A stretch of DNA of 64,000 nucleotides from an uncultured Candidatus Bathyarchaeia archaeon (GTDB lineage: Archaea > Thermoproteota > Bathyarchaeia > Bathyarchaeales > DTEX01): assembly GCA_964422605.1 (NCBI GenBank), contig CAYRBK010000001.1, positions 34,025-98,024 of the forward strand, given 5' to 3'. A model generated the notes under the pieces. It searched no databases, was not told the DNA's origin, and saw only the letters and a list, made by a program, of their open reading frames with translations. The translations under genes and the position numbers were made by a program. This document shows positions 1-64,000 of this stretch, one piece after another; the first letter of the stretch is position 1; each line of letters opens with the position of its first letter.

Positions 1-266
1 CCTATCTTGGCTGCACGATCTCCCGTGCCGATGGTAACCTCCTTGATAGCTGGCGCCAGGAGCTCTTCCAGCCTTCTGCGAGCCTCCCTCTGCTCCTCCT
101 TCGAGAGCGGAGTGCACATCTCAATTGAAGCTTCTCGGTTTACCATCTTAACTGCGAAAGCCATGCAGTTTTCCTCTCGGCATTCTTTGCAGTTAGTTCT
201 GGGGAGTAACGTGTACACCTCGATCGGGCTTAGCTCCGTTACGCTCTTTCTTTTCTTCTCCGCCAT
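1..266 (-). CDS. cdhE: Acetyl-CoA decarbonylase/synthase gamma subunit (corrinoid Fe-S protein large subunit), N-terminal fragment running off the window edge
   Basis: Not in the ORF track because it is open at the window edge. Own translation from the ATG at 266-264 gives MAEKKRKSVTELSPIEVYTLLPRTNCKECREENCMAFAVKMVNREASIEMC... This carries the C-x2-C-x4-C-x16-C 4Fe-4S motif typical of CdhE/AcsC N-termini. It lies directly downstream of cdhD. Confidence 0.75.
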   Translation of the reverse strand, partial: MAEKKRKSVTELSPIEVYTLLPRTNCKECREENCMAFAVKMVNREASIEMCTPLSKEEQREARRRLEELLAPAIKEVTIGTGDRAAKI

Positions 267-280
267 CGAATCTATGCCCC

Positions 281-1504
281 TCAAATCTTCACGGTGACCC
301 AGTCGGCAATCCTGTCCGGGTTGCCCTTCCCCATGCTCGAGAACTGCTGAACAACCTTCTTGACCGTTCTGACCGCCGAAGGATGCATCATCATGAAAAG
401 ATCCACACCTGCAAGAAAGAGGCTGAGCGCAGTCACTGTTTCCCATATTGGACCCCTGAGTTCTCTGGGTTCCCATTCTGGACCCATGTTTAGCCAGGCC
501 TCTCTTGCAGCCCAAGCGTTCGTGGTCCCGGACAGGGTTGGATGCTGCAGCTCCCTGTCGCCCATGAGTGCAGCCAATCTTGCACGTTCATGAATACTGA
601 AAGAATACTCAAGCCCGTACCCCAACGCGGCCGTCGTTAGATCCATCAGTACCGAGTCGTCAGGCATGTAAAGGTAGAGCTTGCGGTTCAACTCCTTAGC
701 CCGGTTCAGGTCTAAGGCTGTAAAACCGAGTACCAGATGACCATGCTTCGCTACCGCATCCCCGACGCGTCCAAGGACTCCGACTTCGTCCATATCCAGT
801 GTGACGGAGCTGAGGAGAACCCTCTCGCCATGGGCAACCTCAGCCACTTCAGCGAAAACTTCAGTGTCCTTCCTCGGATCTCCGCAACCGCCCACTATGA
901 TAGGAACATCCACGGCCTCCAACACGTCTTCCACGGTCTTCGCCGCCTGTCTGGGCGGAGTGTTCTTGATGAGCGGGTCAGTGCTGAGCAGATGCACGGT
1001 TACTACATCTGCTCCAAACTTGTCAACTGCCATCTTGGCCCATGCTGCGGTGTCGCCCATAACTTCGCCAATGTGCGTCTTGATGGCTTTCGGCAAGGAC
1101 GGTGCCATGTCAAAAACGTCCAAGGCGACTGCAGGCGGATGAGGCGGAGCCTTCTCGAACAGGTAATATGAAGGGGAGCTTTCACCGCCGATGACTACGG
1201 TTCTTCCACGAGAGCCTCCTTCACTCTTCGTAGCCCCCAGTGTAACCTCTCTTACCCGTCCAGGATACTCCTCAACCATCGGGGAGAAAGGAGCCTCAAG
1301 GATTGCTACGGGCTTCTCGGGCTTTAGTGGCGCCATCTCAGGCTGAGGAATAGGGATTCCGGAAAGCGCGGGCACTGATATTTCCAGCTCGTCTACACTG
1401 ATCTCTACGTCCTCCAGCTCTATCTCGCCAAGTTTTGCCAAGACCTCCAGAATCTTGGGACCGATCTTGATTGTTCTTCTTTCCTCCTCCTTTCTCCCGG
1501 CCAT
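281..1504 (-). CDS. cdhD: Acetyl-CoA decarbonylase/synthase delta subunit (corrinoid Fe-S protein small subunit)
   Basis: 407-aa ORF whose TIM-barrel-like body reads VVTVHLLSTDP...PIIVGGCGDP, typical of CdhD/AcsD. It sits between cdhC and cdhE. Confidence 0.85.
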   Translation of the reverse strand: MAGRKEEERRTIKIGPKILEVLAKLGEIELEDVEISVDELEISVPALSGIPIPQPEMAPLKPEKPVAILEAPFSPMVEEYPGRVREVTLGATKSEGGSRGRTVVIGGESSPSYYLFEKAPPHPPAVALDVFDMAPSLPKAIKTHIGEVMGDTAAWAKMAVDKFGADVVTVHLLSTDPLIKNTPPRQAAKTVEDVLEAVDVPIIVGGCGDPRKDTEVFAEVAEVAHGERVLLSSVTLDMDEVGVLGRVGDAVAKHGHLVLGFTALDLNRAKELNRKLYLYMPDDSVLMDLTTAALGYGLEYSFSIHERARLAALMGDRELQHPTLSGTTNAWAAREAWLNMGPEWEPRELRGPIWETVTALSLFLAGVDLFMMMHPSAVRTVKKVVQQFSSMGKGNPDRIADWVTVKI

Positions 1505-1506
1505 GG

Positions 1507-2916
1507 CTATTTTTCACTCCTTACTATGCGAACCTTCTTTGCCACAATCTTGGCATCCTTAAAGATTATCTTGAACCCGCCTGCAATGGGAGCGGCTGCT
1601 ATGAGAGGCACTAGTGCTCGAGCCTCCGGTCCTGCTATCGCTTCTGCGGGGATTGCTTCCTTTTCCTTCAGCATCACCTCGACGGTCGGGGCTTTCCATC
1701 GCTCTACAACTGGGTGCCCCTTCTCTCTGAGGAAGGCTGCAAGTTTTTCGATGTTCGTCGCATCCTCCTCCGTAGCGATCTTGTCGACAAAATCCTTAGG
1801 TATGAAACCGCCCACCCTTTCTTTGGCGGTCTTAGGCATCCAGACAATCCGACTCCATCCCCCGTCAGCTTGCAGAAACTTGGGAGACCTCATATACTCG
1901 AAGGATATGCCGTGAAACCCATCCACCTGCCTGCCTCCTGCGGTGGAGTCGGCAATGGCTGAAAAAGTTAGACCGTTGACTGCTGTTTCCTTGAAGCCTC
2001 GGTGAACGATCCCAAAACCGTCCACCTCTGGTATGAAGAAGGCTGTCGCCTCAAAACAGCCGCACGAGGTATGTGGGTAACCGAAGCCGGTGTACAGCTG
2101 GACGCGTGTAATGGCTCCCATAGTGTTCTTCTTCAAGGACTCATTAGCGCCCGCGTATTCGCCTTTGACGGGATCGAGACATTCACCTTTAGGCATCTTC
2201 ACAATTGATCCCTTAGGATCGACCCTTGCGGCAGCTCTTCCATCAAACCAGCTGATGGCTCCACAGTTCGCATACCTCTGCGGCGTGATCACGCATGAGT
2301 GGGTGGGAGCGAAGGACTGGCAGAGGTTGCATGCATAGAATTCTTCCACATCTTCATCCCTCAGTCCTCTCGCCCTCGCGTCTCGTTCCTCGTAAACCTT
2401 CATCGCTGTCTCGTACATATCGTCAACTCTCTCTTTGTCAGTGATGAAGGTGATCTGAATCTTCTCTATGATCGGCAGCTCCGTCTTGTAAAGCCTGTAG
2501 AGAACCTTGCCTATCAGCGTGAAAGTGTTCAGTCCTTTCTTGTAGGATTTTCCGCTCAACCGCAGCCAGACATCGTAGCGCTGATTTACGTGCATGAGCC
2601 CCTCGATATAGTTGCAGTATTCGTGAATGCGGCGTTCGATGACGCCCTCAAGCTCTTCCTCCACCTCCCTCCCCGAAACTTCGATGAATATTCCGAGGGG
2701 ATAGCTTTGCTGCTTCATGTCCTTGATGTCAGGTCCGACAACCTTGATTTCCCCATCTTTGACCTCTTCTGGAGGTCTAGCCCTTACCAGCTCAAACTTG
2801 CGGTCAATCCTCGGCCCGCCAAGCTCCATATGCGCGTCAGCCCATCGAATGCGCTGCCCTTCGTAGATGACGCCGACATCAACGGGAATGTCCTCAAACA
2901 TGGACAAATCCTTCAC
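1507..2916 (-). CDS. cdhC: Acetyl-CoA decarbonylase/synthase beta subunit (acetyl-CoA synthase, A-cluster)
   Basis: 469-aa ORF with CNLCQSFAPTHSCVITP and HTSCGCFE cysteine motifs, characteristic of the ACS A-cluster domain. Confidence 0.92.
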   Translation of the reverse strand: MKDLSMFEDIPVDVGVIYEGQRIRWADAHMELGGPRIDRKFELVRARPPEEVKDGEIKVVGPDIKDMKQQSYPLGIFIEVSGREVEEELEGVIERRIHEYCNYIEGLMHVNQRYDVWLRLSGKSYKKGLNTFTLIGKVLYRLYKTELPIIEKIQITFITDKERVDDMYETAMKVYEERDARARGLRDEDVEEFYACNLCQSFAPTHSCVITPQRYANCGAISWFDGRAAARVDPKGSIVKMPKGECLDPVKGEYAGANESLKKNTMGAITRVQLYTGFGYPHTSCGCFEATAFFIPEVDGFGIVHRGFKETAVNGLTFSAIADSTAGGRQVDGFHGISFEYMRSPKFLQADGGWSRIVWMPKTAKERVGGFIPKDFVDKIATEEDATNIEKLAAFLREKGHPVVERWKAPTVEVMLKEKEAIPAEAIAGPEARALVPLIAAAPIAGGFKIIFKDAKIVAKKVRIVRSEK

Positions 2917-3455
2917 CGACCCTTTAACTGGTTCTCAACTGCATCAAGGTTCTTCTTCCACTCTTCAAGCCCCAAGTTCGGGAAAGACCATGAGGCATTG
3001 GGCTGGTAAAACCTGCCTAGACTCACTGTCTTAAGTTCCTGGGAGAAGTTCTTGAGACCGGAAAGCATCAGCCACTCCATGTAGTAGGGAAGCCCAGCAA
3101 ACAGGGCTAAGTCGTGTTGTCCCTTGCCGTCTACCCCTTTCCATTCAGGGTCTTGAAGCCGATTGGCTATATCCATAGCTGGCATAGAAGCTGCAGGCGT
3201 GAAGCCTCTTTCGGCGAATTCCTTCAAAATGTGTGCGGTAGTCACGATCGGCGTTTTTGAGCTATTTGCGAACCGGATTAAGTAATCGACCAGCCTTTCT
3301 TCTCCAATCTCGATCTCGGCTGCCTTATGCCCAACAATCAGAATTGGACGCTTCGCCTTCTTGACCATGGCGGCGACTATCTCGGGCTTACTGATGGGGA
3401 GCGCCTTCTTTGGACCCGGAATTTCGGCTGACTGCCAAGGCTCAGCCCGGTTCAT
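2913..3455 (-). CDS. cdhB: Acetyl-CoA decarbonylase/synthase epsilon subunit
   Basis: 180-aa ORF between cdhA and cdhC. The N-terminus EPWQSAEIPGPKKA...RPILIVG is typical of CdhB. A 4-nt overlap with cdhC suggests translational coupling. Confidence 0.85.
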   Translation of the reverse strand: MNRAEPWQSAEIPGPKKALPISKPEIVAAMVKKAKRPILIVGHKAAEIEIGEERLVDYLIRFANSSKTPIVTTAHILKEFAERGFTPAASMPAMDIANRLQDPEWKGVDGKGQHDLALFAGLPYYMEWLMLSGLKNFSQELKTVSLGRFYQPNASWSFPNLGLEEWKKNLDAVENQLKGR

Positions 3456-3456
3456 C

Positions 3457-5808
3457 TCACGTTTCCTCCTTCTTTCTTATCATTCTGGGCAGAAGGGTCG
3501 GGTCCGGCGTCTTCCCTTCTTTCCAGCCTTTCTCTTTCAGAACCGCCATGATCTCATCCCTCATAGTGATTGGAACATCTGCAGCGGTTCGGATGAAGAG
3601 GTGAAGATCATCCGGCATCGTGCCACATAGACGCTTGCTCAAGTCGACATAGTGAGTCAGCTTAACCGCACGTCCCTTCGCAGTGTCGTTGGGCCGCATA
3701 CAGAGTTTGGCAGTCATGACCATGGCTTCCTCCTTGGTCTCGGCTGCAAAGAACAGATGTTCCGGAGTGGGACCGGCATAGACGCGGTCTCCTGTGCGAG
3801 CGTCATAGACATACCAGTCCTCGTCAAGGTCCTTCCTGCCAAGAAGCACGCGTCGGTACTTGGAGCCATGGGGACCCACGATCACGGGAACTCCCAGCCT
3901 CCAGAAACCGCCTGCTATTGAGGCTGCCTTCTGGGACATAGCTCCCCAAGCGACCCCAACCGCCCCCACTCGGTTGTGAATGTAATCAGCAATCTCTTCA
4001 TAGTTTCCTAGCAGTTTCCGTTTGGCGAATATGCTGGCGATCTTTATCGCTGCACCAGCTATATGCGAGTTAGCGACGCATGAGCCTACGTTTACTATGC
4101 CCCCAGCGTCGAAGGCGCCCGAGTAAGCCTCATACGGGTTCTTCCCTTCTTGGTCCTTGTACATGGCAGCTGACATTGCCGAACATCCGGATGTGAGCAC
4201 GATGTAGCGGCGCTTGGCAAACTCGATAGCCATCTCTGCGACTTCCTCCCCGCCTTTAGGGTAGTTGGCGCATCCCACGAAGGCGATGACGCCCGGTATT
4301 TCACCCAGAACTATGGGGCCGCCGACGTTTCTTATCTCGACATCTTGTATTGCCCCTCTTCCCGCACGGATCAAGTAGGCCTCTTGCTTCATTTCTTTCT
4401 CAGCGGCCTTCGCGATGAAGCTATGAATAGCCAGATTTTCGGGACATGCGCTCTCGCAGCGGGCGCATCCGATGCAATCGTCATAGAGGTCTGCAAGTTT
4501 CCTCAGCTTCCCGTTTGCAGCCTCTATCACGGCTTCGAGGATGGGCAAGTCGTTGGGGCAAGCTCTCACACATTCGTAGCACTTTCTGCAGGTCTTTGCG
4601 TCTTCAATAATTCTTCTCGAGCTAGGGATAGCCTTAAGCTTCTTCCGTTTCGGAGCTATCAGAACAGCTGTTCTAGCAGCTACTTCGCCGACTTTCTCAG
4701 GCTCAAGAATAAGAGCGCCCGGAATCTTTCCACTGACAAGATCTGCCACGATGGCATCGGCTTGGTCATGGGTTCGGTTTGGCAAACCTAGGCAGTTTTT
4801 CGCGCTTGAGGCGATGAGGGGCGCCTTGATCTTTTTGGCCTCATCGAGGGAGTCGGCGCGTATGCATTGCTCATCGACAACTATAACGTCGGGGATGCCG
4901 CTCCTTAAGTAACGCAGCTGCCACGAGATGGGTCCGACAATCTTGGCCTTCGGCTCGTACCTTGTGATGTCATGAGCGGTGCAGCAAAGGCCTGTGACCT
5001 CAACCATGCCCTGCAATCCGTTGTGCTCAAGATAATCCGAGATCTCAACTGCGGGCAGAATGTTATGTCCAACGACCATGATGACTGGTTTCGAAGCGTC
5101 TATCGTGCCTAACCCTATGTTGACCAGGGGAGCCTCGGGATCAGCCTTTGGGAGGTTGAGGGCAGATATCTGGGCAATGTCAGCGACTTCCAAGGAAACC
5201 TGGTCTATCATGCCTGCATGGAAAACCTTGGATTCGAAGTCGAGGCTGCTTCCTTCCTGACCTGTGTGGGTTGCCGAGAGCAAATGGGTGACTTCGGTCT
5301 CGCAGTAATCTAGGACTTCCTCCAGATCCTCAAGAGTTCTTGGCTCGATTCCGCAGACTAGGCGGGTCACTGGAGCCTCAACCTGCACATTCAAGCCGCC
5401 CACATCTATTCTGCATTCCCGACCGGACTTCTCCATCAGATGTTCAACTAGGTGCCTTGCATGAGCAAGATGGGTTGCAGCGCCTATGCAACATGCCAGC
5501 AATACTATGCGCGATTGCTGCGCAGCCATGTCTAGACCGCAGGCTCCACGTTTGCCCTGTGACAAGTCGCATTTCCCGAAGGTGCATAGGCAACAGACGT
5601 CACAGAAAGGCATGTAGAAAGGTCTGTACTTCTGCAGAAGCTTGAAGTCCCATTCTCTTAGTTCAGTGGTGGATGGGAACGGTGTTGGACCCAATTCCTC
5701 GGCTGGGGCTGCCTCAACAATCCTGCCAACGGTGAGTTCAAAACCCTTCAATGTGCCGAGGTTGCTCTTCAACTCGTCGATCTTTATGTGCATTCCCTTT
5801 CTGGGCAC
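3457..5808 (-). CDS. cdhA: Acetyl-CoA decarbonylase/synthase alpha subunit (Ni-CO dehydrogenase)
   Basis: 783-aa ORF with N-terminal Cys clusters (CDVCCLCTFGKCDL) and an inserted 2x[4Fe-4S] ferredoxin motif (CRKCYECVRACPN / CIGCARCESACPE). The start is either GTG at 5808 or ATG at 5793. Confidence 0.9.
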   Translation of the reverse strand: MPRKGMHIKIDELKSNLGTLKGFELTVGRIVEAAPAEELGPTPFPSTTELREWDFKLLQKYRPFYMPFCDVCCLCTFGKCDLSQGKRGACGLDMAAQQSRIVLLACCIGAATHLAHARHLVEHLMEKSGRECRIDVGGLNVQVEAPVTRLVCGIEPRTLEDLEEVLDYCETEVTHLLSATHTGQEGSSLDFESKVFHAGMIDQVSLEVADIAQISALNLPKADPEAPLVNIGLGTIDASKPVIMVVGHNILPAVEISDYLEHNGLQGMVEVTGLCCTAHDITRYEPKAKIVGPISWQLRYLRSGIPDVIVVDEQCIRADSLDEAKKIKAPLIASSAKNCLGLPNRTHDQADAIVADLVSGKIPGALILEPEKVGEVAARTAVLIAPKRKKLKAIPSSRRIIEDAKTCRKCYECVRACPNDLPILEAVIEAANGKLRKLADLYDDCIGCARCESACPENLAIHSFIAKAAEKEMKQEAYLIRAGRGAIQDVEIRNVGGPIVLGEIPGVIAFVGCANYPKGGEEVAEMAIEFAKRRYIVLTSGCSAMSAAMYKDQEGKNPYEAYSGAFDAGGIVNVGSCVANSHIAGAAIKIASIFAKRKLLGNYEEIADYIHNRVGAVGVAWGAMSQKAASIAGGFWRLGVPVIVGPHGSKYRRVLLGRKDLDEDWYVYDARTGDRVYAGPTPEHLFFAAETKEEAMVMTAKLCMRPNDTAKGRAVKLTHYVDLSKRLCGTMPDDLHLFIRTAADVPITMRDEIMAVLKEKGWKEGKTPDPTLLPRMIRKKEET

Positions 5809-5941
5809 TTAGGCACACTGTCCTCTCACGTTAGCGGGCGTGTTAGCAGAAGATTCGGAATGTAGTATTTAATCCTATCTTCACTAGTTCTCCCAAGTCA
5901 TCAGTCGGCATAGCAGGTGGAAAGAAGGTCTCACTCACTGC

Positions 5942-6487
5942 TTATGGGCGTCGTAGATAGGTTCTACAAGCTGACAACATTACCCACGAAACGGCTGCTG
6001 TCGCTGATATGGACTCAGGAACCGAGATACCGGCCCTATAAAACCCCGCCCAATAGAGTAACCACGAACTGAGACCAATCGTTAAAGCCGTTATAGCTGC
6101 GAAAGATCTTTTCTCAACAGCATAGACCAATGTCGACACGCCAAGCGATATGAAGAACAGCACCGATACCGCCAGGTGAAGCGCGCCATAAACCTCATCG
6201 AAGACGGCCACTAGCTGAAGGAGAAAGGCTGAGATTGCCAAGCAGACACTCGTGTGTTTGGCGTGCGTTCTGAGCGCCGTAACCGCGTAGGCTACGGTGA
6301 GGAAACCGCAGGACGCAAGGCCGAGGTTGAAGTAGGGCGCAGACTCGCTTCGGAGAGCATGCCCAAGATCGCTCAAGGCGTTATCCCACCAACTGAACCA
6401 TGGCGCTTTGACTATGGAGATTCCGATGAAGACGTAAGCCAGCACCGGTCCGATCAGACCAAACAGGGCAAATCCCCTATTGTGCAT
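5942..6487 (-). CDS. DUF998-like integral membrane protein
   Basis: 181-aa ORF with about 6 predicted TM segments and a WWDNALSDLG motif resembling the DUF998 family. Confidence 0.55.
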   Translation of the reverse strand: MHNRGFALFGLIGPVLAYVFIGISIVKAPWFSWWDNALSDLGHALRSESAPYFNLGLASCGFLTVAYAVTALRTHAKHTSVCLAISAFLLQLVAVFDEVYGALHLAVSVLFFISLGVSTLVYAVEKRSFAAITALTIGLSSWLLYWAGFYRAGISVPESISATAAVSWVMLSACRTYLRRP

Positions 6488-6782
6488 GTCGGAATCCTCT
6501 GAAGGAACGATGAATACGGTAATACTTGTCTGCTACCAGTTTAAAAGTGTGGTCTCCCATTCGTCCCGCACCTGGAAAAGGATACCTCCAGAGGGCATGT
6601 CTGGGTTTCTTTGGTTAAGAAGACAGGAAGGATGAGCTATCTCCAGCAGAGGGCTCTGATTTGTGTGCTCAGTGGAAAAATGTTTTGTGGCGTAAAGAGT
6701 GTCCGTGACCATGACGGTTACGCATGTCGCGAAGCCTTGCATCTATCATTGCGGTCAGTTGGCGTGCGGCAAGGCTACCGGG

Positions 6783-7709
6783 CTAGGGAGTGTTCAGGAT
6801 TCGGGTGGTTATGGTTTCTGGTTTGAAGGGTTCGAGGTCTCCGTATCTCTGCCCAGTTCCGACATACAGTATCGGCTTCTTCGTCACATAGGTCACCGAT
6901 ATGGCTGCTCCTCCCTTTGCGTCTGCATCTATCTTGGTCAGGATGGAGCCGTCGATGCGAACGGATTTGCTGAACTCTTCGGCTTGGGAGACGGCGTCGT
7001 TTCCTGCCAAGGCGTCTCCGACAAAGATGACCATGTCGGGCTTGACCACGCGGACGACCTTCTCCATCTCCATTAGGAGGTTCCTATTTGTCTGCATACG
7101 ACCGGCGGTATCAATCAAGACAACGTTTATGCCTCGAGCCCTAGCATACTGTACAGCGTCAAAGGCTACGGCAGCTGCATCTGCGCCGTACTGGTGTTTG
7201 ATCATGTGGATGCCAAGACGCTTCGCATGGGTCTCGAGCTGCTCTATGGAACCTGCACGGAAAGTATCGCTTCCTGCTAGGACAACGGAGTATCTTTCCT
7301 TGAGAAGAAGTTGAGCAACCTTCGCTATGGTTGTGGTTTTACCGGTGCCGTTTATGCCGACGAAGACGATTGTGCAAGGCTCCTTCATCGTCCGTTTCTT
7401 ATCAACAAGCTCCATCAGGTCGATTCGATCAGGCGATTCTAAAGTCTCAAGCAGAACGGTTCGCAAGGTTTCCTTTATGAGCTGCCTGCGGTCTTCGAGT
7501 CTGCTCACTTTCAGCCCAGTAAGCCTTCTCTCAATCTCTCCACATATGTGCTCTGCGACAACGAGAGCTACGTCGTTCTCGACCAAGGTTAGCTTGAAAT
7601 CCCAGAGAACTGCACGGAGGTCTTCGCCCCCAAGCTCTGTCGTGGAGATTCTGTTGACTAGTCCTCTGACGCTTTCACGGAGCTTCTCGAACATTCCTGC
7701 TTCTCTCAC
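6783..7709 (-). CDS. ftsY: Signal recognition particle receptor FtsY
   Basis: SRP-GTPase motifs GINGTGKTTT, DTAGR and TKIDA. The likely true start is MFEKLRES at 7694. Confidence 0.92.
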   Translation of the reverse strand: MREAGMFEKLRESVRGLVNRISTTELGGEDLRAVLWDFKLTLVENDVALVVAEHICGEIERRLTGLKVSRLEDRRQLIKETLRTVLLETLESPDRIDLMELVDKKRTMKEPCTIVFVGINGTGKTTTIAKVAQLLLKERYSVVLAGSDTFRAGSIEQLETHAKRLGIHMIKHQYGADAAAVAFDAVQYARARGINVVLIDTAGRMQTNRNLLMEMEKVVRVVKPDMVIFVGDALAGNDAVSQAEEFSKSVRIDGSILTKIDADAKGGAAISVTYVTKKPILYVGTGQRYGDLEPFKPETITTRILNTP

Positions 7710-8208
7710 GCTTTCTGAGCTCAGCTGTCAACTCTTCCAGCTTCGCTTGGTCTTCCTGAATCCTCCTCAGAACCTGTGTGCGCTGCTGCTCTAGGGTCTG
7801 CGCCGTCTTCTCAAGTCCGGAGATACGGTTCGCGATGCCCTCTTTCGCTTCCTTCAAAGACTTTTCTATAGCCACCCCTGCGCCTACGCCGTACACTACC
7901 TTCTCCACATCACCTAGCTTCGCTTTGATGTAGGAGCCTCCCCCTATGGGAACGAAAACGGACGCTTCTGCTTCTTCCTTTTCAAGACCTTCTAGGGTTC
8001 TATCTGCTAGACTGAGCTCAGCGAAAGCTGCATTCAGAAAGTTGATCCTCGCCTGCAAGGATTCCGCTGTGCCCTCTAGGATTCTGAGCTCAACCACGAG
8101 TCTCCTGACCTCGTCATCTTGGGAAGTTCCGGTTTGGAGCTTCGTTGTATCTGCTTTGGTCCTAGGAGACCTCTGCCTGCTCATTAGCGACCTCCTCGAC
8201 GCCTTCAA
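7675..8208 (-). CDS. pfdA: Prefoldin alpha subunit
   Basis: Coiled-coil / beta-hairpin / coiled-coil pattern (VFVPIGGGSYIKAKL...). Conserved position between LX and FtsY. The N-terminal 30-40 aa of the longest ORF overlap rplX and are probably not translated. Confidence 0.8.
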   Translation of the reverse strand: MKASRRSLMSRQRSPRTKADTTKLQTGTSQDDEVRRLVVELRILEGTAESLQARINFLNAAFAELSLADRTLEGLEKEEAEASVFVPIGGGSYIKAKLGDVEKVVYGVGAGVAIEKSLKEAKEGIANRISGLEKTAQTLEQQRTQVLRRIQEDQAKLEELTAELRKRERSRNVREAP

Positions 8209-8371
8209 TCTTTATATAGAAGCGCTTTACCTTGTGTTTGCTCCCTATGGTCTTGTAGACCTCTTCGACGGCGTCCTCGGGCTTCAGGGCTCTAACCTCC
8301 TTTCGGAAGCTTGTCCGGAAGTTTGGCTTCGTAATCCTGCCTATCACCTGGTAAACCTTTACCTTGCTCAT
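8162..8371 (-). CDS. rplX: Ribosomal protein LX (L18Ae/eL20 family)
   Basis: 69-aa sequence MSKVKVYQVIGRI...KHKVKRFYIKIEGVEEV is typical of LX. Conserved synteny with aIF6 and pfdA. Confidence 0.85.
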   Translation of the reverse strand: MSKVKVYQVIGRITKPNFRTSFRKEVRALKPEDAVEEVYKTIGSKHKVKRFYIKIEGVEEVANEQAEVS

Positions 8372-8372
8372 C

Positions 8373-9044
8373 TTAATCAGTCACACCTAGAGCTTCCTCT
8401 ATCATGAATAGCTCCGGCCCCGTTGTAAGAGACCCAGCCACGGCGACGTTGCTGTTCCCTATAAGCCCAGTGGCTATATAAGGTATTCCGCAGTTGATTG
8501 TGCCTACTCCGACGGGAACCTTCAGTACATCCTTCAGGAGAGCCTGCTCTTCAGGCTTAATCATTGGATGGGACATTGCACCCTTGTTGGTCGCTGTAGC
8601 CAGAGAACCCACATAGGGTAATCCGCCAATCTCGCCCGAACTGACTTCGACCCCCAAAGTGTCAGACACCATCTTCATATCCTCCTTCCCAAGTCTGGGG
8701 TCAACGATAGCGCCATGATCATTGGTCAAAATGAGGTTCCCATACGCGGTTCTTTTGGTCTCAGCTATGGCTATGTTAACGTCCGAGAGAGACTTGAGGG
8801 CAGTGATCTCCTCGTCCCGTACGTGGTGAGGAAGAATTACCCCATTGGAATTTGCACAGGCAAGACAACCCACGAGAACGGAGCCGCTGATATTAGCCCT
8901 TATGCCTTGTATCTTGAACCAGCCTTCCAGTTTCCTGAGTTTGGTTTCAGCGATTTGAGGGGGTGCTATTATGAATTTGTCTGTAACCTTGAGGAAGACG
9001 CCTATGCTTGCGCTGCCAAAGGTGTCCATGAGAAAAATCGGCAA
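8373..9044 (-). CDS. eif6: Translation initiation factor 6 (aIF6)
   Basis: 223-aa ORF with five-fold pseudo-repeat sequence (SIGVFL..., NSNGVILPH, NDHGAIV, TNKGAMSHP, GNSNVAVAG). Confidence 0.9.
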   Translation of the reverse strand: MPIFLMDTFGSASIGVFLKVTDKFIIAPPQIAETKLRKLEGWFKIQGIRANISGSVLVGCLACANSNGVILPHHVRDEEITALKSLSDVNIAIAETKRTAYGNLILTNDHGAIVDPRLGKEDMKMVSDTLGVEVSSGEIGGLPYVGSLATATNKGAMSHPMIKPEEQALLKDVLKVPVGVGTINCGIPYIATGLIGNSNVAVAGSLTTGPELFMIEEALGVTD

Positions 9045-9047
9045 ATG

Positions 9048-9476
9048 TCAGTCTCCTTCTGCAAGGTGAACAGTCACAACGCCTTCCGCGTCCTTCGTCA
9101 CCCGCACCCTGATCTTACGAGGCGGCTTCTCAATACCCCTACCCCAGATCTTCTCATTCACCTCGTTGGATATTCTTACCGAATCCTCTTCAGCCTTCAT
9201 ATGCCTCTCTATGAAACCTCTCAGCATACGTATAGCCTTTGGGCTATGCTTCTTGCGTGGAACAATGCGAGCTCTACCGAGCGGAACCGTGTATATGCGC
9301 TCCTCAACTACTTCCTCTTCTTCCGTCTTCTTTTCCGGCGCGGGCTTCTCCTCTTTCGCTTCTTCAGCCTTTTCTGCTTCTCCGGGGGACTCGCTTGGCT
9401 CCTCTACACCTTTGTCTTCTTCTCGGGCTTTCTTTGTCTCCTTGTTCTCTTCAGCTCCCATCGTCACGTCCCTCAT
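9048..9476 (-). CDS. rpl31e: Ribosomal protein L31e with a ~55-aa Glu/Lys-rich N-terminal extension
   Basis: The C-terminal ~85 aa ([11 protein letters not shown]...[17 protein letters not shown]) is canonical L31e. The start ATG overlaps the L39e stop as ATGA. Confidence 0.88.
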
Positions 9477-9628
9477 GCCCTTATCTTGGTTCGACGCCAG
9501 TGCCTTCTCCTAGGGTTGGTTCTCACCTTGCCTCTGGTCCTAGCGATAACCCATGCGGGTACAGCCTTACTCTCTCTTCCAGCTTTTATGAGCCTGCGCT
9601 TCTTCGCCGCAGGCTTATGCCTTGCCAC
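9473..9628 (-). CDS. rpl39e: Ribosomal protein L39e
   Basis: Absent from the ORF track (<60 aa). Own translation from the GTG at 9628 gives (M)[50 protein letters not shown], 51 aa. It occupies the expected slot upstream of L31e. Confidence 0.85.
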
Positions 9629-9630
9629 CC

Positions 9631-9972
9631 TCACATCCTCCTGATTCGAATGTCCTTTCTGCCACTCTGAAGTCTCCTAAGCATCTCCTTCAACTGGTCG
9701 TCGTCGATAGGAAGCTTTACCTTGCCCTGCTGAGCGATCTGGATAAGTTGGAGCTCAAGCTGAGCGGCAAACTCGGGCCTCACCATTTTCAGGTTTGCGA
9801 GTCTCTGCCTGGCTTCAGGTGTGAGAATCCTGCGCAGTGCAGCTTGTTTCTGTACCTCAAACTCCTTCTCGGCCTGCGCTTGTTGTTGCTCCTCAAGTAG
9901 TTTCTGTTGCAGTTCAAGAAGCCTCCGTTTCCGTAATGCCTCGAGCTCCTCGTCTTCGCTCATGCGGGGCAC
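9631..9972 (-). CDS. PDCD5-like double-stranded DNA-binding protein
   Basis: 113 aa with the motif [21 protein letters not shown]...[10 protein letters not shown], typical of the PDCD5/MTH1615 family. Conserved neighbour of S19e and L39e. Confidence 0.8.
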
Positions 9973-9978
9973 ACCGTC

Positions 9979-10434
9979 TCAGTATTTCTTTAACTCAGAG
10001 ATCTTTTTCTCCAGCTCCTTCTTGACCTCTGTCGACATTAGATCCAGTATCTTTCTGCCCTCCGGAGTGACTACGCGACCTCTCTGTTTCAGAGTCTCCA
10101 CGAGGCCCGATCCCTCAAGCTGCTTAAGGGCGTTTCTAACAACCGCGCCGCTGCCCTTCCTGGTATGCTCGGGTCTCACTCCGCGGTCCTTTCTTCCACT
10201 GTACTCTGCGCGCAAACGTTCTATGCCAATGGGTCCTTTGATGTAGATTTTCCTAAGCAGAGAAGCACAACGAACATACCACCAGTCGGGATTCTCCGGA
10301 GCCTTCTGGGCGTATGTCCCAGTTTTCGCATAGAGTGCCCATTGAGTAGGCTTAACGCCCTCTACGTTACTCCTCAGATAATGCGCAAGCCGTTCGATCA
10401 GTGCGGAAGGCGGAACATCGTGAGGCGTCGGCAA
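9979..10434 (-). CDS. rps19e: Ribosomal protein S19e
   Basis: 151 aa with the motifs PDWWYVRCASLLRKIY and GLVE. Confidence 0.9.
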   Translation of the reverse strand: MPTPHDVPPSALIERLAHYLRSNVEGVKPTQWALYAKTGTYAQKAPENPDWWYVRCASLLRKIYIKGPIGIERLRAEYSGRKDRGVRPEHTRKGSGAVVRNALKQLEGSGLVETLKQRGRVVTPEGRKILDLMSTEVKKELEKKISELKKY

Positions 10435-10483
10435 GGTTCTTCCTTCAAGTTTTTCCGATATTCCTCTGAGTAATCTACGGAGT

Positions 10484-10496
10484 CTCTTATAAATAC
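10484..10496 (-). promoter_or_regulatory. Putative TATA box for rps19e
   Basis: The minus strand reads GTATTTATAAGAG about 55 nt upstream of the S19e ATG. Confidence 0.35.
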
Positions 10497-10499
10497 TTT

Positions 10500-10778
10500 T
10501 TAGCTTCTCTTCAGCCTGCGAAGGGTAAAGGTATGTCCGCGGATCTGCACGATCCTGGATCCGGTTTCCTCGGCGACTTCACTTGCTATCTCCTTCACTT
10601 CATGACCTATCAGAGCAGTTTTCAGAATCCTCACCTTAACAACTTTCCTCTGCTTCAGCCGCCTGGAGATCTCGTTCATCAGTAAGCCTGTAGAGCCCTT
10701 TTTCCCAATGTTCACGGTTGCTCTATCCAGGGTTGTATGTGAACGTTTTGGCCTTCGCGTTGTATGTTTGACCATCAT
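10500..10778 (-). CDS. YhbY/CRM-domain RNA-binding protein
   Basis: CRM-domain pattern VNIGKKG...VKVRIL...IASEVAEETGSRIVQIRGHTFTL. The longest ORF starts at 10820 but overlaps rnp4. The MMVKH start at 10778 abuts the rnp4 stop. Confidence 0.75.
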   Translation of the reverse strand: MMVKHTTRRPKRSHTTLDRATVNIGKKGSTGLLMNEISRRLKQRKVVKVRILKTALIGHEVKEIASEVAEETGSRIVQIRGHTFTLRRLKRS

Positions 10779-11086
10779 CTCTCTTTCTCCCTTAGGGGAA
10801 TTCTCATGTATCCGCCGCAATGCAGACAGGTAACAACAACATGCGGTTCTCTGCGGGGCTGGATGCGGACGCGTGAGTTGATTCCAGGCATTATGAATCT
10901 TTTGCAGTGCTTGCAGACGTGAAGGCGATGCTGAGGAGGAAGATGAATCCGTGTTCTCATTGCTATCCTCCTCGCAATCTCGATGTATCTTTGGGCAAGG
11001 TCAGGTCGTTCATATATTGCTTCGCTGGCAAGTCTGAAAAGTATCTCGATGCGTTGGAGCGCTATTCGTTTTGGATCCGCCGTCAT
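10775..11086 (-). CDS. rnp4: RNase P protein component 4 (Rpp21/Rpr2)
   Basis: 103 aa with the zinc ribbon CKHCKRF...CLHCGGY after a helical N-terminal domain (RIEILFRLA...AQRYIEIARRIAMR). Confidence 0.85.
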   Translation of the reverse strand: MTADPKRIALQRIEILFRLASEAIYERPDLAQRYIEIARRIAMRTRIHLPPQHRLHVCKHCKRFIMPGINSRVRIQPRREPHVVVTCLHCGGYMRIPLREKER

Positions 11087-11170
11087 GCTTCTGAGCCTTT
11101 GTTAGCTATTGGGAAACGGTTTATTTAAGCAATCTGCCAGTGCCAGAGGGATATAGGGAGGGGCAAGCGC

Positions 11171-11192
11171 TACATTTTTATGTAACATTACA
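11171..11192 (+). promoter_or_regulatory. Putative promoter/operator of the ArsR-ABC operon
   Basis: TACATTTTTATGTAACATTACA contains two overlapping inverted repeats (TACAT-N4-ATGTA and TGTAA-N2-TTACA). They embed a TTTTTATG TATA-like element about 40 nt upstream of the ArsR ATG. Confidence 0.35.
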
Positions 11193-11222
11193 CTTCGGTG
11201 TACTACGAGCTGACACGCAAGC

Positions 11223-11837
11223 ATGAAAGACTTCACCATAATCAAGGATCCTGAGGTCGCGAAGCTTTTTGCAGATCAAAACCGAAGAGACATACTCCAC
11301 AATCTAAGACAACGAGAAATGACGGCTTTCCAGCTTGCCAAGCTGCTGGAGAAAAACGTCTCCTCCATTTCCCATCACCTCAACGCATTGGAAAAGGCAG
11401 GGCTAGTTGAACAGACTAGAGTTTCGGTCAGAGGGAACCTTGTTGAGAAGTTCTACCGGGCGGCCGCTGAGAAGTTCATAATCTCGTACACCCTCAGCGA
11501 AGGGCTTGTTCCCGGGTCAGAGGATATTGCTCAGTGGTCAAGGGACGTTTGTATGGGGGCTGTAAATAGCCTTCGAGCTTTTGGCTATGACTTGCCAAAG
11601 GAGGAAGAAGAGAGACTATTAGAGCTTGTGGAGGAGTACTCGACTATTGAGAAGATTGCTTTCGAGGAGGTCATATCCCAACAGAAGATGCCCGTTCAGG
11701 TCGAACGACCCGCTCTTAGGCTCCTCTTGTCGCTGCTGACAAATGTTCGTCTCCACCGGGATTCTGACTTCACCAGATTGTTAGAAGCCATTTATGCCGT
11801 TCTAGAGGATGAGAAACGAAAGGTCCTAAGATGGTGA
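11223..11837 (+). CDS. ArsR-family winged-HTH transcriptional regulator with a C-terminal extension
   Basis: N-terminal sequence LFADQNRRDILHNL...TAFQLAKLL...SSISHHLNALEKAGLV is a canonical ArsR HTH. Confidence 0.8.
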   Translation: MKDFTIIKDPEVAKLFADQNRRDILHNLRQREMTAFQLAKLLEKNVSSISHHLNALEKAGLVEQTRVSVRGNLVEKFYRAAAEKFIISYTLSEGLVPGSEDIAQWSRDVCMGAVNSLRAFGYDLPKEEEERLLELVEEYSTIEKIAFEEVISQQKMPVQVERPALRLLLSLLTNVRLHRDSDFTRLLEAIYAVLEDEKRKVLRW

Positions 11838-11843
11838 CGATAC

Positions 11844-13652
11844 TTGTCTCTGATCAAAAGTCTGTCGAAGTACATTCTCAGGATGTGGCACGTAATGGCG
11901 TTGAGCATTGTATGCATTGTGATATCAACATACATCAACGTCTACATACCGCAGCTGTCAGGAGGGGTGATAAGGGGCATATTGGAGATGGGAGACTTCA
12001 GCTCCCTTGTATCGCTGGTGGTTCAGATATTGGCATTAACCGGGTTCCTTGGAGTCTTCTCCTTCGTCCAACGTTATGCGAGTGGCTATTTCGCCCAAAA
12101 AGTCGTATACGAGGTTAGAAATGACGCTTTCAAGTCGATCCAGAGACAGTCTTTCGGCTTTTTTGACAAAGTCGAAACTGGACAGCTCATGTCGAGAGCC
12201 ACAACGGACGCTGATAGAATAGGGCAGTTCCTCGGGTGGCAGTTCAGAATGCTCATAGAATCCTTGTTTCTGCTCGCAGGGGTTGTGACAGCGATGATTC
12301 TGATCGATATGCAGCTCACCGCTCTGTCTTTCTCCATAGTAACGCTTCTCTTCATCAACTTTACCATTTTTGGAAGAGAAATCCGGCCAGTCATGCACAC
12401 CTCTCGAGAACAGTTCGGCACGTTGACTTCGATCCTCTGGGAAAACATTACAGGGATAAGAGTCATCCGGTCCTTCGCCAGAGAGGAATATGAGAAGGCA
12501 AAGTTCCACCGACCGAGCGAAGACTACTACAAGACGATGATTAGGGCGGCGAGACTCAGGTCTACCTTCATGCCTCTGGCTGGCCTTATAGGCGGACTGG
12601 CTATGGCGGTTGTCTACTGGTATGGCGGTCTCCAAGTTATAAACCATCGCCTAACCGTAGACATACTTTACGTCTTCAGCAGCTATGTGCTGATGTTAAT
12701 GAGACCCATCGGCATGATGGGGATGATATGGACTGGCTATCAGCAGATGGCAGCGGCCGGCGAGAGAGTCTTCGAGATCATAGACACCGTGCCTGAGATC
12801 AGAGACAAGCCAGATGCTAAGACCTTGCCACCCATTAAAGGCCACGTGATCTTTGAGGATGTATCCTTTGGCTACGCAAAAGACAAACTGATTCTCCAGA
12901 ATGTGAACTTGGAAGCCAGACCAGGGGAAACTGTTGCTCTTCTGGGGCCGACAGGCTCGGGCAAAAGCACGATAATCCGCCTTTTGCCGAGGTTCTACGA
13001 TGTGACTTCTGGGAGAATCCTTATTGATGGGACTGACATAAGAGACGTGAAGGTTGAGTCGCTTAGAAAGCACATGGGGATAGTGTCGCAGGAGATCTTC
13101 CTGTTCAACACGACGGTAAAAGACAACATTGCCTATGGCAACCCCAAAGCAACGATGGAAGAGATTGTAAGAGCAGCCAAGATCGCTAACGCTGACGATT
13201 TCATCGTTGGCCTGCCCCAGGGATACGACACGATCGTAGGCGAAAGAGGAGTCACTCTGTCCGGCGGACAACAGCAGAGAGTCGCCATTGCGCGAGCGTT
13301 ATTGATGGACCCGCGCATATTGATCTTGGACGATTCAACATCAAGCGTAGATGTGGACACGGAGTACGAGATTCAGCAAGCCTTAAGCGCTCTGCTTAGG
13401 AATCGAACTACCTTCGTCATAACCCAGCGCGTTTCCACGATCCGGAATGCGGACAGGATTGTGGTGCTTGAGAACGGAGCGATCGTAGAAGAGGGAAATC
13501 ACGAGTCTCTCATGGAGAAGAGAGGAGCCTACTATAGGATCTACCAGACACTATACGAAGCCCAGAAAGAGGTTCTGCAACCAGGAGCAGAGGAAGAAGA
13601 TCTTCCAGCGGAAAGAGAAACAGCCATAAGCCAAGGAAGGAGGGAAGCCTAA
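11844..13652 (+). CDS. ABC exporter, fused permease/ATPase (type I exporter half-transporter)
   Basis: Six-TM N-terminal domain followed by Walker A GPTGSGKST, signature LSGGQQQR and Walker B ILILDD. TTG start. Confidence 0.88.
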   Translation: MSLIKSLSKYILRMWHVMALSIVCIVISTYINVYIPQLSGGVIRGILEMGDFSSLVSLVVQILALTGFLGVFSFVQRYASGYFAQKVVYEVRNDAFKSIQRQSFGFFDKVETGQLMSRATTDADRIGQFLGWQFRMLIESLFLLAGVVTAMILIDMQLTALSFSIVTLLFINFTIFGREIRPVMHTSREQFGTLTSILWENITGIRVIRSFAREEYEKAKFHRPSEDYYKTMIRAARLRSTFMPLAGLIGGLAMAVVYWYGGLQVINHRLTVDILYVFSSYVLMLMRPIGMMGMIWTGYQQMAAAGERVFEIIDTVPEIRDKPDAKTLPPIKGHVIFEDVSFGYAKDKLILQNVNLEARPGETVALLGPTGSGKSTIIRLLPRFYDVTSGRILIDGTDIRDVKVESLRKHMGIVSQEIFLFNTTVKDNIAYGNPKATMEEIVRAAKIANADDFIVGLPQGYDTIVGERGVTLSGGQQQRVAIARALLMDPRILILDDSTSSVDVDTEYEIQQALSALLRNRTTFVITQRVSTIRNADRIVVLENGAIVEEGNHESLMEKRGAYYRIYQTLYEAQKEVLQPGAEEEDLPAERETAISQGRREA

Positions 13653-15503
13653 ATGGGGATGCCTCCTCATTTTCACCGGTTTGGGGAAGAGATACCTGAG
13701 AGAAAGACGCCGACGAGGGTTCTGATCTCAAGGCTGTTCCGTTACCTTCTCCCCTTCAAGAAGCGATTAGCCCTCCTTTTCGCCACGATCCTGATCACAT
13801 CGACTACAGGAATCATCAGCCCATATATTCTGGGCCGGGATATAGTGGCTAGGTTCATTCTGCGATCCGACTTTGCTGGCTTACAGCAGACAATCCTCCT
13901 CTTTGCCGGCATCCTTCTCATCAGCTGGGCTGCTGACACGGTGCGCACCTACGGTCTTTCGAAGATAGGTCAGGACATGCTTTTGAAGATGCGTTCTGAG
14001 CTCTTCTCGCACCTTCAGGAACTTTCCTTCGGTTTCTTTGACCAGTCAGACAGCGGGGACATCATATCCAGAGTTACGAACGACACCGACAGCATAGGCG
14101 AAGCCTTCACTTCAGGCGTTGTCCAAGTTGCGAGCGATACTCTTAGCATAGCGTTGATCGTCATCGTCATGTTCAGCATAAACGTTCAGCTCAGTTTGGT
14201 GTCGATGCTCGTAGTCCCGTTGATCGCTGCAATGGCGCTCGCCTTCAACTCCAGGTTCAGAGCCGCATACAAGGCACAGAGGACCAAGATTGCCGGCGTC
14301 ACTTCCAAACTGGAAGAAAGCATATCGGGCATAAGGGAGATCAAATCTTTCACGAGAGAACGGGATACGATAGAGGATTTCAGGCAGGTGAACCTCCAGA
14401 ACCTCCAAGCGAACCTGCAGGCAACGAGGATCTGGGGTACATTTTTCCCGACGATACAAATCATCCAAGCCGTAGGAGCCGGAATAGTCATGATCTACGG
14501 AGGCATGTTGGCCCTCAACGGAGCCTTGGGACCTGTGGAAGACGCGATAGGGACATTGATAACTTTCCTGATGTATGTGGGGATGTTCTTCGGACCGATA
14601 TTTGACTTGACAAACCTCTACAACACTATACAGGCGGCGTTGGCTGCAGCTGAAAGAGTCTTCGAGCTAATCGACACCAAGCCCGCAATAGCAGACAGTG
14701 AAGACGCTGTCGAGATGCCGCTGGTCAAAGGGGAGATTATCTTTGAAGACATAACCTTTGGGTACGACCCAAAGCATCCTGTGTTGCACAGCGTCAGCTT
14801 CAGCGTAAGACCCAGGGAGTCGATCGCGCTTGTGGGACCGACTGGGGCCGGCAAGAGCACTATCATCAAACTGCTGAGCCGATTCTACGAACCACAATCA
14901 GGGTCAATAAGAATCGACGGGCACAACATAAGAGACCTCACCCAGAAGTCTCTGCGCGAACAGATGGGAATCGTCCTGCAGGAGTCCTTCCTCTTCAAGG
15001 GAACGATCATGGAGAACATTAAGTACGGGAGGTTAGAAGCCACAGACGAAGACGCTGCGAGCGCCGCTAAGACGGTGGGCGCTCACGAGTTCATATCAAG
15101 TCTGCCAGATGGATACAACTCCAAGATAGGCGAAAGGGGAGCCGGCCTCTCTGTTGGTCAGAAACAGCTCGTCTCCTTTGCCCGCGCGCTGCTCAGAGAT
15201 CCCGCAATCTTGATCTTGGACGAGGCAACCTCAAGTATCGATCCATACACGGATCTTCTGATAAGAAAGGCAATGAAGGCTCTGCTTAGGAACCGAACGT
15301 CGGTGATCATAGCCCATAGGCTCTCGACCGTTCGGAACGCCGACAGAACTCTGGTCATCAACGACGGGAAGATTGTCGAAGAAGGCAACCACAGGGAACT
15401 CATGAAGAAGAAGGGACTTTACAGCCACCTTTACGAAATGCAGTTCAGAGAACCCGAAGTACCCCAAGCACCAGTGAGACCCCAGGAAGTACTGACCAGG
15501 TAG
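13653..15503 (+). CDS. ABC exporter, fused permease/ATPase (partner half-transporter)
   Basis: Walker A GPTGAGKST, signature LSVGQKQL and Walker B ILILDE. Its start abuts the stop of the upstream gene, which suggests a heterodimer. Confidence 0.88.
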   Translation: MGMPPHFHRFGEEIPERKTPTRVLISRLFRYLLPFKKRLALLFATILITSTTGIISPYILGRDIVARFILRSDFAGLQQTILLFAGILLISWAADTVRTYGLSKIGQDMLLKMRSELFSHLQELSFGFFDQSDSGDIISRVTNDTDSIGEAFTSGVVQVASDTLSIALIVIVMFSINVQLSLVSMLVVPLIAAMALAFNSRFRAAYKAQRTKIAGVTSKLEESISGIREIKSFTRERDTIEDFRQVNLQNLQANLQATRIWGTFFPTIQIIQAVGAGIVMIYGGMLALNGALGPVEDAIGTLITFLMYVGMFFGPIFDLTNLYNTIQAALAAAERVFELIDTKPAIADSEDAVEMPLVKGEIIFEDITFGYDPKHPVLHSVSFSVRPRESIALVGPTGAGKSTIIKLLSRFYEPQSGSIRIDGHNIRDLTQKSLREQMGIVLQESFLFKGTIMENIKYGRLEATDEDAASAAKTVGAHEFISSLPDGYNSKIGERGAGLSVGQKQLVSFARALLRDPAILILDEATSSIDPYTDLLIRKAMKALLRNRTSVIIAHRLSTVRNADRTLVINDGKIVEEGNHRELMKKKGLYSHLYEMQFREPEVPQAPVRPQEVLTR

Positions 15504-15552
15504 GCAGAGACGTTGAAGGTTTGGGATTGCTAACAGTTGTCCGACGCATCCC

Positions 15553-15825
15553 TCAAGGTTGCTGAGTCCTAAGAAGATTGTTTATGTCGTCCAAGAGTTG
15601 TAGCCAGCTTAGATAAGAGTTTACTGACGCTCGCAGGGCTGTCGTATCCCTACACTCGAAAATCAAGGCGAGGACCCTTCCTTCCCGTGCAACCTGAACC
15701 TCAGAACGCCCCCCCGGGGAAGACTTAGTCTCCGGCTTCAAGGCGTTCTGGACTATACTCGCCGCCCTTTCGGACGGGAGCGCTAAACGTATAACAACCG
15801 TAGCCTTTTTTGCCAATTCCTCCAC
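15553..15825 (-). CDS. pcc1: KEOPS complex subunit Pcc1
   Basis: 90 aa. The pattern ...ALKPE...VLALIFECRDTTALRASVNSYLSWLQL matches the Pcc1/CTAG family. GTG start. Confidence 0.75.
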   Translation of the reverse strand: MEELAKKATVVIRLALPSERAASIVQNALKPETKSSPGGRSEVQVAREGRVLALIFECRDTTALRASVNSYLSWLQLLDDINNLLRTQQP

Positions 15826-15959
15826 CTATTAGTGGATTGTTGAGATCGCTTCCGCTCTTGTCCGCTCAAGCAACACCGGAAGCAGGAGCTCAGCTGCAGA
15901 AAGCACTCTTGCGCCATCACTGATTGCAGTGCATCCGCGGGTCAGGACTTTCGGATCTG

Positions 15960-16226
15960 TCAACTGCTTTTCGCTGATTGCTGGGCGGATGCTCCTAGCT
16001 TCGTAGCCGGGACGTAGGCTCCTCCGGCAAACTTGAAGCCACATCTAGTGCATACCCAGATTCCCACACTTTCGCGGCGGACCGAGTTCGTGCTACACTG
16101 GGGACACACATGCTTTCTCCTCATCTCAGACATGGTTTCGCTGAATCTTCTCCTCGCAGTGACACCGTAACGGGAGCCTAGCCCTCCTGCGGGTCCTATC
16201 TTCCTTGTTCTTTTCCGGCGACCCAC
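15960..16226 (-). CDS. rpl37ae: Ribosomal protein L37Ae (eL43)
   Basis: Sequence GSRYGVTARRRF...CPQC...WVCTRCGFKFAGGAY, including the zinc ribbon. Confidence 0.92.
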   Translation of the reverse strand: MGRRKRTRKIGPAGGLGSRYGVTARRRFSETMSEMRRKHVCPQCSTNSVRRESVGIWVCTRCGFKFAGGAYVPATKLGASAQQSAKSS

Positions 16227-17023
16227 TAGCGCTTCGCCACCAATCTCCTCAGTTCTTCAGCCTTCTCCCTGGCTATGTGGGCGGCTTCAACCACCTGTTG
16301 CGGAGTCAAGGTTCCAGTTCCGCCTTTCTGCATTGCACAGATCCTTCCATCTTCACCGAAACTGATCGTAAGCCGAGCGTCCATGACTTCCTCCTCGTCA
16401 AGCCAAGGATCCACAACTAGCTTACCGCTTATGCCCGCAAATGTGACTGCAACGGGGTGATTCCTCATAGGCAAAGCTGTAAAGCCAGGCTTTTTTATCA
16501 CCTCTCCATTCTTCACCTCGTACTTGAAGACCTTAGTGTTCATAAGCGCGGCAAGGGCAGCCAAGGCTGACGCGTCTATCAGGTTCCCATCATGGTTGAG
16601 CACATAGACATCGACAAAGACCACTAAGGCCTTCTTTCCCGGGATAATGATGAGCTTTTCAAGATCGATGGCTTTGGACTCGCGGACCCCTCTGTCTACG
16701 ACCCTAGCTAGCTCCACAGACTCCTCACCCGGTGGACCAGCCTCGAATTCAGGAGAGGCCAGAGGAACAAACTCTGAGTTAACCGTGAGGACGCCCTCGC
16801 TTGGCCGGTCGGAGAACGGTTCACCCGTCTCAATCTTCACGCCCACCATGACCTCGGTCCTGCCCATCCGGACCTTGGCGGAGCCTTCCGCTTTCTCGAT
16901 GATGCCAGTCTCTACCTGGACTGGTCGATACTCGTTGAGCTCTCTTCCGTCTAGTCTCTTGCCGCTCCCGATCAGTTGGGCTATTTGCTTCTGTCTTATG
17001 CGCGAGACCATTATGGAAGTCAT
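16226..17023 (-). CDS. rrp42: Exosome complex component Rrp42
   Basis: 265-aa RNase PH-like fold ([13 protein letters not shown]...). It follows rrp41 with a 4-nt overlap. Confidence 0.88.
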
Positions 17024-17766
17024 TCCTCTTCTACCTCCTCCGCCTCTTCCTTAATCGCCAGGTACTTGGCTTTTAAGGCTTCCTTCTGGAGCCCATATAT
17101 CTGCTTACATCCCTCCAGCGCAAGATCCATCAACTGCTTGAACTCCTCGATGGTCAGCAAGCCATCCATCTGAAGCAACGCAACAGCTCCAAAGTTCGGC
17201 ATGTAGGCGACCGGCACGTCAGCCTCGCCTTCTTTGTCTTCCAGGTCATTCAGATCGAGCACCAAATGTCCCCCAGCCTTCCCAGCCGCGCAGGCAGCAA
17301 CTAAGTCTCTCATAGGAATGCCTGCGTCAGCCAACGCCAGGGATGCGGCAGTAACTCCTGCCCCCCTTGTTCCTCCGTCAGCCTGCAGAACCTCGATGAA
17401 GACGTCAATGGAGGTTCTGGGGAACTTCTCCAGAAAGATCGCTGGTTCAAGAGCTTCTCGGATAACCTTCGATAGCTCCACTTCGCGTCTCGACGGCGCC
17501 GGAGACTTCCTCTCTTCCACGGAAAAGGGCGCCATATGATATCTGCATTGAAGCACAGCTCTGTCAGGGAGAGCCAGATGCCTCGGGTGCACTTCTCGTG
17601 GACCATAGACAGCAGCAAGAATCTTGTTCTTGCCCTGCTCAATATAGGCAGACCCGTCAGCATTGCTCAGTATGCCGACCTCCAGTTTTATGGGTCTCAG
17701 TTCGTTCAGCTTTCTCCCGTCTGTTCTGATTCCTTTCTCACTAACCAATACGGTTGTTTGAGACAT
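17020..17766 (-). CDS. rrp41: Exosome complex exonuclease Rrp41
   Basis: 248 aa with the RNase PH motifs [12 protein letters not shown] and [10 protein letters not shown]. Confidence 0.9.
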
Positions 17767-18461
17767 TAACCAGTATCACCTCTTCCTTTTTTTAACATCT
17801 CGGTCACGCGGTCGGTAAGCCCTGAAGTATGGGCTTCCTCTTCGATCTTTTGGATGGCAAGCAGAGCCATCCTCTCGTCTTCACGGTTGCTGCCGGATAT
17901 TGCTATGAGCCCGTTTTGCCCAACCGTTATATTGCATCTTGTCTCCTTCTTCAGCATCGTGATCATTGATCCTTTTCGGCCGATGATCCTCGGAATCTTT
18001 GCCGGAGAGACTCGGATGATCTGTCCATGGGTTATCTTTCCCAGCTCGGGTTCGCGCATCGTCAGGCTTGGATCACGCGTCCGGTCGAACGATATCACCT
18101 TGGCCAAGACAAGATCGCCAACATCGAGAAAATCAGACAATTCGTCTCTCTGAGGTTTGAACGGTCGATCTAGGGCTTCTGAGGCCCTAAGGTTCGCCAT
18201 GTAGGGCGAGTTAATGTTAACGGTCCATCCGTGCAGGTTTGCTTCCACAATCTTCCCTATGACTTGATCGCCGACCGAAGGAACATAGAATGTGTTCAAG
18301 GCTACAACTTGAACCAGTCTGCCCTTATACTCGACGAGCCCAAGTCTACTGGCGTAGATCCTCGCGTCCTGTCTGTACGTGTTATTCCCCGCCAAGTAGT
18401 CTCCTTCAGCAAGTAGATCGCCAGGGGCCACAATCTGTCTATTCTCAAGAAAGAAAGGCAA
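17766..18461 (-). CDS. rrp4: Exosome complex RNA-binding protein Rrp4 (S1 + KH)
   Basis: 231 aa. An S1 domain ([11 protein letters not shown]...) is followed by a KH domain ([15 protein letters not shown]). Confidence 0.88.
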
Positions 18462-18482
18462 AATCTCACCCTCGTCTGTGCT

Positions 18483-19175
18483 CTACTTTACGATCTTCGC
18501 TTCAGCGTTTCCTCGGGTAATCTCTCCCAGCCTCTCCAAAAGGGGACCGTAGAGTCCTGCTGGCATCTCGACAATGGCTGACCACGATCCATCGCTTCGC
18601 CAAGATTCACTCTTTATCGTTCCGAATGATTTCACGGTGCCATAGACTTTGCTGGCGAACTGTGGCGGAATGACGACTGAAACAGATGCTTTTTCGATGC
18701 TTATGGGCAAAATCCGACGGAGAAGCTTAATGGCCTCGTTCGCTTGTTCCTCAACGCTTTTGAAGGGATCCACAGGAAACCGAACCTGCTCCAAAGCCTG
18801 TTGTATTCGCGTTGGAGGGTGGGGAAGCTTGGTTCTGGGGTCAACGCTTTGGCGTGAGATAAATGCGATTATCTGTCTAAGCTTCTCTTCGATCATCCGT
18901 CTCCGCTGCTCGGCTGTTAACTGCAAAGTGCCTTTCCTGAGAATGGACTCCGCTATCTTCTGCGGGTCTGTTGTTCCAAAGGCTTCCTCAAGCTCCTTCT
19001 CTGAAGCCCTCAATCCTTTATTTGCGTCGTTGAAAACCGTTTCCGTTACTAGAATCTCTGAGAGAGAAATGGACTTCCCATGACGATAAGACAAGGCCGG
19101 TTCAGGTTTCACAAGCAGCTCAAAGTCCTTCCCGTTCAAATTTATGCGTGCCACGGTGTAACCTTTGCTCATCAC
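18483..19175 (-). CDS. SBDS-family ribosome maturation protein (Sdo1)
   Basis: 230 aa with an FYSH-domain N-terminus (ARINLNGKDFELLV...VFNDANKG). Conserved position in the exosome/proteasome superoperon. Confidence 0.85.
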   Translation of the reverse strand: MMSKGYTVARINLNGKDFELLVKPEPALSYRHGKSISLSEILVTETVFNDANKGLRASEKELEEAFGTTDPQKIAESILRKGTLQLTAEQRRRMIEEKLRQIIAFISRQSVDPRTKLPHPPTRIQQALEQVRFPVDPFKSVEEQANEAIKLLRRILPISIEKASVSVVIPPQFASKVYGTVKSFGTIKSESWRSDGSWSAIVEMPAGLYGPLLERLGEITRGNAEAKIVK

Positions 19176-19915
19176 GTCCCACTGCCCAATACTTCCTTCT
19201 GGCGTTTCTCGGTCTCTTCGTCTGGCACCAGCCTGAATCTCTTAGTGTCAACAGGGACGACCGCCAACTTAATCTTCGGCTGCTCCTCTCTTGCTTGAAG
19301 CGACTTCACAAGGCATTTGACTGCTAGCTTCACGGCTTCTTCTAGCGTAAGGTCTTCTCTATACTCTGCCTTCAAGACGGTTTCAGCAGTCTCTCTTCCA
19401 ACGCCGATCGCCACAGCTTTGTACGCTCTGTAGGAGCCGCTGGGGTCTGTCGTGAATAGCCGGGCTCCCATCTTGTCGACTCCGGCGAAGATCACCGATA
19501 CGCCAAAGGGTCTGACGCCTGCGTGTTGGGTGTAAAGCTGCATTACGTCTCCTGTTCTCTTTGTGGCAATCTCAACATCCACTGGCTCATCATACATCAA
19601 CCGGTTGCTTTGAGAATAGATTCTTGCCTCATCAATCAATATACGCGCGTCTGAACTTATGCCTACAACAGCCGCTCCGAGATGCTCATCAACTTCGTAA
19701 ATCTTCTGGCTGAAGTTTGGATCCTGCAGCCTTGACTCTACCTTCTCTTCTGCTCCAATCACAACCCCTTCAGGGCACGAGATGCCTATGATTGTTGGAC
19801 CTCGATACACGGTCTCAAGGGCATACTCTACCTGAAATAGACGCCCATCTGGGGAGAAGACTGTAATTGCGCGGTCGTAAGCTCCCGGAACAGCAAACAC
19901 TGACAAGCTTACCAC
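19172..19915 (-). CDS. psmA: Proteasome alpha subunit
   Basis: The YDRAITVFSPDGRLFQVEYA signature is present. GTG start. Confidence 0.93.
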   Translation of the reverse strand: MVSLSVFAVPGAYDRAITVFSPDGRLFQVEYALETVYRGPTIIGISCPEGVVIGAEEKVESRLQDPNFSQKIYEVDEHLGAAVVGISSDARILIDEARIYSQSNRLMYDEPVDVEIATKRTGDVMQLYTQHAGVRPFGVSVIFAGVDKMGARLFTTDPSGSYRAYKAVAIGVGRETAETVLKAEYREDLTLEEAVKLAVKCLVKSLQAREEQPKIKLAVVPVDTKRFRLVPDEETEKRQKEVLGSGT

Positions 19916-20028
19916 CTCTCTTTGTCTTCTTCAATACCTTCTGTCTGAGAAGTAAATAAACGACACTAAAAAACCTTTTCATTAACCACTTGTCTGTCGC
20001 TGTTGTAGACCGAGGGATATCTCACAAA

Positions 20029-20292
20029 CTATCTAGCAGCTTGTTTCAGTCGCCTTGCCGCCAAGAGAGTTTTCTCGGCGACGGAGATAGCGCTCAACAG
20101 ATCATCTATTGTGGATAGGAAAGTCATCAAGTTGCTTGCTTCGTACTCTACTTCAGCTACCAAACAGTTGCCTTTGCTGAAGGTCTCGACCAAGAGATTC
20201 CTCGGCGTCTTGACATTGTCTGGCGAGACAGCTCGCGAGACTGCTCTGGCCTCTTCCCTGTCCTTGTAGACAAAAGTCATCCTAGCTTCCAA
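20029..20292 (-). CDS. Second Pcc1-family paralog (candidate Pcc2-type KEOPS subunit)
   Basis: 87 aa with a beta-alpha-beta-beta-alpha pattern (MTFVY..EEARAVSRAVSPDN...LLVETFSKGNCLVAEVEY...TFLSTIDDLLSAISVAEKTL). The pattern parallels the Pcc1 at 15553-15825 but the sequence has diverged. Confidence 0.5.
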   Translation of the reverse strand: MEARMTFVYKDREEARAVSRAVSPDNVKTPRNLLVETFSKGNCLVAEVEYEASNLMTFLSTIDDLLSAISVAEKTLLAARRLKQAAR

Positions 20293-21739
20293 TGTCCCTT
20301 AGCCTCTGCAAACTCTCCTTCACCAGTTCATCCACATACCTAAGGAAGTCTTCTCTATACTCGAGTGGGACCTGGGCGCCAGCAGCGATATCATGTCCAC
20401 CACCATTTCCAGAGAATCTCTCCGCAGCAAGACGGAGGATTTCGCCGAGGTTAAGGCCTCTTCTCGTCAGCATGTCGGTGGCTCGAGCCGAGATTTTCAT
20501 CATGCTTTCCTCCGGAATAACTGAATAGGCAATAATGGGCTTTTCCATGTTAGGCATATTTGTTGAGACGATAGTTGAGATCGCGCTTACCACCTTCTCG
20601 TCTATAGTCTGCCCCCCATGCAGCACGTACAAGCTTTCCATCTCTTCAATGCGGTCAGGATTCTGATCCAGCCAACGAAGGTACTCCGTAATCGTCTGCC
20701 TATACTCCTCCAACGACTTATTGGCCTCTGCAAGGCACCTGCTTCGGTCTCCCATGCATATTGCCACGCCCAAGCCGGGGTCTCCAGTTCTTCCCGTGGC
20801 ATTCAGAAGGAGGGCAAACTCTCTAGCATCGCGGAGAGGAGTCCAGGGTTCTTCGCGTTCAAGTATGTACACGGCGCCCAAGAGGTTCATCGCGGTGTCG
20901 CTCTTATAACCCCTAGAGATGAGGTAGTCAGACAACCTCGAGAATAGCTTCTTTTTTTCTTCCTGTGAAAGGTCTCTTAATGCACGCCACCTGTCCCCCT
21001 CCTTGGGTTTGATGCCCACCTCAGTCAGCAAAGCCAAGCTTCTGTCTTCTTCGCCGCTGATGCCAGGGATGAAGGGATTAGTGGTGTAGGCCAAGGCCTT
21101 ATGAACCGGGCGCGTCTCCCGCCCAAAGAAGAGGAGATCAGTCTCAACTCTAAGACAGCCTGACACGACCGCGTCTTCAGCGATAAGGCTGTTGATGCCT
21201 CCCAGTTTCCGGTCTTCGTATCTATCCTGTATATCTCCTAGGGCTCCTACGATGCCGATGCAGGCTAAGTCGATGTTTCTCTCCGAAAGCGCTTTGGCGA
21301 CAAGGTACGCGGTTCCTGCAGCGCTCAGGTCGCGGGCACCGTCAATGCCAAAAGGGTGAGGGTTCACATGTACAAAAGCCTCGTCGGCTTTGCCTGTTGG
21401 CTGATGGTGGTCAAGTATGATGAGAGGCATCCCTTTGGCTTTCTCATTCAGAATGTCTAGGTTTCCGCTGCCCATATCAATCAGAATGACCGAAGCATCC
21501 TTGCTGCTGGCAATCTCGGCGGCAACCTTCTCGTCAAACCATCTCTCAATCCGGATGTGGAAGATTGCGTTGAGTCTTGCCAAAGCAGTGCCTATAATCC
21601 CCGCTGCTGACAAACCATCTGCATCCAGATGAGAGATTACCAAAAAACTTTTTCCCTTCTCCACGTATCTTAGGATGTTTTCAGCAGCTTTCCTAGTCTC
21701 GTTCAGAAAGGCCGTGACTGAAGCGTGCCCAGCTGCCAT
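20282..21739 (-). CDS. DHH/DHHA1 phosphoesterase, archaeal RecJ/Cdc45-like (GAN-type)
   Basis: 485 aa with the motifs ISHLDADGLSAAG (DHH motif I-II), ILDHH and GGGHDIAAG (DHHA1). Adjacent to rps15, as is common in archaea. Confidence 0.75.
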   Translation of the reverse strand: MAAGHASVTAFLNETRKAAENILRYVEKGKSFLVISHLDADGLSAAGIIGTALARLNAIFHIRIERWFDEKVAAEIASSKDASVILIDMGSGNLDILNEKAKGMPLIILDHHQPTGKADEAFVHVNPHPFGIDGARDLSAAGTAYLVAKALSERNIDLACIGIVGALGDIQDRYEDRKLGGINSLIAEDAVVSGCLRVETDLLFFGRETRPVHKALAYTTNPFIPGISGEEDRSLALLTEVGIKPKEGDRWRALRDLSQEEKKKLFSRLSDYLISRGYKSDTAMNLLGAVYILEREEPWTPLRDAREFALLLNATGRTGDPGLGVAICMGDRSRCLAEANKSLEEYRQTITEYLRWLDQNPDRIEEMESLYVLHGGQTIDEKVVSAISTIVSTNMPNMEKPIIAYSVIPEESMMKISARATDMLTRRGLNLGEILRLAAERFSGNGGGHDIAAGAQVPLEYREDFLRYVDELVKESLQRLRDIGS

Positions 21740-21751
21740 GAAGATCCCTAG

Positions 21752-22192
21752 CTAGGTGGCGGAGAGAGCTGTGGGAGTATACTTCCAATCTTCGGGCAAC
21801 ACGCCTTTACGTTTATAGTATTCGGATAGATGGTGGATTTTCGACTCAACAACCTGAATTGCTCTTATGTTGTATGTGTCCGCTTTGTTCTTCCGCAGAT
21901 GCGCATTGAGTCGAACCGCCATCCTCAACAGCGCATCAAGATCCTCAGGGACCGGAGGCCCCAAGCTGTTTTCCTTCAATATTTCAATAATGCCCTTACC
22001 AACTATCGTCTTGACCAGCGGGATGCCATACTGGTCACGCAAGATTAGGCCGATTCTGCTAGGAGGGTTTCCCTCTCTCCCAAGCTTGACGACTAGAGCC
22101 TCTACCTCTTCCGCTGTGTATCTGCACCAGCTTGGGCTTCTTCTGCTTAACGGTCGCGTCGAATGTGATCGGCCTTTCTCTTTCTTGGACAC
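21752..22192 (-). CDS. rps15: Ribosomal protein S15 (uS15/S13e)
   Basis: 146 aa with PSWC...EEVEALVVKLGREG...IGLILRDQYGIP. Confidence 0.9.
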   Translation of the reverse strand: MSKKEKGRSHSTRPLSRRSPSWCRYTAEEVEALVVKLGREGNPPSRIGLILRDQYGIPLVKTIVGKGIIEILKENSLGPPVPEDLDALLRMAVRLNAHLRKNKADTYNIRAIQVVESKIHHLSEYYKRKGVLPEDWKYTPTALSAT

Positions 22193-22257
22193 AGATTGCC
22201 CTCCATCAGGGTCTCTCTAGAACAAGTTATCCCGTATTTAAAAGCTTTGTTGAATGC

Positions 22258-22845
22258 CTAAGGGGCAGATCTATACCATTCTGCAAACTTCCTCAGAGCC
22301 CTAGCCCGGTGTGAGACCGAGTTCTTTTCCTCGGGAGTCATCTCACCAAAGGTTTTTCCCGGGTTTTCCGCAGGTTCAAAGATCGGGTCAAAGCCAAATC
22401 CGGAGCTTCCTCGCATTTCCTCTACAATCCTTCCCTCAATTGTACCCTGAAAACAGATTGGAGACCTGTCAGGAGTACAAAACGCGACAACAGACCTGAA
22501 ATGGGCTCTTCTGTCTTCATGGCTCTCCAGTATCTTGAGGACGCCTTCGTTTCCTATGGTTCGGTAAACGTAGTTGGCGTAGGGTCCCGGAAACCCCTTC
22601 AGGACTTCAATGAAGAGACCCGCATCTTCAACGATGACGGGAAGGTGGCTTTTATGCGTAGCTTCCTGAGCACTCGCCTTGGCGATATTCTCCATATCGT
22701 CGTCTTGAATCTCCAGAGCCTTTATCCTAAGCACAGCAGTAGCGATATCATACACTGCCAGTATTTGTCGAGCTTCATTGAATTTGTGCATGTTTCCCGT
22801 CGCGAAGAAAATCAACCTACCCCACGGGAACCCTCTATGCTGCAA
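22258..22845 (-). CDS. Non-canonical purine NTP pyrophosphatase (RdgB/HAM1 ITPase)
   Basis: Motifs FATGNMHKFNEA, EDAGLFIEVLKGFPGPYA and FGFDPIF. Confidence 0.88.
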   Translation of the reverse strand: MQHRGFPWGRLIFFATGNMHKFNEARQILAVYDIATAVLRIKALEIQDDDMENIAKASAQEATHKSHLPVIVEDAGLFIEVLKGFPGPYANYVYRTIGNEGVLKILESHEDRRAHFRSVVAFCTPDRSPICFQGTIEGRIVEEMRGSSGFGFDPIFEPAENPGKTFGEMTPEEKNSVSHRARALRKFAEWYRSAP

Positions 22846-22885
22846 TCTGTCTCATCCTCTGCTCATTCATACCAAGACTGTAGAC

Positions 22886-23554
22886 TCATCTCTCAGAGAT
22901 GTACCTGCCTCTTTTCTCTATCTCAGCTATCTTGCCCAGAACTTCATCTGCCGCATTTTTGCCCACGGTTCGTTCGTACCCTTCCATTGCCGCCTTGAAG
23001 CATTCGTCTGCACATTTGTAATGGGTGCTATTAAGAGCCCTCTTCATCAGGTGTAGATCCACGCCTCTGGCTTCCAGCTCGTCTGTTTGTTCACTAAGCC
23101 CGAAGTCTATGAATACGACTTTGCCTTGGGGCGTTAGGATCATGTTCGACGTAGTGAGATCGCCGTGAACTATCCCGCTTCCGTGAAGCTGTCCTATCAA
23201 TTCTCCAATGTGGCGGCATAGGCTCCTAGTCTCCTCCAGCGGTAGATCGCTAAGAACTTGCTTGACCTGTTTCCCCTCGACAAACTCCATTATGATCGTT
23301 GCTTCAGCAGTGTCTACCATGAATATGACTGGCGTGGGCACCCCCGCTTCCTTGGCGCTGTGCATGATCTGAGGCTCATGTCTAGTTCTGTAGGCTTGGA
23401 TCTCCCTGTCAAGTTCGGGAATCCGGTATCTCTTCGACAGCCGTTTCTTGAGGATCACTTTCCGGTTATGCTGCTCTTCCAGAAGAAGGTTGGCTTCAGC
23501 ACCTTTCTTAATCAGCATCGCCTTCTTCCACCCATAGAGCTTCAACCTCGTCAA
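22886..23554 (-). CDS. bud32: KEOPS kinase/ATPase Bud32
   Basis: Small RIO-like kinase fold: LIKKGAEA, IIMEFVEG, HGDLTTSNMIL and IDFGLS. The likely start is MLIKKGAEA at 23518. Confidence 0.88.
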   Translation of the reverse strand: MTRLKLYGWKKAMLIKKGAEANLLLEEQHNRKVILKKRLSKRYRIPELDREIQAYRTRHEPQIMHSAKEAGVPTPVIFMVDTAEATIIMEFVEGKQVKQVLSDLPLEETRSLCRHIGELIGQLHGSGIVHGDLTTSNMILTPQGKVVFIDFGLSEQTDELEARGVDLHLMKRALNSTHYKCADECFKAAMEGYERTVGKNAADEVLGKIAEIEKRGRYISER

Positions 23555-24530
23555 GACGCCACTTCAGCCTAACGAAACTTTTTTCAACAGGGATGGTCAT
23601 GCCCTCCTTGTAGTGGAGGATTCCTGTCCAAGCGATCATGGCCCCATTGTCCATTGAGAATTCTTTAGGGACAACACAGAACTTGGCGCCCTGATCCTCC
23701 GCCATGACTTTAAGCATAGATTGAAGCCTCTGGTTAGCCGCTACACCCCCGGTCAACAGAACCTCAGGCTTCTCCGTGTGCGCCAAAGCTCGTTCAGTCA
23801 CTTCCGTGAGCATCGAGAAAACGTACTCCTGCAGGCTAAAACAGAGGTCTTCCAGACGGTGATGGCCATCGCGAACATGCTGGATCGCTGCAGTCAGGAG
23901 ACCACTGAAGGAGAGATTCATGCCTTTCACGACATAAGGAAGATGGATCAGGTTCCGGCCTTCACTTGCCAGTTCCATGACCTTCGCAGCTGCGGGAACC
24001 CCTTCCTCCGGACGCAACCCCGCCTCTCTGGCGAATACATCTATGCAGTTTCCGACAGCTATGTCAAGCGTTTCGCCGAAAACGCGGTACCGTCCGGCCT
24101 CGAAGGCCGTCACGATCGTGCTTCCCCCGGAGACGAATAACGTGACTGGGTCTCGCGCGGCCGTCGTCAGCTTGCCAATCTCTATGTGAGCGACAAGATG
24201 GTTAACCCCAACCAGAGGGATGTTCAGGTAGGAGGCGAGGGCTCTTGCAGCCGTGGCACCAGTTCTGAGACAAGGCCCCATTCCAGGCCCCTGCGAAAAG
24301 GCGATGACCGCGAGGTCTCCGGGTTTCAAAGATGCTTCTCTTAGGGCTTCAGCCAAGACTTTTCCTGCGACCAATGCGTGACTGCGGGCTGCTTCTCGTG
24401 GATGTATGCCGCCTTCACTAGGCACGTAGGAACTGGCGACATTGGCTAGGACTTTGCCTTCGAACGACATGATCCCGACGGCGAAATCGTCAGCTGTACT
24501 CTCGATCCCCAGACAGTAGCCCTTCTCCAT
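23508..24530 (-). CDS. kae1: tRNA N6-adenosine threonylcarbamoyltransferase Kae1
   Basis: ASKHA fold with the Kae1 motifs LGIESTADDF, GIHPREAARSH, VNHLVAHIE and SGGVAAN. The longest ORF begins at 24572, but MEKGYCLGIE at 24530 fits family N-termini. Confidence 0.9.
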   Translation of the reverse strand: MEKGYCLGIESTADDFAVGIMSFEGKVLANVASSYVPSEGGIHPREAARSHALVAGKVLAEALREASLKPGDLAVIAFSQGPGMGPCLRTGATAARALASYLNIPLVGVNHLVAHIEIGKLTTAARDPVTLFVSGGSTIVTAFEAGRYRVFGETLDIAVGNCIDVFAREAGLRPEEGVPAAAKVMELASEGRNLIHLPYVVKGMNLSFSGLLTAAIQHVRDGHHRLEDLCFSLQEYVFSMLTEVTERALAHTEKPEVLLTGGVAANQRLQSMLKVMAEDQGAKFCVVPKEFSMDNGAMIAWTGILHYKEGMTIPVEKSFVRLKWRLDEVEALWVEEGDAD

Positions 24531-24680
24531 GCATTCAGTTATGAATCGGAAGGCTCTTAAGCGTATAGGCAAGGCAAATGCGGCGAATCTCTGGGCCCCT
24601 TCGGCTTGGTCGTCTATATCTTTTTATGTCATTGTTTCCATATATTATGATGCTGAAAGGGAAGCCTAGAGGAAAACTCG

Positions 24681-25058
24681 ATGCCCAAGCAGAACGATCT
24701 GGAGCAGAAGGCACTACAACTGATAATGAACACTGGAGACAAGGGTCTCCTTCAGTCCGAGCTATGGAGGAAGATGAAGGCAAGCAGCAGAGAGGGATCC
24801 CGAATATCGCTGAAGCTGGAAAAAAAGGGCCTAGTCCTCCGCGACCGCGAGCTTTCCGAAGGCAGATGGACTTACAGGCTCTACTCAAAAAGGCAACCTG
24901 TCTCTATAGACTCCATACTAGCCTGCCCGTGCCTGACATGTGGGGAAAATGTGAGATGCGGGCCTGGCAGCAAGTCATCGCCTAACGAATGCGACCAGCT
25001 GACACAATGGATACTCCATTCCAGTGGCGGCGAATCAGGTCTTTCCGGTGACTGCTAG
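24681..25058 (+). CDS. RPC34-like winged-helix protein with C-terminal Cys cluster (candidate TFE-beta)
   Basis: 125 aa. The N-terminal wHTH reads LIMNTGDKGLLQSELWRKM...LEKKGLV. The C-terminal PC-x2-C-x5-C-x8-P-x2-C-x5-W reads ACPCLTCGENVRCGPGSKSSPNECDQLTQWIL. That resembles the Fe-S motif at the C-terminus of RPC34/RPC39 and crenarchaeal TFE-beta. Confidence 0.55.
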   Translation: MPKQNDLEQKALQLIMNTGDKGLLQSELWRKMKASSREGSRISLKLEKKGLVLRDRELSEGRWTYRLYSKRQPVSIDSILACPCLTCGENVRCGPGSKSSPNECDQLTQWILHSSGGESGLSGDC

Positions 25059-25673
25059 TTGCCTAAAGCCTGGGTGAGAGAGCACAGAAAAGACTTTTAC
25101 TACAAAGAAGCAAAAAAGGAAGAATACAGGTCGCGCGCTTCTTTCAAGTTGCTACAGGCCGTGAGAAAACATGGCTTTATGGACCTGGGAGATGTGGTTG
25201 TGGATCTCGGTGCAGCTCCGGGGGGCTGGCTGCAGATTGCGGGGGAGATTGTCGGTGAGAAAGGTTTGGTGCTGGGGGTGGATATCAAGGAAGTTGAGCC
25301 CATAGGCTACCCGAATGTATCCGCAATTGTGGGGGACATAAGGGACCTAGAAACAGCCCATCGGATCAAAGCCATCTTGCCACGCCCTGCTGACGTGGTC
25401 ATATCCGATGTTTCGCCCAATGTCTCCGGGATCTGGGAGGTTGACCACGCACGCCAGGTGGAACTGGCTGAGTGCTCGTTGCGGATCGCTGCCTCTGTCT
25501 TAAGAGTCAATGGTAATTTCTTTGTGAAGGTTTTTCAAGGCGAAATGCTCCACCAGTACCTGAACCTTGTGGGAAAGCATTTCTCTTACGTGAAGCTCGT
25601 CAAACCAAAAGCGAGCAGGAAAGAGAGCGCCGAAATCTATGTTCTTGGATTGGGCTTCAAAGGCCCAAGGTGA
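25059..25673 (+). CDS. rlmE: 23S rRNA 2'-O-ribose methyltransferase RlmE/FtsJ
   Basis: Motifs YRSRASFKLLQ, VVDLGAAPGGW and VISDVSPNVSG. The TTG start directly follows the upstream stop. Confidence 0.88.
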   Translation: MPKAWVREHRKDFYYKEAKKEEYRSRASFKLLQAVRKHGFMDLGDVVVDLGAAPGGWLQIAGEIVGEKGLVLGVDIKEVEPIGYPNVSAIVGDIRDLETAHRIKAILPRPADVVISDVSPNVSGIWEVDHARQVELAECSLRIAASVLRVNGNFFVKVFQGEMLHQYLNLVGKHFSYVKLVKPKASRKESAEIYVLGLGFKGPR

Positions 25674-25693
25674 AGTCGTCCTCTTCTTTCAGT

Positions 25694-26914
25694 TCACTTC
25701 CGGTTCACAGCGACCTTGATGATCGTCTCAACAACTGTCTGCAGACCATTCAAGCCCGAAATCTCTTTCTGGACTTCCTGAATTCTTCTCGTGCAAACCT
25801 CGTCGGAAAGCATCGTTCTGACCGTGTTGACCAGCGATACCCTACTCACATCATTCTGCTCCAGCACCTCAGCTATGCCTAGGTCTTTGACTCTGTACGC
25901 ATTGTTCAGCTGTTCGGTGTGGCTTGGCGTAGGTATGAGAACCATGGGTTTCCCGTAGCTGATGCTCTGGGTTAAGGTTCCATGTCCAGCTCTTGCCACC
26001 ACCAAGTCGCAGGCCTTAAGGTATTCGAACCTCTTCGGGATCCAATTGTAGATAGCGACATTGTCTTTGCGAATCATCTTCTCAGCACCGTCTAGGTACC
26101 CTAGAGACATGACAACTTGGTAGTCCTTCGGGAAATCCATGACGATCTGGCGCAAAACCTCAGTAATGTAGGCCCGTTCTTCATTCGGACCGCTGATGGG
26201 CAGGAAGATGAACGGGGAGTCCTCGTCTAGTCCTAGGTCCCTTCTCAGTTCCTTCTTGCTGGGCAGTTCTTCCGGATGAACAGGCAGTATGGGCCCCACA
26301 AGCTGTGCGCGTTTCTGATACGACTTGGGTATCCTCAGGTTTCCAGCTGACAGCGTGTAAGGGGGAGGGAAATCGGGGATCATAAGATGGGCTGCTCCGC
26401 TTGTCCACAGTTTGCCAATCATAGCCAAAGCGCCTGTGTCAACAAGCTTGGCCAGCCTTAGAAGCCTGGATCTTCTTGGTATTATTATCTGGAACTGGTT
26501 GAGGATGCAGATGTCAGGGACTTTCAGCATCTTTGCTGCCAGTAATGGCGATACGCGCGAATCAGAGACGACCACATCGGGTCTGAAGGCTCTTATGAAC
26601 TCGATCTCAGCCTCCACCTGCTTCGCCAACGTAAATGAAGCTAAGAATGGACCCGGGTTAGCGACTGTCTGTCTGAAATCCACAGTTCCGTCAGGTCTAA
26701 CCATGAAACCTACTGACGGAGCTTCAAAAAGTGGGTATCCTGCACGCTCCACATATTTTACAGCATCTCTATAGGTTGAGAACAGTACGTCTGCCCCTTT
26801 TTCCACAAGTCTCTCGGCTATCGGTATGCATCTCCCCACGTGCCCTAGCCCAATGCCACACACGCCAAAGTAGACCTTCAAGCCTTGAGCCCCTTCGAAC
26901 CCTATGCTTGGCAC
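25694..26914 (-). CDS. Glycosyltransferase, GT-B fold (MurG/GT28-like, MJ1255-type)
   Basis: 406 aa with an N-terminal G-rich loop (CGIGLGHVGRC) and a C-terminal ARAGHGTLTQS...P...TEQ..NA motif. Confidence 0.7.
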   Translation of the reverse strand: MPSIGFEGAQGLKVYFGVCGIGLGHVGRCIPIAERLVEKGADVLFSTYRDAVKYVERAGYPLFEAPSVGFMVRPDGTVDFRQTVANPGPFLASFTLAKQVEAEIEFIRAFRPDVVVSDSRVSPLLAAKMLKVPDICILNQFQIIIPRRSRLLRLAKLVDTGALAMIGKLWTSGAAHLMIPDFPPPYTLSAGNLRIPKSYQKRAQLVGPILPVHPEELPSKKELRRDLGLDEDSPFIFLPISGPNEERAYITEVLRQIVMDFPKDYQVVMSLGYLDGAEKMIRKDNVAIYNWIPKRFEYLKACDLVVARAGHGTLTQSISYGKPMVLIPTPSHTEQLNNAYRVKDLGIAEVLEQNDVSRVSLVNTVRTMLSDEVCTRRIQEVQKEISGLNGLQTVVETIIKVAVNRK

Positions 26915-27044
26915 CTTCAGGATTCGGAATCGAACAGTAGCTGCTAAGACCTTAAGATGGCTTAAGGGTTCTTAACTGTTTTGGGTAGATCAACTTAGGC
27001 TATACTGAGAATGCCTTTCTTCCTACGACCGTCGCAATGTAGCC

Positions 27045-28658
27045 TCACACCGGAAGGTATCTTCTCCTATATTCTTTGGCTTGCTCTATGATTTTCTCAA
27101 GGTTTTCCTTACCTTTGTCTAGCGTATCCTCAACAAAGACTGCGGTCGGAATCCAGTATCGCGAATCGGGCACCAGAGAGAATTTGGCGTAGCCTCCCTC
27201 AAAGACCCCCGTACTTCCTCGCCCAGCGTCTCCCCAAGAATTGTGGGCAAAGCATCTGCAGTACTTGCCAAGCAATTCAGGGTAACGCTTTGGCATTCCT
27301 GGATGCACTAGAGGCGTGACGGCTCCTAGAGCATCATACCATCCCTCTCCGGATATAAGCAGGTTCGGACAGCGGGCTTTGAGTTCATCTCGCAGTTCAA
27401 GTAGCCCTTCATAGACCGGGAAAGCCGGATCGTTAGTCCAGACTTGATCAGTATCAAGGAAGATCGAGTCTATGTTGAACTTTTCGACCATCTGCGTCAC
27501 CTGTTCGACAAGCCTGCCTCGCCAACTAGGACAGCCAGGGCTTAGCCAAGCCTGCCAAGCGTGGTCGTATGCCCTAGAAGTATCCCAGTCAGGCTTGTTG
27601 CCTTGGAAGACGAAACCGCCCGCTGAGCGAAGCCAAGCGTTGTGCCCCCATTGCTCAAAACTCTCCAGATTCGTATTTGCGCAGTTGGCCCCAATCATGA
27701 GCTGAATCCTGCTGCCCAATTGTTTCGTGCCTTCTGCAAATCTTCTAAACCCCTCTTCCCCTCCCATCCGATGGTCTGGCCTGTACTCGCCATACTGCCA
27801 GTAGTATCTGCCTTCCCATCCGGCAACGTGAACTAGGATTCGGTTCGCTTCGAAGCGATCGGCTAGCCAGTTGATAATCTTCAGCATGTCTTCATAATCA
27901 TTGAAGATATAGCCTGTCCAATGCTGCCCATGAATATAGGCAACCAAAGCGATTTCTCTAGCCCATTGCGGCACATCTGCCCTTTGTTCCCATGGTTTCA
28001 GCCCAAAAGCCTTCTCTAGATGCTCTACATGGTTCGCCATAATCTTGTCAGGATCATCGGTTGAGCCGATGACCCAAGGAGCACTCTCGATAACTCTAGA
28101 CATTTTGGGTGCCAGCTCCTCATAGATCAGCTCCACTGTTAGCCCCTCCGTTTTCGGGTACAGAGACGGGTAAACTGCAATGCGTTTCGCGCGAACCCTG
28201 TTGTCCAGAGACCTGAAATAGATGAATCTGTCTGGGCCGGTTTTCAGGAATAGGATTGGCGTAACAAGGTCGCACCAAGCATCGGGGTAATGGAATACTC
28301 GACCCTCACTTGGGATTTCCTGTTCCTCTTCCCAAACAGAGAAGACCTTATCTGCAAAAATACCTGAAAACAGGATTTTTGCGCACCTTATCTTCTTTGT
28401 GTGTTCCGCCTTCGCCGTCATCCTTACGGCGCCGTCGCTTTCCTCTACTATAAGGGCAGCTTTGCCCTCCGCAGTTTCCTGTCCTCCTGCCCAGGTCAGT
28501 CTTTCTGCTGAGAACACGCTTCTACTTCCTTCTTTCTGATGTGTAACCGTCTGTGGATCAATGCCGTAAACGTTTTCAAAGGTGTGGATCTGGAGGCTGA
28601 CTTCGAAACTTCCCACTTTGAAGACAGCATTCTGGAAGTCGTAACTCAGCTGTTGCAT
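27045..28658 (-). CDS. Uncharacterised 537-aa cytoplasmic protein: N-terminal beta-rich domain plus C-terminal (beta/alpha)8-like domain, possibly a glycoside-hydrolase-like enzyme
   Basis: Long uninterrupted ORF with no signal peptide. The C-terminal half alternates hydrophobic strands and helices, with IDSIFLDTD and LLISGEGWYD segments resembling TIM-barrel catalytic strands. The functional call is inference only. Confidence 0.35.
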   Translation of the reverse strand: MQQLSYDFQNAVFKVGSFEVSLQIHTFENVYGIDPQTVTHQKEGSRSVFSAERLTWAGGQETAEGKAALIVEESDGAVRMTAKAEHTKKIRCAKILFSGIFADKVFSVWEEEQEIPSEGRVFHYPDAWCDLVTPILFLKTGPDRFIYFRSLDNRVRAKRIAVYPSLYPKTEGLTVELIYEELAPKMSRVIESAPWVIGSTDDPDKIMANHVEHLEKAFGLKPWEQRADVPQWAREIALVAYIHGQHWTGYIFNDYEDMLKIINWLADRFEANRILVHVAGWEGRYYWQYGEYRPDHRMGGEEGFRRFAEGTKQLGSRIQLMIGANCANTNLESFEQWGHNAWLRSAGGFVFQGNKPDWDTSRAYDHAWQAWLSPGCPSWRGRLVEQVTQMVEKFNIDSIFLDTDQVWTNDPAFPVYEGLLELRDELKARCPNLLISGEGWYDALGAVTPLVHPGMPKRYPELLGKYCRCFAHNSWGDAGRGSTGVFEGGYAKFSLVPDSRYWIPTAVFVEDTLDKGKENLEKIIEQAKEYRRRYLPV

Positions 28659-28803
28659 CCTCTCTTTCTCACCTTGATAGATCTTTCGATGCTCAAGGAA
28701 ATATAACTTTGCCGCGGAAGCTTGGTACGGTAACTTCGCGCCTGCAGATCCGCTGGAAAGGACTGTGGCTTGGGAACCAGAAAAACCATCCTAAGCCCTT
28801 TTC

Positions 28804-28831
28804 ACCCTTATCTAGCTTCGTGGATAAGGGT
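28804..28831. repeat. Inverted repeat (9-bp stem, 10-nt loop) just downstream of the rhomboid stop
   Basis: ACCCTTATC (28804-28812) and GATAAGGGT (28823-28831) are perfectly complementary. The function (RNA 3' hairpin or protein site) is unknown. Confidence 0.5.
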
Positions 28832-28845
28832 CGGGCATTTGGAAG

Positions 28846-29498
28846 CTAGGGAAGCCCCTCAAACAGGAAACTGAGCAGAGACACCACGACATAGTACGTG
28901 ATCAGAAGGGCTACTGCTACAAGCAAGTTTCTTTTCCACTTCGCGGGGTTCCATGCAATCCCGAAAGTAAGACCTATGATAAAACCGGTAACATGTCCTA
29001 AGTAGCCTACGTTTCCGCCGCCCCCAGTCAGGACTGCTGCCACGTTATAGACAAAGTGGAGGAGCGCCACCAAGCCAAGTGGCATGAGCAAGACCCAAGA
29101 CAACTTGAGTGGCCTAATGAGCATTGCGACGGCTGCCAAGGTGAATATTGCAGCTGATGCTCCCAACATAACAGTGCTGGGTTCGCACACGAACATACTC
29201 AAAACAAATGACAAAACGCCGCCAGTAAGAAAGGCGGCTAGAACCTTGGCTACTTCAATCTCTTCCTCCAAAGTAGCTCCAAAGGCATAGAGGAAAACCA
29301 TGTTGGCTAAGAGGTACAGAAGGTCACGTGTATGAACAGAGCGGTGATGACAACCCAGAACCGTCCTTGAAGAAAGGAGTTGGCGCTGAAAAGTAGGAGA
29401 TTAGTCAGCAAGTCTGCCTCAGCGTGTGAGAAAGCTAGGGTCCAGTAAATCAGCGTCGAGACTATGCATAAAATAGTGAGCTTTACAGTCGCTTTCAA
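28846..29498 (-). pseudogene. Rhomboid family intramembrane serine protease, split by a -1 frameshift
   Basis: The upstream ORF (29307-29498) ends ...RFWVVITALFIHVTFCTS*. The downstream frame, extended upstream of its ATG, reads ...RDLLYLLANMVFLYAFGATLEE. Joining them with a -1 shift gives FIHRDLLYLLANM, the H-x4-(H/Y)-x3-N TM2 motif. The downstream part carries the catalytic GASAAIF (Ser) and GHVTGFIIG (His). Confidence 0.75.
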
Positions 29499-29537
29499 GT
29501 GAACTTACACCTGAGCCTTGACTGCCTCCGGTCTTCC

Positions 29538-30227
29538 TCACAGACTTGATCCACAGCAAAGCAGCGGTTGAGTTCTTTCTGCATAGGTCGTAGGTTCGGT
29601 CTCTTTGACCGTTCCGTCCTCTACGTCTAGGATGTAAATCGTGTGAATGCGGGCGTTCCTTATCTCCTCCATGCTGACCGGAGGACTGCTATAGTAAAGG
29701 TCGCATAGAGCTTTGATATCTCTTATCTCTTTCCTTTGGCGATCACGCGGAGGCTTGATCAAAGCTGGGGGGATATGCATGGCATAGTGGGGCGGAACCG
29801 CCAATCCGAATTTCTCAGCGTAGCCGCTGTAACGGGTTATCTTACTTGCTATCCTCGCTTGGATATAGGTTGATGGGTCCAACGCGTGTTCGGGAGGCAC
29901 GAAACTGGTCTCCACCTCGACTATGAAGCTTCCGAGTCCCTTCGTAGCGTAGATATCGCAGGACAAGCTGTCCAGAGTTCGCTCCAAATCAACGTTATAG
30001 CCGGCTAGAACAAGGTATTTGGCACAGACAAGTTCCATAACGGAATGGTTAATCTTGACCAAATTGCTTCGGTGGAGAGAGACAAGTCGATCTTTCAGCC
30101 TCATGATCTCTTTCGATACGCGTTCATCCTCATTTTGAGATAGCTTCTGTGCCAAAGAGTCTAGGTCTCTCTCGAATCTTTCCACGGTGGCCTGTTTCAC
30201 CCTATACAGAATGTTAGACGCTTCCAT
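29538..30227 (-). CDS. Hypothetical protein: N-terminal coiled coil plus a possible PD-(D/E)xK-like core
   Basis: 229-aa ORF. Residues ~60-110 read MELVCAKYL...SCDIYATKGLGSFIVEVETS, a pattern of helix-E, strand-D and strand-ExE/T. I recognise no family. Confidence 0.5.
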   Translation of the reverse strand: MEASNILYRVKQATVERFERDLDSLAQKLSQNEDERVSKEIMRLKDRLVSLHRSNLVKINHSVMELVCAKYLVLAGYNVDLERTLDSLSCDIYATKGLGSFIVEVETSFVPPEHALDPSTYIQARIASKITRYSGYAEKFGLAVPPHYAMHIPPALIKPPRDRQRKEIRDIKALCDLYYSSPPVSMEEIRNARIHTIYILDVEDGTVKETEPTTYAERTQPLLCCGSSL

Positions 30228-30487
30228 TTAAAATTTTGTGTAATGGCAACGGAGACTGAGCCGAAACTCGCGCCTGACGCCAGACCTGAGCCTAGGAGCC
30301 ACCGGATCTAGCCAGCCCTTCCGATCCCCGGGTATGGGTCAATTGCGACCCCCTCTCTCATAATTGACAGCCTAGAAGAGGACACCAGCACAGCAGAGAC
30401 GGATTTGGGAATCAGAGGAAACCAGACTTCCATTTTTCACCTTGTTTTAGCTGGGAATATGATTCACTTCATTTTTCTGTGCAAAAG

Positions 30488-30497
30488 TCTTATATTC
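30488..30497 (+). promoter_or_regulatory. Putative BRE/TATA for the candidate ncRNA
   Basis: GCAAAAGTCTTATATTCC places TTATATT at 30490-30496, about 25 nt upstream of the first base of the closing helix. The surrounding 80 nt are AT-rich. Confidence 0.4.
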
Positions 30498-30517
30498 CGC
30501 AACGCCGCAACTCATTA

Positions 30518-30790
30518 CCCCAAGCTGGGAAGCAGGCTTCAAGTATTGCATTGAAGCGAAGAGCGGACCGGTTGAAACGGCTGAAGACTGGTCTGCGACA
30601 AAGACTTCGCCTCGATGGGTTGGCCAATACTTTAAGCGCAACGCGGCGAGGCATTGAACCCGCCAGACGAAACAGCTGAAGACTGGCGTGTGCCGAAGAC
30701 AAAGCCTTGTCGGGCTGGGCGCGCGCTGGAGGCTTAGACCCAGCTTGGACTTCTCAGAGAGAAATTCGCGTAGTGTCCGTTTGTTTTTTG
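30518..30790 (+). ncRNA. Candidate structured non-coding RNA (~270 nt), family unassigned
   Basis: A 10-bp closing helix pairs CCAAGCUGGG (30520-30529) with CCCAGCUUGG (30739-30748). Two paralogous hairpins (30563-30596 and 30661-30688) close the same 16-nt loop, NNGAAAC(G/A)GCUGAAGA, and their stems differ by compensatory pair changes. The G:U pairs exist only in the plus-strand reading. A TATA lies upstream and a T6 run at 30784-30789. Confidence 0.45.
30784..30789 (+). terminator. Oligo-T tract (TTTTTT), candidate archaeal terminator for the ncRNA
   Basis: GTTTGTTTTTTG lies 36 nt after the 3' strand of the closing helix. Confidence 0.35.
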
Positions 30791-30806
30791 CCAGGATTCA
30801 CTACAT

Positions 30807-32567
30807 TCATGCCTGTATGGTCTTCAACTGGCCTCTGTACATCTCAGTTATCTCATTCACTGATGTGGCGTCTTCCGCCGATTTGTCCAGCCTATAGTTC
30901 CCCGTGAACCTTGGAAACCTTATGGCTAGGCCGCTTCTCTTCCTTATGGCGTCCATCGCACATGTGTGGATTGGACTGAGCGTGATCTCAGCTCCGATGA
31001 TCTCTAGGACTACTTTGGGCTCGAACCATACATCCGCCTCCAAGTTAGACTCAACCCTAGGATGTTGATGGCCAATTCTGTGCGGCTCCACCATCTTGGG
31101 GATTTTTTCAAGGTCTTCGTCTGTGAACCCTGATCCGCATTTGCAGACGGTTTCGAAAATGTCATCATCCGGATTGTAAGCTGCGAGGAGGAGCGCGCCG
31201 TATGTTCCTGCTCTTTTTCCTCTTCCATGGAAGGCTCCTACAACGACCAAGTCAACGGTGTCCCTCATCTCGCTTTTGTAGTCTCGTTTGTATTTGATCC
31301 ATAGCCACCCCCTCGCTCCGGCTTGGTAGATCGAACCATCGCTTGTGGACTTGCATACCAATCCTTCGCATCCATTCTCTATGGCCTCTTCGAAGAATCT
31401 CTCCAGCTCCTCAGGATCATCTGTCAGTATGGATTTTGCCGTACGTACCCTTTCGCTTGCCTTTGCTAGGCCCTCTAGAGTTTTGTGGCGAGCGGGATAG
31501 TTCTCTAGAGTCATGTCCCTTCCATCAATGTAGAGAACGTCGAACAGAAGCAACGAAACAGGGTATTCCTTTATCGCCTGTTGGATTCCGTATTTCCGTC
31601 TCCTGTGCATAAGTTCCTGAAAAGGCTTCATCTCGCCAGTGTCCAAATCTATCGCCACGCACTCGGCTTCTACTATAGTCTTTTCAGGCACTATGTCCTC
31701 TCTAACCAGTTCAACCGCGTCTGGGTACTGGTCGGTTATGTTTTCAAGTCTTCTTGAGAAAAGAGACACTTGGCCCGTGTCTTTGTGGATTTGTATTCTC
31801 TCGCCGTCATACTTGTATTCAGCTATGCATTCTCCACCAAGCTTTTCCAGAATCTCCTTAGGGGAGCCTAATCTTTCAGCCATCATCGGTCTGATAGGCT
31901 TTCCGAGCGAGACTTTGAAATCCTTCAGACTTTCCATGCCGGCCTCAACGACTACCTCTGCAACTTTGCCTAGATCGGAAGAGACGTTGTAGGCTCTCTC
32001 CAATAGGGGTCTTGAATCTTTGCCGCCGCCATAGGCTATGGCCAACGCGTCCAGTACAGTCATGTCAGCTATTCCAAGCCGGAGCTTGCTAGTGACGGTT
32101 CTGATGATGTACTTAGCCTCTTTCGGCTTAGCGTCGGTAAGAAGACCGGCCAGGAGGTTTGTCTTCTGTTCCATCGATCCTGAGCCGGATGCCTTTGCCA
32201 TCTTGTCAAGAGTCTGGTAGACCCTCTCAACTGTGAGGGGCTTTGTAAAGAACGTAGCTTGGAGTCTTTTTTCTAGAAGTCTTTGGGCTGTCTCGCCTAG
32301 GTCTCCGGTCTTCTTCAGGTCTTCATCGATCTCTTTCTCGTTTCTACCCGTCGCCTTGGCGACTGCTCTTATGGCCAGTTTCTCTGCTATCCCTATCTCT
32401 ATTCCCGTGAAGTCAGGGTAGAGTTTTCCTTGTGTGAGGTAGATTACTTTATCGATTAATGCTTTTGGCGTCTTTCTAAGGAAATCGACTAGATAATCAG
32501 TCATCTCCAACCTTTTCGTGGTGTCTTCGATCTTCTCGTAAGCGTCCGCAACCAATGAGTAGTCCAA
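30807..32567 (-). CDS. lig: ATP-dependent DNA ligase
   Basis: 586 aa with the adenylation motif AEYKYDGERIQIH plus EGLVCK and WLWIKYKRDY. TTG start. Confidence 0.93.
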   Translation of the reverse strand: MDYSLVADAYEKIEDTTKRLEMTDYLVDFLRKTPKALIDKVIYLTQGKLYPDFTGIEIGIAEKLAIRAVAKATGRNEKEIDEDLKKTGDLGETAQRLLEKRLQATFFTKPLTVERVYQTLDKMAKASGSGSMEQKTNLLAGLLTDAKPKEAKYIIRTVTSKLRLGIADMTVLDALAIAYGGGKDSRPLLERAYNVSSDLGKVAEVVVEAGMESLKDFKVSLGKPIRPMMAERLGSPKEILEKLGGECIAEYKYDGERIQIHKDTGQVSLFSRRLENITDQYPDAVELVREDIVPEKTIVEAECVAIDLDTGEMKPFQELMHRRRKYGIQQAIKEYPVSLLLFDVLYIDGRDMTLENYPARHKTLEGLAKASERVRTAKSILTDDPEELERFFEEAIENGCEGLVCKSTSDGSIYQAGARGWLWIKYKRDYKSEMRDTVDLVVVGAFHGRGKRAGTYGALLLAAYNPDDDIFETVCKCGSGFTDEDLEKIPKMVEPHRIGHQHPRVESNLEADVWFEPKVVLEIIGAEITLSPIHTCAMDAIRKRSGLAIRFPRFTGNYRLDKSAEDATSVNEITEMYRGQLKTIQA

Positions 32568-32677
32568 GACATACCCCTATAACCTAAGAGCTTTGAGCGA
32601 TATTAAAGCTAAGCGTTCCGTCTCTTAAAGAGCAACTATGACCAGACTTCGTGGTTGGGATACCGAACCCGTGGAGG

Positions 32678-33628
32678 CTAGAATCTTACACGCGATCCGC
32701 ATCTGGGACAATAGGCAGCATCTAACGGAAACCTCTGGCCGCATCTGAAGCAGAAACTAGGCTGAGGAGTACGCCGGTTCAGCTCAGGCGGAGGGATCGG
32801 TGGCGCAATCAAAACCCTTGGCTGAAGAGGTTGTGTTAGTCTGACAGCTTCCTCTCTGATGCGCATCGAATAGTAGAGATAGGTAAGCGCGATGGGGTGC
32901 AATGGTTGGGCAAGAGATGTGAAAACACTTATGAGGAACCATCTCACGGCAGCCGTCTGTACTCCAAAGGAACCTAGGAAAACATCTTCAATGGCCCCCC
33001 AGAGGATGTCTCCTGCTATATATGTTAGGGCAGTGATGAGAAAGACTGAGAGGAGAGCTACGAAGGTCTTTCCCCATCTCCCAGCCGTCAATCTTCTGCT
33101 TCTGCGAAGGCTTTGAACAACCCCCAATCGTTCTACCATGACTACTTGCACTGCGAGACTGAACATAACTGCTACAATGACCCCCGGTACAACGAAAAGA
33201 GTGAGACCCAGTATCATCAGGACCCCCGTTATGAACCCAATCGCCAAAAGCGACGGAGAGTCAGAAATGGCAAAACGGAACGCTTTCCTGAGTTCCACCC
33301 GTCTTCCCTCCAGCATATCTGAGGAGCATTTGATAGCAATCCCATTGGACAAGGTGCTCAGAACCCAGTTTGCCAACACGGACAGAGCGACCAGCGGGAT
33401 TGCGACGACTAGATAGTCGATCAGCCATAGGAAGAACTCCTCTGTCAGGTCCTGCGGGAAAACGAAGTTCGGCATCAACCAGCCTGTGAATTGGCTAATG
33501 GCGCCGTTCGCAAAGTTCGTGAGCAGGAAGGGAATCAGGAAACATTCGAACCTGGCTAGGTAGAGATTGAGGGCGCTGCTCAGTATCTCTGCGACTGAAA
33601 GCTCGCGATGATGGACCTGAGAGGCCAT
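32678..33628 (-). CDS. Polytopic membrane protein with a C-terminal zinc ribbon
   Basis: 316 aa with about 6 TM segments. The C-terminus FCFRCGQRFPLDAAYCPRCGSRV has two CxxC pairs. Confidence 0.6.
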   Translation of the reverse strand: MASQVHHRELSVAEILSSALNLYLARFECFLIPFLLTNFANGAISQFTGWLMPNFVFPQDLTEEFFLWLIDYLVVAIPLVALSVLANWVLSTLSNGIAIKCSSDMLEGRRVELRKAFRFAISDSPSLLAIGFITGVLMILGLTLFVVPGVIVAVMFSLAVQVVMVERLGVVQSLRRSRRLTAGRWGKTFVALLSVFLITALTYIAGDILWGAIEDVFLGSFGVQTAAVRWFLISVFTSLAQPLHPIALTYLYYSMRIREEAVRLTQPLQPRVLIAPPIPPPELNRRTPQPSFCFRCGQRFPLDAAYCPRCGSRVRF

Positions 33629-33737
33629 AGAGCTGCTCCATCCCTGACCTGGAGACTGACATACATCCTACTAGATCGGTACCATTTATACTTAATCAGC
33701 CCGTCCCCTCAGAAAAACCCGACTTCTGAGCCAGCCC

Positions 33738-33752
33738 AAAAAGCTTTATAGG
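33738..33752 (+). promoter_or_regulatory. Putative BRE/TATA for fen
   Basis: AAAAAGCTTTATAGG lies about 70 nt upstream of the ATG. The SD-like GGTGGAGGG lies close upstream of the start. Confidence 0.4.
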
Positions 33753-33819
33753 TTTTCCTAGTTACACAGTTCCGTGGCTACAGTCGCATTGTACTGAATG
33801 GTGGAGGGTTGATTATTGG

Positions 33820-34851
33820 ATGGGTGTTGACTTAGGAGACCTAGTGCCCAAAACAACCGTGGATTTGAGGAATCTCGGCGGAAAGAAGGTGGCCATCGAC
33901 GCATACAATGCCCTATACCAGTTTCTCGCAATCATAAGGCAACCTGATGGAACGCCTCTCAGAGACCGCACTGGAAAAATAACGAGTCATCTGAGCGGGC
34001 TTTTCTACAGAACATGCAATCTGTTGGAGTTAGGGATCAAGGTCATCTATGTCTTCGACGGAGTCCCCCCAACACTCAAAGAGGCGGAGATCAAAAGAAG
34101 GTCAAAGGTCAAAGAAGAAGCGTTGGCAAAATATGAAAAAGCCTTGAGCGAAGGTAAGACCGAAGAAGCTCGGATGTACGCTCAGATGACATCCCGCCTT
34201 AAAGACTACATGGCTGACGACTCAAAACGGCTACTAGGCTATATGGGCGTTCCATGGGTTCAGGCACCATCGGAAGGCGAGGCTCAAGCAGCACACATCG
34301 TGATAAAAGGCGAAGCAGACTATTGTGCCAGCCAAGACTTTGACAGCCTCCTGTTCGGAGCACCATTCTTGCTGAGAAACCTGACGATCTCCGGTAGAAG
34401 AAAGCTGCCAAGGAAAAAAGTCTATGTCGAGGTTATCCCAGAAATCGTTGAACTGCGCAAAGTTCTAGCCGAATTAGGCATTACGCATGAACAGCTAATA
34501 GACATCGGGATAGCAATAGGCACAGACTTCAACCCTGATGGCGCGAAGGGGATAGGACCCAAAACAGCGCTCAAGTTGATCAAAACCCATGGGAACGTCG
34601 AAAAGGCTCTTCCTGCGTTGAAGGGAGCCGAGTTCCCAGTTCACCCCAGACAGATAAGAGAAATCTTTCTCCACCCCAAGGTTACGGACGGTTACAGAAT
34701 CGAGTGGCGCGAACCCGACGTCGACGGCGTCGTGGGCTTTCTCTGCGGCGAGAGAGACTTCTCTGAAGACCGTGTGCGAAAAGCCCTTGAGAAGACAATT
34801 GAAGGTTCGAAGAAAGCAAAGGAAAAAACTACGCTAGAAGCCTGGTTCTAG
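33820..34851 (+). CDS. fen: Flap endonuclease 1
   Basis: 343 aa with MGVDLGDLV...AIDAYNALYQFL, GEAQAA and a C-terminal PIP-like TLEAWF. Confidence 0.93.
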   Translation: MGVDLGDLVPKTTVDLRNLGGKKVAIDAYNALYQFLAIIRQPDGTPLRDRTGKITSHLSGLFYRTCNLLELGIKVIYVFDGVPPTLKEAEIKRRSKVKEEALAKYEKALSEGKTEEARMYAQMTSRLKDYMADDSKRLLGYMGVPWVQAPSEGEAQAAHIVIKGEADYCASQDFDSLLFGAPFLLRNLTISGRRKLPRKKVYVEVIPEIVELRKVLAELGITHEQLIDIGIAIGTDFNPDGAKGIGPKTALKLIKTHGNVEKALPALKGAEFPVHPRQIREIFLHPKVTDGYRIEWREPDVDGVVGFLCGERDFSEDRVRKALEKTIEGSKKAKEKTTLEAWF

Positions 34852-35048
34852 CAAAGGGAATCCACAAGCAAAGTATGAAAGGCTCTCCCTTGAGCAAATC
34901 ACCGCCAATGCTGACAAGAACCCGAGAAGATATCTCTTGCTGCTGGCTCTTGCCAAAACTTATTAGTCAAACGTGGACTATTAGATAGGGCACTAATCGG
35001 CTCAAGCCTTCGGTAGAAAAATGGGATAATGGCAAGAAGGCCTGGACT

Positions 35049-36560
35049 ATGGCTGATCTTCGCGGGAATGAACGAAAGACGTTGCAGGCGCTTGAGAATG
35101 CTGGAGGACGCATGTCTATTCCTGACATTGTCAAGGCAACTGGTCTGGCTCACGCTGCGGTTATGCGTGCCGCCCTCTCGCTCGAGACAAGAATACTAGC
35201 AGAGGTTCTTGAGAAGAAGTCTGAGAAGGCCTCGCTCAGCGAGGAGGGAAAGAGGTATGCCGATAGAGGGCTCCCTGAGAGACATCTGGTTAATGCGCTT
35301 AAGGGTATGGGTGGTGAGGGATATGTCGGAGCGGCTCTTGAAGCTGCCTCCCTAGAGAAGAGCCTTTCAGTGATCGCTCTGGGGTGGCTGAGCCGAAAGG
35401 GATGGGCGAAGATAGGCAGGAAGGATCAGATGGTAACCTTGCTGAAGGATCCGCCTAAGGGAGGGGACGAGAAGCTCTTAGCACTGCTGAAGGAAAAAGG
35501 AACCGTAACCATCGGCGATCTGGAGAAGGAACTCCGTCAAACCGTTTACGTACTGAAAAGAAGGAACCTCGTCGAGATACAAGAGGAGACCTCAAGGGAA
35601 CTACGGCTGACAGAAGAGGGATGGAACCTAGCAAAGAAGGGCGCGGAGGTCCGTGAGGAAGTCAGCCAGCTGACACCAGCACTTATCGCGACTGGCAGAT
35701 GGCGCGAAGCCAATCTGATGAAGTACAATATCAAAGCACCTGTGGCCCATGTCTGGCCGGGCAAGAAGCATCCCTATCTGAGGTTTTTGGACGATTTGAA
35801 GAGGAAGCTTGTCGCCCTCGGCTTCAGGGAGATGGTTGGACCGGCAGTTGAGCTTAGTTTCTTCAACTGTGACGGACTGTATATGCCTCAAGACCATCCG
35901 GCGCGAGATATACACGATATGTACTTCGTTAAGGAACCCGAATATGGCAGCTTAGACCGTTATAGCCAGTTCTTGGAAAGCGTGGGAAAGACGCATGAAA
36001 ACGGTTGGAAGACAGGTTCGAAAGGCTGGAGCTACGCTTTCTCTGCGCTTGAGGCTGCCCGCTTAATGCTTCGAAGCCAGACAACCTCGGTCAGTGCGAG
36101 AACACTGATAAGTAGCGAGCTAGAGATTCCGGGAAAATACTTCTCTATCGCCCGCTGTTACCGCCCCGATGTGGTTGATAAGACCCATCTCACAGAATTC
36201 AACCAGGTAGAGGGCATAGTTCTGGGAGAAGCCCTGACATTAAGAGACCTTTTGGGCGTCCTAGGAAGGTTCGCTGTAGATGTCGCAGGCGCGGACAAAG
36301 TGAGATACAGGCCTGACTATTTTCCTTTCACTGAACCCAGCGTCGAGCTGGTAGCCTACAAGGAAAGCTACGGATGGCTCGAATTTGGCGGGTCAGGAAT
36401 CTTTCGTCCAGAAGTCACCTTACCGCTGGGCATCAAAGTCCCAGTACTAGCCTGGGGCCTAGGCGCCGACCGGTTGTTCATGATGAAAACAGGAATCGAC
36501 GACATGCGATATCTTTTCGGCCATGACCTAGAATGGATGAGGCGCATGGAGTTGGTCTAG
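35049..36560 (+). CDS. pheS: Phenylalanine--tRNA ligase alpha subunit
   Basis: 503 aa with class II motifs (FRPDYFPFTEPS, GSGIFRPEV, GLGADRL) after N-terminal wHTH repeats. Confidence 0.92.
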   Translation: MADLRGNERKTLQALENAGGRMSIPDIVKATGLAHAAVMRAALSLETRILAEVLEKKSEKASLSEEGKRYADRGLPERHLVNALKGMGGEGYVGAALEAASLEKSLSVIALGWLSRKGWAKIGRKDQMVTLLKDPPKGGDEKLLALLKEKGTVTIGDLEKELRQTVYVLKRRNLVEIQEETSRELRLTEEGWNLAKKGAEVREEVSQLTPALIATGRWREANLMKYNIKAPVAHVWPGKKHPYLRFLDDLKRKLVALGFREMVGPAVELSFFNCDGLYMPQDHPARDIHDMYFVKEPEYGSLDRYSQFLESVGKTHENGWKTGSKGWSYAFSALEAARLMLRSQTTSVSARTLISSELEIPGKYFSIARCYRPDVVDKTHLTEFNQVEGIVLGEALTLRDLLGVLGRFAVDVAGADKVRYRPDYFPFTEPSVELVAYKESYGWLEFGGSGIFRPEVTLPLGIKVPVLAWGLGADRLFMMKTGIDDMRYLFGHDLEWMRRMELV

Positions 36561-38237
36561 ATGCCGACGGTTGAGGTTGAACTTGAGGATCTTGAATCTC
36601 TTCTAGGCATGGAACTGCCCAGAGACGAGGGAGAACTTAGCGACATCTTTGCCTACCTGAAAGGCGAAGTCTCGCATGACGACGGCCGCGAGGTTCACAT
36701 CGAACTGAAGGACAGCAACCGTGCCGACATATGGGGGGTGGAAGGACTTGCACGGGCTCTACGCGGAATTTTGAACTTGGAAAAGGGACTGAAGGACTAC
36801 CACATCGCTGACAGGTCCGGCGTCAAGGTACATGTGAATCCAAGGCTCAAAGGCATACGCCCCTTCATTGGATGCGCAGTCGTGAAGGGCGTCAGACTGA
36901 CAGACGCCGCGATCCGTCAAGCAATGCGGTTTCAAGACAAGCTGGACCAGACATATGGGAGGAACCGACGGAAAACGTCAATAGGACTGTACGATTTCAG
37001 CCTTATCGCTCCGCCTCTCCGTTACAGTGTGGCAAAGCCGAGGGAAGTCAGCTTTGTCCCACTTGAGTTTGAGGAGGAGATGACGCTTGAAGAGATCCTA
37101 GAGAGGCATCCGAAAGGGATGGAGTACGGTGGCATTGTCCGCAGCTTTCCTGTCTGGCCGATATTGATGGATTCTGAAGACAAAGTACTCTCGTTTCCGC
37201 CAATCATCAACTCGAACGATCTAGGAAGAGTCACGGAGCGAACCGAAGATGTTCTCATCGAAGTCACGGGAACATCTTACGAGACCGTACTTGACACGTT
37301 GACGAATATCACTCTCGCCGTAGCCGACCGAGGAGGAAACATCCACTCAGCGGAAATCCAGTATCCATACAAGGATCTGCACGAATCAGTGACTCCCGAT
37401 TTGGAGGTTGAAACATTGAAGATAAACCTTGGCTACGCCCGGAAGATCCTCGGCATGGACTTGAAACCGTCAGAGATTAAGAATCTTCTTGAGAAAGCCC
37501 GTTACGGAGTAGCCGGAGCAACCAAGTCCCATATAACTGTGAAAGTGCCTTGCTACCGCGTGGACATTCTGCACCCGATCGACGTAGTTGAAGACATAGC
37601 CATAGCCTATGACTACAACAAGATTGAGCCAAGATGGCCGCAGCTGCTGACGTTCGGCGGTTTGTCTCCGGAGACTGAGTTCCGTGATACTGCTAGAGAA
37701 ATCGTGGTCGGCTTAGGCTACCAGGAGATACTGTCTTACACTATGACCAATTCAGAAGCCTTGTTCACCATGATGAACCTTCAGCCCCAAAGGGTTGTTG
37801 AGATAGCTAACCCAAAGCTTGTCTCGATGACGTGCTTGAGGAACTGGCTGCTTCCAAGCCTTATGGAGTTCCTGAGCCACAATGCGCATGTAGAGTATCC
37901 TCAGAGAATCTTCGAGGTAGGGTATTGTGCCACACATGATGAGGAGAAAGAGAGCAAAACGAGGGAATTTGAGGAGCTCGCCTGCGTAACGACACATTCG
38001 AACTCGAATTTCACAGAGGCTAAATCTGTGCTGGATGCCTTTCTGACCAACCTCGGAATACGCTACGAGCTAGAAGACGTGGACCATGGAAGCTTCATCA
38101 GGGGAAGAGTGGGCAGCATACTTGTGGGAGACAACAACGTAGGCCTGATAGGAGAACTCCATCCCCAAGTACTGAGAAACTGGAAACTGGAAAACCCGGC
38201 AACCGCTTTTGAAGTGACTCTCGACAAGCTTCGATGA
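36561..38237 (+). CDS. pheT: Phenylalanine--tRNA ligase beta subunit
   Basis: 558 aa. It starts one nt after the pheS stop and has an archaeal B3/4-B5 domain pattern. Confidence 0.9.
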   Translation: MPTVEVELEDLESLLGMELPRDEGELSDIFAYLKGEVSHDDGREVHIELKDSNRADIWGVEGLARALRGILNLEKGLKDYHIADRSGVKVHVNPRLKGIRPFIGCAVVKGVRLTDAAIRQAMRFQDKLDQTYGRNRRKTSIGLYDFSLIAPPLRYSVAKPREVSFVPLEFEEEMTLEEILERHPKGMEYGGIVRSFPVWPILMDSEDKVLSFPPIINSNDLGRVTERTEDVLIEVTGTSYETVLDTLTNITLAVADRGGNIHSAEIQYPYKDLHESVTPDLEVETLKINLGYARKILGMDLKPSEIKNLLEKARYGVAGATKSHITVKVPCYRVDILHPIDVVEDIAIAYDYNKIEPRWPQLLTFGGLSPETEFRDTAREIVVGLGYQEILSYTMTNSEALFTMMNLQPQRVVEIANPKLVSMTCLRNWLLPSLMEFLSHNAHVEYPQRIFEVGYCATHDEEKESKTREFEELACVTTHSNSNFTEAKSVLDAFLTNLGIRYELEDVDHGSFIRGRVGSILVGDNNVGLIGELHPQVLRNWKLENPATAFEVTLDKLR

Positions 38238-38342
38238 CACCTTCAGGTAGACCGTTTGAGCCAACATCTGACGTAGTTCAACCTGCAATCCGACTCAAGC
38301 CGTTCTCAGGCCTAGATGCTTCCAGAGTGGATGGGTACCGCT

Positions 38343-39140
38343 TTAGAACTCCCCTACAGTGCCGTGTTCCTTGGCGTACCTTATTGACCTCGAATAGACG
38401 AAGACACCTATGGATAGAATGATCAGCGCAGTGATCAGCAACGGATAGAGGCTTTCCCAAAGGGATGCGATAGACTCACTCTTCAGCATCGCCCTTCGCA
38501 GCATTTCCAAGATATGGGTCTGAGGCATAAACATCGACAGCATCTGGAGCGAAGGCGGTAGGAGCTGATAAGGGAACCAAACTCCTGAAAGTAGGCCTCC
38601 TAGCATAGTGAAGAACCATGTGACAGGGTCCCATCGCTTCGTTATGATCTGAACTCCGGCGCTGATCATCCCGAAACCCCACATCACAGCGGCTCCTAGA
38701 ATGATTGTCACAATGGTTGAGACGAAGTCCACGGCGTAGGTGACACCGAACGACGAGGCTATCGAAAGATACAATGTGAACTCCAAGAGCCCGATGATGT
38801 AACGAAAACACACGGAGCCCAAGATCACCTCGTAAAGGGACGTTGGAAGCGTAAGATTCCATTCGAGATTCCACGGGTTTATGGCTATCCGCGGGGCATC
38901 CAAAGATGCATATATGAGATAGTTGAAGGACATTCCCACTAAGAGGAAGGAAAGAAACGAGCCGTACTGAGCTATCTGCTCCCCTCTTTGGAGGGCCACG
39001 TTAGTGCCTAAAAAGGCGTAGGTGACGGCTCCAACGAGGGTGTTTATGATCCAGAATGAAATCTCGAACTTGTAGCTTACCCAATCGTGGAAATCGATGA
39101 TAAGATAGCCCAGTATCCTCTTAGGATTCAAGTTCTCCAC
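38343..39140 (-). CDS. ABC-2 type transporter permease
   Basis: 265 aa with six TM segments. It overlaps the upstream ATPase gene by 20 nt. Confidence 0.75.
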   Translation of the reverse strand: MENLNPKRILGYLIIDFHDWVSYKFEISFWIINTLVGAVTYAFLGTNVALQRGEQIAQYGSFLSFLLVGMSFNYLIYASLDAPRIAINPWNLEWNLTLPTSLYEVILGSVCFRYIIGLLEFTLYLSIASSFGVTYAVDFVSTIVTIILGAAVMWGFGMISAGVQIITKRWDPVTWFFTMLGGLLSGVWFPYQLLPPSLQMLSMFMPQTHILEMLRRAMLKSESIASLWESLYPLLITALIILSIGVFVYSRSIRYAKEHGTVGEF

Positions 39141-40170
39141 CCCTCAAAATCCTTGCTATGCTCTCTTCTAGCGAATCTTCCTTCTGAGTCAACCCTGTTA
39201 CAGTGTATCCTCTGTCCATTACAGTGCCGATGATCTGGTTCAAGGCATCAAGCCTGTCCTTTCTAATGTGAATTTCGAGTCTTACAGGATTTATCAGTTT
39301 GGCCTCTTCTACTCCTTCAATGCTGATGATTTCCTGCGATAGCTTGCCGAAGCCCCCAGCAGAATCGTCAGCTACCTCCAGCGTGTACGGTACAGACTCA
39401 AGCGATCTGAAAAGAGACTTCAACTCGCCAACAGTCCCAACTCTCACTATCCTACCTTTGTTGATGATTGCCACTCGATCGCAGGTTTCTTCAACCAAGT
39501 GCATGTCGTGAGTGCTGAGGAAGATCGTTCTACTGGACTTGCCAAACTTCCCCTTGATGAGCTCCTTCAGTCGGAGAACGAAGAGAATGTCGAGGCTTCT
39601 TTGGGGTTCATCCAAAAAGATCACTTGGGAGTCGGGAATGAGGGCTCTCGCAAGTGCCACTTTCTGTTTCATGCCCTTGGAGAGTTTCTGAAACCACTTA
39701 TGGGCGTCATCGCCGCCTAACTCTACCATCTTCAAGACTTCTTCTACGCGTTTCTTAGGGTCGTCTTCCAGGTACTCTCTAGCATAGAACAGAAGATTGG
39801 TCCAGGCGCTGAGCCGCCAGCCGAAGCCTCTGTCTGACTCCTCGTACAAGACGCCAATCCTCGCCCTTACCTTCAGGCTGTCGGTTACAACGTTGCAGCG
39901 GTCCACGTAAGCCTTCCCCGAATCGGGCATAAGAATCGTGGTGAGAATTTTGATCATAGTGGTCTTGCCAGCGCCGTTTGGACCAAGAAGACCGAAGATT
40001 TCGCCGTTTCTAACCTCTAGGGACACCTTGTCTAGAGCGGTAACCTTCTCGCCTGCTATCCCCCGGAGCCTGAGTATATTAACTAGCTTTTTTCTGAAGT
40101 CCACCTTCTCGTATAGCTTCGAAACTGCCTCAAGCTCAATCGTGTTCTCAGTCATTGCCCGGATAGCCAC
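39121..40170 (-). CDS. ABC transporter ATP-binding protein (ABC-2 subfamily) with a C-terminal accessory domain
   Basis: Walker A GPNGAGKTT, signature LSKGMKQKV and Walker B IFLDEP. Confidence 0.88.
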   Translation of the reverse strand: MAIRAMTENTIELEAVSKLYEKVDFRKKLVNILRLRGIAGEKVTALDKVSLEVRNGEIFGLLGPNGAGKTTMIKILTTILMPDSGKAYVDRCNVVTDSLKVRARIGVLYEESDRGFGWRLSAWTNLLFYAREYLEDDPKKRVEEVLKMVELGGDDAHKWFQKLSKGMKQKVALARALIPDSQVIFLDEPQRSLDILFVLRLKELIKGKFGKSSRTIFLSTHDMHLVEETCDRVAIINKGRIVRVGTVGELKSLFRSLESVPYTLEVADDSAGGFGKLSQEIISIEGVEEAKLINPVRLEIHIRKDRLDALNQIIGTVMDRGYTVTGLTQKEDSLEESIARILRGGELES

Positions 40171-40852
40171 CGCCTGTCAATCCTCGTACTTCGTGGAGAC
40201 CTAATCCTAGGGAAACGAGCGATTGGATCGAACAGCCTCTGGTTTGCTCTCACACTGTTCGAGGACAAGGATGCCACCGTGAAAACCGCTTGGCGGTGTT
40301 CATCGAAATGCAAAGGCACGTCTCAGGGAAGCCGCTCACTCGGTTCCGGTATGCCTTCGGACTTCACGAACCATCATGAACACCTAAGAAACTCTAGCTT
40401 CGCAAAACCCATATAAGTGTTATGTCGCGCAGGATCAGGCTACCGCATGCTGTTGAGGTTTCTTCTTTTGGCGATAGGTTTATCTGAAAAATCGTCATCT
40501 CATATACCGGCGATGAGATGAGCTCTTGGAATCCCGCCGGAACCCCGAAAAGGGGCCCGCCTAGACGGACTCAACCGAGGTGGGTGATGCTTTACTCATC
40601 TATGAAGAAGGGTTTACCCAGATGCGGGACAAGGCGGGCGTGGGCGCCTGAAAATCCGCGTGAGAGAGAGCTTAGCTGAGAAGAGCGGACCCGCTCGGCT
40701 ATGATGCTGAGTGTTAGTTGCGCGGAACACAGGGGCGTCCACGACACAAATTTCCGAGCCTAGGGAACAGTAAGAAAGATCACCCTAGCAGAGATTCCGC
40801 CGATAGTCAGGTCGCGTGCAACCAAGGTTGAAGCGGAAGGTGAGCCGCCTTA
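40171..40852. other. 680-bp ORF-free, helix-rich non-coding region
   Basis: No ORF of 60 aa or more lies between ~40200 and 40785 in any frame. A central AT-rich segment (40380-40506) carries TATA-like boxes on both strands, and GC-rich blocks full of long perfect helices flank it. Confidence 0.7.
40655..40729 (+). ncRNA. Candidate box H/ACA guide sRNA hairpin
   Basis: Lower stem UCCGCG/CGCGGA (40655-60 / 40721-26). Pocket strands UGAGAGAGAG and UGUUAGUUG. Upper stem CUUAGC/GCUGAG with a U:G pair. K-turn formed by CUGA (40676-79) opposite AUGAUGC (40701-07, bulge UAU). Apical stem GAGCG/CGCUC. ACA at 40727-29 lies 15 nt from the upper-stem base. Confidence 0.45.
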
Positions 40853-41074
40853 CTACGCTCCGGTCTTCTCCTCTTTCTTGTAGAACCCCGTCCACTTGAG
40901 CTTGCGTGGATCGCGACCGAGCCTCAAAGCGTTTTTCCTGCACTTGCTTGAACAGAACCACAGGGTTGACCCGTCGTTTCTGACGTACATCATCCCTGTT
41001 CCGGGGGGAAACTCGTGTCCACAGAAGGTGCATCGTTTGGGTTTGGGCATCTTTGTTCTATCTCCGCCATCCAA
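40853..41074 (-). CDS. rpl24e: Ribosomal protein L24e
   Basis: Zinc ribbon [31 protein letters not shown]. The start may instead be MPKPKRC at 41050. Confidence 0.9.
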
Positions 41075-41115
41075 TCATTGTCTAGGTGGATGCTTGAAGG
41101 CTTAGCGCTGCCCTG

Positions 41116-41334
41116 TCACCTTATTCTTCTCGCTTCCCTCTCAGTCTCCCTCAGCATGAGCACATCGTCCAGACGAACAGGTCCCTTAACATTCCTAGTG
41201 ATTATGCGTCCCTTGTCAGGACCTTCGAGGACTCGAACTCTAACCACTCTAACTTCACCCGTCGCGCCGGTTCGCCCAACTATCTGGATAACCTGCGCCG
41301 GAGTCAGAGCCTCTTGACCTTCCCTCTGGCTCAT
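41116..41334 (-). CDS. rps28e: Ribosomal protein S28e
   Basis: 72 aa with [25 protein letters not shown]...[21 protein letters not shown]. Confidence 0.92.
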
Positions 41335-41714
41335 GCGCCAAATCCTTCCTTGATCTTCTGAACGCGAGTAACTATCTCTTTGACCAGGTCTGAGGCTTCA
41401 CCAGTTTCGACTATGCATGCTGCAGCAGACTGAACATCTATCCCTACCGCTGTGCCCAGTTTTGCCTTGCTGGGAACAAAAACGTACGGGATTTTCCTTT
41501 CCTCGCAGAGGATCGGCAGATGGGCGACAACTTCGGGGGGGTCAACGTCCTCCGATATGACGACAAGCTTCGCCTGTCCTCTCTCTACGGCTTTTGTTGT
41601 CTCGTTGGTGCCCTTCCTTATGTTGCCAGTTCGCGTTGCTATCTGTAACGCGTCGTAGGTAGCGTTGGCAACCTCGGTCGGAACCCCAAACTTAGCATAA
41701 AAAGGCTTCGACAT
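41331..41714 (-). CDS. rpl7ae: Ribosomal protein L7Ae (K-turn binding protein)
   Basis: 127 aa with [40 protein letters not shown]. Confidence 0.93.
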
Positions 41715-41723
41715 TACTAGTCA

Positions 41724-41755
41724 CCGAAACTTCATCAACATATGTCTCAGTTCGC
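41724..41755 (-). promoter_or_regulatory. C'/D'-like K-loop in the L7Ae 5' leader (candidate autoregulatory L7Ae site)
   Basis: The minus strand reads CGAA-CUGA-GACAUAUGU-UGAUGA-AGUUUCGG and ends 10 nt before the ATG. CUGA (41750-47) and UGAUGA (41737-32) are separated by a 9-nt loop, and the flanks are complementary. Confidence 0.5.
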
Positions 41756-42095
41756 ATTTAACCCCTAACTAAAAAAGCACACCTCTATATATGTTACGGT
41801 GAATCTTCCAGCTCTGTTAGAGTCCTTCTCACACTCTCCCAGACACTGTCGCCCAAGCCGTCCATACACCCGGATTATTCGGATTCTGCCCGGGACATTG
41901 TCTCTCTGAACGATGACGAGCAAGAAGAGACTGAGAGGTGGGCAGAGCGAGACTTTGTGTGTCCAGAATGCCTTCAGTGCCAGCTAGTCGTCCACTTCAG
42001 ATGAAGAGGAAGCATCAATCAATCTCTGCCAGAGGATGTCTCAACAGTCGCTGATGGTCAGAGAAAGAGGGAGCTGTGAAAGATATTCTTGGAAG

Positions 42096-42317
42096 CTAGA
42101 CTGTTTCTACTCTTTTTACTTCGGGTATCCTGTTCTTCAGGTACCGTTCGACTCCCCATTGCAGGGTCATCTGGGACATTGGGCATCCAACACAGGCACC
42201 CTTCAGCCTGACCTTAACAACTCCTTCGAGGTCAACATCGACAAGCTCTATGTCTCCCCCGTCTGCCCTCAGGTGGGGCTGAATTTCCCTGATGGCTTTC
42301 TCAACTTCGGCTTTCAT
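42096..42317 (-). CDS. NifU-like (Nfu C-terminal domain) Fe-S cluster protein
   Basis: 73 aa with IQPHLRADGGDIELV...VKVRLKGACVGCPMS. Confidence 0.85.
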   Translation of the reverse strand: MKAEVEKAIREIQPHLRADGGDIELVDVDLEGVVKVRLKGACVGCPMSQMTLQWGVERYLKNRIPEVKRVETV

Positions 42318-42329
42318 TTTCGAAAGCTC

Positions 42330-42348
42330 CTCATAACTATGTTATGAG
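42330..42348 (-). promoter_or_regulatory. Perfect 8-bp palindrome between the TATA and the start of the Nfu gene
   Basis: CTCATAAC-TAT-GTTATGAG. On the mRNA strand its 3' arm runs into the SD-like GAGGAGC 8 nt before the ATG. The minus-strand TATA-like GGTTTATATTTGG lies at about 42355-42367. Confidence 0.35.
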
Positions 42349-42433
42349 AACCCATCCCCAAATATAAACCTTCTCCGAAGGCGAACCCGAACCAGAGTAG
42401 AACAAACCCGGAAAACAATAACACGCAAACTGT

Positions 42434-44251
42434 CTATCTGTGCGCGAGGAAAACTACTGTCTTCCGGGCGACCCTGTCGACTCGTACGAATCCAAAACGT
42501 TCAAACTGAACAACCTGATCAACAGATGCCCTTCGAAAAGCCTCCTCAACCAAGCCGTCTACCACTGACCCGTCAGGCATAACGACTTCACAATGGAGAC
42601 CCCCTTCACCAGGTAGCCAATGGATCAACGGGGCATTCATCCGTCTTGCCTCTTCGTAGGGCTCGCTGTGGAATGTTGCCGAAATCCTGGTTTTCTCTGA
42701 GGCCTCGATCTGTATGTTGAAAAGCTCCATCAACCGTATCAAGGCGCCCTTACTAAACAGAGCCGCGTCTCTGCTCGAGACAGTGAGGTTGGCTTCACCT
42801 TTCCTCGAACCTACCTCCAGAATGCGGGTTCCCCGTTCAGGATGATCAGGGTGCAGCGATATCCTCGCCCTGTAGTCTTTTCGAACCCCTCTCACTGTTA
42901 GCTTCATCGGTTCCTGAACGAAGAAGAACCTATCAGCTATGGGGTCAATCAACTTCCGATTGTAGGCGTAAAGGTTATCCCAGCTAAGAGTTATGTCCAC
43001 GGGTCTTGGACCTATGTCGACCATGAGCTGCCTTATGGCCTCAGGCCTTATTCCTCTTCGTCTAAGCGCCATGAAGGTTGCCAGCCTCGGATCGTCCCAA
43101 CCTTGGTATGTTCCCTCCTGAACGCCGCGGAGAATCTTGGACTTGCTCAAAGAGGCTCCGACAATCTTGAGCCTACCGTAATGGATAGCTTCTGGGTATT
43201 CCCACCCCAGATAACCGTAAAGATATTCCTGTCTAACCTGATTGGTCAGGTGTTCTTTGCCGCGTATGATGTGGGTGACTCCGTTGAGATGGTCGTCAAC
43301 GCCGTTGGCAAATGCGAACAGAGGCCAAACATAGTATTTAGACCCAACCCGAGGATGAGGATATCTCTTGGGGTCTATGATCCGAAAGGCGGGCCAATCT
43401 CGGACAGCCGGGTTCGGATGGTTCAAATCTGTCTTGATCCTCATAACGGCTTCGCCTTCGGCATATTCGCCTCGAAGCGTGGCTTCCCACCGCGCCAAAT
43501 TATCCTTTGGTCGGAGACTTCTGCAAGCGCACGGTTCCTTCTGCATTGCTTTTTCCCGAAAATCCTCACGTCTACATGTGCAGACATAGGCATGTCCCTC
43601 GCTGAGAAGTCTCTCGGCATGGTCATAGTAGATCTCCATCCTTTCGCTTTGAATGTATTCAGCGTCCCATTTGCAGCCGAGCCACTCGAGATCGGTTTTT
43701 ATTAGATCAAAGAACTTAAGCGATGATTTCTTCAGTCTCGGATCTGTGTCCTCAAACCGCAGAACGAAAAGGCCGTTGTACATCCTTGCATATTCGTGGC
43801 TGATGATGACGGCTCGAGCCGAGCCGAGGTGAAGAACACAGTCAGGATTAGGTGCAAAGCGCGTTACGATTTGCGCGTATTCTTCGACTTTAGGTAGAGG
43901 CGGCAGAACTTTCTTCACCTCAACCCTTTCCTTTTCTCTCACAAGTATTTCAGGCCATGACCTCTTCACAGTTTCGATTTGTTCGTCCAACGAGAGACTG
44001 TTGATCTCTTTCACGACTTGGCTGACCAAGCGGGCAATTTCGGCTATTCTCTTCTTGAGCTCGGGCCTTTCGCCCAGCAACTTTCCAAGAACAGGGTTCG
44101 TCTGAGCTCTCCCCTCGTGCGCGATGGCATTGGCTAAGGCGATCTTTTGCGCCGTTTCTCTAAGGTCCTTGTCTGTATTGGAACGGTCCAAGCGGAGCCC
44201 TTCTTTTAGCCCTAGCTCGGTCTCTACCTTGCTAAATCTCTCTTTTGACAA
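42434..44251 (-). CDS. gltX: Glutamate--tRNA ligase (archaeal type)
   Basis: 605 aa, class I. It has HLGSAR (the HIGH equivalent), FEDTDP and LSKSK (the KMSKS equivalent). Confidence 0.88.
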   Translation of the reverse strand: MSKERFSKVETELGLKEGLRLDRSNTDKDLRETAQKIALANAIAHEGRAQTNPVLGKLLGERPELKKRIAEIARLVSQVVKEINSLSLDEQIETVKRSWPEILVREKERVEVKKVLPPLPKVEEYAQIVTRFAPNPDCVLHLGSARAVIISHEYARMYNGLFVLRFEDTDPRLKKSSLKFFDLIKTDLEWLGCKWDAEYIQSERMEIYYDHAERLLSEGHAYVCTCRREDFREKAMQKEPCACRSLRPKDNLARWEATLRGEYAEGEAVMRIKTDLNHPNPAVRDWPAFRIIDPKRYPHPRVGSKYYVWPLFAFANGVDDHLNGVTHIIRGKEHLTNQVRQEYLYGYLGWEYPEAIHYGRLKIVGASLSKSKILRGVQEGTYQGWDDPRLATFMALRRRGIRPEAIRQLMVDIGPRPVDITLSWDNLYAYNRKLIDPIADRFFFVQEPMKLTVRGVRKDYRARISLHPDHPERGTRILEVGSRKGEANLTVSSRDAALFSKGALIRLMELFNIQIEASEKTRISATFHSEPYEEARRMNAPLIHWLPGEGGLHCEVVMPDGSVVDGLVEEAFRRASVDQVVQFERFGFVRVDRVARKTVVFLAHR

Positions 44252-45314
44252 GATACTCTACGAGCATTCTTAGGGTTTCCTTGGCTTCTGAGGGCGTCAG
44301 GATGGTGTCAACTTCCTGCCAGCTTTCTTGGATTATCTTAGCCGCAAGGTTCTTCGCGTATTCTATTGACTCATATTTTCCGATGATGGCGATCGCCTTC
44401 CTTCTGAGGGTGTCGTCGGTCGTATGCAAGTTCAGTATCCGCATCAGCTCCTCCCTATCGGAGGGCTCGGCTTTCTGAAGGGTGTGGACTACCATCAGGC
44501 TAATCTTGCCCTCGGCTATGTCCATCCCCAATCCGCCTTTCCGCTTCGCGAATTCCTCCCCCACTAGGTCCAATATGTCGTCTTGGATCTGAAAGGCAAC
44601 CCCGATGGATTCCGCGAACCTTCCCATCTTCTCGACAACATCATCATCAGCATCAGCCATCACAGACGCCATCTCCGCCGCCATTCTTGCCAAGGTGCCT
44701 GTCTTGTAGGCGCACATCTGCAGGTACTGCCCTTCTGAGACCTCGGAGGCGGGTGTCATGCCTCTGTGCCAAGCGATGTCAGTAGCCTGTCCGAAGCTTA
44801 GGTTAACCATCCGTTGGATGTATATCTCATATATTCTTCTGGCTTTCTCAGAAGGAATCCTGTCTCGCTTCTCGATAAGTACTAACATTGGCGTAAAAAA
44901 CATTATGTCAGAAAGGTTCACTGCAATATCCAAGCCGAACAGTCTGTAGGTGCAAGGTCTTCCCCGCCGAAGCTTGGATGAATCCTCAACATCATCAGCT
45001 ATCAAAGTGCCATTATGGATGATCTCGGGAATCACCGCAAAGTCCAAGTATTCCTTGGGATCGCACCCCAGAGCCTCACATACCATGAAGAAAAGCATAG
45101 GTCGCCAGCGTTTTCCTCCTCTACCGAGGAATTCCCAGAATGGTTTGGAGATTGCCTTGTTCGCCGCTTCCAGGTCCAGTCCGTATCTCGGCGGGCTTAT
45201 CCTGAACACCATTGAGTCCCTTGTGAACTTTCTTGGCACATACTTTTCGATCTGGCGGTCGATCAGCTTGGCTCTCTTTCCGAGGATTGCTTCTATCTTG
45301 GCATCGATGTCCAT
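44232..45314 (-). CDS. Polyprenyl (geranylgeranyl) diphosphate synthase
   Basis: First and second Asp-rich motifs LIADDVEDSSKLRRG and FQIQDDILD. Confidence 0.85.
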   Translation of the reverse strand: MDIDAKIEAILGKRAKLIDRQIEKYVPRKFTRDSMVFRISPPRYGLDLEAANKAISKPFWEFLGRGGKRWRPMLFFMVCEALGCDPKEYLDFAVIPEIIHNGTLIADDVEDSSKLRRGRPCTYRLFGLDIAVNLSDIMFFTPMLVLIEKRDRIPSEKARRIYEIYIQRMVNLSFGQATDIAWHRGMTPASEVSEGQYLQMCAYKTGTLARMAAEMASVMADADDDVVEKMGRFAESIGVAFQIQDDILDLVGEEFAKRKGGLGMDIAEGKISLMVVHTLQKAEPSDREELMRILNLHTTDDTLRRKAIAIIGKYESIEYAKNLAAKIIQESWQEVDTILTPSEAKETLRMLVEYLVKREI

Positions 45315-45323
45315 CGCAGCCTT

Positions 45324-46454
45324 TCAGCCTCCTCGCCTCGCGTAGACTTCCAAGTTGAAACTTCTTGTCCGCAGCCACTCAGCTGTTCTTCCGGTTACTA
45401 TGAGTGGAGAAGCCTTCAGCATTTCTATTGAGCCGGCGCCAACGAGGAACATCACTGTTCTCAGCTGCCGCATTATGAGTTGAAGCTTGCTTTTTACTTC
45501 TTCGCTGCTTCTCAGGGCTGGACTCAGTATGGGCAGTGCGAATCCCGCCAAGTCTGCTCCAAGGGCTAATGCTTTTGCGACGTCGCTGCCCGAACGTACG
45601 CCGCCGGATGCAATAACTGGAAGATCGGCTGATTGAAGAACTTCAACTAGGCTGACAACGGTGGGTATGCCCCAGTCCCACAGGTCTCTGCCGACCTCCT
45701 GTCCAGGAAGGTCTCCCCTCTGCCTCGCCCTATGATACTCCACAGCAGCCCAGCTCGTTCCCCCAGCTCCCGCGACATCTATGCATGCGGCCCCTGCGCT
45801 TCTGAGTTTCTTCGTATCCTCCGCAGATATGCCTGCTCCAGTCTCCTTAATGATCACGGGCACATCCAGACCGCTTGTGACTTCTTTCAATCTTTCAAGG
45901 AGTCCGGCATAGTTCGTTTCTCCCTCTGGCTGGACCGCTTCCTGAAGCGCGTTCAAATGGATAGCTAGGGCGTCGGCTTCGATCATTTCAACAGCCTTCT
46001 TTGCTGTTTCGAGGTCATATTCTCCTATGATCTGTGGGCCGCCTATGTTTGCTACGAGGAAGGCGTTTGGGGCCTTCTTTCTTGCGATCGAGTAGGTTCT
46101 TTCTAGCCTAGGGTTTTCGAGGGCTGCTCGTTGGCTTCCCACGCCCATCCCGATGCCCAGCTCTTCAACAGCCTGAGCTATTGTGGCGTTGATTTTGAAG
46201 GCTTTCCCTGTTCCACCGGTTATTCCCTCAATGATGACGGGCGCCGAGAATTTGTGTTTGAGGAATTCCGTTGTAAGACTGATGTCGTCTCGGCTGATTT
46301 CTGGTAGAGCCCGATGTATCAGGAAGACTTCCTCGAAGCCGGGTGTTGTCTTCTTGGCCTTGACATCTTCCTCTAGGCATATGCGTATGTGATCGTCCTT
46401 TCTCTCCTCGATCCGGTCTGCTTGCTGCCTACGCTTCGATCCTCGTACCAACAA
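45324..46454 (-). CDS. fni: Isopentenyl-diphosphate delta-isomerase, type 2 (FMN-dependent)
   Basis: 376-aa TIM barrel with IKETGAG, ASGGVRSG and an N-terminal RKDDHI. Confidence 0.88.
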   Translation of the reverse strand: MLVRGSKRRQQADRIEERKDDHIRICLEEDVKAKKTTPGFEEVFLIHRALPEISRDDISLTTEFLKHKFSAPVIIEGITGGTGKAFKINATIAQAVEELGIGMGVGSQRAALENPRLERTYSIARKKAPNAFLVANIGGPQIIGEYDLETAKKAVEMIEADALAIHLNALQEAVQPEGETNYAGLLERLKEVTSGLDVPVIIKETGAGISAEDTKKLRSAGAACIDVAGAGGTSWAAVEYHRARQRGDLPGQEVGRDLWDWGIPTVVSLVEVLQSADLPVIASGGVRSGSDVAKALALGADLAGFALPILSPALRSSEEVKSKLQLIMRQLRTVMFLVGAGSIEMLKASPLIVTGRTAEWLRTRSFNLEVYARRGG

Positions 46455-47223
46455 CTTCTTCTCCTTTCAAGGCTTTGTAAACGTTGCCCGGTTTCGACGC
46501 ATTCAGGATAATTGTCTGAACGCCGTGCAAAACTGGCGCTATCAACTCTGAGGCTTTCCCCATCATCCCTCCCGTGACATCTGGCACATGCGTTCCGCCA
46601 ATCTTGGTTTTTAGTTCCCGGAGTTCTTTCAATGTGAGATGCCGGACCAAACGAGCAGATGGGTTCGTTTTCGGATCGGATTCACATAGACCGTCGACAT
46701 CCACACCCATTATAAGATTTCCCGCGTCCATTCTTACGGCCAATTGCGCTGCTATCTGGTCTCCAGAAAGAATAGCAAAGCCTTGGTCGATGTCTAGCAC
46801 GGCGTCCCCGTATAGAACAGGAACCAAACCGGTCTTGACAGCCCGCTCTAGGGGTTCTCCTTCAAAGACACGTATCCGACCCTTCTCCGTCACGATGAAA
46901 GAGGAGGGAGCCATCCCGAAAGCCGGGATATTTTCGTCCAACAGACTTCCCACTATGAGTGTATTTAGGGCCACCATGGCTTCGTGGGTTTTCGCGAAGC
47001 CGACGAGTTGGGCTTGATCTTCGAAGCCTTCCGCAATCCTGTAGGTTCTCGCAAGGGGGTGGCCGAAGCTTCCTCCGCCGTGAATTATTGTGAGGGGCAT
47101 AATCCGAGCTTGGGATATTTCCTCAGCTAGTCTCCTAATCGCTTGAAGGTTGGGAGTTAGGTCTCTGTCTTTCTCGGTGATGACGGAACCACCCATCTTT
47201 AACACTATGAGCTTATTCTTCAA
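46429..47223 (-). CDS. Isopentenyl phosphate kinase
   Basis: Amino-acid-kinase fold with LKMGGSVITEK, IHGGGSFGH and DVTGGM. Confidence 0.85.
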   Translation of the reverse strand: MKNKLIVLKMGGSVITEKDRDLTPNLQAIRRLAEEISQARIMPLTIIHGGGSFGHPLARTYRIAEGFEDQAQLVGFAKTHEAMVALNTLIVGSLLDENIPAFGMAPSSFIVTEKGRIRVFEGEPLERAVKTGLVPVLYGDAVLDIDQGFAILSGDQIAAQLAVRMDAGNLIMGVDVDGLCESDPKTNPSARLVRHLTLKELRELKTKIGGTHVPDVTGGMMGKASELIAPVLHGVQTIILNASKPGNVYKALKGEEVVGTRIEA

Positions 47224-48196
47224 TTCTCACTCCATCCATTGTCTTGTTCGTGATGAAGGCTTCCCCACCCTCCTTTTCTATGGCTTCCGCCACATCTTTG
47301 AGTTTTTCTGGCGCCGTGAGCGCGATCATGCACCCACCACCTCCGGCTCCAGTCAGCTTAGCACCCAATGCGCCAGCTCTTCTGGCTGCATGGACAAGCC
47401 TCTCAAGCGGTTCGCAGGAGACCCCAACAGCATAGAGAAGAGCGTGGTCCATATCCATCATCTCTCCAAGTGTCTTGAGGTCTCCGCTTCTTAAGGCTTC
47501 GATGCTTCTCGTCACAATCTTTCCGCATGCCTCTATCATACTGCCCACGATGGATGGGTAGCGTCTCCTCAGATCATTGACGCGAGCAACCATCTCGCCG
47601 GTTGACCGTTCCTTCCTCGTGTCGCCGACCACCAGCGGCAGATCTATCTTAACATCCAACGGCTCGATCCTCCCGCCTTTGGCATATTGGATGACGCCCC
47701 CATATATCGCTATTGCGGGATCGATGCCCGACGGCGTTCCGTGAACAATCTTCTCAGCATTGAAAGCCGTTTCGAAAACCTCATCTCTCGACAACCCGAT
47801 CTCTAAGAGATAGTCCAAGGCGGTGGTCGAGGCGACTGCAACTGCAGCGGAGGACCCTAAGCCTGCGGCTACTGGAATTGATGAGTCTATCTCAATATTG
47901 ACGCCCAAGTGTTTTCCTGAGCGGCCTAGTAGGCTTTTGGCAACCGCGTGAATAGGTTCAAGTCTTTTTTTTGCTTCCTCGGCTCCTTCTTCCACATGGA
48001 ATCTGTCACCCTCAAAGTAGCCTGAAGCCTTCATTGCCCTTGATTTTATGAATATTTTGCTGTCAGCTCGAAAGTCAGCCGTGGCTGTTGCCCGTTTATC
48101 GATAGCTAAGGCTAAGGCTGGCGCACCGTGAACTACGAAATGCTCGCCTAGGAGTATCACCTTCGCAGGCGCTGAGGCTTTTGCACGTGTCCTCAA
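47213..48196 (-). CDS. mvk: Mevalonate kinase
   Basis: GHMP kinase motifs LLGEHFVVHGAPALA, PVAAGLGSSAA and KLTGAGGGGC. Confidence 0.9.
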   Translation of the reverse strand: MRTRAKASAPAKVILLGEHFVVHGAPALALAIDKRATATADFRADSKIFIKSRAMKASGYFEGDRFHVEEGAEEAKKRLEPIHAVAKSLLGRSGKHLGVNIEIDSSIPVAAGLGSSAAVAVASTTALDYLLEIGLSRDEVFETAFNAEKIVHGTPSGIDPAIAIYGGVIQYAKGGRIEPLDVKIDLPLVVGDTRKERSTGEMVARVNDLRRRYPSIVGSMIEACGKIVTRSIEALRSGDLKTLGEMMDMDHALLYAVGVSCEPLERLVHAARRAGALGAKLTGAGGGGCMIALTAPEKLKDVAEAIEKEGGEAFITNKTMDGVRIEE

Positions 48197-48217
48197 GTAT
48201 CCGTCTCCGCGTATCTG

Positions 48218-49072
48218 CTATTTCTCAAACACAAGAGCGGCGTAACCAACAACAGACGACGTATCACCAGTTATGTCTCCGCTTGTCTTGTAGCTCAACA
48301 GCTCACCTTTCTCGACGCCAGCCTTCCTGGCCGCTACCATAAGGGTAGCCACGGGGCCGTATCCACAAGCGGATACGTTATGTGAGTTTAGGACCGAGTA
48401 GAATAGATCCTCATCGAGTCTGGTTACGGCGTCGAGGGCTTTGCTGTCTTTCTCCGCTGCCCTTTTGTGCGGCTCATAGTGGGTCATGTCCGTCGAGGCC
48501 ACTATCACGGCATTCTTGCCCTTCAAAGCCTCGGCTAATGTTTTTCCAACCTCTCTGCAAGTGTCTAGGTCCTGCATCAGAAAACAGATCGGGACAAACT
48601 TGAAGGATGAACCGTAGACGTACTGGAGGAACGGAAGCTGCACCTCGACAGAATGCTCATAAGCATGAGCTGACTCGTCTGCATCAATGATACCAGACAT
48701 GCTCGCGATCTCCTTGGCGGTTTCCGAGTCTATCTCCACATCGCCCAGAGGAGTACGCCAAACACCAGCGCGCATGACCGCAAGACCGCTTCCGATACCA
48801 TGATGATTGGGACCCAGAATGACAAAGAGGTCCACCAAGCCGTCAGAGGCGAGACGGTGATAGGCGTTCGCAGCAACGGGTCCGGAATACATGTATCCGG
48901 CATGAGGACATATTAGTCCGAAAATCTTCCTTGAACCGTTCTTGTCCAAGCTCGGTAGCTCTCCAGGTCCGAACCTGTGCTTGAAGCACTCTTCTATCTG
49001 TCGTCTTAGGGCTTCAGCTGAACCAGCATAGAAACTTCCAGCAACTCTAGAATGTCTAATCTTACTGGACAT
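48218..49072 (-). CDS. MEMO1-family protein (AmmeMemoRadiSam system protein B)
   Basis: Motifs R.S.VAGSFY...L..QIE, CPHAGY.YSG and THYEP. Confidence 0.85.
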   Translation of the reverse strand: MSSKIRHSRVAGSFYAGSAEALRRQIEECFKHRFGPGELPSLDKNGSRKIFGLICPHAGYMYSGPVAANAYHRLASDGLVDLFVILGPNHHGIGSGLAVMRAGVWRTPLGDVEIDSETAKEIASMSGIIDADESAHAYEHSVEVQLPFLQYVYGSSFKFVPICFLMQDLDTCREVGKTLAEALKGKNAVIVASTDMTHYEPHKRAAEKDSKALDAVTRLDEDLFYSVLNSHNVSACGYGPVATLMVAARKAGVEKGELLSYKTSGDITGDTSSVVGYAALVFEK

Positions 49073-49189
49073 TTTGACCTCTCCTGTTGAAAGATACCGG
49101 TCCCTCTTCTGGCTAGATTATTTGTCATGTCTAAAATATAAAATGCTCTGACCTTCAGCCAGAAGCTTATGACTCTCAGTGCCTTCCTG

Positions 49190-49858
49190 TCACGGTTGGG
49201 GTTTCTCGACCAGTTTCACTTCGAAGTCTTCTACCGAGAGAGGAATCTCGCCATCAGGAGGAATCTCGCCTCTTTCCCGCAGAATCTGCCTCGCCAGAAG
49301 CCAGTGTACCACGGCTAAGGCTCTTCTCCCTTTGTTGTTTGATGGAACGGCCAAGTCTATGTAGCTGAAGTCGTTGTCTGTGCTACATAATGCGATGACT
49401 GGAATCCCGACGCTTGAGGCTTCTTTCACCGCTTGGAAGTCAGCTTTAGGGTCAGAGACAAGTATCACATCAGGTTCAATCCGATTCGGGTAGAGAGGGT
49501 TCAGAAGCATCCCCGGAACAAAGCGGCCAGTTATGGGCGTCGCCCTCACGATCTCACAGAACTTCACCACTGGCTCGCGAGCATACAACCTAGCTGCTGC
49601 GACTGCTATCTTGGACGGCTCGAAACGCGCCAGAAACTTGGCTGTGATCCGTATGCGTTCGTCTGTCTTCTGCAGGTCGAGGACGAACAGTCCGTCGCCT
49701 CTGACTCTGTAGATGAAGGGTTCCATATCCTTTGTCTTGATCTTCGTGCCGATATGAATCCCAGCTGAAAGCAGCACATCTTGCGGTAGCAACAAGGCTT
49801 CCGTCGCAGTCTCGGGCGTTTGCTCCTTGCTTTCTTCTGCCATGCACTTTTCCCTCAT
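49190..49858 (-). CDS. rps2: Ribosomal protein S2 (uS2)
   Basis: Motifs LLSAGIHIGT, FVPGMLLNP and IPVIALCSTDN. ATGA overlap with the enolase stop. Confidence 0.92.
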   Translation of the reverse strand: MREKCMAEESKEQTPETATEALLLPQDVLLSAGIHIGTKIKTKDMEPFIYRVRGDGLFVLDLQKTDERIRITAKFLARFEPSKIAVAAARLYAREPVVKFCEIVRATPITGRFVPGMLLNPLYPNRIEPDVILVSDPKADFQAVKEASSVGIPVIALCSTDNDFSYIDLAVPSNNKGRRALAVVHWLLARQILRERGEIPPDGEIPLSVEDFEVKLVEKPQP

Positions 49859-51105
49859 ATTTCGAGTTTTGCCATTCGAGCTCTGTCCCCAAGCGTCTCT
49901 TCAATGCGTATGAGCTCATTGAGTTTAGCCATCCTCTCCCCTCCGACGACCCCGGTCTTGATGATCGGAGCGTTGAATGCTACTGCCAAATGAGCTATAT
50001 GATGCGCTGTGGTCTCGCCAGACCTGTGAGAGACGACCGGAACATAGCCATTCTCCTGTGCCAGTCGAGTGGTCTCCCATGTGTCTGTGAGGGTCCCAAC
50101 TTGGTTCATCTTGATTATGATCGCGTTTCCAGCCCGCTTCTTCATGCCTTGGTTTAGGCGTTTGGCGTTTGTGGCAAACAAATCGTCGCCGCAAATCAGG
50201 CAACTAGGAGACTTTGAGGTAAGCTCCTTGAAGCCTTCGAAATCGGCCTCGTGAAGAGGGTCTTCAACGTAGACAAGTTTGTACTTTCCGATGAGATCGA
50301 GTACGTATCCTATCTGCTCGCCTCGGCTTCGGCTTAAACCATCCCTCATGTAAACATAGCATCTCTTCTCAGGATTCCAAACTGAAGATGCCGCCACATC
50401 CAAGCCAGCTTTGCACTGGAAGCCAACCTCATCCGAGACCGCGTTACAGGCCCTAGATACGGCTTCGAGGGCTTCATCGTTGGAGACGTTTGGGGCCCAT
50501 GCACCTTCATCACCTTTCCCGCCGGTGAACGTCGAGTCCATGTTTCTGAGCAGATCTTTCAGTCTCTTGTGTATCGCACAGTTTGCCTCCACCGCAGCAG
50601 AAAACGACGGGGCGCCTACCGGGAGAACCAGAAACTCCTGGATATCGGTAGCCTTACCCAAGGCGTGCTTTCCGCCCCCCACAACGTTTCCCAGAGGATA
50701 AGGGAGATCAGACGCCAAGGATCCGCCCAAAAACTGGAATAGAGGCTGGTTGTATGAGCTCGCTGCTGCTTCCGCCACTGCTAGCGAAACGGCGTAGGCT
50801 GTGTTTCCTCCTAGGTTCCGGAAGTCTTCCGTTCCATCAAGCTCATGGAGCAAATTGTCTATCTCTTCCTGCTCATCAGCATACAGCCCAATTATCTCGG
50901 GAGCAATCATCTCCTCCACTTTCCTCACGGCTTCCTCGACTCCCCCTTCAGGGAAAGCTATGACTTCCGCCTTCCCTTTGCTTGCGCCGCTTGGAGCTGA
51001 AGCTCTTCCCATTCCGTCGATCGTCATCACGTCGACTTCAATCGTAGCGTCTCCCCGACTGTTCAGAATCTTCCGAGCCGTCACATCCTCGATTACAGTG
51101 GACAT
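49855..51105 (-). CDS. eno: Enolase
   Basis: 416 aa with SRGDATIEVDV, SHRSGET and IKTG. Confidence 0.92.
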   Translation of the reverse strand: MSTVIEDVTARKILNSRGDATIEVDVMTIDGMGRASAPSGASKGKAEVIAFPEGGVEEAVRKVEEMIAPEIIGLYADEQEEIDNLLHELDGTEDFRNLGGNTAYAVSLAVAEAAASSYNQPLFQFLGGSLASDLPYPLGNVVGGGKHALGKATDIQEFLVLPVGAPSFSAAVEANCAIHKRLKDLLRNMDSTFTGGKGDEGAWAPNVSNDEALEAVSRACNAVSDEVGFQCKAGLDVAASSVWNPEKRCYVYMRDGLSRSRGEQIGYVLDLIGKYKLVYVEDPLHEADFEGFKELTSKSPSCLICGDDLFATNAKRLNQGMKKRAGNAIIIKMNQVGTLTDTWETTRLAQENGYVPVVSHRSGETTAHHIAHLAVAFNAPIIKTGVVGGERMAKLNELIRIEETLGDRARMAKLEI

Positions 51106-51321
51106 CTATGTCGTTTCCTCTTCACTCTCTACGTTTCCCTTTTCGTAGAATTTTATGATCTCGTTTATGATTTCAACATGGGACAAAAGCATACGGCGAC
51201 AACAGTAACGGGTTAAGCCTAGATCATCCAGGACTTTTCCTGCGACCTCTCCGGCCTTCATTCTTTTGGCGAATTCCTCCCACTTGTCACCGATCAAGTT
51301 GCCGCAGCTGAAACATCTCAC
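51106..51321 (-). CDS. rpoN: DNA-directed RNA polymerase subunit N (Rpb10)
   Basis: [16 protein letters not shown]...TRYCCRRML. The ORF-track start is the GTG at 51321, but the conserved IIPV residues are encoded just upstream, with ACG at 51333 in the Met position (see findings). Confidence 0.9.
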
Positions 51322-51369
51322 AGGAATGATCGTTGCCTTTTTCCTTCCATCAGGTTTAACTCTGCGTGT

Positions 51370-51792
51370 CTACCTATAACTCTTCTGATCCCTAGCTCTC
51401 GCGCCAGGCCCTCCGAACTTCCTAGGTTCCTTTCGTCTAGGATCGCCCGCAATCATTGTCCTATCATATTTGAGGAGTTCGGTCTTGAGATGCGAACTTT
51501 TTGTCCATTTTACCAGAGCCTTGGCGAGCGCCATCCTCGTCGCTTCAGCCTGACCCATGAAGCCACCGCCTTGCACTTTGATGTTGACATCTAACTGTTT
51601 CCAGATGTCTTCTCCTGCCTCCAAGAGAGGCTCTCGTATCTTTTCTCTAGCAACCTGAGGCTCATATATCTCCAAAGGCACGTTGTTCACACGGATCCTC
51701 CCTTTTCCCTGCCTCACGGTTGCTCTAGCTGTCGCCGTTTTTCTCTTTCCGCTTACCACTAATACTTTTCTGGCAACTGACATGCTAAGCAC
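51370..51792 (-). CDS. rps9: Ribosomal protein S9 (uS9)
   Basis: 140 aa with [10 protein letters not shown]...[10 protein letters not shown] and the C-terminal tail ...[10 protein letters not shown]. Confidence 0.92.
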
Positions 51793-52242
51793 CTACTCTC
51801 TCCATCCGAGACTGCGGGTCAGTTCCGATACTTTCCTGTAAGGGCCTCTTAAATACTCGACATCGACCTCAGGAAGGGTTTCCCTGTCTTTGTCTTTCAA
51901 CTCTTCAGGCACGCCAATGTAGACCCTCAACCTCTTCAAGGCCTCCTTACCTCGGGGTTTGCGCCGAGGAAGCATGCCCCGAATCACCCTTTTGACGATG
52001 GTGTCGGGTCTTCTCGGGTGTAATGGACCCTTCCGGAAGTGGCCTATCTCAAGGAATTTCTCATATTCCTTCAGGATGCTCAATCTCCTACCGGAGATAA
52101 CGGCCTCCTCAGCATTTACTATGATGATTTTCTCGCCCTTCAGCAATCTCTTGGCCACTATGCTTGCCATCCTTCCTAGGATAAGTCCCTTCGCATCGAC
52201 GATCGATGCGTGATCCGCCTGGGTTCCCCTCATCATCATCAC
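51793..52242 (-). CDS. rpl13: Ribosomal protein L13 (uL13)
   Basis: 149 aa with IVDAKGLILGRMAS.VAK.LL.G..I.IVNAE. Confidence 0.92.
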   Translation of the reverse strand: MMMMRGTQADHASIVDAKGLILGRMASIVAKRLLKGEKIIIVNAEEAVISGRRLSILKEYEKFLEIGHFRKGPLHPRRPDTIVKRVIRGMLPRRKPRGKEALKRLRVYIGVPEELKDKDRETLPEVDVEYLRGPYRKVSELTRSLGWRE

Positions 52243-52625
52243 CCAATAACCTTTACGCTTGCACCCTTCGGGTTAATCTCCAAGAGCTCAGATATGGATA
52301 AGCATTGCCCCTTGGCTCCGAGTATCTTGGACCTTGCCTGTTCGGAGAAATCGAGTGCCGCAACTTTCACCGGGTGGTCAAGTAGACCTGAACCGATAAC
52401 CTTGCCGGGAACCAAGACCTCGTCGCCGTCCTTTGTATGACGGTTCACCCTGCTAATGTTTACAGATATGCGCTTCCTTCTAGGCTTAGCCAGCTGTTCA
52501 GATATGTCTCGCCATATGGCTGCCTGATTCTCTCTCGACTTTTTCTTCAACAAGATGATTAGTCCGGTGAGGTTCGGATTGGGACTTCTAGTCCGTCTTC
52601 GCTGACTCATCCTCGATCCCTGCAA
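52239..52625 (-). CDS. rpl18e: Ribosomal protein L18e (eL18)
   Basis: 128 aa with NPNLTGLIILLKKKSRENQAAIWRDISE. The probable start is M6 at 52610. Confidence 0.88.
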   Translation of the reverse strand: MQGSRMSQRRRTRSPNPNLTGLIILLKKKSRENQAAIWRDISEQLAKPRRKRISVNISRVNRHTKDGDEVLVPGKVIGSGLLDHPVKVAALDFSEQARSKILGAKGQCLSISELLEINPKGASVKVIG

Positions 52626-53439
52626 GCTGACTCACGAACTCTGAGTACTTTCTCTCATATATGTTAAAGGCCTCGGAAACAACGCGTTCTGCTGGAAGGA
52701 CGCCTGTGGATTCCACATTGAAGATGAAGCAACTCTGGTTCCCCATGACCCTGATGGCTGGCGGCTTCCTTGTACACGCTTCGACACAGTCTTCGCATAG
52801 GATGCACTCGACGAGGTTAGCCACCACAATCCTGTTTCCCTTGCTCTGGAGAACCTTTTTTGGGCATACGTTCACGCATTCCCCGCAAGCATCGCAGTCA
52901 CTCGAATCCAACTTGACCACAGGCATATATCGATATGTGCAAGCGGAGACTGGTTGCCATTTGGCATGGACCTTCCCCGTGCCAAGTCTAGCGTAGGCTT
53001 CTAGTCGCACCTTCTGGTTTGGAGCCAGCTTCACAATCGGGATTTTGTCACTGACTGGGGCTATGTTGGGGTCTTCTGGAACCATATCTCCTGAATAAAC
53101 GGTTCTGATCGCATCCTTGGCCTGAGTGTCCAATGTTAGGACAGTTCGACACAGGTGACATCCAAGTTCACTCTTGCAGCTGCATTCCTCTGGAAGGTTG
53201 TATGCGTCAAGATTGGTCTTGAGTGGGATAAGACCCAGCCTCAAAGCCAAGATTTCGTCATGCAAGACCGACGAGTTCTCGATAAACACAACGTCGTGTA
53301 TGGCCATACAAGGAACTTCAGCCAGCATTATCCTACGAAGCGAGTTAGCTAAAGGAGTGCTTATTCCGTCTGCTACGAAACGCATAGAATTCTGGTTCTT
53401 TTCAAGGACTCGAAGATTCAAGGTCCATATCCCTTTCAC
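52588..53439 (-). CDS. rpoD: DNA-directed RNA polymerase subunit D (Rpb3-like) with a 4Fe-4S ferredoxin-type insertion
   Basis: 283 aa with ANSLRRIMLAEVP and cysteine clusters CDACGECVNVCP / CILCEDCVEAC. Confidence 0.9.
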   Translation of the reverse strand: MKGIWTLNLRVLEKNQNSMRFVADGISTPLANSLRRIMLAEVPCMAIHDVVFIENSSVLHDEILALRLGLIPLKTNLDAYNLPEECSCKSELGCHLCRTVLTLDTQAKDAIRTVYSGDMVPEDPNIAPVSDKIPIVKLAPNQKVRLEAYARLGTGKVHAKWQPVSACTYRYMPVVKLDSSDCDACGECVNVCPKKVLQSKGNRIVVANLVECILCEDCVEACTRKPPAIRVMGNQSCFIFNVESTGVLPAERVVSEAFNIYERKYSEFVSQLAGIEDESAKTD

Positions 53440-53557
53440 AGAAAATCGGACACGGTTGGGTTGCTTTTTCTTTCATTAAGAATTGAGAGCTGTATTTCAA
53501 CTTTTCCCCTATGAAACTATCCAGGAAATGCCGGAGGCCATATTCGTCGGGCGGAGC

Positions 53558-53986
53558 CTAGACCCGCCGACCCCTACGTCCGCCTTTCCGTCTTGTTCCA
53601 TCATGAGGCAGAGGCGTGACCTCTTCTATGCGGCCGATGGTTTTGAATCCTGCTCGCGCAAGGGCTCTGATAGCCGCCTGAGCTCCCGGACCAGGGGTGC
53701 GCGCACCTGAACCGCCAGGGGCCCGGACCTTTATGTGTATTGCCGTTACCCCTTTGTCTTGAGCGATGCTTGCCACATGTGCCGCAGCCCTCATTGCAGC
53801 GTAAGGCGAGGACTCTAATCTGTCAGCTTTGACAAACATGCCGCCGCAAGCCTTTGCAAAGGTTTCGGCCCCAGTGAGGTCTGTTACGTGTACTATCGTG
53901 TTGTTGTAGGAGCTGTAGATATGTACAACTCCCCATTTCTCTTCCTTCTTACTCACTCGTCTCTCCTCCGCGCGCGGTGACTTCAA
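53558..53986 (-). CDS. rps11: Ribosomal protein S11 (uS11)
   Basis: [19 protein letters not shown]...G...VRAPGG...PGPGAQAA. Confidence 0.92.
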
Positions 53987-54497
53987 TCGTTTGCCTCAAG
54001 GCGTGCTCTGTATCGGACAAAGGGCTTGTGGGTGCATAGGTAATCTTGCCCTCTTCTTCCTTGAGGACGAGGTAGCTCGGAGAAAAGACTTTCCTATCGC
54101 CAACAGCGATGTGTCCATGCGTTACTAGCTGGCGGGCTTGATAGATAGTCTTGGCCAGTCCTTTCTTGAATGCTAACGTTTGAAGTCTGCGTTCGAGAGC
54201 AGATTCCAATGTCAAGTCTAAGACGTTATCTAGAACGGCATCTTCAGGCAGAATGCCAAGGCGCTTCAGTCTTCCAAGAATCTGAGCTTCAACTTCCGCT
54301 CTTTCAGATGTCGACCTGCTTAGGAGCGATCTTGCCGTGCTCCGGAACTTCGAGACCATTGTCCTGTGGCGCCAGAGTTCCCTCTTGTTTCTTAAGCCGT
54401 ATTCGCCGAGCAGTCTAAGTTCGCTCTCTAGAGCATCCGATCGCCATGGGAATCTCGGAGTCTCGTGTTTTTTCCTCTGCTTCTTAGGATCTCCCAA
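53949..54497 (-). CDS. rps4: Ribosomal protein S4 (uS4)
   Basis: [15 protein letters not shown] plus the S4 domain [14 protein letters not shown]. Confidence 0.92.
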
Positions 54498-54954
54498 TGA
54501 TTGGTGCCTCCCTTTTCTTCTTCACGCCAACAGCTTTCCCCTTTCTGGCGGTGGTCCTTGTTTTCTGACCTCTGACTTTGAGTCCGTAAGAATGGCGGTA
54601 CCCGCGCCAGGATCTGATGGTCTTCATCTTCTCGATGTCAGTCTTCATCTGAAGATCTAGGTCTGAAGTGATGAGGTGGATATTCTTGCCGGTTTCAAGG
54701 TCTTTTCGGCGGTTAAGAAGCCATGCTGGCAGATCACGATCCTCAATGTTCCTCACGATCTCCTCAATCTTCCTGATCTCGACATCTGACAGAAACCCAA
54801 GGCGCTTTGCCAACGGAATATTGGCCTGCCTCAGCATAGCTTCTGCCATTCGGATGCTTACCCCCTTTACCTTGGTCAGAGCATACGCTGCCTTTCGTGT
54901 CCCGTCCAAGTCGTTGCCTACCAGACGGACGATGTACTTGAACTCCGCAGACAT
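54484..54954 (-). CDS. rps13: Ribosomal protein S13 (uS13)
   Basis: FKYIVRLVGNDLDG...KGVS and a C-terminal basic tail. The start is set at MSAEFKY (54954). The longest ORF begins at the TTG at 54987. Confidence 0.9.
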   Translation of the reverse strand: MSAEFKYIVRLVGNDLDGTRKAAYALTKVKGVSIRMAEAMLRQANIPLAKRLGFLSDVEIRKIEEIVRNIEDRDLPAWLLNRRKDLETGKNIHLITSDLDLQMKTDIEKMKTIRSWRGYRHSYGLKVRGQKTRTTARKGKAVGVKKKREAPIIGRS

Positions 54955-55005
54955 CAAGTCAACCTTCCAATGCTCTTTGGAACCCAACTAACTACGAAGA
55001 GGTCC

Positions 55006-55019
55006 GTTTTTATTTAAAC
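55006..55019 (-). promoter_or_regulatory. Putative TATA box of the S13-S4-S11-rpoD operon
   Basis: The minus strand reads GTTTAAATAAAAAC about 55 nt upstream of the S13 ATG at 54954. Confidence 0.45.
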
Positions 55020-55140
55020 GTTGCGCCAAGGTGAGACCTTCTATTTCGGGACAGGTAGAAGCCAGACCCAGAGAACAAGCATGCGCGTCGCGTTCTTGAG
55101 GAGTTCGCTACGCGCTGGGCGATGTCGGTGCACTACGGAT

Positions 55141-56214
55141 CTAAACTGTCGGGATAAGCAAGGAGGACGCCTTGTAGAGAAGCATGCTCATGGCCGCAGT
55201 GCAGGGCACTGTTAACGCCCATGTCAAGACTAGGCGGGCTATTATCGATTTGTTGACCGCTCTACGGTCTTTTCCCAGACCAGCGCCTATGATAGCTCCG
55301 ACACTCGCTATCGAGGTTGAGATTGGGAGGCCGAAGCCGAAGAAAATGTAGGGCAAGGTTACAAAGAGATATACAACCAAAGCATTGGCCAGTTCAGCTG
55401 CAAATCCGGAAACCACATCTAGCCGGATGATCTTGTAGGCAACCGTTTCTATAACCCTGTAACCCCACGTTAGGCCGCCTAAAGCTATCCCTATAGAACC
55501 GAACATAGCCAGAAGGAACATTGCGGTGGAACTTGGGATACCCCCCAGCTTCTGAGCGACTGTTACGTAGACTCCGGCTGCATTTCCCACATCATTTGCG
55601 CCGAACGAGTATGCGGAGAAGCAGAGGGCTCCTATCAGGAAGAAGGAAAGGATCTTGACGAAGTTTTCGTTGACCAGAAGGTTGCTGAAGGCTTTGTTGA
55701 TAAGGATGTACAAAGACAATGACATGAACATGGCACAGAGTGGGGATATGATCCACGAGATTGTCAGTTTCATGAACATGTCAATTGTCGATTCCAAAGG
55801 TCCGTACACAATGAGACCATAACCGATTATGCTTCCGATGACTGAATACGTGTTCGAAATCTCAAGCCCTTTCCACGTGCAGAAGGTGACCCACAAACAT
55901 GCTGAAAGCGTTATTGTAAGGCCGCCCAAGACATCAATATCCGGCACTATGCCAGTACCTATCGTCTTGATGTTCATGAAGCCTTGAGCTAAAGCTCCCA
56001 AAGCGGAGAAAGACGCGAAGAGAACAACAGCTCTTCTGGTTGAAATGACCCCTGAGCCGACGGCGCAGTCTGTCGGCGTCGCGGCGTCGTTTGCCCCGAG
56101 GTTCCAAGCCATGAAGAAAGACAGTCCCAGTCCGAGAGCCAACACGACGGCATTCGCATCCATCCGGGCAATTCCTCCCTCTTCAAGCCAGAGGGCAACC
56201 AGTGAACAGAGCAT
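55141..56214 (-). CDS. Inorganic phosphate transporter, PiT family
   Basis: 357 aa, polytopic, with the duplicated GANDAA/GANDVGN signature. Confidence 0.88.
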   Translation of the reverse strand: MLCSLVALWLEEGGIARMDANAVVLALGLGLSFFMAWNLGANDAATPTDCAVGSGVISTRRAVVLFASFSALGALAQGFMNIKTIGTGIVPDIDVLGGLTITLSACLWVTFCTWKGLEISNTYSVIGSIIGYGLIVYGPLESTIDMFMKLTISWIISPLCAMFMSLSLYILINKAFSNLLVNENFVKILSFFLIGALCFSAYSFGANDVGNAAGVYVTVAQKLGGIPSSTAMFLLAMFGSIGIALGGLTWGYRVIETVAYKIIRLDVVSGFAAELANALVVYLFVTLPYIFFGFGLPISTSIASVGAIIGAGLGKDRRAVNKSIIARLVLTWALTVPCTAAMSMLLYKASSLLIPTV

Positions 56215-56224
56215 ATCTCTTTGT

Positions 56225-56899
56225 CTAGCCTTGGATAGCTATGCTTCTGATAACGTCAGCGACATCTTCCGAGCGATCCGCTATGTTCTCCATGTTCTCC
56301 ACAGCTTCTTTCAGCATTAGCCACGTGGCTATGCTCTTGACTTTGTCGCCATATCCAAGGATGTCTTCTACCAAGGCAACGCGGTATTCGTCTATCTCCT
56401 CCTCCATTCTTTCCACTTCGTGAGTTACCTCGATTGCGACCTCAGGATCATCAACAAGCTTCACAAAGGCTTCTCTCATCTTCTCTGCGATCTCAACATC
56501 CATATCCGCGAGGTGCTTCAGCCCTTCTTTGATCCTCTCGGGAAGGTCCTTAGATGATGAAGCGCTGATTTTCCTGGCGGCTGACTTGGCATTAGCAGCC
56601 ACGTCATCCGCAGTCAGCACAACTCTCACAACCTCTTCCCTTGTGATCGGGTGAAAAGGCCCTCTGGAAAGCTTGTCCAGTATCTCGCGTTTCAGTTCGT
56701 CTGCGTCGCGTTCCTGTTTGAAGACTGACTCGAACCCTTTCTTTGTGCTCTCCAGATTCTCATCGCAGAAGGCATGCACAACTTTCCTCATCTCATTGAC
56801 CGTGGCAACGACCGCATCTGCATGTAGCTTGCATTCTCCCAGAATCTCCTTCTCTCTCTTCCTAGACAGCCAGACAGAGACATAGCCTGACCTGAACAT
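56225..56899 (-). CDS. DUF47/PhoU-like phosphate transport regulator (PiT-associated)
   Basis: 224-aa helical protein with E.DADELKREI and ENMENIADRSEDVA. Conserved pairing upstream of PiT. Confidence 0.8.
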   Translation of the reverse strand: MFRSGYVSVWLSRKREKEILGECKLHADAVVATVNEMRKVVHAFCDENLESTKKGFESVFKQERDADELKREILDKLSRGPFHPITREEVVRVVLTADDVAANAKSAARKISASSSKDLPERIKEGLKHLADMDVEIAEKMREAFVKLVDDPEVAIEVTHEVERMEEEIDEYRVALVEDILGYGDKVKSIATWLMLKEAVENMENIADRSEDVADVIRSIAIQG

Positions 56900-56930
56900 A
56901 CCAAACCGCCTGGACTATCTATCGCTACAA

Positions 56931-56942
56931 GCTTTAAAAACC
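56931..56942 (-). promoter_or_regulatory. Putative TATA box of the DUF47-PiT operon
   Basis: The minus strand reads GGTTTTTAAAGC centred about 37 nt upstream of the ATG, so the leader would be short. Confidence 0.45.
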
Positions 56943-57100
56943 TATCATAGCGCTTCAGATCCGCTCTGTCATGGGGGTTTGCCACCGTTAGGGCAGGCGC
57001 CGGACTCTGCTAGGGTGAAAAGAGAATGGGCGAACACCGCGCAAACGGGTCGCGCCGCGACTAGGAATCTATGCGCGCACTCCAACCTGAATTTCCCGCA

Positions 57101-58234
57101 TCAAGCGATCGAAATGGGAATCCGGGCTACTCTAGATACGGCGGCGACCCTGGCAAGGGCTCTTCTTAGGGCTTTCCTACCGAGGTAAGCCGTTAATGCG
57201 ACCGTTGCAGCTAATATGCCTATAAAGGGTCCGTATTTTGTCGCCCAGTATTTCAGTTCCCGGTACGAAAAAGTCTTTCCCAGGAGGTTTCGGTCCATGA
57301 AGTCCAAGACACGCACGAGTACGAGGTCAAGTGGGACATCGTGGCCTGTGTCATACCAGTAAATCTCCTTCGGCTGTCCAGCTTTTTCGTAGAGTTGTCT
57401 TCCAGCCTCTGCGGGAACTATTGTGTCATGCTTTCCCAGGTGGAAGACCACAGGTCGAGGAGAGAATCTGCTGATGAAGTTTACGGGATCAACCGGATCC
57501 AGGAGACTTTGAAGCTCTTCGTGACTTAGGCCTTCTCTTTGTAAGAACTCTCTTATGGCCGGCATCGTAGGGTGTTGGCTCTCCCGTATCATGAGGCTCA
57601 TATTTCCTCCGGCAACTATCAGCGCCGCCGCCTTTACCCGGGGTTCGACACCGATGAATATTGCGCCAAGTATTCCGCCCATGCTTCCTCCGGCATAGCC
57701 TATTTTGTCTTTGTCGATCTCAGGCCTTGTCTCAACATAGTCAATGGCTCTGCGAAGGTCGATAACAGTTTGAACTATTCCCCTCACCGAGTCTGAAATG
57801 TTCGGCGAGTATAGTTCCTTTCCCTCCTCTCTCCTCTCGCCATGGTACTCAGCATCGATCGCCATTATTGCATAGCCTTCTTTGGCGATCATCTCAGCCG
57901 CTTCAAGTACATCCTCCTTTCTGCCTCCGTAACCATGGAGGAAAATCACGCATGGGACTTCCCCTTGCATCTTCGGAAGCGACAACAAGCCTGGAACCTG
58001 CTCGTCATTCACCGAGTCGAAGTATACCTTCAGAACCTTGTAGTGCGGCTCGTCTCTGAAGGGTTCTTCTGCGACATTCAAGGGGAGGGTTCTACCATAC
58101 TCGTAGTACGTCAATAGGTCTTCTCTATTGCCCACATCGCTCCACACTCCTTCCATGCAGTTAACTGGCAGTGACATAATGACTGACGCAGCAACCCAAA
58201 ACAGACCAAAAATACTTCTCCAATTGACCCTCAT
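57101..58234 (-). CDS. Secreted/membrane-anchored alpha/beta hydrolase (dienelactone hydrolase / S9 peptidase-like)
   Basis: N-terminal signal-like TM, nucleophile elbow GGSMGG, HG oxyanion motif (FLHGYGG), and a C-terminal TM segment. Confidence 0.75.
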   Translation of the reverse strand: MRVNWRSIFGLFWVAASVIMSLPVNCMEGVWSDVGNREDLLTYYEYGRTLPLNVAEEPFRDEPHYKVLKVYFDSVNDEQVPGLLSLPKMQGEVPCVIFLHGYGGRKEDVLEAAEMIAKEGYAIMAIDAEYHGERREEGKELYSPNISDSVRGIVQTVIDLRRAIDYVETRPEIDKDKIGYAGGSMGGILGAIFIGVEPRVKAAALIVAGGNMSLMIRESQHPTMPAIREFLQREGLSHEELQSLLDPVDPVNFISRFSPRPVVFHLGKHDTIVPAEAGRQLYEKAGQPKEIYWYDTGHDVPLDLVLVRVLDFMDRNLLGKTFSYRELKYWATKYGPFIGILAATVALTAYLGRKALRRALARVAAVSRVARIPISIA

Positions 58235-58376
58235 AGGTGCCGCCTAGTCTCCGGCAACCCAGAAGGTTCTCAAGTGGAGATATATCGCTTGCGGCTCTTC
58301 ATGAACGGTTGATCAGCAGCGATGCCGCGATTGCAGTAGCCAGACATACCTGCAAGTGGCGAAAGTTATTCCTGTT

Positions 58377-59396
58377 TCAGGGCTTTAGGACTACCTTCAA
58401 GACCCTCTCTGTCTTCTGATGCATCAGCCCGAACCCCTTTGCCGCTTCATCCAATGGAAACACATTCGTTATCAGGGGTTTAACATCTATCTTCTGGTTC
58501 TTGATGAAGTTGAGGGCTCTCTTGAAGTCTTCGGATGTGTAACAGTATGACCCTTTGATCTCAAGCTCGTTGACCACTGCGTCCAGAATGTCAAGCGTCA
58601 TCTTCTGCGCCAGCATTCCCAGAATCGTCAGTCTTCCACCCCTGCCCAACACGCTCATCGCATCTCGCACTGTGGCCTCAAGCCCCACAGCTTCCAATGC
58701 CACATCCGCACCACGCCCATCTGTGAGTTCCATAGTCCTCTCGGGCAGATTCTCAAACCGGGAATTCACTGTGAAATCCGCACCCAGGCTTCTGGCGAAG
58801 TCCAACCTGTAGTCAAGTACATCCGTAACGATAACGCTTCCTGCTCCCGCAGCCTTTGCTGCTTGGAGAGCCATCAGTCCAATGATCCCGGCTCCAACCA
58901 CGACAACTGTGTCGCCAAGTTTCACTGGTGTCCGATTCACGGCGTGGACGGCAACCCCGAGGGGCTCAACCATGCTTCCCTCGTCGAAGGTCAAGCTGTC
59001 GGGCAGTGCGTGACAGTTCGTCGCCTCGACCGATACATACTCAGCGAAGGCCCCACACGTATGCAGACCTACAAGCCTCAGATTGCGGCACACGTTTCCC
59101 TGTCCGCGCAGGCATTGTTCACAGGCGCCACACCGGATTATGGGGTCAACAACTATCCTCTCTCCTACGCCCAAGTGTTTCACATCTGCTCCAATCTCTG
59201 CCGCTTCTCCGGAGAATTCATGCCCCATGATAAGAGGAGGCTTTCTCCTTCTCGATGCTCCTTCGTATGCATGGAGTTCGGATCCGCATATGCCGACTGA
59301 TCTGACCCTTATGAGAACTTCGCTGCTTCTCACCTCTGGCTTGGGCACATCCTCAATCCTAATGTCCTTGCCTCCGTACCAAACGGCTGCCTTCAT
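58377..59396 (-). CDS. Zinc-dependent medium-chain alcohol/polyol dehydrogenase
   Basis: GICGSELH, GHEFSG, structural Zn Cys cluster CGACEQCLRGQGNVC, and Rossmann motif VVGAGIIG. Confidence 0.85.
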   Translation of the reverse strand: MKAAVWYGGKDIRIEDVPKPEVRSSEVLIRVRSVGICGSELHAYEGASRRRKPPLIMGHEFSGEAAEIGADVKHLGVGERIVVDPIIRCGACEQCLRGQGNVCRNLRLVGLHTCGAFAEYVSVEATNCHALPDSLTFDEGSMVEPLGVAVHAVNRTPVKLGDTVVVVGAGIIGLMALQAAKAAGAGSVIVTDVLDYRLDFARSLGADFTVNSRFENLPERTMELTDGRGADVALEAVGLEATVRDAMSVLGRGGRLTILGMLAQKMTLDILDAVVNELEIKGSYCYTSEDFKRALNFIKNQKIDVKPLITNVFPLDEAAKGFGLMHQKTERVLKVVLKP

Positions 59397-59530
59397 TGAA
59401 GCTCACCTTAGTCTTGAGTAACACCTGCGGGATTTATCGTTTGCTGGTAAGTCGATGGTTCTTCCTATCGCTGGATCGTCGGCCGTCTTTGCTAGACTCC
59501 GGGAGAGCGGCTCTCTTCAAAAGGCAACAA

Positions 59531-59543
59531 TTATATCTATATG
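59531..59543 (+). promoter_or_regulatory. Putative TATA box for the first RAM-domain gene
   Basis: TTATATCTATATG lies 30-40 nt upstream of the TTG at 59573, which suggests a leaderless or near-leaderless transcript. Confidence 0.35.
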
Positions 59544-59572
59544 CCCATCTATTATCGGTCGAGGGACCGCAG

Positions 59573-59803
59573 TTGGTTTCGGCGTGTGTGTTGGTGAGAA
59601 CTTCAGGTGGGCAATTCGAACAAGCGGTGAAGACGATCCGCCAGATCAAGGGCGTCGAAAGAGTTTTCCCGGTTCTAGGCAGGTTTGATGTCGTGGTTGA
59701 CATTGGAGATATGGACTTTACAGACCTTGGGTCAACAGTCCTCAGAATGGGGAAAATGGCAGGCGTGATCTTCACGGAGACCCTCGTGGAGATCGAGCAC
59801 TGA
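59573..59803 (+). CDS. Stand-alone Lrp/AsnC-type RAM (ligand-binding) domain protein
   Basis: The C-terminal 76 aa of the 135-aa track ORF read (M)VSACVLVRTSGGQFEQAVKTIRQIKGVERVFPVLGRFDVVVDI...TETLVEI. This has the beta-alpha-beta-beta-alpha-beta RAM pattern. The start is chosen by alignment with the paralog downstream. Confidence 0.65.
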   Translation: MVSACVLVRTSGGQFEQAVKTIRQIKGVERVFPVLGRFDVVVDIGDMDFTDLGSTVLRMGKMAGVIFTETLVEIEH

Positions 59804-59821
59804 GGACGGAGGAAGAAAAGA

Positions 59822-60046
59822 TTGCTTAACGCGTGCGTATTGTTGAAGGTTGTGCCTACGAAGGCGGACACGATCCTGAAAGAAGTGAAGGCGCTTAAGG
59901 GAGTTCGAAAGGCGTACTTCACCTGTGGAAGGTTCGACATAGTCGTTTTCGTCGAAGTTGGAGACTACAGAGAGCTCAGAAGGATAACTGGCGAGATTAA
60001 CGAGATAGCCGGCGTTAGAAGCACAGAGACGCTGGCAGAGGCTTGA
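59822..60046 (+). CDS. Stand-alone Lrp/AsnC-type RAM domain protein (paralog)
   Basis: 74 aa: MLNACVLLKVVPTKADTILKEVKALKGVRKAYFTCGRFDIVVFVEV...STETLAE. Confidence 0.7.
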   Translation: MLNACVLLKVVPTKADTILKEVKALKGVRKAYFTCGRFDIVVFVEVGDYRELRRITGEINEIAGVRSTETLAEA

Positions 60047-60259
60047 ACGTAATAACCGACGAAGGATGCCGACAGGGCAGACTGAAACGCTCTTGTTCAT
60101 CTTCCTGAATCTTTGCAGCGCAGCGGATTGCAGAGATCTAGGGACGAGCCGTCATAGACATATCTAGAGAATCAACTCTCCCTGTTTTCCATTTCTTCTC
60201 GTCGGATGAATTGGGGATTGTGGAGAGATTCCGATGCGTTTCTTTTTCTGGCGAGATAA

Positions 60260-60293
60260 CCAACAATATAGTTGAACGATCAACTATTGTTGG
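60260..60293. repeat. Near-perfect 14-16 bp inverted repeat
   Basis: CCAACAATATAGTTGA-ACGA-TCAACTATTGTTGG, with one extra T in the left arm. It lies at the left side of the AT-rich island. Confidence 0.6.
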
Positions 60294-60472
60294 CTACTAT
60301 CGCTAATCCTTTGCCCTGAATTTGCGCATGAAACTGTGTTGAACATTGACTATTCAACTCTAGCCCCAAACCCATAACGAAGATGATAAGGATAACCAGA
60401 GGAAGGACATCTTTGAAAAAGACCGAAAATCTAAATGCACTCCTCCGCAGCATTATAGACCAAGGTGTCTGA

Positions 60473-61051
60473 ATGGTAGACCTCGTAACGCTTATGGTCT
60501 CTTTTGCAGGAATGATTTTCGCAGCGATTTCCCTGCTAACTGAGGCATCAGAAAGTAGTGAAAAAGAGGATTCTGAATTCATAGAGGCAATTGTGGATTC
60601 CATCAGAAACAATGCAGATGGAAATGCTTTGGATACTGTTCTCAAAGATTATGAGACCGTAAATAGAGAGATAGAAAGAAGAGAGAACATCAACTTGTTG
60701 GTAGGTTCCATCTTGGTTACGGCTTCCATACTTATTCTGGGAAATACTGCAACCAAAGGTATACCGAAATTTCCTTATGCAATCACGTCAATAGCGATAT
60801 TTATCTTATGGTTGCTTGTTCTTCAGAATACTAGCAAAAAACTGGACGCTATGTCATATGTTCGTACCAGAGCCATAGAAAAAGCATTGACACAATCGTA
60901 TGGTTACGACTATGGCATCCATACGTATCTTCAAACGAAAACAAAGGATAAATGTGGTGAAACCATCTGGTGGCTTCGTATCAGAAGAGGCTTCTGGAGC
61001 TATGTATTGTTTCTGACAAGCTTCGCTTGGTTATTACTCTCGTCGACATAA
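60473..61051 (+). CDS. Hypothetical membrane protein (4 predicted TM) in the AT-rich island
   Basis: 192-aa ORF. It has an N-terminal TM, an acidic helical segment, a tight TM hairpin (LLVGSILVTASILILG / ITSIAIFILWLLVL), a helical segment and a C-terminal TM. I recognise no family. Confidence 0.5.
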   Translation: MVDLVTLMVSFAGMIFAAISLLTEASESSEKEDSEFIEAIVDSIRNNADGNALDTVLKDYETVNREIERRENINLLVGSILVTASILILGNTATKGIPKFPYAITSIAIFILWLLVLQNTSKKLDAMSYVRTRAIEKALTQSYGYDYGIHTYLQTKTKDKCGETIWWLRIRRGFWSYVLFLTSFAWLLLSST

Positions 61052-61193
61052 AACTGTCTTGTGACCGATTGGAATCGCAGATTAGGCTCGGTATGTTGAG
61101 ACTGGATCTAGAGTCGCTTTTCTAGGTGTCGATGTTTCTCTTTCGCCTCCCAAGAACTTGGCGAATAATAGAGCTTCTTGATTGGTCAGAGTT

Positions 61194-61592
61194 TCAGCGG
61201 TTATACAAACCCTGATGAGTGTTATCTGTTGAAAGTTTGGGATCAAATTCTAGCTTGAAGCCGTCATGCAAATAAGGCAGATCTACCGTTATTCTAGAGA
61301 TTTCCACGCTTGTACTATTCAGGTTTATTGCTATCATAAGGAAATTGACCCTTAGGATGTGGAAAAGATACTGATGTGGGGGTTTTCCATTCGCATTTGC
61401 CAAAAGTAATCGGAATTCAGCCTCATCTGGGATCTTACCGGCCCCAATCTTTGCGTACAAGAATCAAACCGTTGTACCCAGAAAAGTAGGGAATGTACCC
61501 AGCTTTTCATGGGTTTGTGCCCAACGTTTTCTCAACTTCTGAAGTAGCGTTTTAAGGCTAAGTTTGGGTTTCTTTGATAAGAACAGCCTCAT
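61194..61592 (-). pseudogene. Hypothetical ORF interrupted by an in-frame TGA
   Basis: Own translation from the ATG at 61592 gives MRLFLSKKPKLSLKTLLQKLRKRWAQTHEKLGTFPTFLGTTV, then TGA (61466-61464), then F. It then continues in the same frame into the track ORF (61194-61460). A TATA-like TATATAAAAA lies upstream on the minus strand at about 61665-61675. Confidence 0.4.
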
Positions 61593-61805
61593 TTTGTGGT
61601 TTTTGAAAGACTGAAAAATGTTAGACGCTAAGACGAAAAGGTCAGTTCCCCATTTTTATCCACATTTTTATATAGAGAATAGGGATATTCACATTATCCT
61701 AAGAGATCTGGACAAGACTCAACTAAGTCGTTCAGATACCGTTCATAGAGGTGATTGCAGAAGGAACAACAATCATCAGTCTTTGTCCCAAGGTGGGAGC
61801 CAACC

Positions 61806-62624
61806 ATGATTCTCCTCGTAGCTTCAAAGAAGGATCCTGCTGCTCTAAACATTGCGGAACGACTCTTAGTCAACCATGGCTTTGATGAGACTTCTGAAAG
61901 CTCTTACGGAAGCCCCGTCTACCTAAAGGAACTTGGAACTGGGGAAACTGCGAAACTGGTATTTGTGGAACAAGAACCGGTAGATACGCAGAGTCTTACT
62001 CTTCCTTCTCCTACGAGACTGCTGATATTTCTGTCGCGGCATAGCAGCAAAAGCGGAACGCCGACACTGTCAGTTCACACCCCTGGGAACCTTGGAGAAG
62101 CGGCTTCAGGGGGACTCCCCAGGAAAGTGTCTGTCGCTTCAGCAAGCGTCATGAAAGAGGCGCTGAAGGCTATGAGGAAGGCCCGAGAAGAGATGGACCT
62201 CAGTTATGAAGTCTCATACGAATGTACCCATCATGGGCCTTCACTGGACGTTCCAACCATGTTTACGGAACTTGGAAGCTCCCCAAAGGATTGGAAAGAC
62301 CATCAAGCTGCCGAAGCAGTGGCGAGAGGCGCGATTGCCGCTGCATCTAGCGATAAAATCTACCCAGCCGTCTTGGGGATAGGTGGGCCACACTACAACA
62401 TGCAGTTCACCAAAAGGGCATTGACCACTGAAATCGCCTTCGGACATATCATTCCCAAATACTCGATAAGCATGATGGATGCTGAGATGCTTAGGCAGTG
62501 TATCGCCAAGACTGTAGAGCCTGTTGAAAAGGCTGTCTTAGACTGGAAAGGAATCCAAGGCGCTGATAGGCAGAGACTGCTCAGCTTGCTATGCGAAATC
62601 GACATAGAAACGGAGAAACTATAG
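61806..62624 (+). CDS. dtdA: D-aminoacyl-tRNA deacylase, archaeal type (DTD2)
   Basis: Motifs SRHSS, CTHHGPS, ELGSS, GIGGPHY and AFGHIIPKY. The start is set at MILLVASKKDPA (61806); the track ORF starts at the TTG at 61755. Confidence 0.85.
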   Translation: MILLVASKKDPAALNIAERLLVNHGFDETSESSYGSPVYLKELGTGETAKLVFVEQEPVDTQSLTLPSPTRLLIFLSRHSSKSGTPTLSVHTPGNLGEAASGGLPRKVSVASASVMKEALKAMRKAREEMDLSYEVSYECTHHGPSLDVPTMFTELGSSPKDWKDHQAAEAVARGAIAAASSDKIYPAVLGIGGPHYNMQFTKRALTTEIAFGHIIPKYSISMMDAEMLRQCIAKTVEPVEKAVLDWKGIQGADRQRLLSLLCEIDIETEKL

Positions 62625-62644
62625 CCTCAACATCTGAAGGGTTA

Positions 62645-63511
62645 TCATACTGCTTCTTGTGTCCTTACAGGTATCTTAAATGACAGAGCCATCGCTTCTA
62701 GATATGCCTTCATTACTAGGTCTTTGATCGTTTCTGAGGACGGTATGCCCGCATTGATGGCGAGGTTGTAGGCTTCTTGGGAGGCGATCTTGATGAGTAG
62801 CGAGATGTTCTCGTGGACAGTGTACGCCGCATTTAGGGAGAGGTTGAACGCCTGCATGTAGGCCTCGATCAGGCTTCTTCTGTGATCGTCCAAGTTCAGC
62901 CTCAGTTGCTCTTCAGGTATCACGATCCCATCATCGTAGATGGCCTTGAGTGATAGACCCATCTCAACGGACTTGATGCCCAGCTTCGACAGGATAGGTG
63001 CGAGACTTTCGGAGATTATGTCTCCTTTCTTTGCTACTACAGTGTCCCGGTTGACCCAGACGCTCCCTGATTCTATCCTCGTAGGTATGCCTACCGAGCC
63101 GAGTTGGCTGATGATCGGGCCGGGCGGCTGCCCCGTGTTTCCAGCGGGTACAATCACGTCGTCCGTCGCTATGTCTCCCGCCTTAGCGAGGGCTTTCATT
63201 TTGCTCCTTTCGAGAATTAGAGCGAGTTTGAAGGGGTTGAGGTTTGTGAAGAGAAGAAGGTTTGAGCCTTTGAGATTCTCTCTCAGTCTCTCAATGTTTG
63301 GTTTGTCCTTGGATTCGGAGATTGCTCTTTCGACCAGGGCATTTTTGGCAACCCTGAGGTAAGCAGTATCTTTCAACTCGCGCTTGAGTTCTTGGAGCTG
63401 ATGAGCCCTGACCTTACGCAGATCAGCGATTCCTATGGCCTCGAATTTCTGGACTAGGTCTCTAATCTCTTTGACCTTCTCAGACTTCTTAAGTATCACT
63501 TGTCTCTGCAA
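62645..63511 (-). CDS. rpl10: Ribosomal stalk protein uL10 (P0), short form without an acidic tail
   Basis: 288 aa with an N-terminal L10 domain (IADLRKVRAHQLQELKREL...YLRVAKNAL). It ends ...KIPVRTQEAV. Confidence 0.85.
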   Translation of the reverse strand: MQRQVILKKSEKVKEIRDLVQKFEAIGIADLRKVRAHQLQELKRELKDTAYLRVAKNALVERAISESKDKPNIERLRENLKGSNLLLFTNLNPFKLALILERSKMKALAKAGDIATDDVIVPAGNTGQPPGPIISQLGSVGIPTRIESGSVWVNRDTVVAKKGDIISESLAPILSKLGIKSVEMGLSLKAIYDDGIVIPEEQLRLNLDDHRRSLIEAYMQAFNLSLNAAYTVHENISLLIKIASQEAYNLAINAGIPSSETIKDLVMKAYLEAMALSFKIPVRTQEAV

Positions 63512-63522
63512 CTCATGTTCCT

Positions 63523-64000
63523 CTAGATGCTAACTTTTACCGGATGCCCCATGGTCGGCTTGATGTAGATCGCGTCTATGCTTTTGGTTCCCCTCTTAAG
63601 TTTCCCTCTAATCCTGTTCAACACCGCCTGGATGTTCTCAGATATCTCTTCGTCTGACATGTTTTCCGAGCCAACGCGGCACTGAAGGATCGGTTGACCG
63701 CGAGCCCTAACGAGGATGATTCTCTTCTGCTTTTCGATCTCTTCTTCTATGTTCGCTGTCGGAGCGACTGGTACAGGCATCTTTCCTCTCGGACCTAGGA
63801 TCGCACCGAAGACTCTGCCCACAAGAGGCATCAGCGGAGCCGACGCGATGAAGGAGTCCATACTATTGGCTATCTGCCTCTGTCTCTTCTTATCGTTCGC
63901 CAGGCTTTCAATCTCTGCGCTTTCGAGAACGAGGTCTGCACCGGCTCTTCTAGCCCTGAGAGCCATGTCACCGTTGGCAAAGACGCCTATATTGACTTTC
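63523..64000 (-). CDS. rpl1: Ribosomal protein L1 (uL1), C-terminal part; N-terminus beyond the window
   Basis: LGPRGKMPVPV..., VRARGQPILQCRVG, and the reading frame stays open to position 64000. Confidence 0.88.
   Translation of the reverse strand, partial: KVNIGVFANGDMALRARRAGADLVLESAEIESLANDKKRQRQIANSMDSFIASAPLMPLVGRVFGAILGPRGKMPVPVAPTANIEEEIEKQKRIILVRARGQPILQCRVGSENMSDEEISENIQAVLNRIRGKLKRGTKSIDAIYIKPTMGHPVKVSI

Follow-up and report, generated by a model that had tools for sequence, protein, structure and literature searches.

Guide RNAs for helix 69 and the peptidyl-transferase centre

The closest described systems are two archaeal box H/ACA RNAs that carry guides for the peptidyl-transferase centre (PTC) and for helix 69 (H69) of 23S rRNA. 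In Haloferax volcanii, sR-h45 is a double hairpin of ~200 nt whose 5′ hairpin (SL1) makes Ψ2605 in the PTC. Its 3′ hairpin (SL2) is responsible for two sites of the H69 loop, Ψ1940 and Ψ1942, with an atypical pocket that leaves 'UNUN' of the target unpaired. The E. coli equivalents, obtained via the offset to H. marismortui numbering, are 2586 for Ψ2605 and 1915/1917 for Ψ1940/1942. Helix 69 is also modified by eukaryotic snoRNAs, among them yeast snR191, in which a single pocket is said to guide Ψ formation at both of the best conserved uridines of H69; eukaryotic H/ACA snoRNAs are without K-turns and use Nhp2. Within the HgcG/Pab40/Pf7/Afu-4 family (RF00064), motif 3 of Pyrococcus Pab40/Pf7 guides the conserved Ψ of stem-loop 69, and motif 2 of Afu4/Pf7 has been assigned to the equivalent of H. 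marismortui Ψ2621 (PMC2377435). Archaeal H/ACA guides share a set of rules: an H2 helix of 5–6 bp and an ANA box 14–16 nt from the pocket (PMC2377435, PMC7075261), with 14–15 nt separating ANA and target (PMC2377435), and a distal G:A pair 9–10 steps from the pocket (PMC7075261). Of the two guide duplexes, Muller et al. found the 3′ one to be critical. Full-text searches found no literature linking Bathyarchaeia to box H/ACA RNAs or to pseudouridylation.

Here we describe an RNA of this ordinary kind, newly seen in Bathyarchaeia and fitted with some unusual additional helices, which is real, conserved and previously unannotated. It was recognized through a single hairpin, HP2, at 40655..40729 on the plus strand of the window, as we call the whole 64-kb stretch of DNA analysed. 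HP2 is very probably the 3′ guide unit of a two-hairpin box H/ACA sRNA of ~240 nt, which would be transcribed from its own TATA promoter, lies convergent with the L7Ae–S28e–L24e operon and is predicted to be directed at H69 and the PTC.

Architecture and conservation of the RNA

The operon occupies 40853..41714 on the minus strand (Pfam matches: Ribosomal_L24e 4e-22, Ribosomal_S28e 6e-30, Ribosomal_L7Ae 1e-30), and its L7Ae protein is 82–85% identical to homologues in Bathyarchaeia MAGs, which assigns the window to a Bathyarchaeia archaeon. The first-pass annotation had placed a hairpin with complete H/ACA architecture close to this operon; between the end of HP2 and the stop codon of L24e there are 124 nt. 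Direct inspection of the sequence bore out every element of the hairpin in both position and spacing. In order, HP2 reads UCCGCG-UGAGAGAGAG-CUUAGC-UGA-GAAGAGCG-GACC-CGCUCGGC-UAU-GAU-GCUGAG-UGUUAGUUG-CGCGGA-ACA. Its lower stem P1 pairs UCCGCG (40655-60) with CGCGGA (40721-26) and can be lengthened by U61·G20 and G62·U19 (bases named by the last two digits of their coordinates) to 40655-62/40719-26. The internal loop comprises 10 nt (40661-70) and 9 nt (40712-20), or 8+7 nt with the longer P1, and supplies a 5′ pocket at 40661-70 and a 3′ pocket at 40712-19. The upper stem P2 joins CUUAGC (40671-76) to GCUGAG (40706-11), including U73·G09, and leads into a K-turn formed by U77·U05, G78·A04 and A79·G03 with a 3-nt bulge of U00, A01 and U02. 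Beyond it, the apical part (40680-99) consists of a C-stem pair G80-C99, two A·G mismatches and a 5-bp stem (40683-87/40692-96) closed by the loop GACC. The ACA box at 40727-29 follows 15 nt past the last P2 base, and the distal G:A lies 9 steps from the pocket, counted over the 6 bp of P2 and the three K-turn pairs U·U, G·A and A·G.

Folding and descriptor scanning confirm that HP2 is a genuine hairpin and no chance match. On the plus strand it folds at −33.7 kcal/mol (z = −4.16). Across both strands of the window, HP2 was the sole match to an H/ACA descriptor that set a minimum of 6 bp for P1 and called for pockets of 5–11 nt, P2 of 5–7 bp, GA/GA pairs with a 3-nt bulge and ACA 14–16 nt from P2, and a mean of 0.025 matches per window was expected from 40 shuffled windows.

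BLAST searches and alignment identified orthologues in 8 of 80 related loci, all from Bathyarchaeia MAGs (L001–L004, L006–L008 and L010); L008 is a cut copy, so that pair counts refer to eight sequences, or nine where L008 is included. The conserved block extends over approximately 40509–40750 and is far larger than HP2, and the flanks at 40171–40510 and 40746–40860 show no conservation in the relatives. HP2 is thus a true H/ACA hairpin, as first annotated, though not a stand-alone one: it is the 3′ half of a two-hairpin RNA of ~240 nt on the plus strand with its own conserved TATA box. RNAalifold returned 63 pairs, and compensatory changes occur in 17 of these. In a hand-curated structure of 59 pairs, drawn with open pockets, pairing holds in 96.8% of cells, as against ~41% when the partners are slid, and 17 pairs carry double changes; none of 500 shuffles matched it on any measure.

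Within HP2, the P1 pair G58:C23 is replaced by A:U in three of eight sequences (four of nine with L008), and the P2 pair U72:A10 by C:G in three. The pocket strands GAGAG[A/G]G and UGUUAGU are invariant, as is AACACA, and the guide strands are the most conserved part of the whole element. The ACA boxes of both hairpins are invariant in all copies while the stems vary. In the K-turns, no copy of either hairpin departs from G(1b), A(2b) or A(1n), and A or U takes the place of G(2n) in one of nine copies of HP2 and three of eight copies of HP1. The expectation that K-turn and ACA would be conserved in relatives was therefore borne out, the K-turn GA pairs, the ACA and their spacing being kept in nine orthologous copies with covarying stems. 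Many conserved G·U pairs, such as 40670·40712 in every one of the eight sequences, would become C·A if the opposite strand were transcribed, which identifies the plus strand as that of the RNA.

The distribution of the RNA is narrow: it was found only in the closest clade, in 9 of 81 L7Ae loci, downstream of L24e and on the opposite strand in all nine. A covariance model (R1) run against the 81 L7Ae-linked sources and 100 rRNA-linked loci returned no copies beyond these nine. Pocket-like string matches at syntenic spots in four other loci (L025, L037, L076 and L077) proved to be unrelated sequence.

Read from its 5′ end, the locus opens with an archaeal promoter motif aligned in the orthologues, GG-TTTATCT at 40477..40485, composed of BRE-like bases and a TATA box (40479-85). 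An A/T-rich box resembling TTTAT(C/T)T is present in all eight full-length copies, 30–32 nt upstream of the conserved R-GCGAUGA, with the variants TTATTTT in L004 and TTTAAGT in L001. The hairpin had been reported to have no TATA close upstream, which holds locally; the promoter stands ~150 nt upstream, and this position explains the missing TATA near HP2. From the usual archaeal TATA-to-start spacing, transcription is predicted to begin near G40509.

The first 16 nt downstream of this predicted start form a conserved leader, G-GC-GA-UGAGAU-GA-GC-U at 40509..40524, with the consensus R-GC-GA-UGANAU-GA-GC-Y. GCGAUGA and GAGC are kept in all eight copies, and the closing R:Y pair occurs as G:U, A:U (four copies), G:C (two) and A:A (one). 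The leader may thus start the RNA with a candidate K-loop mini-hairpin, whose closing pair covaries. Read instead as the C box of a box C/D sRNA, GCGAUGA has no conserved partner CUGA near the 3′ end; nor is the RNA as a whole a box C/D sRNA, its C/D-like boxes opposing each other inside the hairpins, as K-turns.

Helix A, CCCGCC/GGCGGG at 40533..40538/40633..40638, comprises six pairs that are 100% paired, with double changes in two of them (CCCACC/GGUGGG in L004 and CCAGCC/GGCUGG in L003). It encloses a small variable hairpin, CCCC-GAAAA-GGGG at 40543..40555, whose sequence and length covary across orthologues, and the 5′ H/ACA hairpin, HP1 (40556..40631). P1 of HP1 pairs CCCGC with GCGGG (40556-60/40624-28; 5–6 bp). 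Its internal loop of 8+10 nt holds the 5′ pocket 40561-68 (CUAGACGG) and the 3′ pocket 40614-23 (UUACCCAGAU). P2 and the K-turn, CCGA opposite UAU-GA-A, span 40569-78/40601-13. The P2 pair U71:G11 covaries (CG in four copies, UA in three, UG in one), neither A40578 nor the UGA on the bulged strand varies, and the distal G:A lies 10 steps from the pocket. The apical stem (40579-40600) is highly variable, with double changes in six pairs, and the ACA at 40629-31 is placed exactly 15 nt from the base of P2.

Directly abutting the 3′ strand of helix A is the 5′ strand of helix B (CGUGGGCGC, 40639..40647), which pairs with its 3′ strand (GCGUCCACG, 40735..40743) and encloses HP2. Helix B is nearly invariant: its nine pairs are 98.6% paired, and the changes are limited to one G-C to G-U replacement and one pair alternating between CG and UA; covariation lends it weak support. 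A terminal A-N-A follows, up to 40746, ACA here and AUA in most orthologues. A run of 3–5 T, at 40751..40753 in the window, occurs within ~25 nt past helix B in most orthologues, L004 being an exception, and probably marks an archaeal terminator region; sequence conservation ends there.

Both hairpins obey the archaeal rules, with the distal G:A at 10 and 9 steps (HP1 and HP2) and ACA at 15 nt. Each has a lower stem, a two-sided loop of 5–11 nt per strand and an upper stem, although the P1 of HP1 (5–6 bp) falls below the 7-bp minimum of the descriptor of Muller et al. In sequence both contain a K-turn, at which L7Ae is predicted to bind. At gathering thresholds, Rfam gave no match anywhere in the window. 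With cmscan, HgcG was the best H/ACA family in each of the two copies searched (11.2 bits in the window and 13.6 bits in L006) and the only H/ACA-type similarity common to both, its third motif aligning to HP2. The proposed Rfam comparison thus recovered the HgcG/Pab40 similarity in both copies, at just 11–14 bits against a gathering score of 77. Collectively, the architecture, the conservation, the invariance of the guide strands and this weak similarity uphold the original reading of HP2 as an H/ACA guide.

Predicted pairing with 23S rRNA

Neither the window nor the L7Ae loci contain rRNA, and targets were accordingly sought in rRNA of other Bathyarchaeia, retrieved with the Bathyarchaeota 16S primer MCG242dF (PMC7056671), which yielded six operons with complete 16S and 23S genes. 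The full-length target initially predicted for HP2, CAACUAACA-UN-CUCUCUCUCA, did not survive this search. Its 15-nt core, ACUAACA-U-N-CUCUCUC, occurs neither in the window nor in any of the 80 L7Ae loci, and the same is true of the shorter CUAACA-U-N-CUCUC. A wobble-tolerant version produced scattered, chance-like matches and was discarded, and scans of the six 16S+23S operons returned no pairing on a comparable scale. What the rRNA search did yield in these operons is a shorter match, ~4+7 bp or 5+4 bp between the HP2 pocket and H69 of 23S rRNA. The GA repeat of the 5′ pocket strand, raised earlier as a caveat, is indeed present; it is also invariant and complementary to CUCUCUU, the 3′ strand of H69.

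Two registers of HP2 on H69 emerged. In the canonical scan, with two unpaired target bases, the best conserved match is H69 at U1921, found in five of six operons, the sixth having an intron there. This register pairs GUUAG with CUGAC (C1916–C1920) and GAGA with UCUU (U1923–U1926), 9 bp in all (5+4). In the flexible scan, with 2–6 unpaired bases, H69 is the top 23S match in all three operons listed, as gaguaac[UCUGA]cucucuu. Here GUUA pairs with U1911–C1914 and GAGAGAG with C1920–U1926 (4+7 bp), placing U1915 and U1917 in the unpaired segment, and the 3′-guide duplex measures just 4 bp. That G40717 never varies agrees with the U1921 register, and the constancy of G40664 and A40665 agrees with the H69-loop register. 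HP2 may employ both, given that as many as three sites can be guided by an archaeal motif (PMC2377435).

For HP1, the flexible scan placed the PTC first in two of the three operons listed and second in L180, as augggu[UUAGA]ccgucg. ACCCA pairs with U2580–U2584 and GACGG with C2590–C2594 (5+5 bp), which sets U2585/U2586 in the unpaired segment. The canonical scan of HP1 gave only weak or non-conserved matches, such as 'gguag[U]cccggg' in 16S rRNA (5+3 bp).

By pairing score, the guides do no better than shuffled ones, either in the flexible scans (P = 0.37 and 0.68) or in the canonical scans (0.37 and 0.19). The best match of a shuffled guide fell at the same site in 5.5% of shuffles for H69 and in 1.0% for the PTC. 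Both preferred pairings leave five target nucleotides unpaired, against the canonical two, which is wider than any documented case we found in the literature.

Taken with the architecture, these sites of best complementarity suggest that the RNA most likely directs pseudouridylation at H69 and the PTC of 23S rRNA. Each hairpin would bind L7Ae at its K-turn and Cbf5–Nop10–Gar1 at its lower stem and ACA, and its internal loop would open to pair with the rRNA. HP2 on H69 would leave U1915-C-U1917-G-A unpaired at the catalytic site in an atypical 'UNUN'-type pocket, as in SL2 of Haloferax sR-h45; alternatively or additionally, its canonical register would present U1921. HP1 on the PTC would present U2585/U2586. 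A signature search for the genes of Cbf5 and Nop10, run over the window and the retrieved loci, found neither.

The alternative that survives best accepts a genuine H/ACA guide but confines HP2 to the canonical register at U1921 and leaves HP1 an orphan or gives it a target other than the PTC. U1921, which we take to be the position of yeast Ψ2264, is the best conserved match of 'UN' geometry, its 3′-guide duplex is the stronger by virtue of 5 bp, and the register accounts for the invariance of G40717. Against this, two of its nine base pairs are G·U, its score is no higher than those of shuffled guides, and it uses four of the seven invariant GAGAGAG bases, leaving G40664 and A40665 without explanation. 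The coincidence of HP1 with the PTC, seen in 1% of shuffles, and the precedent of sR-h45 and Pf7 further speak against an orphan HP1, and we consider this alternative quite unlikely.

Comparison with known guides and alternative readings

Compared by description rather than by sequence, the RNA resembles sR-h45 in its size of ~200–240 nt and in its two H/ACA hairpins with a K-turn in each. The predicted targets, here derived from heterologous rRNA, are the same and come in the same order, with the PTC U run assigned to the 5′ hairpin and the H69 loop to the 3′ hairpin. The H69 unit of sR-h45 has an atypical pocket, with four target bases (UAUG) unpaired instead of two, and the predicted H69 pairing here would likewise leave more than two, namely five (UCUGA). 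The PTC unit would also be atypical in the Bathyarchaeia RNA, whereas SL1 of sR-h45 is typical. The 23-nt linker is taken up by helices A and B, in contrast to the 56-nt spacer and possible pseudoknot of sR-h45, and an additional small hairpin and a conserved 5′ leader are present.

By their assigned targets, the HgcG/Pab40/Pf7/Afu-4 RNAs (RF00064) likewise place a PTC guide before an H69 guide, and motif 3 of HgcG has in common with HP2 the ACA, an AUGA on the strand of the K-turn and a 3′ pocket containing GUGUUA. They differ in having three hairpins rather than two and a 5′ pocket consensus of GGGUUAG rather than GAGAGAG, which shifts the predicted H69 pairing of HP2 ~3 nt further 3′; the 3′ pocket also has G where Pab40 has C. 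In predicted target identity and in hairpin order the RNA thus matches two known archaeal RNAs, while bit scores that fall well short of 77 (11.2 and 13.6) and two H/ACA hairpins instead of three place it outside RF00064. A further likeness concerns the yeast snR191 system: the H69 of Bathyarchaeia (GUAACUCUGACUCUCUUAAGG) is nearly eukaryotic in sequence, and no homology is claimed.

Proximity to the L7Ae operon raises a second alternative, in which the RNA binds L7Ae to regulate or titrate it in connection with the adjacent operon and its H/ACA features are vestigial. The linkage to L7Ae–S28e–L24e preserved in nine of nine loci, the two K-turns, joined perhaps by a K-loop in the 5′ leader, and the guide–target scores at chance level would all suit such a role. 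L7Ae binding, however, needs neither an ACA at exactly 15 nt nor invariant pockets, which are hallmarks of Cbf5 guiding, and the RNA is convergent with the operon and lies outside its 5′ UTR; we therefore regard this reading as highly improbable. That the element is instead a terminator or 3′-UTR structure of the L24e operon on the minus strand, or a chance hairpin, can hardly be credited: it does lie ~110–320 nt downstream of the L24e stop codon and its reverse complement can also form a hairpin, but the minus-strand HP2 fold is no better than shuffles (z = −0.66), the conserved G·U pairs work on the plus strand only, the conserved TATA box stands upstream on that strand, and the 0.025 such hairpins expected per shuffled window and the 17 covarying pairs argue against chance.

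If the two-hairpin guide directed at H69 and the PTC is accepted, a broader proposition can be put forward, tentatively and as one we think rather doubtful. Guides for the PTC (U2585/2586) and H69 combined in one RNA, in the same order, would be common to Bathyarchaeia (TACK), haloarchaea and Thermococcales/Archaeoglobus, and this RNA would be an ancient archaeal guide. The Bathyarchaeia form would then be a distinct structural variant, in which an outer helix clamps each H/ACA unit, a third L7Ae site (the K-loop) caps the 5′ end and both pockets are wide (5 nt open), perhaps modifying several neighbouring uridines (1915, 1917 and 1921; 2585 and 2586) through register sliding on the GA repeat.

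The RNA adds an H/ACA guide to Bathyarchaeia, one that Rfam does not detect, and the alignment and covariance model can be used to annotate it in related MAGs. Its wide pockets offer natural test cases for the rules of 'atypical pseudouridylation' drawn from sR-h45. If the predicted targets are true, one linked double guide would serve, across distant archaeal phyla, both of the Ψ clusters that are most central to large-subunit function, which would bear on the age of this arrangement.

The predicted HP1 guide opposite 23S position 2579

In all six of the Bathyarchaeia 23S rRNAs compared (L140, L161, L176, L180, L183 and L191, each from a genome other than that of the window), the region of E. 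coli position 2579 reads GAGAUGGGUUUAG, whereas the same stretch in E. coli and H. marismortui is GAGCUGGGUUUAG. HP1, the 5' hairpin of the predicted box H/ACA guide RNA (40556-40631), carries an invariant guide base, G40621, which would pair with the usual C at 2579 but not with the Bathyarchaeia A.

Outer helices and 5' leader of the predicted guide RNA

Each of the two H/ACA hairpins is clamped by an outer helix, helix A (40533-40538/40633-40638) and helix B (40639-40647/40735-40743), so that both ACA boxes fall in junctions or internal loops, an arrangement that is not known from described archaeal H/ACA RNAs. Because the 3' strand of helix A is contiguous with the 5' strand of helix B, the two could stack. 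Upstream, a gap of ~300 nt (40171-40476) separates the promoter of the guide RNA from the ABC-transporter ATPase gene; no convincing ORF was found in this gap, and related loci showed no conservation of it. The conserved leader R-GC-GA-UGANAU-GA-GC-Y (40509-40524, plus strand), whose first base is the predicted transcription start, could form a K-loop mini-hairpin and thereby a third L7Ae site; among orthologous copies, the closing pair of this candidate is G:U, A:U, G:C or, once, A:A.

Insertions or introns, observed or likely, in rRNA genes and the adjoining RNase P RNA

The 16S rRNA gene of L180 (3791-6172) spans 2382 nt against a model of 1478 positions and likely contains a large insertion or intron. 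On the L161 and L180 contigs, the 23S rRNA gene is followed after ~100-130 nt by an archaeal RNase P RNA gene (3155-3487, minus strand, and 9501-9787, plus strand, respectively). In the L161 23S rRNA (3857 nt; 3619-7475, minus strand), helix 69 is interrupted directly 3' of GACUCUC by an insertion or intron. This position is inside the predicted target of HP2, the 3' hairpin, and guide pairing there would therefore require spliced rRNA.
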